Shown here one piece after another: positions 1-64,000 of a stretch of DNA of 64,000 nucleotides. The translations under genes and the position numbers were made by a program. The DNA is from Paramecium tetraurelia. Lineage: Eukaryota. Under the pieces are notes generated by a model. It saw only the letters and a list, made by a program, of their open reading frames with translations. It did no database searches and was not told where the DNA came from. Each line of letters opens with the position of its first letter. Within the stretch, counting starts at the first letter, position 1. The stretch is from the NCBI GenBank assembly GCA_000165425.1, contig CT868274.1:1-64000 (forward strand), in the 5' to 3' direction.

Positions 1-53
1 GCACTGGAGGACTATGTAAACAGGGACCTTACCCGATAACGAGCACATGATTA

Positions 54-83
54 CCCCAAAACCCAAACCCCAAACCCAAACCC
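54..83 (+). repeat. Telomeric repeat tract (Paramecium-type C4A2/C3A3-like), chromosome end
   Basis: ccccaaaacccaaaccccaaacccaaaccc at the very start of the scaffold, C-rich strand 5', preceded by apparent vector/low-quality sequence. Confidence 0.85.
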
Positions 84-273
84 TGTCAAAGGTCTCTTTA
101 AGTCGTAGATAATCAACAATTTCAGCTTTGTTTGGATTCGATTTACTACAAGACTTGCATAAAAGTCTTTAATCGTTTGATAACTTAGTATCTAGAATGA
201 CATATTCTATTGGTTGTTTATGATGTTTGCATAAAAATTCATTTTCTATTACTTTTGGTTGTAAAAATTACAT
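84..273 (-). pseudogene. 5' fragment of a gene with an N-terminal CxxH..CxxC Zn-finger-like motif, truncated by the telomere
   Basis: Table-6 translation from ATG 273: MQFLQPKVIENEFLCKHHKQPIEYVILDTKLSNDQRLLCKSCSKSNPNKAEIVDYLRLKETFD, then telomere repeats with no TGA; resembles the N-terminus of Paramecium WD40-family proteins. Confidence 0.7.
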
Positions 274-384
274 TAAATTAATTATTAAATATTTAATTTA
301 CATTAATATATTTTTATGATTGATTGTAATCTCCATTTATACATCTACACAAATATAAATCATTAATTGAATTGGTATTTTGAG

Positions 385-500
385 AGTATTAAGATTGTTT
401 TTATTAGTATTTAAGATTAATTATATTTATTATATTAAGATTATTTTTATTTATTTCTTAAGAGATTATTTATATTTATTTTATTAAGATTATTTTTATA
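385..500. repeat. Imperfect AT-rich subtelomeric minisatellite
   Basis: About five imperfect copies of a ttaagatt(a/g)tttttat-type core, ~24 bp apart. Confidence 0.4.
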
Positions 501-589
501 TTATCATTTTTAGCCCGCTAAAAATAAACGTTCAATATCTATGTATAAAATTAAAAACTCATAATTAATTAGGCAATATTATAAATACA

Positions 590-1390
590 ATGAATAAATA
601 TGAGACACAACATCAATCCGATGCCTTAGTAAACAAAAGATTAAATGGGATTCCTTTTTAGAGCCTTCCTTTTACAGATATTTTAATTCATTAATAGCAA
701 GTCTAAATTTGAGAATAACTCTTAAACTAATAAATGCATTTAAAATCAAATAATGTATTTCTAATTAATTTTCTTCTTAACATCAATTTCCTTTTAACGT
801 ATTCTTTTGCTCTTGAAGGGTTGATGGAATCTTTCAAAAAGAATCTGCCCTCAAACCTTTGCTAATAATCATTTTAGGATCAAAAGATTACTTATGATCA
901 AGATTTAATATCATAATACTATAATTTAACAACATCTTTGCTATATTCTTTCTTGTTAAGTATCATATTCTATTACATAAACAATTTAAATATCTTAATG
1001 ATTATTAATACTTTATATAATAACTAATTTTCACTGATTTCACTATCTAATTATTATCTGTGTAACCTGTTGTTATACTTTTATCTTTTTCAAAATCATG
1101 GCAAAATTCTACTTAAAAGATTTGTCAATGGGGTCTATTCTTTTCAACAAAAATAGCAAACGTAAGTTTAGGAACCAATTAGACGGACCCCTATTGTACT
1201 TGGAACTGTCGTTTTCTTTAGAAAAGACGTAGATATGTAGGCTTTACCAAACCCATTTATAAGAATTAATTCTTTGTTAGAAGAAATGATTTGCATTATT
1301 AACAAATTTTGCTAAATTTAATAATTCATCACTGAGTCAAAAGTAATAATGGGCTATCTCTGCCTTAGAATTATTGATGAATTCTTATGA
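590..1390 (+). pseudogene. Hypothetical, probably disrupted coding region
   Basis: Table-6 open frame from ~780 to TGA ~1390; the upstream ATG 590 frame meets TGA early; no recognisable motif. Confidence 0.25.
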
Positions 1391-1574
1391 TTATTCTAAC
1401 AGAACTTGAGACTTTTCTGATCAAATTATATTCCAAAAATGATTAGATTATAAATATATAAATTCAAAATATTTTAAATAAAACTAATCAAATGGAAACA
1501 AACATAATGAAAAAATGAAATTGGAAAAACAATTGGATTCAACAAATTAAAAAATAATGATAGATTATTAATAA

Positions 1575-4500
1575 TCATACTACTGTAAAAATCGACTTTT
1601 ATTTTCTTATAATTTAGTCCTATTTAATTCCAACACATTGTTTACATTACGATATATACTTATGTAATTGTTGATAAATATCAATAGCTAAAGTGACAAT
1701 GAGAATAATTGGGAAACCACCTACATTAATCCAACCTAAAACATCAGCTGAGTCTTTGTTTGAATTAAATTTGATAATATCGTAAACAGAAAAGATATTG
1801 CATTAATCATAATCATAATTTTCTGTGAAGAATATTTTCATATTTTCGAAATTATNNNNNNNNNNNNNNNNNNNNNNNNNNNNNNNNNNNNNNNNNNNNN
1901 NNNNNNNNNNNNNNNNNNNNNNNNNNNNNNNNNNNNNNNNNNNNNNNNNNNNNNNNNNNNNNNNNNNNNNNNNNNNNNNNNNNNNNNNNNNNNNNNNNNN
2001 NNNNNNNNNNNNNNNNNNNNNNNNNNNNNNNNNNNNNNNNNNNNNNNNNNNNNNNNNNNNNNNNNNNNNNNNNNNNNNNNNNNNNNNNNNNNNNNNNNNN
2101 NNNNNNNNNNNNNNNNNATTATTCCTCGCTAATGTTGTTTACGTTCAAACGTACTTGCTCAGAAAATTATAATAAGTACTCTTCATAATCATAGTTTGTT
2201 TTTTTGAGCTTAGTTAGAACAATCTTTGGTTGAATAATATAGCTACACAAACTAATATTATTTTCTTATTAGCATTTCCAATTTTATTCGACTTAACAAA
2301 TATCACTGCATCCATCATTATTCTAACTATTTCCGTCGTCACATTTTTCTAATTGTTCAATAAGGACACCATCCCCACAAATATTACGACATTATGACCC
2401 ATCTTCTATGTATCCATTCTCACATTGTAAACATAGTCCTTAGAAGCAATTAAGGCATTTTTAGTGACAAGAATAGGAACATTAATAACATCCATCAAAT
2501 TCAATATCATTTCCATCATCACAGAATTCTTTCCCAACTGTATGACTGTCCCCACATATTGAAATACACTAGCCATTAATCAATAACCATCCCTTTTTTT
2601 GACAATCTTCACATATCAAACCATTGCAAATATTGCATCCTTAGGGGCATTATATTTGGCATTTATAACAGCCATCATAAGGTAAATAATTGCCATCATC
2701 ACATTCTTCTTCTATACTAGATACAATACCATCTCCACAGAAATCCGTACATTGATTGGAAAAGCATTAATTTAGATAATCATCCCATATGCATTCACCG
2801 TTTTCACTATCAATTTTGCATGCCTCTTTTATTTAGTAATTTTGACAATTTTGTTTATTAGCACATCCTCCTCCTTATTTAACTGTGCAAGTTGGAAAAT
2901 AAGCATTGCATTCTTAATGTTTTATCAGAGAAGTTGATGCAGTTTTACAAGATTTTGTATAACATTTCTCATCAATCCAGACACAAGGATTGAGATTGAT
3001 ATCAAATGTACAACCATCAATAACACTAACATCTTCACAAGACATTCTAAAAACACATTAATAACCATTTGTAACACATTTTTTGCTTTAGAATATTGAA
3101 GCACAAGCCGAATCTATAGCATAATTATAATCAAAGCAATCTTTTATTCGACAACCACCTTTTTAACATGTAGAGAGAAATCCGATACAATCAGAATTAG
3201 TTTTGGCAAGTGAAGGCCCATTTTCACAAATCCTCTCTAAACAAATATTCTTCTCATCATTCCAGAAACATTCTACTCCACCTAAATTCATTTGTCCTTA
3301 ACTTTTGCATTGATGATATGGGTAGTTCATGCACAAAGATTGACCAATCACGCATCCATCCAAATTTTCATTTACAGTACAAGATTTTCCAAAATATTAA
3401 TTACAATTATGAACTGAATATATAAGTAATTGTGCAGTTGAACAATCCTTTATTTTACATTTATTTTAATTCATCATCCATTAACATTCTACATTATTTG
3501 AATCGATTTAGCATTATTCTTTTATTGAATAACTACCACAAACATTTAATTATTGACATCCATCTAAAGTTGAATTAACTGTACAAGAATTTAATTTTTA
3601 GTTACACTTTTCATGTGTTGTATATTATAAAATTGAACATGTTAAATTAACACACTTGCTTAATGATTCTTAATAGAAGCATTCATTTCCAGATTAATCT
3701 TTAAAACATTAAGTTTTCTTTGCAAAAGAACAAGCAATTGGAAGGTCTACACATTGAATTATATCTAGTTTGACAGTGCAACTCTTATTTAAATAATAGG
3801 ATTCGCATAGTTAATGAGTTTTATTTGAAATATCAGCTTAGGTGCAATCTTCTAAGCATCGATTATTATTGCTATTATATTAACAGTTAATCAACCAACT
3901 ACTGCAATCGTCCTGGCTAATTGAAGGAGTTGGCTTATTTGAACATGTTTTTTCTATGCATTTAGTACCTTCCCAAAAGCATGGGATGCCTTATGAGTTG
4001 CTAGTATTTAAACACTAAGTGCCATTAGAGTACTTGTTACATTCCATAATAATTTAACAATTTTAACCATCCCAAAAACACTTTGTAGTAAAAATTGAGC
4101 AATCTGACAATATTGTTAACTATGAGCAATCTAGAGGCTGACATCCTAAGTTATCTAATGACATATAAGAATCCTTCCAACTATGGCATGATGAATGTGT
4201 ATAGGTAGATATTAATTAAACCGCAGCTTCATAATACCATATACATGCATTAGAATACCAATAACAGTCTATACCATCTATCGTACTTACGCAAGCCTCT
4301 TAATATTTGTAATCTGAGCATTATTATTACTTGACTATGCACTTTGGGTTTATTATAAAGTTGATTGTTTATAAGACATTATTACTGTAGCAATCTTAAT
4401 GTGATTTAGGTGAAGTCATCATACTTAAATTGCAGTATGCATTCTAAGTACATTGAAGGAAATTAATTGCACACCAATAACATTTTAAGACTAGATATTG

Positions 4501-7500
4501 ATAAACGCCATAACTTTTTTCACAATCTGATTATACATTATACTCTAAGCACTCCATGTGTGTGCAGTTGGAACTGACCCATTTACATTTTGCACCATTT
4601 GCTAATTGCGCTTAACTACATATTGCTTCATTTTTAATTTGATCACAACTTATAAAAGCACATCCTAAGCCTTTAGTATAATTAAATCTACAAAATGTGC
4701 TATTACTTAATAAGCATTCCCGATTCGTTACTGCAGTTGTGTTAAGACCACAATTAACATAAGAAACACATTTACCATCTTACCAATAGCATTAATATGA
4801 ATAACATTGTTAAATAAGACCAATTTTTGTACAATCATTGTTGTAACTTATACAACTAGTAGCACCTAAAACACATTCACTCTTCCACTAATAGCAAATT
4901 AATTCTGAAATGCCTTAATCGGATGTTAATTGTTCGCATTCTCTGTATCCGCAAACATTAGACTATTAATTATATTGACATTAATTTCCAAAGTAATCCG
5001 TTGATTAATTACAAAGCGATTATGGGGCAAAGTCACAAGAAACAATTAACTTACAGCAGTGACACTCTGTATTATAGATGAGGGATGTTGAAATATCATT
5101 ACATTAATTCAAACCGTCGAAAGTGGTGTCTAAAGGAGTTAAACTTTCAAAGATGTACTTTTGGACTAGAGTGCAAATGTCTTAACAATGAAGACAATCC
5201 CTCGTTAATTCACATTATTATCCAAAAAATGTTTTCCGGAAACAATTTTCAGCATTTATTTTATCAGAACAGCGAATATTACGAAAACATCCTTGCAAAA
5301 AGCTGCATCTAGAATTACTTCTCATAATTGCATTGTTGCAAACGCTACTCGTCAAATCACCACACTCATAAATAGAATAACATCCTTATCCACTTGATTA
5401 AAGAACACAATTGGGATTATATAATTAACAAAACTCATTACTTTGACTTTCAGTAATTTGTTCACAATATTTTGATAGTATTACCATGCAGAAGGAACTA
5501 TGAAAATAGCATTTTTCATTTTAAGTTGTTAGAGTTAACTTACATATTAAAGGATCAGTAATTTCTTAACAACTTTTGGGTCTATTTTCACATCCAGGCC
5601 CGTAAGTCCCTTCAGAATTAATTTTTAATTGGCATTCATTATTCTGTCTGAACATTAAACATTCAGACTCCGTTTAAGATGTTGAATTATCAGCACAAAC
5701 TACATCTTCACATATTTATTTCAAATCATTCCATTTGCAAGGTTATTAATAGGAATTAATTATACACTATTATTGATATTTATAATTGCAATAATCTGAA
5801 AGTTATCTGCAGGATAAGGTAATCTAATTTAATGTGCATTTAGGCATGAAGTCCTCACAATCCTGATGAGTTAGTTCTCCATTAAGTCTCTTATGACAAT
5901 CAACAACTCCATTATTATCTTCATCCTCGTTCATGCACTTGTTTTCTTTATCATCCCAATAACACAAATAGCCAGATAGAGTTGTCTTACAATTTCTTCG
6001 CTTGATGTACTCATAACATGTTTCTTTCTTCCTTTCACATCCTTCAGCAGTAAAATTAGAAACCACAGTACAATTTTGATTCCTTGCATAACATTCTACA
6101 TGATTGTTATACATAACAACATTTGGAGAAGATGAACAAGCAACTTAATTAATTCTATCTATGCATCCACCCAAAGAATGGTCAAAAATACAATTACTAG
6201 ACCAATTGTTACATTAAACATTATTGGTGTAATAAAGTTTCGGAGCATCTGAACATTCTTATTGTTTACAATAAGTACCAGTCCAAAAACACTTTGTTCC
6301 ATTTTGTATATTCAATTAACACTGTTATTGACTTTTCATTTCAGTACAATTAGTGGGCCATTAGTAACATCCAACTCCAGAAGGTCCAATAATGCAAGGT
6401 CCAGATAACACCTTAAATTATTTGCAATCTTCGTTTGTTAAATACAAACTTGGACTGGCATCTTAACAAAGTTGATTAATACATTTTTAACTACTTCCAT
6501 TCCATTTACACATATGTCCTGAAAGTGTTGATTAACATTGTTCTTAAACTGCAAGTTCACAAATACTTCTTTTATCTACGCATCCAATCAAGATTTTTTA
6601 ATTTGATAAAACTTATACATTAACTGTACATTTTGGCATCCACCCTTCACATTTAGAGTTTGTATCCAAAGTTGGATGAGCAGTCATACATTTCTTCTCT
6701 ATGCATCCTTAATTCTATGTGCAAATTTAACCATTTGAATCAATTGTACAATCTTCTATCTCTAAAACATTTTCACATGTATACTCTGTACAACCTAAAG
6801 AGTTTAAATTAAAAGTGCAATATGAACTTTCCTTTTAGCATGCTTTATGATTATTATAGGTTGGCAATTTCAATTTCTTACATTCTAATGATTCGCATAC
6901 GCCTTTGACCCAAATGCACCTTTCTTTATTATAGGTGAATTCACAAAACTAGTCCTGCAATATTTCCTCACATAAATTAGGTGTCTGTTAACATCCCCCA
7001 TTTAATTTCCCCATACAATTCCCATATCCCTAACAATCTTTATGAGTATAATGAGCCTGAGCATGGTAACATTATCTTTATTCGCATTTTTTTTTATACC
7101 ACACACAATCTTATTATTCTAATGAATAGCAATCCATTTCATAAACATACCCATCGCAAGTTGCAGGTCGAATTTTACATCCTTTGTTTTCTGAAGTAAC
7201 ACAATCCAATAAATTGTCATAATCCTAACATTATTGATAATTAGTAAGTGACTCTGGAGCAGTGTTGCAACTCTTGATTTTACATTGATTTTTATGATAG
7301 TCACATTTTTAACCCAAAATATCAGTGACACATCCAACTTTATTCTAAACATCACTACACTGCCTCCTTAATACACAATGGACTCCATTAGTTGTACATT
7401 AACTTAAATTTGACTTACATTCATAATCCTCAGTAAATGGTAGATTTTCACACACCTTTTCAACACATTTATTATTTTTTGAATCCCAAAAACAATTATC

Positions 7501-8130
7501 TTTTCTTGATTTGCTTTCAAAGCATTAAAAATTATTCACATATTGTGCACAAGATTCCATTTATTCAGTACATCCATAACCTTTCTCGCTTATTGTGCAT
7601 CCATCAAACCCTGACTTACACATTGTATGATTGTTTAAATATGAAGGTAATAATTTACACATTGTGACATCTGTGCATTTTTTCTCCGTCCCCCAAATCC
7701 AAACACAGTATTTGCCATACTAATTTTTATTCGAGCAGGCATTCTCCGTTTTATAATCACTACATTCTTACATTTGTACACACTTTTAACCATCAGAGAC
7801 ACATTTATATGATGATTCTTAACAATTATCTTTATCGAAGATGTTGCAATCTACAAAGTCAATACATAAACCATAATAAAAGCCACATTACTCTAATTCT
7901 CGGCAATCCTCTTGAGCATAGTTTTTGCATGGATTCTAATTTTTAATCTTTGAATTGTATGTTTTTCCAGAACCTAAAACACAATATTCATTTTCCCAGA
8001 TGCAAACACCAGAGTTTTTGCAGTCTTTTTAGCTTTGTATATGCCTGCAAATGCATGTTTTGGAAATTTCTGAACTACTTATTAAACAAAATTGGAGCAA
8101 CAAAAGAAAATAAAATCTGTTGAATAACAT
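1575..8130 (-). CDS. Giant Cys-rich surface/membrane protein (signal peptide, surface-antigen-like Cys periodicity, CGDG..CDDGN..DGC repeats, C-terminal TM segment); spans the assembly gap
   Basis: Starts MLFNRFYFLLLLQFCLISSSEISKTCICRH; many C-x-W Cys repeats; CGDGIVSSIEECDDGNYLPYDGC-type repeats at ~2290-2760; ends VLGWINVGGFPIILIVTLAIDIY...IFTVV*TGA at 1575; continuity across the Ns is assumed. Confidence 0.85.
1856..2117. other. Assembly gap (N run)
   Basis: Run of N characters. Confidence 1.
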
Positions 8131-8497
8131 TTTTATGTTTTTTTTTTATTCGTATATGATACTCTTTATTCTTATTTTTGTAGTCCTAATTTTAGAAATA
8201 AAATATCTTAAAAACTATTGAAAAGTTTTACTTTTAATCAAAATTCATATCACCTCATAGATTTTTAGAATTTCAATGAATTTAATCAAAATGTCTTGGC
8301 TGAAAAAAAATGGCTTACATTTAGGATGATTTGTAGACTTCTTTGAAATAAACATAATATTTAGAATATATTCTTTGAATCCTATTTAAATTACTTAGAA
8401 TGAGCCAATTTAGGCAATTCATACAACATTTAGAAAAATTTTAATTATAGATTAACAATTATTTATGTTCAATAAATTTTAATCAAAATAGATAAAA

Positions 8498-8567
8498 ACA
8501 AACCCGAAGACTTGAACTCAGATCTTTGTCTACCGATGACAACGTTTTACCTCTGAACTACTTGATG
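8498..8567 (-). ncRNA. tRNA-like element / tRNA pseudogene (nominal anticodon CGG)
   Basis: Minus strand: TAGTTCAGAGGTAAAAC (A-box/D-arm), TTGTC-ATCGGTA-GACAA (perfect 5-bp stem, 7-nt loop), GAGTTCAAGTC (B-box), then TTTTT; acceptor stem does not pair. Confidence 0.55.
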
Positions 8568-8706
8568 TAAACTTAATCTAATAATAAAAAAGATTACTTT
8601 TGATTGTTTTAAAGTTTGTGTCATTTCTTAATCATTTTGAATATGAGGTTGCTTAGTTAATTAGAGTTATCTATTTAAGCTTGTTTTTATCATAATTTCA
8701 AAATTT

Positions 8707-10830
8707 ATGCAGTGCTTACTTTTTGTGTTAAAATCAGAAACCCTCATTAAGAAATGTATCACCAATGATGTTTTTGTAATTAAGTAATGAGCAGTTGTCT
8801 TTTTATAAAATAATATATCTTCAAAATTTAGGTAAAATGTGATTATACTCTACATGTGGGTAAGAGGACTTTTAGAAATTCTATTATTGTTCAGGGTTGT
8901 CATAAAACTAGCAACAATTATCCGTTTATTATCATCAAAGGAATTTATTAGTTACTGTTCAAAAAGTTATTATATGATTCCTGTTGGTGTAATTATAGCA
9001 GTGTTTAAATAATTACAGTATGCTGGAAAATTTATTGATAACATTTGATCAAGGATTGTAGCGATAGGCAATTTGATCCTAGTTTATTAATTAAGTAAGT
9101 TAATTCTAACCCTTGTATTTAAATAGAGCAACCTATCAAATATAAACAACACTTATATTTTGATGGATCCGATCAATCATAAATTAATAAAATTAATTTA
9201 TAGACAATAAAAACCTTTTTCTAGTAATTTGGTAAGGTTTTCAATTCTCAATGTTAATAAACTATAAATAAATTATTCAAATTAAGTTTCTAATAATTTG
9301 CAAGAGTTTAATTCATTCGCAAAAGCTTTTTATTTGCAATGGCAATTTTCTATTAAATAATACATTTGATTAAGTCATCTTTTGAAGTACTATTACTATA
9401 AAGGTAGCATGACGAATAAAGTGCTATATATATATAGTTAAAAACTAATTAATTAGATTAATTCAACCATCAATGTGTTAGTTAGCCTAAAGTTTAGAAC
9501 AAGAGGTTTTCAAATCAATATTAAAATTTGGTCACAAAATATTATGAAAATATGATCAACCAATAGTCACTTCATATTAAAAATAAACATGATAAATTTA
9601 ATATAATTAATAAAAGGAAAAATATTACATATCAAGCAATCAATATAAACTATTATTTATTAATTGTTTTTTTTACACTCCAATCTAATGCCTTTTTGCA
9701 TAATTGTTATACTGTAGGGATTTTTTCGGTTTTCAAATTTACAAATGGCAAAACTTGGCTAATGAACTTCAAATGAGAAATTTACTAATACCTACCTATT
9801 TTGAATAATTAAATTGTCTTCACGCTAAATCTCAAATTTTATTACTTTATAAAGCTTGAAATAAACTACATTGTTCTAACTAAAGCATATCTGTTTGACC
9901 GATGTACTTTTTATAGTGATATCATGAATGGATCGTAGATATCAATTGATTTATAATATGTTATTTTTAAGTTATTTATACATGGTGAGAATATCTTATA
10001 ATACAAGTTAAGGATATATTTCACCTAGAAATATCGTCGTTTCCAGGGTATAATGCTACCCATCATGTAAATCATGCAAAAGTCCAAATACAATGAATGT
10101 ACAATTAGGTTTTATTGAATCCTAACAAACAATTTATGCACCTTGTCCAATTAATAAATACTCTTAGAAGAACTAAGCATGCAGAAACATTTGTGATGTA
10201 TAGTTCCTTGTATATACCAACGAGTTTTGACAATATTATCCAAGTAATTATTTCTAATAAAATGCCCTAGTAAATGATAGAATAAGGTCAAATTAGTTAT
10301 TTTGTTATTTCAACTGACCATTTGAGATGGAATATAATATACAACTTAAAGCGTGTAGTTCTGCCTTTAAACTATTAAAACAATTTAATATAGCTTATGG
10401 AATGTTTAAGTTGAATTCTCTATAAATATTTCTAATTATTGTCTGTTTTCGGTATTCAACCTATTTAATTTGGATTCAAAATTTAAATTATTGCTTACAA
10501 TAATATTCCAAAGAATTGTGAAAAATAGTTTAATATTACAAACTGATTAACTCTAGATATTAATCTAGAGTTTGGTTATTGTGTGAAGTAGAGCAAGCAT
10601 ATATTTTATTTATTTAAATATAAGACTTGTAAAAGTGGTTACTATTTAAGTCGAGATGGTATCATAATATTAGGGTTAGGTTTATTTATATTTGTATTTC
10701 AAGTTGCTTATCTCCATAAAAATTAGGCTCTTATTGTTAGGATTAAGATGAGGAAATATCTTGTAATAGTTATCATACTTTATAAACTTTTAATATTTGA
10801 TTAAAGATTATGAGGGTACAGACTTCCCAT
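8707..10830 (+). pseudogene. Decayed furin-like Cys-rich surface protein gene
   Basis: CYPSCKSCKSP (10054-10086) continues as YNECT only after a frameshift; CPINKYSQKNQACRNICDVQFLVYTNEF* has TGA at 10228-10230; many other stops; boundaries approximate. Confidence 0.6.
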
Positions 10831-10999
10831 TTCTTTTGATTATAAAAACAAAAATTGAAATCTATGATGTTTAAGATAAGTATAATAAATTATCATCATC
10901 AAAAACTATAAGAATTTTTAGAAAATTCTAAAAAATTCTAAGATTTATTTATAGGTCTAAGGTCAATTTGATTTATTATCTAATTAATTTTTTAACTTT

Positions 11000-12800
11000 T
11001 GTATAAATTTAATATCGTATTTTTAGTGCCATTTGCATTTTACAAAGAGCACCTCCAAGCAGATCATGCATTTTTAGTTATTTATTTGATTTTTTCATTT
11101 ACAATACAAGTTAATTGAGGATAGTGTGTCTGTCATTAATTAACCAATTGGAAACTTGTGAATCATTGTTTGTGAGTTAAAATAAATTTAGGTTGAGAAA
11201 ATTAAGGACTGGGTGTACATTTCACTATTTACTCGTATCTTGTAGTTCAATCTTTTTTCAACTGACGACTCAAAATAATTAAAAGGAGAAAGTATTTTGA
11301 AGGAGAAAAGGAGTGAGATATTACAATTCCAATTAAAACATATTTTTTATATTCATAAACATATGATTAATCTGAATGAACATCTCTTTTTAGAATTATT
11401 ATGGCATTAAAAATTCTTTATTGTTGCAGTTTTTAACAGACAGAACACTCTCTTGATTAATCTATTTTGAATAGATGAGCCAAGTTAGACTCTATCTATA
11501 TAGTTTGAACTAATAGATTTTGCGATGATATTAAAGAAACTTGAAATTTGGTACTTTTCAAGTCTAGTTATGTTCACAAAATTATTTGTATTATTATAGA
11601 AGTAATTTGATCAAAGATGGAAGTCATTTTCTACTTTTATTTTTTCAACATACAAAATAGAATGTAATGTTATTTTTGAAATTCAGACACATTAGGCATA
11701 GTTAAAATTTCAATTCTTTAATCACAACAAATTTAATCAATTATGAGGATCTAAGCCATCCTTTAAGATCTCAGACTGTTTTGGAGGCTAATTGATTATT
11801 TTCATTAGTTTTCAATCATATCATTAATGCAATCCAGCGTTTTGATTTCTTTTAGAGTATGCTTGGTTCATACTTTGTTTCTATGATAGTAATGGCTGAT
11901 TTGTTGTAAACTACCTTGATGAAGTTTCAAATAAATCCTTAGTAATTGGATTATTTATTATGAGAAGATAAACTGTTCTCCTTAATTTTATTGAATTATT
12001 TGTTGTTTAGTGCTAGGAAGAACAACCAACATTAACTACCAACTAACGGATGAATTTAAAATAATACAATAATTTAAACAGAGAAAGGGAATAGTGCCAT
12101 TATTTTGATATTGGTTAGGCTAATTGCAGGATGAAAAATATTATGATCATTGGAATTCAACACCTTTAGGATAAACTGTTTTAATTGGATGGCAACCTTA
12201 AATTAATAAGAGAAGAGCTAATATTTTCTTTCTCGCTTATTATAAATATTTGAAAAATAATGAATCCTATAGAATATAAGGAATAATTCTATAGTTCGAA
12301 TTATTAATCTTAAAAATTGAAACCATTATCATCCTAGAGTAAAAAATTGGATTGTGATGATGTGGATTTCAGAAATAATATTGAATTTTAATCATTTTGA
12401 TAGAGGGAAAGTTTCTAGCTAGAACCATACATAATGGAATCTAAACTTATTGAAAAACAATCATCCTTTGGCAGAATTTAAGTATTTTCCATTAAGAAAC
12501 TAAAGGTTATGGAGTTTTCAAGAAATATAATTTACTAAAAACTAAGAAAAGTTCAATCGGTAGATAAGTTAACCAGATCATCAAGGTGAGACTTGAACTT
12601 TTAGGGTACCTAATAGATATACACGAAATGCAAATCAAAAATGAGCTAAAATAAAGACCAACCTATTTGGATCATATTTCTTTTTTCGATGTAAATTTAT
12701 TGCAAGGAGTATAAGTATAAAATAAATTTAATTATATATTTATAAGCATAAAGAAAGGAGAAATATAATTCGAAAAAACTTATCAAATAGGTAGGTGATA
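11000..12800 (+). pseudogene. Heavily decayed WD40-family-like gene remnant
   Basis: Scattered fragments (VAVFNRQNTLLI ~11420; EDKTV-like ~11960; EIQ..K.YQ-like end ~12760) resembling Paramecium WD40 family; multiple stops and frameshifts. Confidence 0.3.
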
Positions 12801-13746
12801 TAATAATAAAGTGAAAAACTTGGAAATTTCAAATAATGAAAGAGGATGTATAATAAAAATTCAAATAAACAATAGATTTTTGAGGATTAAGTTTGGAATT
12901 ACCATTGACTCCCCCTTAAAAAAAGATCGCTAGTCATAATTCAATTTTATATATTTAATCGAGGTTAAAATTTTCATAACCTAATTCAAAATTCAAAATG
13001 ATCTTTTAATAGTAGAAAAGGTAAGTGAATGAGGATCAATATCAATACTTTGTTAGGTATCTATTTATTTAATTTAGCATCCTGAAAAAGTAAGGAATAC
13101 CCAGAATTAATTTCCTGATGATAAACTCAAAATTAATTATAGATTCTATTAACAACAAAAATATGTTATCATCCTCTTAATAGAAATTCCAGCTTTTTAT
13201 AAATTTACTTTATACTCATCAATATGGTTTCAAAGAGTTTTCAAGTCACCTTGTGAAAAAATTGTCAATCTTTCTCTTAAATTTATAAATCAATTCGTAT
13301 TTTTAATTTGAATTAAAATGTCGATATATGATATTTCTCTTTTATTGGTAAGCCATAAAACCTAATTCTTCAGTTGTTTATCGAGTATTGGGCATTTTTC
13401 AGCATAATTAGATTAAGTTATTTACTATCAAATTAAGTTGTGCCAATTAAATAAGGAAAATAGAAAATTATATACTCCTATGGTTGAATCACGGATTGGA
13501 GAACTATGATTAAGCTTTTTCTTTTCCATTATCAAATATCAGCATTTTTTATTTTCAATCATCACATAGGTTTGCAATCAAGCCATAAATTTGAACTTTG
13601 TTTAAATTATAAAAAATACTAAAAAAATAATTAAAATAATTTCCCTAATCTCATTATTTAACTCACAATAATTCAACATATTTCTTATAAACATAAGGAA
13701 ATCTGATGAGAATTTATTTTTGAATTTATTATATATAAAATATATT

Positions 13747-13805
13747 TAGTATCCAAAACCATTTGCAATTTTAAATAAGAATATATAGTATCCAAAACCA
13801 TTTGC
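13747..13805. repeat. 20-bp perfect direct repeat TAGTATCCAAAACCATTTGC x2
   Basis: Copies at 13747-13766 and 13786-13805, at the boundary of a GC-richer island. Confidence 0.9.
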
Positions 13806-14451
13806 GAGCAGGCACCTTCACCTAGTTAGCGAGCAATAAAAAGCGAGCTGGGTATGAAGGTCTTTCTGTAGGGACTGGGATTCGTTGCCTTCTCGTGTAA
13901 CCAGTTTAGTCTTCCTTAGCTCGACCATATTACTGCATCATATAGAGAAAGTTTTAGGCAGTCTTAACCAAACCCATTTTGTTTCCAGGAGATCAGAGGG
14001 ACTCGCTTCGGAGACCCGCCGTGCTAAAATTATGTGCAGTAGCAGGGCTAAGCGATCGATCAGCCAGGGTCTATTTTGGTGTTCAGAAATGTTTTGACAA
14101 AACAGAGTTAACTTAGAGTGATAAGTCCCTGATTAGGGTTTGGATTACATACCTTAACTTGAGGAATCAGTTTATTTGACATTATAGTGTCAACTTTTAT
14201 TCTCACCAAGTAACAGATTATAATCAAGCATCAAAAAATTGGTAGTTATGGATGTATGAGCTTAAAAGTTAGGATAAGCCTGATCAACGCATCATCATTT
14301 TTGTGGAGATTTTAACTCAAAATGCGAATACTTTCACATGTCAGATCATGCGTTAATAAGCTCAGAAGTAGCATTTAAATAACTAGCAACAAGAAGATTT
14401 ATTAGATCATGCTAAAAGTTGATTGGTTTTGTGGCATGTAGTTTTTCTTGA
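13806..14451 (+). mobile_element. Decayed APE-type (EEP) endonuclease domain, probable non-LTR retrotransposon relic
   Basis: From ATG 13854: ..VAFSCNQFSL..(30 aa N to E)..PFCFQEIRG..GSILV; later VNFYSH..PDQRIII/(frameshift)CGDFNSK (14302-14322) and SDHALI (14341-14358); visibly GC-richer than its flanks. Confidence 0.7.
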
Positions 14452-14529
14452 CGATTTATGAATTTTTATTCTAATCAAAATTTTTAATTCATTATTTATT
14501 ATCTATTGAGACATCAACATTAAATTCAT

Positions 14530-16833
14530 AATAATGAATGAAAAAAAAAGGAAATAGAATATGACCTTTGCTTTGGTTAAACAAGAATTTTCTTTGATTT
14601 TGCTAACTTCTGTTATTTAAAAATTTAAATTTCTAAAATTAAATAATTATGCTCTTTTTTCAATCCATTTTTAGAAATTAAATTTTTACATATAATTTTA
14701 GCTTTCATATATTTTTCTTTCTCTAATTTCAATGTTGATGAATTTAATTTTTCATCCATCAGCTTCCTTAAGGATTTATCAATTTTTACATCTTCGAAAA
14801 TTTTCTTAATTTTCAACATTTAAAATTTGGAAGGAGAAACCTCAATGAATAATTTTCCTAATTCCTTCCCAATCAACTCGATTTCTTTTCCTTCATCTTC
14901 AATCAGTTTTTGATTTATAGTCTATTTAAATAGTAGGGATTTTATTATTCCTTTTTACTTTGATAACCTAAATTCAAAGTCTATATCTGTGATTTCCAAA
15001 TTTTATAATTCAGTAAGTAAAACGTTTAAATTAACTTTATTTCTCATATTTCTTTTTGGAAAATCTTCAATTACACTGAGCAAAAACTCATCAAGATTTA
15101 TAAATTCTGACAACTTCCTCAATTCCTCTTGTTTGGCTTTTTCTAATATCATTAAAAAAGACTTCTTCGAAGCAGCCAATTTTAATTTTAGCTTCAGTGT
15201 TTTCTACATTAAGTTTTCTAGAAATTTAAGTAAATGCTTATCTGCAAAGGCTTACTTAATTTTTTTAAGGAAATGCCTCAATTTAATACATTATGATCAT
15301 TACTTCCTTAATGCGTAAATTGAACTCTGAAAAAGTGTCTTAAATTTCATTACACTTGCTTTCATAATATTCGCATAGATTATTTAATAAATTCTAATAA
15401 TATTGCAATAAGTTATTTTGAAGCAAATTTATTTTACAAATTGTAAATTTCTTTCTGATAAATCTCTATCAACTTTTAAACTTCCCCCAAAATTTTGCTT
15501 TTATTTGAAGGATACTCAAGAAATGATAATTTATATTTTGAAATCAATAACTTTTAACTCTTCAAAAATTAAATTTCTCCAATCCTAAATATCATCATTT
15601 TCATCATTAACATTTTGATGTCTTTCATCTTCAAGAATATCCCATTCTATAATCTCCTTTATACTCAAAGTTTATTAAATTTCTCAAAATAATTATTTTT
15701 ATTTCTCTATTTCATTTTACCTTAATTAAGACTCGTAATTTTTATGATATCCTATAGATTTTAGAAATACTCTACTAATTTTTATATAATTTTTTTTATT
15801 CTTTGTTATGAAATTTTTAATGTTGTACTATCATTATATTGCTTTTCTTTCAAATTGTTCAAAATTTTTAGTACTTCTTCTAATTTCTCATCATTTTATT
15901 TTGTTAAAGTAAGTAACTTATTGGAAATCATAAACCTTAGAAACCTGTTGATATTATTAATTGCAAATTTAATTTCATTTAACTATTTTAAATATGATCC
16001 AAATGTATATTGATTATTTTAATATTGTTCGTTTATGAGTAATCTTTAAGTAATAAGAAGATTTCCCATTCTTTGAAACAGGTTTCTAATATTTTTCTAT
16101 TAATTTAACTTAATTAATTATTTTAATGCTAATTAAGTTAGATGACTGCTTAATCATATTATAATTCATTTAAATAATTATCCTTTTCTCTAATATTCTT
16201 TCCAAATTTAATCTGCCTTTAATCCAAATTTGAAAGTATCTATCAACTGAGATAATTTCCTTTTTGTTAATAGAGGATTATATTATAAGATTTTTCCAAT
16301 CATTTACACCCAAAAATAATGATATATCCATAAATTTGAATTTTTAAAATTTATCATGTATTTCTTCAACTTGTATAAGTATTTCGTCTAGATTTTACAA
16401 TTTGTCGTTCTTAAAATAACTTATTATCTCCCATTGCAAAAATATCTATTTAAAAATAAACTTCAAATTATTTTCTATTGTGGCTTACAAAATGCAATTT
16501 GTATAGATGACATGCTCCCTCGAACAATGATTCAAGCAATTCTTCATTTGGTTTCATTTAAATTATCAAACCAATAATACCACTTAAATCCTTTTAAGAT
16601 TTCTTCCCTTTCATTACTATTATTAGGTGCGACCTCGAAAGAATATTTTGTTAAATATAAGATAGAGTTCCATTTAGTTTTTAATCAAATCATTATTCTC
16701 TATTTCCATATGTTTTCTTAGTTCATCAGAGATGAAATATAAAGGTCTTAATTATCCGACTATGAGATTCCTGATTATATTGGGTTTGTTAATACACAAC
16801 CACCTCCGCGCAAATGGATTATTTTTAAGACAT
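14530..16833 (-). pseudogene. Disrupted large helical/coiled-coil protein beginning with LRGG-GC (resembles the N-terminal half of Paramecium NACHT-WD40 proteins)
   Basis: MSQKQS/(frameshift)HLRGGGCVLTNP near 16800-16830, then KTKWNSILYLTKYSFEVAPNNSNEREEILKGFKWYY after a further frame change; no intact P-loop seen; 3' end approximate. Confidence 0.5.
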
Positions 16834-17309
16834 TTTAGACAATTTAATTTTAAATAATAAATCCAAGTTGTATTAAATTTATTAATAAACTTAAAGTTAC
16901 TTAAAATATAATATAATTATTTTTTTTGACCAAATTTTTATCTTATTGCCTTCTTTTAACTATTTTTATAAATAATGTTATTTCTTATTTTATTTTATTT
17001 TCATCTCTGTTTACCTGTTTATTGCTATTAAATCATTATTTCAAAAAGTCTTCCTATTGATAAGATTTTCTCCTCTTTGTTTCATCATCTAAGGAAAGAG
17101 GAAAGGCCGTTTACTTTTTGGTTGGATGATTAAATAACATTTTTTTTTCATTTAACCTTGATAGTTTGGAAGATTAATCTGCAAAAAAATAAGTAATAAA
17201 TTCAAATATGTTTATGAAAATTCAAAACTTGAAAAGCTCTTCTTAATTAATTAAATTAATATGAGTGAAGTATTATGTGTAAGGAATGTTTTTTAATTAT
17301 GCAATGCTA

Positions 17310-17600
17310 TAGCGCTCTGATTGATCTTTTAGGGGTGGTTATTTTCATATGAAATTGGTTGAATATTAAATTATACTTTTATTCGATTTTATTTAGATGG
17401 TGATAACTTCATCATTACAAAATCAACTTCTAAGTATTGAATATTAGAAAATAGATTAATAAATATAATTAAAATTCTCACGGAAAATATATATTATATT
17501 GTTAGAGTTTTTGTAAGTGTAAAAGTGTGATATGTAAAAGGGTATTTGATAATTATTTTTGATATTTGCTCTTAGGCTTTAAACTTAGGATCTATTGAAC
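17310..17600 (+). pseudogene. Possible ubiquitin-conjugating enzyme (E2) relic
   Basis: Fragments SFRGGYFHMKL (17325-17357), NSHGK (17473), DLLN (17589) in E2-like order and spacing; stops and frameshifts between them. Confidence 0.25.
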
Positions 17601-18526
17601 TAAAAAAAATCATAACAAACAAATATAAAAATGTTTCACTATCTAACATATATATCAATATTAAATTATATTATACATCGTTAGAATTTAATGATATTTA
17701 ACCACTTTTAACATTCATTTTATTACAATGCACAATGTAATTAATTAATTTATTATTAAATAAATAATAGATTTTAATTTCTATGATCACATTAAAAGAA
17801 ATTGATTACATTTCATGAATATAGTGAAGATGAAAAAATAAGGATCAAGAAGAATTTTCTTTAACTATTTTTGGTGACTAGAGGAAATCAAGAAACCTGA
17901 AGAAAAATAATTGAAGATATTTTTGAGATCATAAGGCAGGATAATAGATTGTATAATTAATTCACACTGATCAATATAAAGGAATCATTATCGAACATAT
18001 TAGCTGAAATTCAAAACCAGCTAATTTAAATATCGAAGTACTTCTAACAAATAAAATTTTTTTATAACTGTAAAGAAAATTTATGTCAAATATCTTTAGC
18101 AAATTCTACTTATGTAGAACGAAGGAAATTAATGAAACAGTCTTAATTTATTGCTAGTATTCTAATTGGAAAGATGATTATTACAATCATTATCTCACAA
18201 AGCATAGAAAGCACAATTTGAATTAAAGAGTGCTTAAATTAGTTTTTACAGTTTTCTGAGTTCCATGAGTAATGTATTTTAAGGGTTTTTGTACAAAACA
18301 AGAAATATTGATAACTAAATTTTCAAGAATCATTATTCTTATAGATTAAAAACAGTGCATCAATTACCCCTCCTTAATAAGCAATTAATCAAAACAATCG
18401 TCAGTTATTATTTTCAATGAGGAATATAATTAATGTTTAATAAGGTTATTTTATTAAATTCTGCGATTAACATTGATAATCAGATTAGTCAATCATGATC
18501 AAATAAATGTTATCTTTATTTATTTA

Positions 18527-19735
18527 ATGAATAAGTATGTTATTTTTATATTTAAATCTCCCGTAACATTGGCTGGTGACCCAATAAATGGTTAGTGTTG
18601 CATAAGAATAACTCAGGAGCTTCCAAAATGTGTTATAAACCTATCATTTTATGCTAAGCAATACTCAAAGTTAATTTAGAAAAGAAAGGTATGCTAAATA
18701 AATGACAAATTGAGCTTCCTAATGTAAATCCCAATTCGATACAAGATAAATAAGTAGAGAAAATTGAAAGAATTTAAGTCTCTATGGATTCACCACAAAA
18801 AAACCAAAAATAAAAAAAATACGAACTTAATGGAAATGTGATTCATAAAATTATAAGATAATATGGAGTACAAAGAGTCTTGGTGAGTTCCTTAGAGTTA
18901 TTTAAGGGATAAGTAAATATAGGAGATTATAAATTTTTCTTTTCAATTCCAACTAACGAGAGCATGTAATCAAGTTTCTTCTACACAAGTTAAGATGGTA
19001 ATCATTTTAAAATACGAAATAAGGATTAAAATCTGGAAAATGCAGCTATAAAATTACACTTCAGATTCAAAATCCTGATGAGAGTCTCATTATTCTAAAG
19101 GAAAGTGCAGAAGTAAATATTAATGCAAGAGTGTAATCTAGTATTGAAATTCAAAGATAAAGTGATGCCAATATTATATCATATTTTTGCTTGAGTGGAG
19201 GGATAGTCGATTTAAAAATATAATTAAATAAGTCTAATTTTACGCCAGGAGAGCTAGCAATAATTTAATATCATCTTGACAATACATTTTCTTCAAAACC
19301 TGTAACAAGGGTTGAAATAAGACTGATTAACAAATTAATTTTCATTGATGATGATTAAATAGACAGAGTAATTTTGAACTAAGTAGTTTTCTCTAAAATC
19401 CTTCCAGGGGCAAATTAAGGAGAAAGATTAGAAGCTTAAATTGCAAAGTTTGAAATTCCAAAAAATTTAAAAGCATCTGTAAAAAATTAAACGATTTTAA
19501 ATTAATATTTGCTGCAAATAGAGGCTATTATAGTATTTAATTCAAGAATATAAATTAGGACCAACTTTTCATTAAATTGTCAAATCCAATCCTTTGCCAA
19601 ATACCCATCAACATTTAAGAATCTCGGTTTTAATAAGTTGTTAATCTAGATGGTTGGAATTTTGTTCCAATTTTAAATGCAAGTGTTAATGCATTTTCTA
19701 CTCTAACTGTCCAGTAATCGTTTATTCCAACATGA
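18527..19735 (+). CDS. Arrestin-fold (alpha-arrestin-like) protein
   Basis: MNKYVIFIFKSPVTLAGDPINGQCCIRI..; GDYKFFFSIPTNESMQSSFFYTS (arrestin-N motif); NFTPGE..IDNTFSSKPVTRVEIRL (arrestin-C); short introns; TGA 19733-19735. Confidence 0.75.
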
Positions 19736-22700
19736 ATAATTTATTAAATTCATATAAATAATTGGACAAAATTAAATTACTATATGTTGATAATCATCAT
19801 CGTAGGCTCATTATTTGAGACAATTGTGTTGACTATAATTTTATGGAACCATTCTCTTGGAATAACTTAAGATAAAGTAAGTTTAATCAGAGAAATTATA
19901 GAAAATATTTAAACTTCAGTAATAAGCAATGATGAAGGACAAAAATGTACCTACTTATACTATCAATAATAGTTATTATTCGATTATCTAAAAAAATAAA
20001 AATGACTTTCTTTAAATGGTGGATTCACTTGCCAAAGGTTAAAGCAAAATTGTTTCATCTAACACTATTTCCTAATTATTTAGAAAAATTATGAAATTGC
20101 ACCTTTTTAACGATATCAATTTTTCACTTTGTTGGATTCGAAGAGTACCTAATTATTAAATTAAAGATTTAGATTTCTTGATGTATTTATCAAAGTGATG
20201 TAGCTGAAAATTCATTAGTATACCTTGCATAACAATTCAAAATCTTAAATTGCCATAAGGATATATCTCAAGTTTGACATTTATATTAGGAAAATAATAG
20301 CAAATAAACAAGTTAGTTATATTTAAATATTTAGCAGATGTTCAAACTGAAATAACTTTCAACAAAATTCTTCTTAATAAATGTCTTAATTTATATGATT
20401 TAGTAATATTTACATTGAGTTTTCAAAGTAGGTGAAGTTCAAAATACTTATATTTTAAAATATAATAGCCAACATTTCTAGTCATTCCTGTTAAAATTCT
20501 TCATAATCTTAAATACCTATGTCTTTTTTTACAATTAATATTTTCACTCAACCAAATCACCAATTACATTTATTTTTTAATTAGGGACTTCCATTTAAGC
20601 CTTAACTTTAATTGAAAAAAACTAAATTATTGAATATCAATCTTTATTTCTACTTAAGATAAAATTATTAAAAAATAATAAAAATTAATATAAATATTAC
20701 ATCATCTATTTTGAATATTCATAAACCAAAAAGGATATAATAAGATTTCAAAATTAAAGCATATTGTGTTTGTAAAATTATTTCTCTATTTTTCAAGTTA
20801 ATTTTAATATTATGATATAAGCATTAAATATTTTATAAACACTAATAATTTATGTATATAGAATAAATTTTAATGAAATTTTAATATTTTTATAAATTTT
20901 TGGCTTTAAAATAACATATTAAAGTATGAAAAAGCGATTATCAAAAGAACTTCAATCAAAAATTAGTTTAAATTATTTTTATACTGGAAAATAATCTATA
21001 AATTAGAAAAGATCATATTATTGGATAGTAAAATGTGAAATGACATTTAATTCCATAAACTAATAGTTTGTTCCTTTTTAAAAATGAATTAGAGAATACT
21101 AAATTTAATAAAGGGATTTATTTGAATTTCAAAATATCTTTATAAATTTTACCATTCACCACATTCAGTTTAAGCCTTTAGCAATTCTATTTATCATAAA
21201 ATCTACAATAGGTTTCTTCTTTCCTTATATCTTATATGATTATAGTTTTCAATTCGAATATTGCTGCTTATATTAAAGTCATTGAATCGGGTTAGGTAAT
21301 TAAAAAAATAGATATATTATTTCTAATGAAAGATCATAGCAATAAAATATAAACAATTATTTTTGCTTGAGTCATAGAATTTTCAAAAAAGTTTATACAT
21401 GTATAATATCATTCTCAGATTGCTTAAGAATTTAGAAAATTTAAGTGATTACTCACTTTGAAATATTATTAAAGACGCTGAACCTTTCTCTTTTATAAAA
21501 TGAAACAACAAAACATGACTGAAATTCAAACACTATGATTCAATTTAAATCATCAGAATGAAAGTAAAAAAAAAGAGTTGTTTCCTAAAATGATGAGGAA
21601 AGCTTACAAGATCTTTTGAGATTGCTACTGCTTAAAATTTCAAAAAATCTTGAACCTAATTATTCCTTAAGAAAAAAGTACACCTTTAAATCGTCATCAG
21701 GTAAGAAAAAATAGGTTTTTTAATAAATCATCTGTTCCATATAAATTATTATAAACTAAGACTTTTTCTAATATTAAACAAGAATCAAATATCAAAACTG
21801 TTATATCTTATAAATATACTATCATCCTTTAGATTTTAATTGTGTATCTAATAATCAAAGGGTACTTGCGGACTTAAAAGAAAGGAATAAAAAATTGAAA
21901 TTAATAAGAACAATCAGGTTATTTAGCTATTGATTCATATAAATAATTGATAGAAAATTATTAAGACTTAAAAAATATTTATTTTTCTATTAATTTGTTA
22001 TTAACATGAATAATCTAGTGATTTCTTTTTAGCAATAATACAGGTTATTATTTTGCATTTATTCAATATTATCTAATAAAATGACTTGAATTAAAAGCAA
22101 GATTAGACATCAAATCGCTTCAATATATTCTACACAATTTCTAATACTCTTTCCTTTTTCATGATACATGATTATTAAAATATAATTCGGATTTGTTCTA
22201 TTGGTTTCAATTTTATTGTTTACATTCCTTAATGATAAATTATAAAATTCATTTGATATTATTTAATTATTGATTGATCGAAAATTAGATTCCGACCTTA
22301 GATAATATTAATTATTTAATTAAATTTCAGATATGGTCATTTACAATAAAATAGTTTCTGAATGTTATTTTAGAAATGATGCAATGACCAATAATTTTTT
22401 CCATTAAATAAAGTGGTTATCATTCCTACATGATAATAAACAAATAACAAAATGATTGTATTTTGCAATCCTTAATTTTTTGAATTTATTATTTGAAGAA
22501 TTAAAACAAATGGGTTTAAGCCTATTTTTTAATAATAAATTAAAGAATATTGCCAGAAATCCTAAATAAAGTTCCAGAAGGATTAATAACAATTTGATTT
22601 TCTTATTATTAAAATTAATGAAAGACTAAGATAAATATTTTTGAGACAACGACCTTTTAAAAAAGAGATTCCAAAATGCAAAATAAGATTTATACAGTGA

Positions 22701-22993
22701 ATTTTATATGAAGAATCACATTTGTTATTTAAGAGAGAATTAGCAATGAAAATATTGAAAAAATAAAGAATGATAAAAAAAAAGTTATAATCCATTAATA
22801 AATATGCAAATTCATTTGAAATTTCTTAATTGATGAAAAGAAGTTTCTTATCTTTGATAAATTTTCATGTTATTCTACTTTTATATCAATCAGAATACTT
22901 TACTTTTCATTAAATTTATAAACAGAAATTGCTCAACTGAATGATTATCATCTAAGATGATAAAATACTCAGAAATTATTATTTATAAATTTT

Positions 22994-24672
22994 ATGGCAT
23001 TTTTATTTGAAGAAGATCGTGGGTTAACATAAATCAAGGATCCTTATCCTCACTTAGGACCAGGAGTCTACTAATAACCCGAAGCTCATCCAAGAGTAGC
23101 ATATGCTCCTTTTCTTTCAACTGGGAAAAGGCAAACGGAACTTACAAATAAATTGAAGATTCTGAATCCAGGACCAGGTTAATATGAAGTATCATAAAAC
23201 ATGGGAGATTCTGGGGTTTAGGCATATATGAATAAAAGCACAATCATAGTAAAAGTTTAAGGGAATGGAAGCAGTGCTTTTAAAAGTGGGATTGGAAGGT
23301 TTTAGGAAGATAAAAAAGTTAAAGAAGTATTGTCTAGTTGTTATATTAGATACCTGGGCCTGGTTATTATGAAATCTAATAAGTCAACACACAATAAAAG
23401 CAGCCGTTGTTTTTGAATTAAAAGATAGATGATATTAGAAGCTAAAACCTTAGAAGAAGAATAAATTCAATTCCTGAACCAAAAGGTTAAATAGGAATGA
23501 TTTATGAAGACATAGAAACTTTAGCTGAGCATCAAAAGGTTATGAAAGAGGAAAAGCAATAAAAAGTAGTATGTCCAACAACCTATGATGTTTTATAACA
23601 AAAACAATACAGAGGATTATCTTGGGATAAGAGTACTAGGCCAAGATTTGATTAAGAGTAAACAAACGAAATTGGCCCAGGGAAATATAATATTATTGAG
23701 GAGAAAAAAAAAAGAAACGGATCTCCTGCTTTCCTTTCTGAATCTGTTAGATCTTATTATGATTAATTGATTTACAAGACTAATAGGGAGATTAATGCAG
23801 GATTAAGAAAGCAAATAAATTACAAAGACTAATATTCACCAGGACCTGGATAATATAATGAAAATAGAGTAGCAATTAAAATTCAATAAAAAGCAAAGGA
23901 GTTTCAGTTCTTTGGATCCTCTTTGGAGAGATTTAAATTAGTTTAGGATAGTAGTGTAGGTCCTGGAGACTATAGGGTTTTAGATTCATCTTTTGATTAA
24001 CAAATTCGGAAAAAGAACTATACTAATGCAACATTTCTAAGTACATCCATAAAAGGATAACCAATGATATTGGAAGAGCAACAACCTGGACCTGGTGCTT
24101 ATGAAATTTAAAGAGACTTATATACAGACTTAGTTAGAAAGTAAGATAGAGGCCTTAATGGATATTTTGGAGGAAAAGAAAGACGATTCCAAGAAAAAAT
24201 CTCGGTTTGTCAAGCAGGACCTGGAAGCTATGATGTTACAAAAGGTGAAAAGAAAAGGGCTGTTAGCTCATGTTTTAAGTCATCATCAAAAAGAGATTAT
24301 GTAAATAAAAGTTTTGGGCCAGATATTGGACAATATAGATTAGATTAAGATAGCATTGGAAATAGAGTATAAAAATAAATGAAGTTTATCCAAAATTTAT
24401 AAAAAATAGATGTACTAAAACCAGGGTTTTAATGCGGAGAACAAAGATTTAAAGAGAATGCAGATATTTAAAGTGTTCCAACCAGTTATAACTTCTAGGC
24501 TCCTCCTGCAAGTTAAAAATAAATTACTGCTCCATTTAAGTCACAATAACCCAGGCTTGCATATATTGGTAGATAATTTACTCCAGGAGTTGGAAAATAT
24601 TAAGTAGAGGCCAACAATTGGAAAATTAATAGCTTTAACACTCATTATAATAAGGTCTTACAAGAATCTTGA
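22994..24672 (+). CDS. Sperm-tail PG-rich (SHIPPO/ODF3/STPG-like) repeat protein, likely ciliary/cytoskeletal
   Basis: Repeated PGPGxY motifs (LGPGVY, PGPGQY, PGPGYY, PGPGAY, AGPGSY, PGVGKY); 23-nt intron 23327-23349; TGA 24670-24672. Confidence 0.9.
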
Positions 24673-24729
24673 TTTTCTATTAACACTATGTATCATCTTT
24701 ATTAAATATTTTAAATATGCATAAATATT

Positions 24730-26621
24730 TCATTTTTTAGTTCTTTTGTAAATTAATAATTCTTTATCATTTTATGGTTATTTAAATGTAAGTAATTCGT
24801 TTATGGAAATAGATATTGCATTATCATTAGAGATTTACACCCAATTATTATTTTTGCATAACGTTATTGAGTATGTAGGTTATCCATCTAAACCATCGCT
24901 ACAATGAACAATTGATATCAACGAATACTCAAAATCTTAGGAATTTTAATTTAAACAACTTGATGGTAACTTAAATGATATTTTAACGTCTGCCTTTTAT
25001 AAGGATAATTCACAAACATTAAGTATTAAGTATTATGGAAAAATCAAGAAATTAAAATCTCCTTCATTATTATCAATTACATTTTCTTATCCTTCAAATT
25101 TAATTAACCCTTGCAAATATGTAAAAAATTCAATTCCTGGCTATATTATGGCGTCAAAATATCGAATGTGTTTTATACTATTAATTAATGGTACCTCATT
25201 TTATTGAACTAATAAAATTAGAATTAATTTTACTTTCTAAATCCATTGGAAAAACTCTTTATAAAAAGAAAAATTGATCATATATAGGAGAATCTTAGGT
25301 TTGTATAATTGATGCTATTTAAGATTTTTAATCATCCTGTTTTATTATTGCTTTTGAGAGATGATCGATTATCTAAAATAAGAAATCATTGGCTCTATTA
25401 TCATTTTATAATTCAATTCTTAACAATTCTTACAATTAAATCGCTGTTTATGGAGAAAATTGCTCTGCTTCTTTTCGAATATATGTGATGAACTTGAGAA
25501 TTATTGAACTTACTTTATCTGTAACAGTTAATACAGCTGAAAAAGGTGTTATTGCTTCTAATAAATGCATAACAGCATTAAAGTGAGATTAAACTCCTTT
25601 GATTTCTGGCAGAATCCGGATTCCAAAAGGTTCTAATGTTTTTTGAATTTATTTTTGATTCTATTATTTTAGTTACTCAATGCGTTTTTATAGGATTTTA
25701 TTTTCATCATTCGCCTTTTGCAATTAAGTTGATTACTATTTAATTTTAGTATCCAATTATCCAATTTAATTTTCTAAGTCATTTTATTTACCTAAATTTA
25801 ATTGCTAATCAATATAATTTGATTATATACGTCTTGAAGTTATGAAATATATTCTTCTAAAGATCTATTTTCTGTTTGCAATTTCTAGACTTCCTCTCTC
25901 TTCTTTTCTAACTCTCTTGTATCTTAAATTAGAAAATCCTTGCCTTTCAATTATTCTTTTAAATTTTAAACTTCTTGCATTAATTCTATGTTCATGCTTT
26001 TTAATCTCATATTTTCTTCTTCTAGTTGCTTAACATCAAAAGGTTTATTTTGTATTTAATTTTTTTTTACATTTTGGATCATTTCTGAGTGTCTCTTTTA
26101 GTCTTCTTAACGCTTTTCTTCTAATCGTTAAACTTCCTTTTATAATTTTTTGATCGTTTAATTTTTATTTTTTAACTCCTCAGCGGCTCTCTAAAAATGT
26201 TAGGTATCTATTCTTTCTTTTTGCTGTTTCCTTTACATACAATCTAATTGCATCTTAAGCATGTTAACTTCATTTTTAAGTTACATGTTTTCTGATCTGT
26301 AATCACTACTCTAATAATTTTCAATTTCATTGTATTCAGAAATAATCTCTTTTAATTATTACTATGCCCATTGCAAATTTTGAGGAGTAGAATTCTTCTT
26401 CTTTTTAAAATTATGCCAAAGTTCTTATAGTCGATCAAAGTACAATTATATATTAGGACTTTCTTAATCCCATGTCTCCATATTTTTGAAATATGTTTTA
26501 AGTTCTGAAATTTAATAAAGTTATTACCTACTAAACAAGATTCAATCTATGGCTCAAATTGACTATGCGGGTTCGAAAAGAAACTCTGCATTTTCATCAA
26601 ACACTCATATATTTACTCCAT
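24730..26621 (-). CDS. Coiled-coil protein with a C-terminal USP-like fold lacking catalytic Cys/His (pseudo-deubiquitinase)
   Basis: GIRILPEIKGVQSHFNAVMHLL (Cys-box-like, C->S), RANDFLFQIIDHL, SPIYDQF, YSLISIVHCSDGLDGQPTYSITL..WVQISND..ELLIYKR* (His-box-like without GHY); central E/K/Q/R-rich coiled coil. Confidence 0.75.
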
Positions 26622-27252
26622 TATAATATTAATTCAAAAATAAAATAATCAAATACGTTTAAAAATGCTTATAAATATTGAGGAATAAAATATGAAATGA
26701 TATTATGGTAGATTAAGTAGCGAGTCAATTATGTAATAGTATAAGTAAATAAATTAAGCATCATTGGGTAACTCTTAATTTATCAGTATGATTCAAAATA
26801 AAATTTAATAATATAAAAATGAATTTCCAAGAAATTTTAATCATTCTGTTAACGAACAAAGAGGGGAAGGAATTTAAGAATTCAAAAGAAATAAATAGTT
26901 ATAATAAAAGACTTTGAATCATTATTATAGATAATAATTTATAGATTTCAAATATTTTAATTTTTTGGTAAAATTTAATAAAACAAGCATCAATCAGATT
27001 TCATAATTACAAATTTTATGATATTATTACACACTATCAATTATATAAGTATTATTACTGTTATAATGTTGGTGATCTTATTTCCTTTTCGTAATTATTT
27101 CATTAAGAGTGTATAAATAATATTAAAAGAAAATATTCAATAAGATCTTTTATAACATAGTTATTGATTTGTGACGGATTATTATTATGAAGATACAAAT
27201 AAAATTTGATAAGGAAATTCGTTTCCTATCTTTTATTAATATAAATAAAAAA

Positions 27253-29308
27253 ATGCTACAGAAATGCAAAGATGGATTTCGATAAATAGATATATTCGGC
27301 TAATCTATAAATCTTAGTTTTCGTTAAGAAGAACAATACAAAACAAGTATGGGAGGTTTTTTGTCGATTTGTATCATCGGGACAATTATAAGCTTTTTCT
27401 ATTCGAACATTATCAATTTTTTTGCAAGATTGAATGTGACTTCTACTCAAGAATTTACGTTCGCAGATGATCCTGATATTCTAATTTTGAATAATGAACA
27501 CTTCATGTTTGCAGTTCAGATTGAACAAGATAATTTTACAACGAACCCTTTTTTTAATATCACTGTTGAACAGCGTCACTATAATCGTTTTCCAAATGGA
27601 ACTTAATATCGCTACCCAAATAAATATATTGATCTCGTGCCCTGCACCATTTAACATTTTTAGCCCTTATTCGAAAAGTACAGTGTGGATTTTAGAGAAT
27701 AATTTGAACAGCAAAATTTATAAAACTTCTTATGTCCCAATCTCAATTTTGTTCATAGTCTCAATATGACTGTTGGAGGTGTATGGGCGAGCGCGGACTA
27801 CTACTTTTTGAAGTTTTCGGTAACTAATTGTAAGGATTCCTCAACAAGTAATTTTACATGGAAGCCTACCTGTAAAACTTCAGATTAGATTTAGGCAACT
27901 TTGAATGCATAAGGAAGCTTTCGATTTTAAGTTTATACTACAAATTTTGTAAATAAAATCATTATTTTAATAGCTTATTAATCCAAACAGACCTGAAAAT
28001 TTTGTATAACCTTACTTAGCTGTTGACCAATTTTATACTTTTGTTCCAGATAAAATGTTTGTCTAATCAGATATCTTTTTCAGAACAAAGAAGGTTACAA
28101 CTGATCAAGGGATCCTAATGTATCCTGATAAATAGAATGAAACCTTTGCTTTTCGAGATTATGGAGATCAAAGAGAACAATTTGAAATTTCAAGAATAAC
28201 TCCTAACTATTATGGAGCATTTTATTTCTAAAGAAGTCCATATTCTTATCAAATCAATAGAAAGTTCTTAAGGCTTGATGAATTACTAAGTTATTTAGGA
28301 GGATTCACTTAATTTATGATTGTAGTTGTGGGTGTAATAGTAAGATTCTATAATCGTTAACATCTAATTATATCTATTGCTAATGACTTATATGAGTATG
28401 ATATGAGTTAAGGCAGGCAGAATACTCAAATGCATTTAAAAAACTTATTGGATCGGACCTAGAGAGGCAAAGAGATGTTGAAGAGCAAAATGTCGAAGAA
28501 AATTGAAACTATTCCATAAATTCAAACTATGTCAGCTTTTTAAAATAAACCTGATATGTTATAGAAAAGAAAATTAAATATTGAAAAAAAGCAATCAATC
28601 GAAATATTTTAACCAACTCAATAAGCATTGCAATCCAGATTATCGGCTATGAAGGCGAAAACATTATAATATTTTGATGATTTCAAAGAATTTTTGAAGA
28701 AGAAACATATTATAGGACTAGGATTTAGAGTTATTTTAAGTTCCATAATTCCTATTGAATCCTTAAAAGATGATGATTGCATTGTTTTGGAAAAAGCTAT
28801 GTAAAGAATATATTAATTTAAGTGATTAAGTAAATAAAGAGTTAGATATCGAATATATAATCAAACAACTCCATGAATTAACCAAATTAAAGAAGGTGTT
28901 ATTTACTTCTGAATAGGTAACACTGTTTAATTTTAGTCGCAAACCCAAAATATCATTGATTTAAGATAAAAACAATAGAAGATCAACTAGGTAAGACTAT
29001 GAATTTATCTATTTAGATGTATTATTGACGGAGTTACAACAGCAGAGGATTATGGAATGATGAAACAATTTACTGATCTTGTTAATTCGTATGACAAAAT
29101 TACTGGATCAGAATTAGAAAATACAACTTAAGAATAAAGTCGATTCAATCAAAGATTAATTATTTTATTAGGCCCTGAGCTGATGAAAGTACTAGAAAAA
29201 GAATTAAGTGCCTAATAATAATAATAGATGGAATCTGAAAACAATGATCCAAAAGAAGAGGAGAACTTGTTTAGCGACAGAGAAATTTAAATACATCAAC
29301 GTAATTGA
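27253..29308 (+). CDS. Ciliate-expanded two-TM membrane protein (DIFG...GG family) with a large Cys-containing ectodomain
   Basis: MLQKCKDGFRQIDIFGQSINLSF..KTSMGGFLSICIIGTIISFFY (TM1); DLVPCT, FLCP; RLDELLSYLGGFTQFMIVVVGVIVRFYN (TM2); short introns; TGA 29306-29308. Confidence 0.85.
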
Positions 29309-29692
29309 AAAAGAATTCATAATATTAATATAATATTTAGTTATTTTTAATAAACTTCTTTTTCATAGGTTTGAGTGGATTTCATCAATTAGAACTTCCA
29401 CGTATTATTTTTATATAAGTTTCGATTATTAAGATAGACTACTCAGGATCAGGACTATTTAGATTTATACTTGTGTAGGAGATACTTAATAATATTTATC
29501 TATTTAAGAGTATCTTAAAAATTAGCATCTTAATTCTTAAATTATTCATAATGAATAAATCAATAATAGCTTGATTTTTTGAACAATTCTAGCTAATAGT
29601 TTGAATAGCTTATACATTAAATTATTTATATTAATTATGAATAATGAATTTTGAAATTGTTTAATTTTATTTAGAAATATTCATAAAATATT

Positions 29693-32600
29693 ATGTTTGA
29701 AGAAATTAAAGTGTGTGACATTATACAAGACGAAATTCAGCATTCGGAAATTACGCTCTCAGGAAGCCCTTCAAATGATTTTTTTGAATGCACAGATTAT
29801 TAGACATCTTTAGAAATTGATTAAATTGCTTATATCATGTATTTACTTAATGTTATTTGTTTTAGAAAATTAGCCAATAGATAGAAGGTGTCTATTAACA
29901 TATATAATATGTCAGAGATCTACAAACGACAAATTTCATATACTAGTGAGTATCTAAACTTTTCATCCCCTATTACATAAAATGGATGCACATTAATAAA
30001 GAATAATAATACACCTTACTTATTGGTTGTTACACAAGTTGGACACATCTACTATAAAAACTTAATAACTAAAACTTCAACCTTATTAAAGAATTTAATG
30101 ATTGAAAATATAAAAATAAAATGCTTTGTCTAATCGATGATTCTTAAAGACTAATTTCAGTTTTATTTGATGACTGATGCAGATCTTTTGTATCATGTAA
30201 CATTAGATGTAGTTGGAGGGGAATTTTTTAAAAATAAGTATCAAATAAGTTTTGGTACTAAATTTTTTAGTAAATATTTTAATAGAACTGTTTAAGATTG
30301 GAATGTTGCTTTTCAATTAAATGATAATTAAATTTTACATTTTTCATAAAATACTCAATTTAGCTTGTTGGAATATCGAGAACCTGAGTTTTAAACAATT
30401 AAACTATAATGTTAGGATAGCATAAAAACTTAGCAAATTCACATAATTTAATAAACTCCAAATGGACAATTATTTGTATGCTATTAATTCAATAATAATC
30501 TAAAAATGTGTACTATAAATTAAAACTAATTAATTGTTAATTATGTAGTAGATTTATCAAAAATTGAACTAAATAACCCTTATCATTTAAGTAGTACATA
30601 AGATCAAGTTATTTTGATTTAGGAATTTAAGATTTATTAATTAGATTAAGCCAAAAGGAATTTGGAATTAATTAATGAAAATCAATATTCAGTTATTGGA
30701 TATCTGAGTTAAGACACTTTATTATTATTTTATAAAACTTAATTAACATTTATCTAGTTAATTTCAGATCAGATTAGTAAAAAATAGAATTAATTAAGAA
30801 GTGAAGTAGCAAGGTTTAAAAATAATCTAGGAAAAGAATAAAATTTAATAGATGATGAAATAATTGTTTAAAAGATTGCATTTCATCCAACATCTCAAAA
30901 TGTTCTTAATCAATTCTAATAATTGATAAAAATAATGCATAAAAATTTGGATTAAAAAAAGGTGATCTCTATTATGAAATAATAACATAACAATTTTTTG
31001 CCTGACTTATTTATTGAGAATCTGATGGATGAAGTAGAAGATATTTATATTTTTATTAAATCTAGTTTTAAGAGTTAAATACTAGATCCTATTGAAATTT
31101 AAGCCGAATTAACTAATTAATTAGAAATTGTGAATTTCAATCTAGCGGAGTTTTTTTTTAGTAATTGTAGAATAAACAATCCGAATACATAAGCAGAAAG
31201 TAATTCTAATATATTTCCAATTGTTAAATCTTTAGTAATTTATACTTTAAGAGATTATTATTAAATGCAGTTAGAAGTCATTTTAGGATTTGGGGTTTTA
31301 CAAAGTCTATATTAGTAGCCATTATCACCTGATATCAATTTTAAGGTATTTTATGAAACAATGTGTTTACTTTCACTAGTTGAAGATAAAAGATTGATAC
31401 ACATCCAACAAATTTTATAAAATCAATTTCAACACGTAAAATGTTTAATTAATTTTAAAAATTTGAATTCTATCTCATAGGATTTGAAACTTTACATCAA
31501 TATAATATATAATGAAATTTTCTAGTGTTTAGTCATCCCTGATGAATACTTTTGTGAATAATTTGTTAAAAATCAGATAATATTCCATTCACATCACATA
31601 AATTCTAAAGGCATCATTAGACATTGTAGAATAGCTTAATAAACAAACTAGATTCCAACTGATGTAATTAAATTGATAAAGGAAAACTAAAATCTGAATT
31701 AGGAATTAAAATTAAAAATTAGTTTTACAATTTAAAAGCAAAACCCAAAATAAAACGAGGACTAAAATATAGTTTTAGATCGTTTGTTATATTATGCAAA
31801 TTAATTGAAGCAACATCATTTATTATTTCAAATCATTAATCTAAATGACCAATTATAAATTAAAGATACTTTGAAATTAATAGTCGATAATTTATTATCA
31901 TTCAAATTAAATGTGAGAACCACAGATAAGATGGGAGAATACTTACTCTAATTTTCAAGAGAAAAATATAATAATCTATAAAACAAGAACAAAATATTGT
32001 CTTACTTTAGTTACTTGATAAGAATAGAATCAAAAGCAAAAGTAATTTACTGATTATTATTTTAGGCCTACACTTTATTATTTGAGTATATTGTTAATTT
32101 AGAATCTTTGTTATTTAATCTATAATAAAAGGACTTAGTTTGGGTGATTAGAACACAATTAGATTGCATAAATTTGTTGCTAAATCAAATGTAACTGCAC
32201 AGTAGACATGACAGGAAACCCTATGCTTAATAAATTGTATGTAAAATAAAGGATGAAATTTATCGATAATTCTTAAATCCAAGTACATTAGAAGAATTGA
32301 GAGAATTTGAATAATATTCTTAAAGAAATATTAGAGTGATTAATATTGAATAAATTGAACTGTTCAATTAATACAAAAAGATCCAATGCTTTGTGAGTAT
32401 GAATTATAGTCCTTAGGCAAAATTGTAAAAGGTAGTAGAAGAATTGATCTTAAATAATAATATTGATTTGATCATTAATTTGGGAAGGTTGAGAATAGAT
32501 CCTAATTATGAGAGGAATGTGGCGTTTTGTTATTATTGGAATGAAGACTCAAGAGAGCAGTTGATTTAAGGATTGACAAGGATAATGAAGGAGCGAGAGT

Positions 32601-32749
32601 TGTCAATAGTGTTGGCTTAGATTTGTGTTTATTGTAATTTGAAAACCATTCATTGCCAAGAATTGTATTGCAAAGCACCTTGTTAGAATTCCTTTTTATA
32701 GTATCTCATAAGTGTTGATAAAGAATAAATTGTTTAAGAGATTATTTGA
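29693..32749 (+). CDS. Hypothetical ~1000-aa protein (beta-rich N-terminus, helical C-terminus)
   Basis: Long table-6 open frame from MFEEIKVCDIIQDE, intron near 29839-29865, TGA 32747-32749; no motif recognised. Confidence 0.7.
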
Positions 32750-32781
32750 TATTTTTATATATTATAAATTTAATTATCAGA

Positions 32782-35482
32782 ATGCTCGAAAATAATAAGA
32801 ATGCATTAATGAGTTGTAGTGCATTTAAAGAGAGTGGTGTGTTGAAGGGATGGGGAGAAAGGCTTTTAATATATGATCTGATATAATAGGTAAGGGCTTG
32901 ATATATAAAGAGATACTCAGGTATATTGACGTAAAGGGTTAAACATAAAAGCAGTTGTTGATTCAAAATTATATTATCCATCCAGTTGCATTTCATCAAG
33001 GGAAGTGGGCAATAAAGTTCAAAACTCAACAAGAGATAGAACCCAAAGTGGCTAGATTTGGTTGGAATAATCAATCTGAGGCGTTATAATGGTACGACTT
33101 TTTTAACGGGAAATACTTGGCTATATAAATAAAAAAGGAGAATTAGGAGAAAAAATTGCAGGAGTGGGATTAATTTATGCCAGAATCCGAAAGAGTGATA
33201 AATCAAGGGGTTCCTTCAATGGCCATAAAGCCAAGTTAGGTATCTCGAATGAGATAGATGATACCATTATTGCCTTAATTTTTATAAGTAAATACCGTAA
33301 TAAAAATAAGAATGACATTGAAATAATCTTAGAGAACACGCATGAAAATTTGCAAGGATTTTCGGATATCCATTCATTTAAAATTCTTTTTTAATCTCAA
33401 AACAAATAACTTTACCAAGATCCAAATGATTAATTGCATATGAGATTCTTTTTAAAATCTGAAATGCCTCCAGCAAGGATTTTCGATGTAAATATGATAA
33501 TTTTCCATATAATAGGAATTGTCAATACACACATTTGTGGACAATTGGAGTCCCTAAGTATCGATCTATTAAATATATCCAACAAAAAAAGATTGTGCAA
33601 TAATCTTCACAGAATTCAATATGGAGTAAAAGCAATTACATAACAACAAACTCAAATAAAACAAACCTAGAAGTTTAAAGGATATTGAATCTGAAGTCTT
33701 TTAAAACGATTCGTTTTCCAAATAACCGAAATCACACTTGTCTAATTAAAATGAAAAAATCAGATTGATTTACACCCAAAAACATTTTCAAATAGATGAA
33801 AATGCATATTGTATTATGAAAAAATATATTGGCAATGAGATACATCATAATCAGATAGACAAGGACAAAGTTGAAGGCACAGATGAATACAAAATCACTA
33901 GGTCCTGTGTGCTCATCTAGGCTAAATAAGAAGATAAGTTTAAGACCTAAATCATTGAAGACATTTATTTAGAATGCGAAGACAGAGATAAAGGAGAAGA
34001 AGTTATGAAAAGGTTTCTCCTCAATTTAGAAAACATAGATAATCAAATACTTGAAGCAGATCATTATATTAAGTAATAAACAGAACATGTACTTATCAAG
34101 AATGAAGACGACATTGATAATTTGTAGATTTCCTTTATTCAATTGGTACCTGAAGTGCCAAGAATTACTTCGGAATAGCATCAGCAATAATCTATTCAAG
34201 AATATAAAGAAATTCTAGATTTGGTTTCTACGGGATAATTTATATAAAAATCAATCTCAAGACAATTTAATTAAAATATACTTCACGGATTAGACAAATT
34301 TTTGGAAACAACTAAGGAAGAAGGTCATTTCTTACTTACTAAATATTATGAGGTAGATCCTAAAAAAGGAGGGTTGATATACACAAATAAGAAATTAATC
34401 AGTGATTAAAGAAGCGTATTATTGGATATAATCAAAAGAATGGGATCAAATTTATTGAGTGGAAAATCCTTAATGTCTGTTTCCTTGCCAATTTAAGTAT
34501 TCGAAGCAAGATCATTTTTGGAGAGGATGGCCAGAGGTCAAGGACATGCTCCTGTTTTTCTTGAAAAAGCTGCTCAAACTACAGATGTTTTAGAATAATT
34601 AAAACTCACAGTCTCATTTCATTTGGCAAGTTTCATGATGGGTGTTCAATAAGAAAAACCATTTAACCCAATCATTGGAGAAACCTTTGAGGGTCGCATT
34701 AAAGGGTGCCCTATTTATCTAGAGTAAACTTCTCATCATCCTCCCATTTCAAATTATATCATGCATGGAAGAGGGTATAAATTGTTTGGGGCATTCTGTC
34801 CCATGGTCAATATGGGAACTAATAGTTTGGCTGGTGAATAATAAGGCCATTCATAAATACATTTCTAAAACACTAATCTCAAATTCTACTATATGGCCTA
34901 ACCATTTATGCTTTATGGAGTATTATTAGGTTAGAGAAGTGTAAATTGTCATAAAAGAAGTTATTGTTTTTAACCTGACCATTAGTTATTAGTTGAAATC
35001 ACTTTTAACCCTAAAGATAAAAATGCTGGGTTTTTTAGTTCCTCATCATAAAAGATCGACTAGTTTATTGGGAAAATCTGTAAGGTCACACCAGAATGCA
35101 TTTAAAAATGTTTAAAAGCTCACAAAACTAATTCAGGCATAAAAATAAAAATTTAACCTTAAGAAATTTTAGACACATATAACATTAATATTAAAGGCAG
35201 ATGGACATCATTTTTACAATTTGACAATGTTACTTATTGGGATATTGAAATTCATAGGTAGATTGTTTTGATTTAATTTATTTTAGACCTTACATTCTCG
35301 AGTTGGAATCAAGTCCCTTACCTTCTGATTGTATCTATAGATTAGATTTACTATATATGAAGATGAAAGATAATTCGAAGGGTTAAGATGTAAAGGAGTA
35401 GATGGAAGTGGATCAAAGAAAAGATAAACAACTTAGAGAGAAATTTGGGAATAAGAATAAAAAGAAAAAGAAATCAAGTTGA
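32782..35482 (+). CDS. Oxysterol-binding protein-related protein with an N-terminal PH domain and a START-like middle domain
   Basis: PH: KESGVLKGWGERLL...EALQWYDFF; ORD signatures EKPFNPIIGETFEG, EQTSHHPPIS, LPSDCIYRLD; several short introns; TGA 35480-35482. Confidence 0.9.
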
Positions 35483-35717
35483 CTTTGAAATAATATTAAT
35501 AATTTAATTATGGCTCTATATAAACCTACAATAAAATAAATTCATTTTATTCTAGTAATGAAATATCAATTGATTTAAATAATGGAATTTATTCATCAAT
35601 AAGAGAAGTCAATGTTGAAGGTTTGTTATTTTTATTAATTGCTTTATAATTTAATTAGATAAATTCAATGAAACAATAATTTAATAGAATTTCATTTATT
35701 TGTTTTTATTATTAAAT

Positions 35718-37384
35718 ATGTACAAGATGAGAGTGAGAGTTCTTCAATCCATTAAGAGATTGTTTATTCCAAAAAAATACTGTTAATAAAACTTCAAAGT
35801 TCCACCCTTTACTGCAGGGATAACAGTTTTGTCTACGACTCTTATTTTGCATCTAAAATAAAAATCTGAAAAGAATGAAATACAAAACAATCAATAGAAT
35901 AATAACCCTCCTGAAAGTTACCCTCCTGAAATACCTAATTCTGAAAATAACCCTTCTTAAAAGATAGATTCATAGAATAAGGATTCATAAGCTAAAGAAG
36001 CTTAAAAAAATAATCATAATAATTCAACAACCTTACCTGATAACCATTTTTTTGCTTATATTTAGTATTACTTTGTTCAGCTTCATTCTCTTTATCCTCA
36101 GAATACGCTTTCCATGCCATATTCTACTAAGAAAACGCCTCTTTGGATTAAAGATTTCCTGATAGATAAAATTCTGTTCTATCCTACTTATATAGCTAAG
36201 GAAGATTAAGAATATCGTACATAGTAACCAGAATAACCCCCAAAACCACCCCCATAATCATCATAATCAGCTTAGTCTGCATAATCCCCATAATCAGCTT
36301 AACCAACATAACCATCATAGCCTGCATAATCCCCATAACTAGCATAACCAGTAGAGCCTGCATAATCCCCATAACTAGCATAACCATTATAGCCTGCATA
36401 ATCCCCATAATCAGCTTAACCATCATAACCAGTATAGCCTGCATAATCCCCATAACCAGCATAACCAGCATAACCAGCATAGCCTGCATAACCTGCATAA
36501 TCCCCATAACCAGCATAACCAGCATAACCAGCATAACCCCCAAAACCAGCAGATCCATCTTAACAACCATAACCAAAAGAAATAGAATTAATAAAATATC
36601 TTCTTGATAATTCATCGAAAAAAAGGAATGTAGATGAAAATTTAAAATACTATTTAATAGGAACATTAGTGAAAGGGGAATTTTAGAATTATTATTCATT
36701 GAAAAAATTAGAAGTAAAAAACAAACTATTGAGATATTGTAAAAAAATGATACATGTAAGAGGTGATGGAAATTGTTTTTACACTTCTTTTGGATATTAA
36801 CTATTAAGATTAGTGATTTATTAATATTCTGATTAAGAATTTAGAGTATTTCTCAATCAAAATTTCACAATACCATTCAAAATGTAGCTTAAAAATGAAA
36901 TAATAGGAAGTGAAGAGCAAGGATCGATTTTATTATAGAATTATAAAGAAAGAATACTCTATTTAAGAAATCTTGAACAAAATTATCCACAACATGTTGA
37001 TTATTCATAATAATTGATGATACATTTTAGAGCACATGAACAGTAAAATGATTAAGATGGTTATTTATAGCCATTGACCGTACTATTTCTAAGAAATTTA
37101 TGCATGTATCTTGTCGAAAATTGCGAAGAGGGATAAAATGTTTTTGATAAGGAGCAATTATTAAAATGGGAGGAGGAATGTAATAGTAATGAACAGGTGG
37201 TTGCAATATTAGCAAAGCATTTTTAAATGTATTAAATTAGTAATATTGTAGACATGTACAATTATTATATTTTGAAAAAGAAGATTTCAAACTATTTGAA
37301 TACTCAACTGAGTATTAAAATTAAAATAGGACAATCATCTTGCTTATTTAACCTGGACATTACAATATTGGTCTTAAAAATTGA
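35718..37384 (+). CDS. Otubain-like OTU deubiquitinase (peptidase C65-like), paralog 1, with a His/Asn/Gln repeat arm
   Basis: HVRGDGNCFYTSFGYQ (Cys 36774-36776), WEEECNSNE, LLIQPGHYNIGLKN*; intron 37229-37251. Confidence 0.88.
36240..36560 (+). repeat. Coding tandem repeat SLHNPHNQ(H/L)N(Q/H)
   Basis: Repeated agcctgcataatccccataac(t/c)agcataacc built on a 9-bp cataaccag-like unit. Confidence 0.9.
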
Positions 37385-37423
37385 TATTTTAAATTAATAT
37401 AAATAATAATTCAAAGATATAAA

Positions 37424-38477
37424 ATGGAATTTAGGGACTGAAATACGAAGATCCCCTCCTCCGATCCCAAAACATACTCTTAAGCTGTAGAAAGCACTGA
37501 AATGAATGAATCTTTGCAAATATTTTTCCTGAAATATCATAAGATGTGGAACTAATATCAATATTATGAATATCTCCTTTATGATAGATTTTAATAGGGA
37601 ATCCGATTCAATAATTTAAAGACTAATATGCTTAATAAGGTAGAAAGATTAATTTAATTTACGAAATGATATAATTTAAAACAATTACTTAGTGAATTAA
37701 TAGTATTCGCAAATTGGAGTAGATAAAGAATAAAAGCGGCATCAAATTAGTTATAACTTAAATAATAGCCATAGCAGCAATCTGCTAACAAAGTAAATGA
37801 TTTTGTTAATAAAGGAAATTAACTTATTTAAATAATATGCTGAGTAATATTTTATTATCTAAGCAAACTCAACCTTAAGTAAATAAGCCTCAAGAATTAG
37901 ATCCAAATAAACCTAATGATTATTAAGAGAGATAAACTAATCAGAGGAATAGGGTATGCTATATTAATAACTAAAGAAGCAGATAACTTTAATTTTTATT
38001 CTATTAAAATGTAAGCCTGAAAACGATGGAGAATAAGGTTGTTATTTTAGTTGACTATTTGAACAATATTTATCAGGCGATTCAGTATAAAATAATCGTG
38101 ATAAAGGCTTCGAATAGCATCAGAGTTACAGAAGCCGGTTCATCACATTTAAAATATTTCATCCTTAGGAACAATTCATTGATTGATAAAGAAAGAAAAT
38201 ATGATCATTGTTGAATGTTAGAATAGCAAAGGATGTTAATGAATTTTTTATGATAAAATTAATAGAAGGGAGGAAAGTATGTTAAATAAAGAGAATTGAT
38301 ATTCCTATTAGACTTGAATTGGAGAAAGCAGAGTATATGAGAGTTCATTGAATATACAAGTGATAATGGTAATGAAATGACAATGTTTGAGTTTTTGGAA
38401 AAAGATTAATGAGCTGTCAATTCTAGGAGAAAGAATAATTTAATGATGGACTATGACTATATGATGCGGAATTATGA
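37424..38477 (+). CDS. Hypothetical Gln-rich protein (exon structure unresolved)
   Basis: Open table-6 frame ~37430-37950 (LKYEDPLLRSQNILQAVESTEMNESLQIFFLKYHKMW..); start and 3' exons uncertain. Confidence 0.4.
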
Positions 38478-38567
38478 GTATTATTATAAATTGTGTACAC
38501 AAATACTATCTTTATCATGATTTAAAGGATTTAATTTAAAATCTAAAAATTCTTAACTTTTTTGTGT

Positions 38568-41500
38568 ATGGCTTAGAAGACAGATTTTACTAATGGTAAT
38601 GACTTGAATTTAATTAATAGTTGTCGAAAGACCCAACTTCCCTGAAGAGGAAGTCAGAATCCTAAAATATTGGGAATAGATCAATGCTTTTCATAAATAA
38701 TTGGAATTGACAAAAGATTTTCCACGATTTACATTTTATGATGGACCACCTTTTGCTACTGGATTACCTCATTATGGCCATATGTGTGCTGGTACTATTA
38801 AAGTATAATTTCGCAACAAATTTAGGATGTAGTATGCAGGTATTTTGCAATGAATGGGAGATATGTGGAGAGAAGATTCGGATGGGATTGTCATGGATTG
38901 CCAGTTGAACATGAAATTGATAAAACTCTTAAAATTTAACACAGAGGTGATATTTTAAAGGTTTTAAATGAGTATTATATGTTTAGATGGGTATTGATAA
39001 ATACAACCATGAATGCAGATCAATAGTCATGAGATATGCATCTGAATGGAGAAGAATAATAGGAAGAACAGGTAGATGGATCGATTTTGATAATGATTAC
39101 AAAACATTGGATACACCCTTTATGGAAAGTGTTTGGTGGGTCTTCAAACAAATGTGGGAGAAAGGCTTAGTATATAGAGGATGCAAAGTCATGCCATATT
39201 CTAATGGGTGTTCCACAGTTCTAAGCAACTTCGAGACCTAATAGAATTATAAGAATGTGTGGGATCCTGCTATTGTTGTGACTTTCCCATTGGTTAAAGA
39301 CGAGACGACCAAATTCGTTGCTTGGACAACAACTCCATGGACATTGCCTAGTAATTTAGCCTTAGCTGTTCATCCAGATTTAGTTTATGTGAAATTGCTT
39401 GATAAAGCATCTAATACTCATTACATCTTAGCAGAGTCAAGAATTGTTGAGTTGTATACTGATGCTAAGTTGTATGAGGTTGTGGAGAAATTCAAAGGTT
39501 CTGAATTAGTTGGAACTGAATACGTTCCATTATTCAATTACTTTTTGGAAAGAAAAGAATAAGGATGCTATAGAGTTTTGGCTGCCAATTTCGTTACTAG
39601 TGATGATGGTACTGGTATAGTACATTGTGCTCCTGGTTTTGGTGATGACGATTACAAAGCATGTTTAAAGGCTGGCATCATTGTTCCATCCGATCCTTTG
39701 GTACCCATTGATTCTAGTGGAAGATTCTTGGAGTCAGTCAAAGATTTCTCAGGAATGTAAGTCAAGGATGCAGATAAGGAAATTAGAAAGCTACTTAAAA
39801 CTAATGGAAGATTGATTAAGGATGGATAAGTTCAACATAATTATCCTTATTGTTGGAGATCTTAAACTCCATTAATATATAAGGCTGTTAACTGTTGGTT
39901 TATTAAGGTTACATCAATTAAGGATAAACTTGTTGTTAACAATAAGAAGGCTAGATGGGTACCATAATCAATTCAAGATGGAAGATTTAACAATTGGTTA
40001 GATGATGCCTAAGATTGGTGTTTCAGTAGAAATAGATTCTGGGGTAATCCTATTCCAATTTGGGTCAGTGACGATTTTGAAGAATCAGTATGCATTGGAT
40101 CTATTGAAGAATTGAGGTAACTTTCTGGAGTTGAAAATATCACAGATCTCCATAGAGAATACATTGATCATATTACAATTCCAAGTAAATAAGGAAAGGG
40201 TGTATTGAGAAGAATTGAAGAAGTCTTTGATTGTTGGTTTGAGAGTGGATCTATGCCTTTTGCTTAATAACATTATCCATTTGAAAGAAAAGAGTTATTC
40301 GAAACTATCTTCCCAGCTGACTTCATTGCTGAAGGATTAGATTAAACAAGAGGGTGGTTCTATACCTTGAATGTTATTGCAACAGCTTTACGTGATGATA
40401 CACCTTACAAGAATTTAATTGTCAATGGAATTGTGTTGAATGACAAAGGTGAAAAGATGTCAAAAAGTAAAAAGAACTATCCAGATCCTGAAATTGAAAT
40501 CATTAATCAATTCGGAGCTGATGCTATGAGATTGTACCTCATTAATAGTGGATTGGTTAAGGCTCAATCATTGAATTTCAGCAAAGATGGAGTTTAAGAA
40601 GTCATTAAGAACGTATTTTTACCATGGTACAATGCTTATAGATTTTTGATTCAAAATTTACAAAGGTATGAAAGTGTAATTGGCAAATTTGAATTTGATG
40701 AAAATGCAATAACGAAAGGTGACAACATTATGGATAAGTGGATTGTATCAAGCAGTCAAACTTTGGTTGAATTTGTTAGAACTGAGATGGAAGCTTACAG
40801 ACTCTACACAATTGTGCCTAGATTGATTAGCTATTTAGATATATTGACTAACTGGTATGTTAGATTGAATAGAAGTAGAATCAAGGGAGATTAAGGAAAT
40901 CAAGAATGGGTTGTTAGTTTAAATGTGCTTTTTGATGTGCTCTTAAAAATCACTCTTTTGATGTCACCATATGTCCCATTCATTACAGAATCATTCTATC
41001 AAAATCTCAAGAAATGCATTCCTTAAGGTAAAAATTATCAAGAATCAATTCATTTCCTTCAAATCCCTGAAGCGAAAAAGGAATTGATTGATCCTAAAAT
41101 TGAATCTCAAGTTGAAAAAATGCAAATAGTTGTTGAATCTGCTAGAAAATTAAGAGAAGCACATAAACTAAGTCTAAAATAACCAGTTAATAGTTTGACA
41201 ATCTTGGCAACAGATGAATAGTTACTTTAAAGTGTTCAATTCTTATCTAAATACATCGAAGAAGAAATCAATACACCTTCTGTCTTAGTTGAAAAGAATA
41301 TTGATCAATACATTCAACTCAAGGCTGAACCAGACAATAAGATTTGTGGATAAGAACTGAAAGATAAATTTGGACCAGATCTAATTTAATAAGTTCGTAA
41401 TTTCTCTCAAGAATAGATCCGTACACTCAAAACTGATGGTAAATTGTAACTCAAAGTCAAAGTAAAGAAAGAGAAGAAGGTTGAAGAATAAGTGTAATAA

Positions 41501-42155
41501 TAACCAGATCCTAAAGCTAAAAAGGGTAAAAAGAATGTGGAATATATTGAAGTAGAATTGGATTGCGAATTATTATTAAAGCATGTTAAAATAACTGATT
41601 AATTCAATACTGAAAAACATAAATAGTTGTTGTTTGCCACTGAAGATGGATTCTCTATTATTATTGATCCATCGTAAACTCAAGAACTCAAAAATCTTGG
41701 ATTGGCAAGAGAATTCACAAATAGAATTTAAAAATTAAGAAAGAAGCTTGGCTTATAATAAGAGGATAAAATCCTTATCTTCTATTAATTTGAAGCTGAA
41801 TCTGAATTATCAAATGCAGTTCAATCTGGTATTACATGGATCAGAAATTAAATTAAGAAACCAATATTCTCATCTGATTAAAAACATTAATTCTTACATG
41901 TAATTGGCAAAGAGGATACTGATGTAGATAACCATAAATTTAGTATTGTGATCACTAAAAATTCTCCTGTCTTTAATAAATAAAAATTGTTGGTATGAAT
42001 TTATTTTAATTTCTTAGGAATCTTTTAATGAAAAGGAGGTTGATACCATCATAAGAACATTAGTAGTCTTACCAAATTTACAATAAAACATAGAATTTAC
42101 ATTGGACGGGAAAAAAGTTACCCTGGGCCCTGAACATTATACAATATCATAATGA
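38568..42155 (+). CDS. IARS1: Isoleucyl-tRNA synthetase, cytosolic type
   Basis: [16 protein letters not shown] (HIGH), [34 protein letters not shown]; introns 38596-38620, 38803-38825, 38961-38986, 41993-42017; TGA 42153-42155. Confidence 0.97.
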
Positions 42156-42724
42156 GTATGATAAATCTAAAATTTATTAATATTCGAATTAAGAATTAAT
42201 ATAATTTGTTAATAGAATTAAAATAACTATCTCTGTGTGGATAAATCTTATGGGCCGACTCTGAAGTATTTTTTATTTTATCTGAGTTCTTTCCTTGATA
42301 AATAAGGAAAATCTACTATAACCCATTTATTCTAACCTTATGCTGTTATGCTCACATTACTGATAAATAGGAACAATAAAATTTTGTTATTAATTTAATA
42401 GAAAAAGCTCCTAGAATGGCAGATGTTGACACAATGCAGCTTATTTTTGTGGACTTGAAAATAGCGAAACTTGAATAATCCCCATCAAAAATCTATAAAA
42501 GTAAGTTTGGCTTTATAATCAATTTATGATTCTGTATTAGCCTAGCAAATAAGAATTCAATGAATTAGAAAAAAAGTATTTTAGGATTATTTCTATAAAG
42601 TTAAAAAATGTAAACATAAAATACTTTTGATTTGAAGTAATCAATTATTATTGAATAAAATATATTGTTGTTAAAATTTAATAATTAATAAAATTTTATT
42701 TGTTTTAACTCTTACAACAAATAA

Positions 42725-44954
42725 ATGTCTCAAAATAAAGATGATAAGCATCATTATATGAAAGAAACTAAAAGTCACTCATATAGAGTAGAGGCAATTC
42801 AAAGAGATCTCAAAAACAAATCCAATTCTACTATAAATTACTCAAAAAATACATAGAAAGCCATTTCGTAGAAAAAGATAAATATCAAGGAAATTTCACT
42901 ATAATAAAAAGGATACTACAACAAATAATCATAGAAATCATAACCATAAAAATAAGAAAGGCAAAATCATCACAAACAACAATAGTAAAGAGACTAGCAA
43001 AATCATTTAAAAGTTACTCCAAAGAATTATTTTTCCAAAGATACAAAAATTAACCAAAATAATTAATAGGAAAAGTATAAATCCCAAAATCAGAGAGTCT
43101 AAAACCTTAATAAGAATCGATACAATTTATCTAATAAGACTTAAATAAAGTAAATAGATTAAGGAAAATAATGGCTACAAAAATCACTACCTTTAAAGCT
43201 AGAATATAAAAACCTAAAATATCAAAAGAATAAGTCATAAATTTGTGGTAAAAATTCTTAAGCTAAAAAAACTACTAACTTTTTGTTAATTAAAAAAAAG
43301 AAATAGACTCAAGAATAATCTTTGATGACACCTGTAAAATAAAAATAACACATTTAAAGGGACAGTTATGCCAAATAATAAACTAATAAATAACCTAATA
43401 ATATCAATAATTAAAATGAAAAATCTACATAAAAGAAATAAAAGTAAGTCTACATATAAAAATATATTTAGGAGAATCGACCAATTCATTAGAACAAAGA
43501 AGAGTAAAATGAAATGTTAATAATAGAATAGTCAAATTAATAATCCTCAAATGCAAAATTATAGAATAAACAATTAAAAGCAGAATAAGGAAATTAATAG
43601 CTAAATAAAATAGGACTGTTAAATAAATCACCATTAAATGCATAAAAAAATAAATCACCAATAAATGCATAATCGAATAAATCACCATTAAATGCATAAT
43701 CTAATAAATCACCATTAAATTCATAATCAAATAAATCACCATTAAATGCTTAATCGAATAAATAACCAATGAATTCATAATCGAATAAATCACCATTAGA
43801 TGCATAAAAAAATAAATCACCATTAAATGCATAATCTAAGAAATCACCATTAAACTCATAATCTCCATTCAATGCATAATCTAATAAACAACCAATAAAT
43901 GCATATACAAATACATAACCAAAGAATAAAGATGAAGCAGATTAACAAAAAATAAAAGTAGAATAACGAAATTTATAACCAATAACAAATGAATAATCAA
44001 CTTAATAACCCATATAAGCAGAGTAATAAGATGATTAATTTCTAGATATAGAGTAGATAAATAAATAAGCATTAAATACCGAGAAGCAAAATATGCAATC
44101 ACTAAATGTAGAATTGAATAAATCATTATAAGCAATTAAAATTGTTTTCGATTAGAAAAGACTAGAAAAAAGTGTGGAAATATGTAAATTATTAATTTAA
44201 ATGTCATCTGGGCAAAGGACTGTAGAACAAAATTACAGCTACTATCTCTAATAATATGAAGATATATAAGGATTATTTTCTCATTATTCTATAAAACATT
44301 TGGAGGTTAAAACCAATCTAAAAAAATATTGTCAGAAAATATTATATGTGCGTGGAGATGGAAATTGTTTTTATACTGCGTTTGGCTATTAATTTTTGCG
44401 TTTGGTATTGATAAGTTATAATGATACTTAATTTAATGAATTTTTAAATTTTGCAATATAAATTAAATTTAAGATTTATTACAAAGACTTTAAGATAGCT
44501 GATGATAAAATAGAATAACTATTAAATGAAGAATTCCTTTATAAACTCTAAGAAATTAGGAATATCGAAAATTAGCAAGATAGAATAGACTTACTGTATA
44601 AAATATATAGAGAATTTGATATTTCAGATGATGGAAATGGTTGTTTTTATTTTTTATCTACTCTATTTTTTAGAAACCTTAGTAATTAACTTTAAGAACA
44701 TAGTGAAATGAAAGCGTATGTTGAAGATAGGGAAAATCTACTCAAATGGGAGACTGAGTGTAATAATAATGAAATTGTCGTTGCAACTCTAGCTCAACAA
44801 TTAAAAATGTATTACATTAAGCTTATTTAGAAATATCAAATTATTATTTTTTAATGAGGGATAATTTGTATTCAGAGAATATGAGTAACATGAAAAAGAC
44901 GAAATGATATTACTAATTTAGCCAGGCCATTACAATATAGGATTAAAAAATTGA
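42725..44954 (+). CDS. Otubain-like OTU deubiquitinase, paralog 2, with a long Q/N/K-rich arm and NKSPLNAQS repeats
   Basis: YVRGDGNCFYTAFGYQ (Cys 44366-44368), WETECNNNE, LLIQPGHYNIGLKN*; intron 44809-44830. Confidence 0.88.
43622..43905 (+). repeat. 27-bp coding tandem repeat (about 10 units) encoding NKSPLNAQS
   Basis: aataaatcaccattaaatgcataa(tcg/tct/aaa) repeated head-to-tail. Confidence 0.92.
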
Positions 44955-45451
44955 TAAATACTTATAAAATTAATTCAATAAATTCAAATTGCACTAATTT
45001 CTTCTAAAATAATACACATTCAATATAAATTTTATAAAGTAAGATATTCTTTTCTCTTTCTTCAAACTCTTAAATACTAATTTTATGATAGGAATTATCA
45101 CACCGCCATTTTGATGATTGATTGAATAAGTAATAAGAATTTTGATTACGAATGATTAAAACTAATTCTTTAACCAATATGAACTCAAACCTGTAATCGA
45201 TTTGCTCCTACTACTAGTATTTACTTTTGATAATTCTATTGCTTATAAAAATGATGTGAGATTATTTCAATATTTTGGGGCTCATTCTTTAATCAAAATG
45301 AAATTTCTACATTATATTACTATTTTTTTTAGTCATTGCCCATTAAATCCAGATATTAAGTCTGATAAATTCTTTCTCTTATGCGATTTGATCAAAGAAA
45401 TTAAGATCTCAGATATTGAGCAAATAATCATTAATTATAATATTTTATTTA

Positions 45452-46875
45452 ATGGCTTAAATTACCAAAGAGGCTGAGAAAACTTATTATGAATAAGACG
45501 AAGAAGAAACTCAATAAAAAGAGATAGCAGATGAACCTGAATATGCTTTTGAAGACAGAAGATCAAAGAGAGAATATCGACAGACTAGAATCAAAGATAA
45601 AGAAGACAGAGCTACAGTAGAATAATGTTTGGATCCAAGAACAAGAGTTATTTTGATGAAAATGATTAATAATAAGTTCTTAAAGGAAATAAATGGATGT
45701 ATATCAACTGGTAAAGAGGCTAATGTTTATCATGGATGGGATTTTAATAATCTGGAATATGCCATTAAGGTTTATAAGACTTCAATTCTGGTATTTAAAG
45801 ATAGAGATAAATACGTATCTGGTGAATTTCGTTTTAGAAATGGTCATTGCAAATCAAACCCAAGAAAAATGGTTCGATTATGGGCAGAAAAAGAGTTGAG
45901 AAATTATAAGAGAATATTTCAGTCGGCAATCCCATGTCCAGAGCCTATTTTGGTTAAAAGCAATATTATAGTAATGAGATTTATTGGTGATGATATGACT
46001 CCAGCTCCAAGATTGAAGGATGCAACAGACGTTCTTTATGAAGATGCTTACCTTCAGGTTGTAAAGTGCATGAGGATACTATACCAAGATTGTAAACTAA
46101 TCCATGGAGATTTGAGCGAATACAATCTATTATATTATAAGAATAAAGTCTATTTTATAGATGTATCCCAAAGTATGGAAAGTGATCATCATAGTGCATC
46201 TGAGTTTTTGAAAAGGGATATATTTAATATCAATCAATATTTCAAGAAGAAGGTATATCTAATATAATATGAGTTTAGGATATCATGACATTTACTCTGA
46301 GATAATTGTACAAATTTATTACTGATTCTCATCTTTAAAATATCAATTAAGAAATCGAGAGAATGTAAGAGGAAAGAGAATAAATCAATGAAGATTTGGA
46401 GGAGGAGTAAGATAAAGTTTTTGTTGGAGCTATATAACCAAAGAATTTGAGTGATTTACCATAAAAAATTATTGAATCCGAATTGAATGCTTTTAAGAAA
46501 GGTGGAGAGAGTATAGGCAAGACAATAGCAGATTTCTAGAATGCAAATCTAGAACTTTAAAAATTGAATGAGGGAAATGAATTGGATTAAAATGAAGATT
46601 CAAATGAAGACAATGAGGAGTCAGATAATGATGATTAAGAGGGTAATTCAGATTCTTCATCTGATGTATCTTTATTGAGTGATGATGACGATCAAGAAGA
46701 GGAATCTGAAAATTAAAATGAGGATGGTGAAAAAAAGAAGAAGGGTGGATTATGTAAATATGATGGACTTTCAAAAAAAGAAAGAAAATAAAAAGTGAAA
46801 GAAGAAAAAAGAGAGAAAAGAAAAACTAAACTTCCTAAAAATATTAAAAAAATACTTACAAAAAAATAAAGATGA
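45452..46875 (+). CDS. RIO1: RIO1 atypical Ser/Thr kinase
   Basis: DRATVEQCLDPRTR, STGKEANVY, AIKVYKTSILVFKDRDKY, LIHGDLSEYN, IDVSQS; acidic then Lys-rich C-terminus; TGA 46873-46875. Confidence 0.96.
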
Positions 46876-46971
46876 TCTTATTAAACAATATTTTATCATT
46901 TCTTTTAGGAATAAAATTTATTTATTTATTTTAAAATTGAACCTAATTTCATTAAAAGTTCATATCAAAAT

Positions 46972-47709
46972 ATGCAAAATATCAATTAAATATCTGCTCG
47001 TCTCTAATTAAACATTTCTAAATAACTTTCAGCAAGAACAGATCAAACTGATAGCCAATTCTTAAATACTTCTAATACTTAAACACTTTTGAAATAGATT
47101 AACTTAATTAAAAAGAGTGATAAAAAGAATAAAGCACTTAAGATCATACCAGATAAGTAATCATTAAAATTTCAACATTTAACTGAACCTAAATAAATTA
47201 ATATTAATTAGCTAATTTAGAAAGAACACACATATGAAGAAGAAAAGAAGAATTCTGCTGTTATTTCCAATGTTGGCAGTTAAACATGGAGAATAGAGAC
47301 ATAGATGAGATAAAGCTTAAACTTTTAGGATTTACACAAGTTGGATGAATCAATTGCAATAGACATTCTAAATAGGTAAATTGGAAAGACTGAAACTAAT
47401 TTTTATGAATATATACCAAAAACTTCAAGGAAAACAAAAAGTCAATCAGTTAAATAGAAAAATTTAATTAATTTATCTGGAACTCCATCTAAGTTTAAAA
47501 AAACTAATAAATTAAATAACACTGTCAATGCCTTTAAATCAACCAATAAAGATTAAATTTATTATAAATTACCTGTTTCAAACGTAGGAGTTCCTATTAT
47601 TAAAACATAAAGAATCAAGAGCTAGCCTCGTTATCATCACCCTTTCTCAACAATGAACAATTTCAATTATACTAGATTAAATAAATCTTTGTGGGTCTCT
47701 GATTTTTGA
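46972..47709 (+). CDS. Hypothetical protein (~245 aa)
   Basis: Open table-6 frame MQNINQISARL...SLWVSDF*. Confidence 0.65.
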
Positions 47710-47880
47710 ATTTACTTTGAACATATCTATTTTTAGCAATTGAATATATTTCTATATAAACTATTACTATTGAATTCATAAATATTGGATAGCACAATAA
47801 AATCTTAATTTCAAATGCATTATTTATATAAAATAATTTTGGTAATAAGAAAATTACAAATGTATATATTATTTATTTTT

Positions 47881-49537
47881 TCAAATATTATCTTCATTCT
47901 CTATATTCGGTACTCCAAGATTATAATGTCCTGGTTTTAGCAATAAAATAATTTTTCTTTTAGCTTCTTTATTATATTCCATCATTTTAAATTACTCTTT
48001 ATCAAAGTAGAATACAACAATATTACTAATTTAATTATAGTTGAATACATCTACAATTATTAAGCCAATATCAAAATTACGATTTCGTTGGAATTGCATT
48101 CTGATTCCCAAGGTAAAAGGGTATCTTTATCCGTGAAATTATCTTTATATTCGCTTTATTAGATAAAATGTAAGCTTAAATTTCTAAAAAAGATAGTTGA
48201 TAAAGCATAAAAATATCCATCAGCTTATTGATCTTCTTACTTTTCATAAGCACTAAATTGTTTAAATAATTCATCTTATCTCATTTCTGTATTTTCTAAG
48301 TTTCTAATACAATTTAATCTTTTAATGAATTCTTCTCTAAATTATGTTTCTATTTTTTCATCATCTATTTTAGTGCTTTGATAATAAATTCTAAATCTCA
48401 TTTTCTTTATGACAGAATTCAAAAACTCATCGTATTAATTCTAATCATAGTGAACAATTAATAATGATAAGTATCCAAATCCGAAAGATGAATAAAAACA
48501 ATTACCATCTCCTCTTACTTATCGAAATCCTTTCATATATTAACAGATTGTCTTTTTGTACTCTAATTTCAGATTATAATACTTTGCTAAATCACTCTAA
48601 CTTTACATTTAATGTATGAAAGGCTAATACTATCCTGGAACATGTCTTCTTCTTGTAGTTTAAGAATAAATATCCTCTATAGTATTTTTTATTATCTCTC
48701 CATTCTATTCATTAGAACTTGATTGACGTTAAGTTATATTTGACTAATTGGTTACATTATTATCATTACTAGGGCATTATTTTTATTAATAATTCTCTTT
48801 TATTTATTTTAATAGATTTTAGATATCCATTTCAACTTTCTCTTTCCAACTATTATTTTATTCATCTTTCAACTTAATTTACAAAATTGATTCTTTCAAT
48901 TCTCTATTCTATTCCTCTTTTATAGATTTCAATAGATTTTAGATATCGATTTCAATTTTATCTTTCCAAATATTATTTTATTCCTCTTTCTACTTAAGTT
49001 CTTTAAGGTTGGATTCTTAAATCACTTTTAGTTGATTATTAACACGTTATTCAATTTCGGTTATCAATGAATTGTATTATTATTATTATTTCTAAATAGG
49101 GTTCTATTATTGAGATTCTTCTATTTGATCATTGGATTGAATATCTAATTTTGATTCATTTTTTGTTAGCTATTTATTAAATTTTTCCTCTATTTCATTA
49201 AGTCTTTATTAGATAAAATTGTACTTAATTTCAAAACCAATAATTTTGTCAAAGAATTATTTTAATCTCCTAAAAATTTCTTTTCTATCTCTATTTTCCA
49301 ACTCGAAATTGTTTCTCTCTTTACTCTTTGTTACTTCGTCTGAATGATGTTACATATCTAATAAAAATAAAATTAATAAATTTAGAATTAATATTATATG
49401 AATAAGTGGCAGTCATCATTGAATCCATTGAGTAATTTAGAACTATTATATGATTTTAGAATATGAACTTATTTGACAATATTTTCAAATAATTTATAAA
49501 CTTGATTGAAAAATATCTACTATTGCTAAGCTTCCAT
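47881..49537 (-). CDS. Otubain-like OTU deubiquitinase, paralog 3, with a coiled-coil arm (start codon and first exon uncertain)
   Basis: QVRGDGNCFYSSFGFG (Cys 48498-48500), WESECNSNE, LLLKPGHYNLG..ENEDNI*; intron 48026-48048. Confidence 0.85.
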
Positions 49538-49796
49538 TGTTTATCAATTTATTTATATTCATTTATAACCATCAACTTATATTTAAGAATGAGTTAATAA
49601 ATTGTTAGTTTTGTTCATCAATAACCAATTGAATTTTCTATTTGTTTTTTTGAATAGATATATTATTATTTCCGCATTCATATAAGTACCTAATACCTAT
49701 AATTTTGAATATCAATTCACGAAAAATTAATATTAGAAATAGATATATTATTCATAATAATTATAAAGAGAATAGATAAGAACAATCATTAAGTTA

Positions 49797-51337
49797 TCAA
49801 GCTATGTTAAAAACTGCTTCCATTATAGCTAAATAGAACCCTTCGATTCCATCTAGATTGCCTAAGTACTTATACATGATTTCAAAGTGTGTGTAAGGAT
49901 TTTACAGTGAAGACTTACAAAGCACATAGTGAAAAATTGGTATCATTTCGTCTGTGCTTATGATTGAAGGCTGTTTAGTATACTAATTGTAATAGTCGAT
50001 GATGGCAGAGTAGATACTTCTGAAACAAGCGACCAATTATTTAACTTTATGATGAGGAGTTTATCGAAATTAAATTAATTTTAGAGCTTCAATGGCATTT
50101 TGAAATGGGGATTATAAGAAAAATGTTCCTTATAAAAGTTTCGCTTAAGGTCTAGAAGGTAATTGAATAGTATCAACATCTTCAATAATGAGTGTCTCAA
50201 AAGTATCTTTCTTCATAATCTATTAGCTTTAACTCCCTGTATTTGCTTTTGAAGATAGTTTACTCTGTATATACTCTCTAGTTGTGCAATCCAGACAATA
50301 TTTAATTGAAATTCCAAAATCAGCTAATGTTTTATCCTTTAAAAATTGCAATTTCTTATGTATTTTCTCATTTTCATCTATTTATTCTAGCTTTTTGATT
50401 TAGTAAACATGTGAGGCCACTTGATCATTGAATATCATGTTGGATACTAAACATTAAAGAGAGGAGGTGTTCAAGAAATGACATTTGTTTAGTGACGCAA
50501 ATAAATTCAAATCATAGTAATGAATTAAGATCTAAAATTTATATATACAGAATTAAATACCTAAACAAATGAATCTCGAAACATAACAATAAATTTATCC
50601 AATTCCTGACTGCAGTTAGGCAGTTAAGTTTGTCTGAAAGTTTAAAATATTTCCAACAAACAACCATTCAAAGTTGACAGCTATTAAAGCACTTACCTTT
50701 CAAACTCTTGCAAAGAGGGATCATTCTCCTATATCAGAGTCGTTACATAGAATTCTTTAAAAGGATCCAGAGTTTTCTTGGATCTCTTAATATTTTCAAA
50801 CTCTGTTGCAAATAAGGATTCTGTTGTGCTCAAAGTAGCAATTTCCTCGTGTTATGGTTTAACAATTGAATATAATTGCATAAAATTTTGTTTATGAAGA
50901 TGATCTGATCTAACATTAATATTAAATCCTAATTTTTAAACTTCCTTTTCTACTCCAACATGCCATTACATCTATGGATAATTAAAGAATAGTACCATTT
51001 GCATTTTGTAAATGTCCTATATGTTCTCCGATTAAAATGAATTGTGGTTCCCCATTAATAAATATATAATTTTTAATACAATAACTAAACATCTTTCTGC
51101 CTTATTGATAATAATGCTTATCTCAATATATTTATCATAACTAGATGAAGTACATAGCCTTATTAACTAGTTTTGATCCTATTCTCCCAATCTAAGATCA
51201 TAAAAAAATGAAATTGGATGTAATTCTATAATGAGTAAAATACTATTTCTAAGAACATTAAAACGGAGATAGAATCCAAAATTGGATAATTTCGTATACT
51301 AACAATCAAAAGGATACATTTTAAAAATCAATTTCAT
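49797..51337 (-). CDS. VPS9-domain protein (Rab5-family GEF-like)
   Basis: C-terminus RTPHHKVK..ISTDEMIPIFHYVLCKSSLQNPYTHFEIMYKYLGNLDGIEGFYLAIMEAVFNIA* matches the VPS9 pattern. Confidence 0.82.
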
Positions 51338-51983
51338 TAATATATCTTTTATATATTTTAATGTATTTATTGAATGATTAATTATTAAGTGATTTATATT
51401 GATAAACTAATATGATAAATGCAAATTTTCAAATTCCAATAAATTCTTGGTAACTAATAAAATTAGTTATCAAGAATCATGTCCCTTTTAATTACTGTTT
51501 CATGTTATTGAATTAATTTATCACTTGATTTTACTAAGTGTCAGATAAATCAAACAGTATTTTTTAGTTAATTTACCAATAATTAGTGACTTCAATCTAA
51601 TTTATGAGATATAAACTTAACATAGAGATCCTCCTTGATGATGTCTCTCTCTACAGTTTCATTTAGTGTAATATACTCTTTCATTATAAACTTTATGATA
51701 ATATTCAATTTTATAATTTGCAAATCGTGATACTCATTACTTTCTTAGTATTATTGCTTCATAAAAGAATGGTAATATTCAGAGAATTAATCTTATTGAT
51801 ATTATAGAGAAGGAATGATAGTTTTTTTAATTTATAGTGGATTATTAATTTTTCTTTATTATTACCCATACAAATGCATTAATACTGGAACAAGTTATTT
51901 TATAAATATTGTATACAAACTAGTTTGTTAAAAATCTAATTATTATATATAGAATATTAATGTTCAATAACATTAAGCGGAAT

Positions 51984-52923
51984 ATGAGAATATTAAATAA
52001 GGATATGGTGGAGACTTCGTGGCTCAAATGTTTGATCGATGATACTCCAAAGCAGAAGCATATACTAGTACCAACAGCATTTATAATAGACTCTCTCAAA
52101 ATGTCTTAGTGGAGAATTTAGTAATGTAAACGCTCAAGAGGCTCTTAAGAAAATCATCTTAAGAATGCAGCATCCTCAAAAAAACATAACTGCTCTTAAG
52201 TCCTACTACCTAGTTCACTTACTAAGGCCTTATTTGGCTCCCTATGTAACTGATAAAACAATTGAATTATCTTAAAAGAGTACAGCTGATGCTGTGCTTT
52301 AAAGTGTAGCATTTCTCTATTGTAGTTACCTTAGAAGTTTCTCAAACAATTATGAATAGATCAATATACTTTATAAAATGCACAGATCGCTTGAAGTTCT
52401 CATTCTTAAGTTGGATGTGCCCATAATTAAATGCATTGCAATTAAATTAATCGTAGACGTGATACTCCTATACGAATCTCTCAATAAACAAGATGATTAA
52501 GTTAAAAGGATTAGAGCAATTAAATAAGTTAAAAGATTTTTAGAGATTAAAAAAATTATCTAACTTCCTGAAGAATTACTGTAAAAAATAAATACTCTCA
52601 ATTTTTATGAAATCGAATAGAAAATTACATTTCAAATGCAACCCATTGTTAATAACTATGTTGAAAATAAGCCTCTTGCTCCATAAAAAGAATTATTAAA
52701 ACTAGATGTGCAATGCCTTAATCAAAGAAAACTCAGTACGTCTGCAAATGACTGGGAAGATCATTCAGATTCTAAATATCAATAAATACAAATTCACAAA
52801 AGCCTCTAACCAAGTCCGAATCGCAGAAAAATGACCTCATTAACTCCCAATAGAGCAGTTTCAATACGAGACAATTTCTTTGTCCCAACACAAGGACCTC
52901 TTTCCTTTATTATGATGTCATGA
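51984..52923 (+). CDS. ANTH/ENTH-like domain protein
   Basis: LKCLIDDTPKQKHIL...ITALKSYYLVHLLR resembles ANTH motifs PKxKH and AlKxLxxxHxLlr; one short intron; TGA 52921-52923. Confidence 0.6.
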
Positions 52924-53700
52924 TTTTTATTTAAACTTATGATTTTATCTAAGTTTTTTCAATTTGCATACTCTTTTTTATTTACATTATTAAATAAACC
53001 ATTTAATTTGAAGGATTATTCAATCTGTTTGTAATCCAATGAATAAATTTATTTTATTGATTCTCTTGGATTGGGCTAATTACTAATAAGAAATCTATAA
53101 TGATCATATACAAATTTAATCCACCTGAGTAAGAGAAGAGGAGTAGAAGATAATTCACAATAATCCTTTTGATGTAATTAATAAACAGACATTTTATATG
53201 TTTTTAAGTTCTAACTATACTTTATGATATTAAGAATTAGAAATAATTGAATATTTAATTATTTAATATTTCAAAAATAATTTCCAATCCATTAAACTTT
53301 GTATCTCATGCAAACAACAAAAACTCCTAATATTATACAAAAGATTCTACAATTAGTAACGTAATGATGAGTAGTCTTTTAATTTGAGATGCCGAAACTC
53401 AAATTACTATTTTTTTAAAACTCAACTATATTGCCATTTGAATAGACTAAAATTTGACTATTTAATTTGAAATGAGTAAATTACATTTTCTTTCAGACTT
53501 CACACTTGCTCTGAAATCATATTGAATTAGAATCACTATACAAAATGCTGAATAACCCTAATAAATATTTTCAAAACAGAAAAATCAAGGATATATTTTA
53601 ATGAACAATATTTAGAATAATAAAAGAACCTAATTAGAGAAATATTAAATAAAGTGCTTCTTCCAGAATCATATTGATTTTATTGTTTGTTTAATGATAA

Positions 53701-55385
53701 TCATTCGGATATCGAGCAATCTGCCCCACTATATCCAGACCAACAATAGCATGTGGTTCCTCTGCAAGTACCAACTCCACTGCAAGAATTTGGACAAATT
53801 CTCTGAGTACTGCAAAAATGCTTTATATCTGGGCAAGTGACTTTGGCACTGTAATAGGAGTATCTCACATTTATTACCTAATTTAAAAAATAAATAAGTA
53901 CTTGTCCTGATGTAACACATTGATAACTTTTGTCAGAAATGGAGAAAGTTACAACATTATTTTAACAAGTTGCTTTAAAGCAATCAGAAACCAATCCTTA
54001 GAATCCTATTTTAGTAGGCAAAGTAGTAAAGAAACACTTACCATCGTTTCCGTAATATCCTCCATACTAAGCTAATTGACCGATAAAATCAGAGTTATAT
54101 CTACAATCGGAGTTACCGTAGGCTCTCCAATATCCACAGCCGTCAGTTAATGCATCACCTGTTGAACAAGAGGCAATGCCTGTGAAATCAGAGGAACATC
54201 CTTCACTACCTGGAGTACAGAATTCTCTCAATCCTTGAACACATTTTCCTTAGGCAATGGGACAGCCTTCATCCTTACCCCAATTGAATGGCTCAGATTG
54301 CTTATGATCCATATTATACCAACCAGTGGATTCGAGTAAATTGAAAGTGAATAGAGTGATCACAGAATCTGGGAATTCAGATCCGGTCATTGCCTCATTA
54401 CCAAAGGTAGTTCTTTCCCAATGACTGCCTGCTGTTCCTTATCCTCCGTTGTTCTCTAATGGAGCTCCCCAGGCAGATTAACAACCAAAGTGACTCTTGA
54501 CTGCATTTACTACTTTAGGCAATATGATCCAATCTCTTCCTCCTTATGTCTTAACTATTTAATTGACTCCTAATTTCTACATTGTATCAGGATCGATGTA
54601 ATATGGGAATAAACCACTACTGAATCCTAGGACGTGAGTCATTTCGTGAATGGTAGTTTAAATCCATTTGAACCATTTGCCTTCGCTTAGCTTACTGAAA
54701 TCTAGTTAATTAAAATATTTGAGGTTGAATTCCAAAGTACCAGCTGTGGGTCTTAATGTGGTTGGATCCAATCTGCAAGCTCCTGCTCTTGCAACCCAAC
54801 TATCTTATTATGTTGTGGCTGTGACAAATAGAACTAAGTCAACATTACTTACTCCATTTTTGTATGATCTTGGGATTGCAACTGAGCCACATTATCCACT
54901 CAAAAATAATTTGGATGATGGATACACTTTTATGGCGGCTTTTAAAAATCCAGTTGCTGCTTTCACCAATTTATTCTCAATGAAATCAGCTTATTGTTGT
55001 GATGCCTAAATTTGATACATCAATACTATACTTAAAATGATGAATAATCAGTCTTGATTCTGATGGTTTGCCAATTTCCTTATTTGTGATTCTTAATCAG
55101 CATTTGCTCATGGGACAACCTAGCCTCGAATGGAATTTCAGCTGGACGTTCTGGCTCTTCGATTTCGATCTCCTTTATGAAGTGGCCGTGGTTGCAAATA
55201 TGCACATCTTCCTATTCCAACTTGGCATGATGAATATTTGTGTTATGTGCATGATTTCCCTTGAGATGGTTTGTTACGGTGGCATTATTATTGTCATTCT
55301 TCAAATAATAATAAGTAGATCCACCAGCAAGCAAGACTATAGTTGCAACTGAGGCAACCTTAATTAAAGTTGACAAGAATATCAT
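53701..55385 (-). CDS. Leishmanolysin/GP63-like zinc metalloprotease (M8) with a C-terminal EGF-like domain
   Basis: TIHEMTHVLGFSS (HExxH), APLENNGGQGTAGSHWERTTFGNEAMTG, DGCG; HICNH pro-region; ends CYCWSGYSGADCSISE*. Confidence 0.95.
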
Positions 55386-55426
55386 TTAAAATAATTAAAG
55401 TTGTTTCTAATTAATAATCTCACTCT

Positions 55427-58400
55427 TCAATGTATGACTGTCAAAGATCTTTTCTATAAATCTGACTTGCTTGATCTCCTATTCGAAAATTTACCCCCTT
55501 CATTAATATTTTGATTTAATTAATTATACTATTCAAGCAGTTAATATTGCTTGAATAATAAAACTATTATTCCAGTCCTCGCCCTCAATGGTGAAGATGT
55601 AGGACTGATCAAACATAGAGCATCTCTTTAAGTAGAGTCCTTCTCCTCCTCTTAAATCTTTAAAGCGTCCTCATCTTCTGAAGAAGCCTCCAAAATACTT
55701 TCCTTGCCCTCGCATAATGTACCTAATTATGACAAAACCGATCATACCTTTCAATAATATCCCACCCTATTCAAATCTGATTAACTGATTTTTCTTTATC
55801 TTCTGAAACACTGATTTTGATACTACTTCTGTTATCTAATTGATTTTTAAATTGCACAATGGCTTTAAGTGATCACTATATATTCTGCACAGAAGGGGTA
55901 TAGAAATTCTCCAAATAGCTTCTTCAAATTCTGGAATTTATTTCATAATGGTTTGCATATGCTGAATCTTGATGAAAGTGGCATTGATGACGCAATCAGC
56001 CACCAATGATGTTTAATATCTAATGGAAGGAGCCACCAACATGTAAATGGGTGTAACTTCATTCAATGTTCTTCTCTCTCTTATTTTTGATCTATCACTA
56101 AACTCATTGCCAGCCCCTCTAGTTATGATACAGATTTCATTGGCTCTATCTCCTTCCTTGAAAATCAACTGATCTCTGCCAAATGAATCTTCTCGTGAAC
56201 CCTCCAACAATTTCAGTATATTTGATTGTGATAATGACTTAAACAATTCATGTTGAGTAAGTATGTCGATCAATGATGGCATTTGCCAAGGGGGATTTAA
56301 ATCATTTAAATTCTTCATCTTTTTATCGATATTCCTTTTCATTCTTTATAGAAATTCCTTCTCATTTAATTGGCCAGATTGAAGGTTGTTCTTCAATACA
56401 GACTTTTCAAATTCCAAGATTTCAAAAGCAGCCTTTTTTGTATGTAACTCACCTTAGAAATTTCAGGAAAGGACACTTCCAAAAGGTATCCTTCCAGATA
56501 AGATGAGTACTGCTGACTTTTTATTATCTTCAACGTTCATATCAGGATATTTCCAACAATAGATTTTATGAAAAATGGTAATGCGATGCCTCCTCCTTTA
56601 ATATGGTGATAGCTTCAATATACACAGAAACAGCATCATAAATTGTATAGATGTATTAAAATAAATGATTTCTAGCTAGGATTCCAATGAGAAACTTATC
56701 CTTCATGTAGAATAGTAAATTGATGTATCTCTCTGAAAATTGACTTTACAAGAATTCCCACGAGTTCATGGGTTCTTTGTCATTGTCAAGATCCAAATTA
56801 GCACTTTCAGTCAAAAGAATAATTGTATCAGGACTGCATTGATTAGATTCGAATTACTCCATATAGATTCCTTTCAATGCCATAAGAAAGATTCTTCTGA
56901 TTTCTGTCAATAGATTTTGATCTAATTCTTGATCCTCTTCCTCATCCATTAATGGTTGATGGATGTTCTTCATCTGAATTTCCTTTTAAGCCTTCTCATG
57001 CTTAGCCAATTTATCAATAATTTAATTGCAATCCGATTAATAGACCTTATAGCCACTAAGAGTTTTGACATATTCAACATCAGCCTCTTTCAAATACTTC
57101 AATTCATTGTTTTTTTTACATTCATATTCTATCTCTTCATTCAACTTAGTTAAGAAATTGGAATAAATCTTCTCTCTTATATCAGATTACGTAGACAGAC
57201 CCAACAATTTGATCAACAAAGAGAGAGTAGTACCATTAACAACAAGAGTACAAACAGCAATGCCTGACATATGAAATAGGATGATGTCCCTCCATTTAGT
57301 AGGTAATGATTCATCCTTTGCAACGATTAGAGCAAAGGCAATACCAATAGATCCTCTCAACCCTCCATAGGTTAAGACCAATATCTAGGACCATGACAAT
57401 CCATAACCCAGATTCTTAAGCCATGGATAGAATAATGCTATGGAGATGAATCTGCATCCCATCAAACACCACCAAAGAGCAATCATCTTGTAGAAATCCA
57501 ATTATGTTATTTCACTTTCATCCTTGAATACTCTAATTCCTGCAATGATTCCACCCAAGATGAAAATGATGACTTCACTTGCAAATACTACATATTCCCA
57601 AAACTCTCTCAATGCATGATCAGCCTCATGAGATATTCGAGATCTCCCAAATGCTGCCATAAATAAACTCAATGATACCAACCCTAAGACACCAGATATG
57701 TGTACTCCAAAGTCAACATTCTCAGATATGAAATACACTAAAAAGGCTGAGACTATTGTTATGTTCAATACGAGAATCTCATCGTTTGCTATCTTCTTTA
57801 TCCAATAAACACATGCCATTCCAAACACTAATCCAATCAATGTTCCTCCCACACATAATGTAAAGAACAAAGACCCTACATCAAATGCAGATGCAGATCT
57901 ACCCCTCACTATCCCGTATGATATCTAAAATAACATTACACATGCCCCATCATTCAATAAACTCTCTCCTTCTATCAAACTCTAAAACTTCTTTTATGCT
58001 CCACTCTCCTTCAATAATGCCAACACTGCAACTGTATCTGTACAACTCAACATTGCTCCAAACATGAAAGCACTCTCCCAAGTAAAATAATCATCCCCGT
58101 AGTTTAGTATTACTTTTACAGACAATTACAATAATGTAGATAATATTATCACGCAAGGAAATGCCAATATTGCAGTCTAAGCAAACAGTCTCTTGAATAA
58201 GTGCCAATCGAAGTTGTATCCAGATTCGTATATTAACGTTGGCAGAAATATTAGTAACACTCCGATCTGAAAACATACATCCCTAAATTAGTACCGGCTC
58301 GATTTCGCTGACCTTCTTACAACTTTGCCCAATGATACCCAATGAATCCCAATAAAATCCGAAAAACAATCCCAAAACAAATAGCATTGGAGAAAATGGA

Positions 58401-58598
58401 ATCTACATCATTGCCCATACAATTTACCTTTAATTTCTTATTAATCTCCTTCATGAACGATCCAATCCCCAAAAAAAAGAATATGAAGAACATTGATAAC
58501 GCTGTCCCACTAATATCCTAACTAGTTGGAATCGGTAGATCCTAGCATTATCCTACTCTGAGCATTAATAATACTATCCCTGTTTTACAGATATACAT
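55427..58598 (-). CDS. Na+/H+ exchanger (CPA1) with a C-terminal cyclic-nucleotide-binding-like domain (SOS1/SLC9C-like); local frame disruptions at ~56440-56560
   Basis: IFLPTLIYESG, SCTDTVAV, IEGESLLNDG, YGGLRGSIGIAFAL; CNBD-like LIFKEGDRANEICIITRG; TGA 55427-55429. Confidence 0.9.
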
Positions 58599-58896
58599 AT
58601 ATATAAATTAATTAATTCAATATTTCAATATACATATATATATTTTATACGATTATTCCTAAAAACTACTCTTAAAAGCCATAGCCAACATTATTAGATT
58701 CTATTCCTATCTATTTTGAAAACCATCGTTTTTCATTGCAAAAATTAAAAGAATATATATAATATGACTATTCATAAGTTATCAATTTAAGATTATATGC
58801 AAATTTTTTGAAATTCAAGAAACATTTAAATTATTAATTTATAACAATATTAACTTTAATTAGAAATTTAGTAAATTGAAGTTACTGTAATAAATC

Positions 58897-61800
58897 TCAA
58901 GATTATTTAGTCTTTCCCTTTTTTTTAATTTTCTCATCACTTTTTGTAATTAATTAAGAATTCGATTGCTTTTAAGAGTGATACAAGGAGTGCTGAATTG
59001 GCGTTTTAAGCTTCTTAACAGAAGGTTATTTTTTGGATTTCTTTTTCTTTTACTAATGTCTAGAAATAATCAAAATAGTGTATACTATTAATTTGATTTT
59101 AGCTAGGGTTCATCTGTAATGTCATCCTAACTTGAATTAGAAAATTGAGGATCAAACTCCAATTCATCAACTCTCCTTCTTAAATTGTCAAACTGCAAAT
59201 CCATCTATTCATTTTAGGCTATAGGTTGCTATAATTAAGATTGTGAATTTGTATTATTATTATTTATTTTAATCTCTTCCATTATTTTCTAAAATTATTA
59301 TGGATTTTACAACATATAATCAGAAAATAATTACATATCTCTTTGAATCTCAGTTGTTCCAGTAAAATTCTATTATGGTTACTATCCGATTGGAGGAGTC
59401 AATGGCCGAAAGACTTGATTATGTGGCCTTAATGTCTTCAAAACTTGATCTTCGACCTCTCCTTTTCTTTAATCAAAGACCTGTTTATTGCCACTCGACC
59501 TCCTCTCCTAATTTTGTTTTCCTATTCCTACATTCGGAGTTCTGCTTCCAATGTGAGGTGAAATTGTTTTGATTCTTTCTTTTAAGATTGGAATCTTTCT
59601 TAAATCATCATACTCATTCCATTCTTCATCATCAACTTCGATAATTCCCAAATCATCCAAATCAATTGGATCATCATCAAGAATATTTTTATGGCCATTT
59701 TAATTTAAATTATTGCTTTGCTTCATACTAATTTCCTTATCCAAAATGTCAGATTGTTTGATCTTACTCTCCTATTGAACCTAGTACATAAATAAAGTTT
59801 GTAAACATTGTGAAAGCACTTCCTAATCAACTTTACGAATCCACAAAAAGTCCTCTTGATTCAATTCAAATTCATCCATAGATGTGGATCCAAAAGTATC
59901 TGATTGCATCATTAAATCCTTAGCAGAATTCTACCTCTAAAACAATTATTAGATTATATTTTCAGATTATCTATTAATTTAGTCTCTTTATTTATTCTAT
60001 CTATGTCTTAATTGATTGTATTGTTCAGCCATCTATTAAATAATTCTAATTGCTATTTGTTCAGGAGTACACAATTAAATCATGACAATAGACATTAACT
60101 GCAATTATTTATTTTAACTATTTTACAATTTACTGGCTTGTTCAAAAAAAGAAGAATTGATTGAAGGAAACACTCTAAAGTTTTTGCCTGAATCTAATCC
60201 AAAGATGTATCCACAAAATTTTAATATATTATATTAATGCCATGGTTCCTAACAATCCAACTTTTCTTAGGTCCACAAAAATATCTTTTCAATAAACTCA
60301 TCAAGTTTGGTCGAATTAGGTATTTTATTTAATAGTTGTCCCCATTGATTAAGGAGATCAAAAAATAATACATAAATACTATTGAAAGGAGTGTCTATTA
60401 AGTCTGAGACCTCATTCCATAGACAAGATACTTCTTCTAAGACCTTAGAATATTCACTCTTTTGGAATTTAAGATTGAAAATATTATTCAAAATAAGCAA
60501 TGAATTTAGTATACATTTTGAATCAGTTTTATCTTAAAGAGATGGAGTAAGGATGTCTTTGATAAATTTAATAAAAATGATTCTATCCTCAAAGAATTTG
60601 ATTCTAGTACTAGTTTCAATATTAATATAACATTCCACCAAAAGTTACAGTATTAAGTGTCCTTTTTATCTGATCTTTGAATTGAGTGATTTCATTAAAT
60701 TAATTAAAGAGGAGGTAAAATTAGAATTATTTAAAATTAATTAAGCCACAACCTTAAATTATTATCCCATTTCTGAAAACAATTCGCAAATAAATTAAAC
60801 CTTTTCATTAATAATTTCATATTCTTATGTCAATTACTTATTATCAGATCTAAACTCTTTCTTATCTTTCATTCTGTCAAATCCGAAATCCTTTTTATTC
60901 TCTGAGATTAAATTTGATTAAATTTAAGGTTCCTGATTTTCTATCAGACAAACTTAAATCAACGAATTGAAATGAGTCTAATATTAAACAATCATCTTTA
61001 TGAAATTCTACTTTGATTATTTTTAAGCTTATCCCTTAACTGTGTATTAATCAATCAATGCCATCACACATTTCTCTATCAATGCTTAATCCAAAAACTC
61101 TTAACTAAAGGCAATCAAAATGTCAAATATCTTAAATGTCTCATCATGAATACTATGAGGTACTCTTTAACAAAATATTTCAACATATGAATAAATTTAG
61201 GATTCAAATTTAGACATCAATTAAGGACACTAAAATTATATAATTTTTAGGATTTTATCCAAAACGACCAAAATATCTTAACCAGGAGATGTAGTTTAGC
61301 ATATAAGAAATATATTCTACAAGAATGGATTGATAAGTTCATAGATTTGGTCGTATTCATTACCTTCAATTAAGATTTCTATTAGGATATTCCATACAAG
61401 TTCAAAACAATCAAATTATATCTTACCCTTAACTGTTTAGTCTAATAATTTGATTAAAATTGGTTTCAAGGTTATTAAGTTCTGATTAGCTGTAGTGTAG
61501 AGTTACTTAATTTTTATAGTGTTGGTTAATTATTTGTTTAGAAACTCTTCAAAAAATGGAATCTAAGATTCCTCCTTCTATTATCTGATGATTATGGATA
61601 TTAATTATAACAGTTTAATTATTTAATACTGTTGAGATTGCTGTAGATTATTATAGCTAGTGAAATTCAACTATTCTATCAATTGCTGATTAACCCAAGC
61701 AATAATTTTACTAATTTTTTTTTCATTTTGTTTAGGTATGATATTCTGTAATACTAGATTCCATATCTTTGATTCTTCTACTTAATTTAACTGTTTTAAG

Positions 61801-63008
61801 AATATTATATCAATTCGAAAGTGGGCTTAATCTGCTTATAATAAATACTCACAAACCTTCATAATTAACTTCTATCCTTCATTATTTACATCAAATAGTC
61901 CTTGTATAACAATTTGATTCCATATCTCTTATATCAGTTTTAATGTTGCTTGGCTTAATTCTTGTAATATCATATTAACAATTTTATAGATCATTTCTAC
62001 AATCAATTATCCTTACTATTAATTCAAAATCTTCAAAAACAACTTGAAAATCTAGATAATCTGACCACCTAAACCACAACCAAGCTATTCTATCATGAAT
62101 TCCAAGCATCTCATATTTGCCATCCTTAAGGCATCAAAGTTTTAGTTATCCTCCAATAAAAGCACTCTGCTTATAATTTTAATTAAATCATCTGAGAGTC
62201 TTAGGACGCATTCATAAGAATCTGTGTTTTATAACGTATACAACATCTATGTCCTATCATATTGGACATTCACATACTAGACAGCTTATTTTAATGCTTA
62301 TAGTTTCTCATTTAGCATTGAAGGTTGATTAATTGAGTCAGCTATCAATATTTATAAGCCACTTGCCCTTAGAAAATAATAGTCTTTTTGCTTAACTAGA
62401 ATTTAAGCTTTTTCAGCATAAAAATTGGCTACTTTCTTGAATATTTCAGCAGCTTATACAAATCTTCTCGAAGATAAAAGAGATAAACCCAATAGAATGT
62501 CTGCTTCTGCTTAGTTAATTTCACGGTTATTTTTTTTGAAGATATGACTGATGTTTAATAGGGCTACCATTTAATTAGCAGCAGGTGATAAGTATAACTA
62601 ATATCCAAAAACTTAGATTGTTAGTTTAGCTTTTAACTTATTTTCTAATTATTGAGGAGGTTCACAAACACCAAAAGAAAGTCTGAGTTTTCTACCAAAT
62701 CCAAGACCCACAATCTTGTATTAACCACTACATTATTCAGTATTCACCACCTCTTTGCTATTGATTAGACGATTATAAGTTTAATCAAAGCAATCCAAAC
62801 ATTCTAAAGATGTAAATGCAAATCCTTTTATTGGAGTATCACTCCATTTTAAAACTAAATGAGTGATCAAACTATCTTCTGTTAGATTGATCTATAATTT
62901 CACATTAGCTTATTTACTATCACCTTATCTTTCAGTAATTTAAACTTTAATTGCTTCTTGAGCAAGGTCGAATGATGCAACACAAACATTGCTTTGAACC
63001 AATTACAT
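58897..63008 (-). CDS. Hypothetical ~1350-aa protein (beta-sandwich-like N-terminus, TPR/alpha-solenoid body, acidic/basic disordered tail)
   Basis: Long table-6 frame from MQLVQSNVCVASFDLAQ to KKKGKTKQS*; ADILLGLSLLSSRRFVQAAEIFKKVA is TPR-like; middle not checked codon by codon. Confidence 0.65.
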
Positions 63009-63349
63009 ATTAATAAATTAAATAAACAAAATCGGATTTTACTCAATAAATTGAGTATGAATATCAAGATGATTTTATATAACCTTTGTATATATAACTG
63101 ATGATTTAAATCATATAACCCATAGAGTATAAAAAATTATTAATATATTGTATGTTTATAACTCTAATAAAATTATTTATAAAATAAATAAATTTAGTAT
63201 TATTTTGGATAAGATGTTTATATTTAATTTTTAATCATCTACAATTTAATGTTATTATAAACATCACTGAGACAATTAAAGTTAATTTGTCTTTAGGTCA
63301 AATTAAATCTTCAAAAATTCTTAATAAACTAAATACTATAAATTATTTT

Positions 63350-64000
63350 TTGAATTTTATAAGAATATTGTTAATATCAGTAAGATTCAATCTAAATAAG
63401 CTGTTAAATTTAATAATAATCAGGAGCAACCTTTTAACAACCAGGATTTAATTGAGTTGTTTTATTAAAACAAATCTGATTATAAATTTGATCTTGTTGA
63501 AGATGTGATATAATTGCAATTAACAAAGAAATAATAACCATTTAAATGGCTGTTTTTAATATGAGTTTGTAAGAATATACATAGATTTAATAATCAACCA
63601 ATTTATCAATTCACAAAGAGCTCAGAACTTATATTTCGAATAATCTAGATTATATAATTAAATATTGAATTATAGAAACCTTGGATTGGATGGAAGCTTT
63701 TATTATGACTTCTTATAATTTACATACAATTTAAACGATAATTCAAACTTCAAAACTTTATTAATTTTTTGACAGCATTTAGTTAAGATATCAGAAAATA
63801 TATTTTATTATTACATGATATATTCTTTATATTTATTCAACGAAATCAGATAATTGCAATAAAGCTCAATGTTGGATAGATTTTTCCAAAAGGCTATAAA
63901 TTCTTTGGCCTATGTATAATATATTTTCAGATGATACCATGCACAGTCGATTTGATGGCTGTTAATTCGGATTAGTTTTATTATAAATGATCTGATATAT
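63350..64000 (+). pseudogene. Possible partial or disrupted coding region at the window edge
   Basis: Coding-like stretches interrupted by TGA in all frames. Confidence 0.2.

What the first reader, a model, noticed from the sequence alone, without database searches (positions are those of the whole stretch)
35718..49537. Three otubain-like OTU deubiquitinases in 14 kb with one catalytic core and three unrelated repetitive N-terminal arms
Seen: three genes (35718-37384 +, 42725-44954 +, 47881-~49537 -) each have VRGDGNCFY, WExECNxNE and PGHYN, plus a 22-23 nt intron at the same codon position and phase. They are interleaved with IleRS and RIO1 rather than strictly tandem, and one is inverted. 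Their N-termini are unrelated: HNP/HNQ repeats, NKSPLNAQS repeats, and a duplicated coiled-coil block. Established: GDGNC/GHY is the OTU catalytic Cys/His signature, and canonical otubains have short N-termini. Inference: a locally expanded DUB family in which an active core acquires new low-complexity targeting or condensate-forming arms. The standard-code ORF track misses all three genes.
Basis: partly seen in the sequence, partly recalled or inferred. Interest (0 to 1): 0.8.

Follow-up and report, generated by a model that had tools for sequence, protein, structure and literature searches.

The report
Paramecium otubain family with variable arms
These are three real ubiquitin-removing enzyme genes from an old, genome-wide Paramecium family of at least 22 genes whose fast-changing front ends, often membrane anchors, probably place the same enzyme at different sites in the cell.

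Summary
The three genes are real otubain-type (PF10275) deubiquitinase genes of Paramecium tetraurelia. Each keeps a Cys-His-Asn triad, and the gene 3 model has an otubain fold. Three corrections. (1) Gene 1's arm is Pro/Gln/Ala (PAQ/SPQ) repeats behind a likely membrane anchor; HNP/HNQ is the wrong frame. (2) Gene 3 starts at 49355. (3) The expansion is not local. The genome holds at least 23 such domains in 22 genes on 11 contigs, 22 of 23 with the same intron. The cores are 39-44% identical, each gene has its own orthologues, and duplicated regions carry sister clusters. Monophyly was rejected with orthologues (p 0.024) but not without (p 0.14). The repeat arrays are recent and missing from orthologues. 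Twelve of 22 genes have a predicted N-terminal membrane anchor. Best reading: a fast-evolving family of differently targeted deubiquitinases. Expression and activity are untested; seven paper searches showed no description.

The parts
35718..37384 (+). Gene 1: 547-aa otubain-type OTU protein (exons 35718-37228 and 37252-37384); basic N-terminus, weak hydrophobic anchor, Pro/Gln/Ala arm, C-terminal core
   Evidence: Pfam C65 partial matches per exon; orthologues P0001 (67% core) and P0040 (56%)
35799..35852 (+). Gene 1 residues 28-45: moderately hydrophobic segment between basic flanks, a putative signal anchor (inferred)
   Evidence: mean hydropathy 1.28, reached by 2 of 1000 arm shuffles; orthologues 1.96 (28 of 1000) and 1.93 (0 of 1000)
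36253..36575 (+). Gene 1 tandem array (9/45-bp periods) coding PAQ/SPQ in the gene's frame, not HNP/HNQ; absent from both orthologues
36759..36776 (+). Gene 1 RGDGNC loop, catalytic Cys codon 36774-36776
37229..37251 (+). Gene 1 intron, 23 nt, phase 2, family-wide position
37352..37366 (+). Gene 1 PGHYN: catalytic His and third-position Asn
38590..41990 (+). Neighbour: isoleucyl-tRNA synthetase (approximate ends), the synteny anchor; sister copies on C125 and C40 each have OTU genes beside them
42725..44954 (+). Gene 2: 735-aa otubain-type OTU protein (exons 42725-44808 and 44831-44954); about 440-aa low-confidence, largely non-helical arm, no membrane segment
   Evidence: P0090; C65 37.8 bits, cut-off 24.3
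42752..42775 (+). Gene 2 N-terminal HYMxxT motif, kept in 4 of 4 full-length orthologous sequences (including gene 2) while the rest of the arm drifts
   Evidence: a PHYMxxT pattern is not enriched in the genome (2 hits vs 1 control)
43621..43882 (+). Gene 2 27-bp array, about ten NKSPLNAQS units; absent as an array from three orthologues
44351..44368 (+). Gene 2 RGDGNC loop, Cys codon 44366-44368
44809..44830 (+). Gene 2 intron, 22 nt, phase 2
44922..44936 (+). Gene 2 PGHYN
45450..46875 (+). Neighbour: RIO1 kinase (approximate ends), with no close paralogue in the genome
47881..49355 (-). Gene 3: 483-aa otubain-type OTU protein (= XP_001444806.1, GSPATT00012894001); exons 49355-48049 and 48025-47881; long helical arm
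   Evidence: C65 66.8 bits
48786..48998 (-). Gene 3 duplicated coiled-coil block (Trp130 and Trp170 copies); doubled also in the P. octaurelia orthologue, single in those of P. pentaurelia and P. sonneborni
48498..48515 (-). Gene 3 RGDGNC loop, Cys286
48026..48048 (-). Gene 3 intron, 23 nt, phase 2
47920..47934 (-). Gene 3 PGHYN (His469, Asn471)
49800..51400 (-). Neighbour: VPS9-domain gene (approximate ends), second synteny anchor; its C40 sister also has an OTU gene beside it

Best explanation
Three long-diverged members of a Paramecium-wide subfamily of otubain-type deubiquitinases. SHOWN: each has the otubain catalytic domain with Cys, His and Asn in the OTUB2 arrangement, plus a subfamily-specific helix ahead of it. 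INFERRED from the family: the Cys attacks the bond at ubiquitin's C-terminus and removes ubiquitin or trims chains; linkage preference cannot be read from sequence. INFERRED: the arm says where the enzyme works. Gene 1 is held in an organelle membrane by an N-terminal anchor, with the enzyme in the cytosol on a flexible Pro/Gln tether. Gene 2 is soluble, docks through a short conserved N-terminal motif and carries a long disordered linker. Gene 3 uses a coiled coil to dimerise or bind a scaffold. The repeat arrays are recent slippage expansions that mainly change linker length. The cluster arose by old local duplication, before the intermediate whole-genome duplication, and has since been reshaped by loss and inversion.
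For: A family profile hits OTUB1/OTUB2 structures at E 5e-18 to 4e-17. The gene 3 model has block pLDDT 84-98 over residues 221-480; Foldseek best hit OTUB1, E 1e-11; VIA Z 19.2, rmsd 3.3, 216 aligned. R-D-N and W invariant, Cys and His at least 90% conserved in 45 sequences. The OTUB2 triad is Cys51/His224/Asn226 (PMC4295869, passages). dN/dS between the three cores is 0.23-0.47, with dS near saturation. Orthologues with intact catalytic motifs occur in 2 (gene 1), 4 (gene 2) and 4 (gene 3) other species. 25 of 71 family proteins have a hydrophobic 18-mer in their first 70 residues against 1.5% of shuffles; the C-terminal flank is net positive in 23 of 26, which points the enzyme to the cytosol by the positive-inside rule (recalled). 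Two further P. tetraurelia genes start MG-Cys, a lipid-anchor-like start. Arrays are absent from orthologues. Synteny with C125 and C40.
Against: No expression, activity or localisation data. Gene 1's own anchor is weak (1.28, below my 1.6 threshold) and its arm shows no significant similarity to its orthologues' arms (z 2.0 and 0.3). Genes 2 and 3 have no anchor, so targeting there rests on one short motif and a predicted helix. No Pfam family matched gene 1's first 70 residues. Gene 1's own product did not appear in any of the protein searches. Otubain-fold proteins can be inactive: 2 of 23 family domains have lost Cys and His. The age relative to the duplications is inferred from identity levels, and the deep tree is largely unresolved.
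Confidence: 0.62

Rival explanations
1. Active but largely redundant duplicates whose arms are neutral, relaxed low-complexity spacers; the family size reflects Paramecium's general retention of duplicates.
For: Arm lengths vary from 87 to 528 aa among gene 1 orthologues and the arrays are species-specific. Recent C54 duplicates have dN/dS 0.6-1.7. 2 of 23 domains are frameshifted in this assembly. The C125 sister region lacks copies at the gene 1 and gene 3 positions.
Against: Arm classes are kept across species: hydrophobic anchor in 3 of 3 gene 1 sequences, HYMxxT in 4 of 4 gene 2 sequences, RLxQFFxK-type coiled coil in 4 of 4 gene 3 sequences inspected. Anchors are far above shuffle expectation.
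Confidence: 0.2
2. A host-microbe conflict family: tethered deubiquitinases that tune ubiquitin marks on food vacuoles, symbiont-containing compartments or mitochondria, evolving fast under pressure from bacteria.
For: Cores diverge fast: positional pair C125/C40 dN 0.46 against 0.185 for IleRS across the same duplication; orthologue cores 56-83% identical. The repertoire includes double-OTU, degenerate-plus-active OTU and catalytically dead members. A membrane-anchored bacterial otubain, SnOTU, ties as best structural match (Z 19.3; PMC10643670 passages).
Against: Only 2 of 6 recent pairs have dN/dS at or above 1, on few changes; no site-level selection test was possible. SnOTU is 16% identical, tied with human OTUB1, and anchored at its C-terminus. 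No subtelomeric bias is evident from the contig positions.
Confidence: 0.12
3. One reading: a recent local expansion in which one active core gained new condensate-forming low-complexity arms.
For: Three copies in 14 kb; gene 2's arm is predicted disordered (383 of 735 residues below pLDDT 50); monophyly is not rejected on P. tetraurelia rows alone (p 0.143).
Against: Cores 39-44% identical; separate orthologue sets; p-AU 0.024 with orthologues; gene 1's arm is Pro/Gln/Ala in frame; gene 3's arm is helical; Gln-rich sequence is common in this genetic code (PMC10942620 passages).
Confidence: 0.04
4. Non-catalytic or silent genes (pseudo-enzymes or decaying copies).
For: Expression is untested; dead and frameshifted members exist elsewhere in the family.
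Against: Open frames of 483-735 codons in a roughly 25% GC region, intact triads, canonical introns, intact orthologues, dN/dS below 0.5.
Confidence: 0.02

Closest known systems
Otubains OTUB1/OTUB2 (Pfam Peptidase_C65, PF10275)
   Same: Fold, GDGNCFY cysteine loop, helical insert, LLxxPGHY strand; Cys-His-Asn triad as in OTUB2.
   Different: About 20-24% identity; 220-480-residue arms instead of short tails; a conserved extra helix and SxxRxV segment before the core; WExECNxNE where otubains read CKESD/TECDH; at least 22 genes. The genome also holds a separate conventional otubain pair (C22, C682) with different intron positions, plus one on C27.
SnOTU of Simkania negevensis (PDB 8cmr)
   Same: Otubain-subfamily fold, Z 19.3, rmsd 3.2, 210 aligned; has a predicted transmembrane segment (PMC10643670, passages).
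   Different: 16% identity, profile E only 0.1; bacterial; anchor follows the catalytic domain; M1 specificity not tested here. No evidence of direct descent.
OTULIN / FAM105A (OTULINL)
   Same: OTU fold with N-terminal extension; Z 14.2.
   Different: Weaker match than otubains, 13-16% identity; different Pfam family (Peptidase_C101).
Membrane-tethered deubiquitinases USP30, USP19 and Chlamydia Cdu1 (recalled, no call)
   Same: Working logic: anchor, flexible linker, cytosolic catalytic domain acting on one organelle surface.
   Different: Unrelated catalytic families (USP, CE clan); analogy only.

Membership tests
Otubain (PF10275) | Profile match above the curated cut-off (24.3 bits) | tested here: met
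   Spliced gene 2 37.8 bits and gene 3 66.8 bits. Gene 1 was scanned only exon by exon (20.3 and 16.1 bits, each below cut-off); its orthologues score 40.5 and 38.5.
Otubain (PF10275) | Catalytic Cys in D-x-x-C loop, His, and Asp/Asn two residues after His | tested here: met
   GDGNC and GHYN in 3 of 3 genes; aligned to OTUB2 and OTUB1; OTUB2 triad from PMC4295869 passages.
Otubain (PF10275) | Otubain fold with large helical lobe | tested here: met
   Gene 3 model: Foldseek ranks 1-10 are otubains; VIA Z 18.6-19.3 for otubains and SnOTU, 14.2 for the next family. Gene 2 model has the same element order but was not searched; gene 1 was not modelled.
Otubain (PF10275) | Cleaves ubiquitin conjugates | not testable with these tools
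   Needs probe and di-ubiquitin assays.
OTUB1-type (K48-specific, E2-inhibiting) | N-terminal ubiquitin-binding helix and E2-binding surface | tested here: inconclusive
   A helix precedes the core (residues 209-232) and the structural alignment to OTUB1 complexes starts at model residue 228, but no contact residues were compared.
Orthologue of conventional eukaryotic otubain | Groups with the organism's conventional otubain and shares its short N-terminus and introns | tested here: not met
   C22/C682 form a separate long branch with introns at other positions; long-branch caution applies.
Recent tandem array | Copies form one clade with high identity | tested here: not met
   39-44% identity; p-AU 0.024 with orthologues (58 rows, 10 long-branch rows left out); p-AU 0.143 without.
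Signal-anchored membrane protein (gene 1) | N-terminal transmembrane helix with basic flanks | tested here: inconclusive
   Hydropathy 1.28 in gene 1, 1.96 and 1.93 in orthologues; shuffles 2, 28 and 0 of 1000. No dedicated topology predictor was available.

The most novel reading that the evidence does not exclude
Paramecium has turned the normally single, soluble otubain into a repertoire of 20 or more organelle-tethered deubiquitinases (transmembrane, lipid-anchored, coiled-coil, double-domain and dead decoy forms) that evolve fast because they control ubiquitin marks on vacuoles and organelles contested by ingested or symbiotic bacteria: a host-side counterpart of the membrane-anchored OTU effectors of intracellular bacteria.
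Probability: 0.15. Interest if true: 0.7.

Novelty: new variant of a known kind. Interest (0 to 1): 0.38.

Why it matters
Otubains are known as a few soluble, conserved enzymes. A genus-wide set with membrane anchors and exchangeable arms would give a tractable system for asking how deubiquitinases are addressed to organelles in a phagotrophic cell, and a panel of diverged otubain cores that may have new chain preferences (SnOTU shows this fold can switch specificity, PMC10643670 passages). The three-gene cluster itself is ordinary: gene families often expand in this genome (recalled), and databases already label these proteins as OTU-domain or ubiquitinyl hydrolases.

Tried and rejected
Expression: the run search listed no holder on record as RNA and no reads were laid, so expression and splicing remain untested. 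HNP/HNQ frame: rejected; it stops at 36672, and the only listed GT..AG candidate of the right length class to return to the coding frame (36714) lies after that stop. Gene 3 start near 49537: rejected. Chimeric origin of gene 1's arm from another gene: protein and DNA searches of the genome found only itself. HYMxxT as a common motif in this genome: PHYMxxT pattern 2 hits against 1 control. Arm domains: no Pfam match above cut-off outside the core. Synteny linking C291 to the C28, C54, C81, C3 or C546 clusters: 0 non-OTU hits in the stretches fetched; C54-C81 and C3-C546 are paralogous to each other. Relatives outside Paramecium: all named hits down to E 1e-14 were Paramecium (one unnamed 132-aa fragment among them); below that come ordinary otubains, and two Tetrahymena proteins (E 2e-5, 9e-5) with short N-termini and C-terminal extensions. 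This word-seeded search does not show absence. The atlas listed a ciliate C65 cluster of 115 members at score 0.80, a lead only. Locus C47:21626 (E 5e-4, no motif) was dropped before counting. Earlier-findings look-ups returned nothing. Literature: 0 papers hold both 'Paramecium' and 'otubain'; listings showed no title on this family (listings only, 20 of 84 rows seen). No supplements were read.
Full report
Setting. The window is C291:1-64000 of a 72-Mb genome in 697 contigs, about 25% GC, read with table 6. The gene 3 product is identical to a P. tetraurelia record whose contig has C291's length, 507,435.

Checking the observation. The three motif sets occur exactly three times each in the window. 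Removing one phase-2 intron of 23, 22 or 23 nt joins the Cys half to the His half, giving 547, 735 and 483 aa. Spliced genes 2 and 3 pass the PF10275 cut-off; gene 1 was scanned only by exon (20.3 and 16.1 bits) and its orthologues pass. A profile of 18 family members hits OTUB1 and OTUB2 structures at E about 1e-17. The gene 3 model is confident from residue 221 to 480 and matches otubains best. The residue two after His is Asn, as in OTUB2 (PMC4295869, passages).

Gene 1's array reads PAQ/SPQ in the frame that runs from the ATG into the core. The HNP/HNQ frame stops at 36672 and uses CAG for 13 of 18 Gln codons, whereas CAG is 6.3% of Gln codons in this species (PMC10942620, passages). Pro-rich linkers before the core recur in other members. 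Gene 3 starts at 49355.

The family is genome-wide. Searching with the gene 2 core gave 25 matches of 26 candidates, and PF10275 gave 28 of 30. After dropping one motif-less locus (C47), these resolve to 23 domains in 22 genes on 11 contigs, a lower bound, plus three separate otubains on C22, C682 and C27. 22 of 23 domains share the intron. 2 of 23 lack Cys and His, 2 of 23 are frameshifted in this assembly, and one gene has two domains in one frame. Relatives are named from four other aurelia species and P. bursaria.

History of the cluster. The window is collinear with C125 (most neighbours 77-99% identical) and C40 (41-79%); I read these as the recent and intermediate whole-genome duplications (duplication history recalled). 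C125 keeps one OTU gene beside IleRS, and C40 keeps three between IleRS and the VPS9 gene. Gene 2 groups with C40:132731 (100/97), and these with the C125 and C40:138884 genes (97). Genes 1 and 3 lie outside that group in an unresolved fan. The one-clade test gave p 0.143 on 26 P. tetraurelia rows and p 0.024 on 58 rows with orthologues, ten long-branch rows left out. So the clustering is real but old.

What the arms are. They are unrelated to each other. The arrays are young: PAQ repeats are absent from 2 of 2 gene 1 orthologues and the NKSPLNAQS array from 3 of 3 gene 2 orthologues; gene 3's block is doubled only in P. tetraurelia and P. octaurelia among four inspected. What persists is the kind of N-terminus: a hydrophobic segment (gene 1), HYMxxT (gene 2), a coiled coil (gene 3). 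Across the family, 25 of 71 proteins have a hydrophobic 18-mer within 70 residues, against 1.5% of shuffles (rows are related, so not independent). In P. tetraurelia I count 10 of 22 genes with a hydrophobic N-terminal segment (six scoring at least 1.6, three judged by eye, gene 1 weak) and 2 starting MG-Cys. Gene 2's arm is mostly low-confidence and non-helical; gene 3's is helical.

Rate. Cores are under purifying selection over long times (dN/dS 0.23-0.47, dS near saturation) but move fast: dN 0.46 for the C125/C40 OTU pair against 0.185 for IleRS across the same duplication; six recent C54 pairs give 0.62-1.71. Relaxed and positive selection cannot be separated with these data.

Mechanism. 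Shown: fold, triad, gene structure, family size, synteny, arm turnover. Inferred: ubiquitin isopeptidase activity (about 85%), and arms as address labels with the repeats as spacers (about 60% overall). Speculative: a role in conflict with bacteria. SnOTU, a membrane-anchored bacterial otubain (PMC10643670, passages), ties with OTUB1 as the best structural match, but at 16% identity this shows shared fold only.

Novelty. The proteins are auto-annotated as OTU-domain proteins; seven searches showed no description of the family in the held library, which lacks most subscription papers. Verdict: a new variant of a known kind, real, of moderate interest. The interest lies in the genome-wide anchored family rather than in this trio. 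Expression, activity and location remain open.

Noticed in passing
window 53-83: Telomere-like C4A2/C3A3 repeats preceded by 52 unrelated bases, so the contig starts at a chromosome end and the cluster lies 36-49 kb from it (repeat identity recalled).
   Followed up: no
G000:C54:170600-172400 (L032): One reading frame with two nearly identical OTU domains (92% identical, dN/dS 1.7), behind a Pro/Glu repeat linker; its hydrophobic N-terminus lies in another frame.
   Followed up: partly
G000:C3:149488 (L040) and C546:1646 (L042): A duplicated pair of catalytically dead family members (Cys replaced, His lost) still under purifying selection (dN/dS 0.11) and present in P. sonneborni (P0066): candidate pseudo-deubiquitinases.
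   Followed up: partly
G000:C81:149200-150900 (L027): Member with an MG-Cys start, a degenerate first OTU-like domain and an intact second one, and a different intron; similar layout in P0062 (P. sonneborni) and P0098 (P. bursaria).
   Followed up: partly
G000:C40:130577 and 132731 (L035): Both copies carry frameshifts in this assembly while P. octaurelia orthologues (P0091, P0019) are intact: recent pseudogenes or assembly errors.
   Followed up: partly
window 36040-36200: Gene 1 has a second, aromatic-rich stretch (residues about 110-160) absent from its orthologues and unique in the genome.
   Followed up: partly
window 45450-46875: RIO1 has no close paralogue (next hit 25% identical), unlike IleRS, which keeps two sisters.
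   Followed up: no
window 53701-55047 (-): Leishmanolysin-like M8 metalloprotease with a C-terminal EGF-like region.
   Followed up: no
window 33498-35450 (+): Oxysterol-binding protein gene directly upstream of gene 1.
   Followed up: no
P0120, P0124: Tetrahymena otubains with a long Cys-rich C-terminal extension, a different architecture from this family.
   Followed up: no
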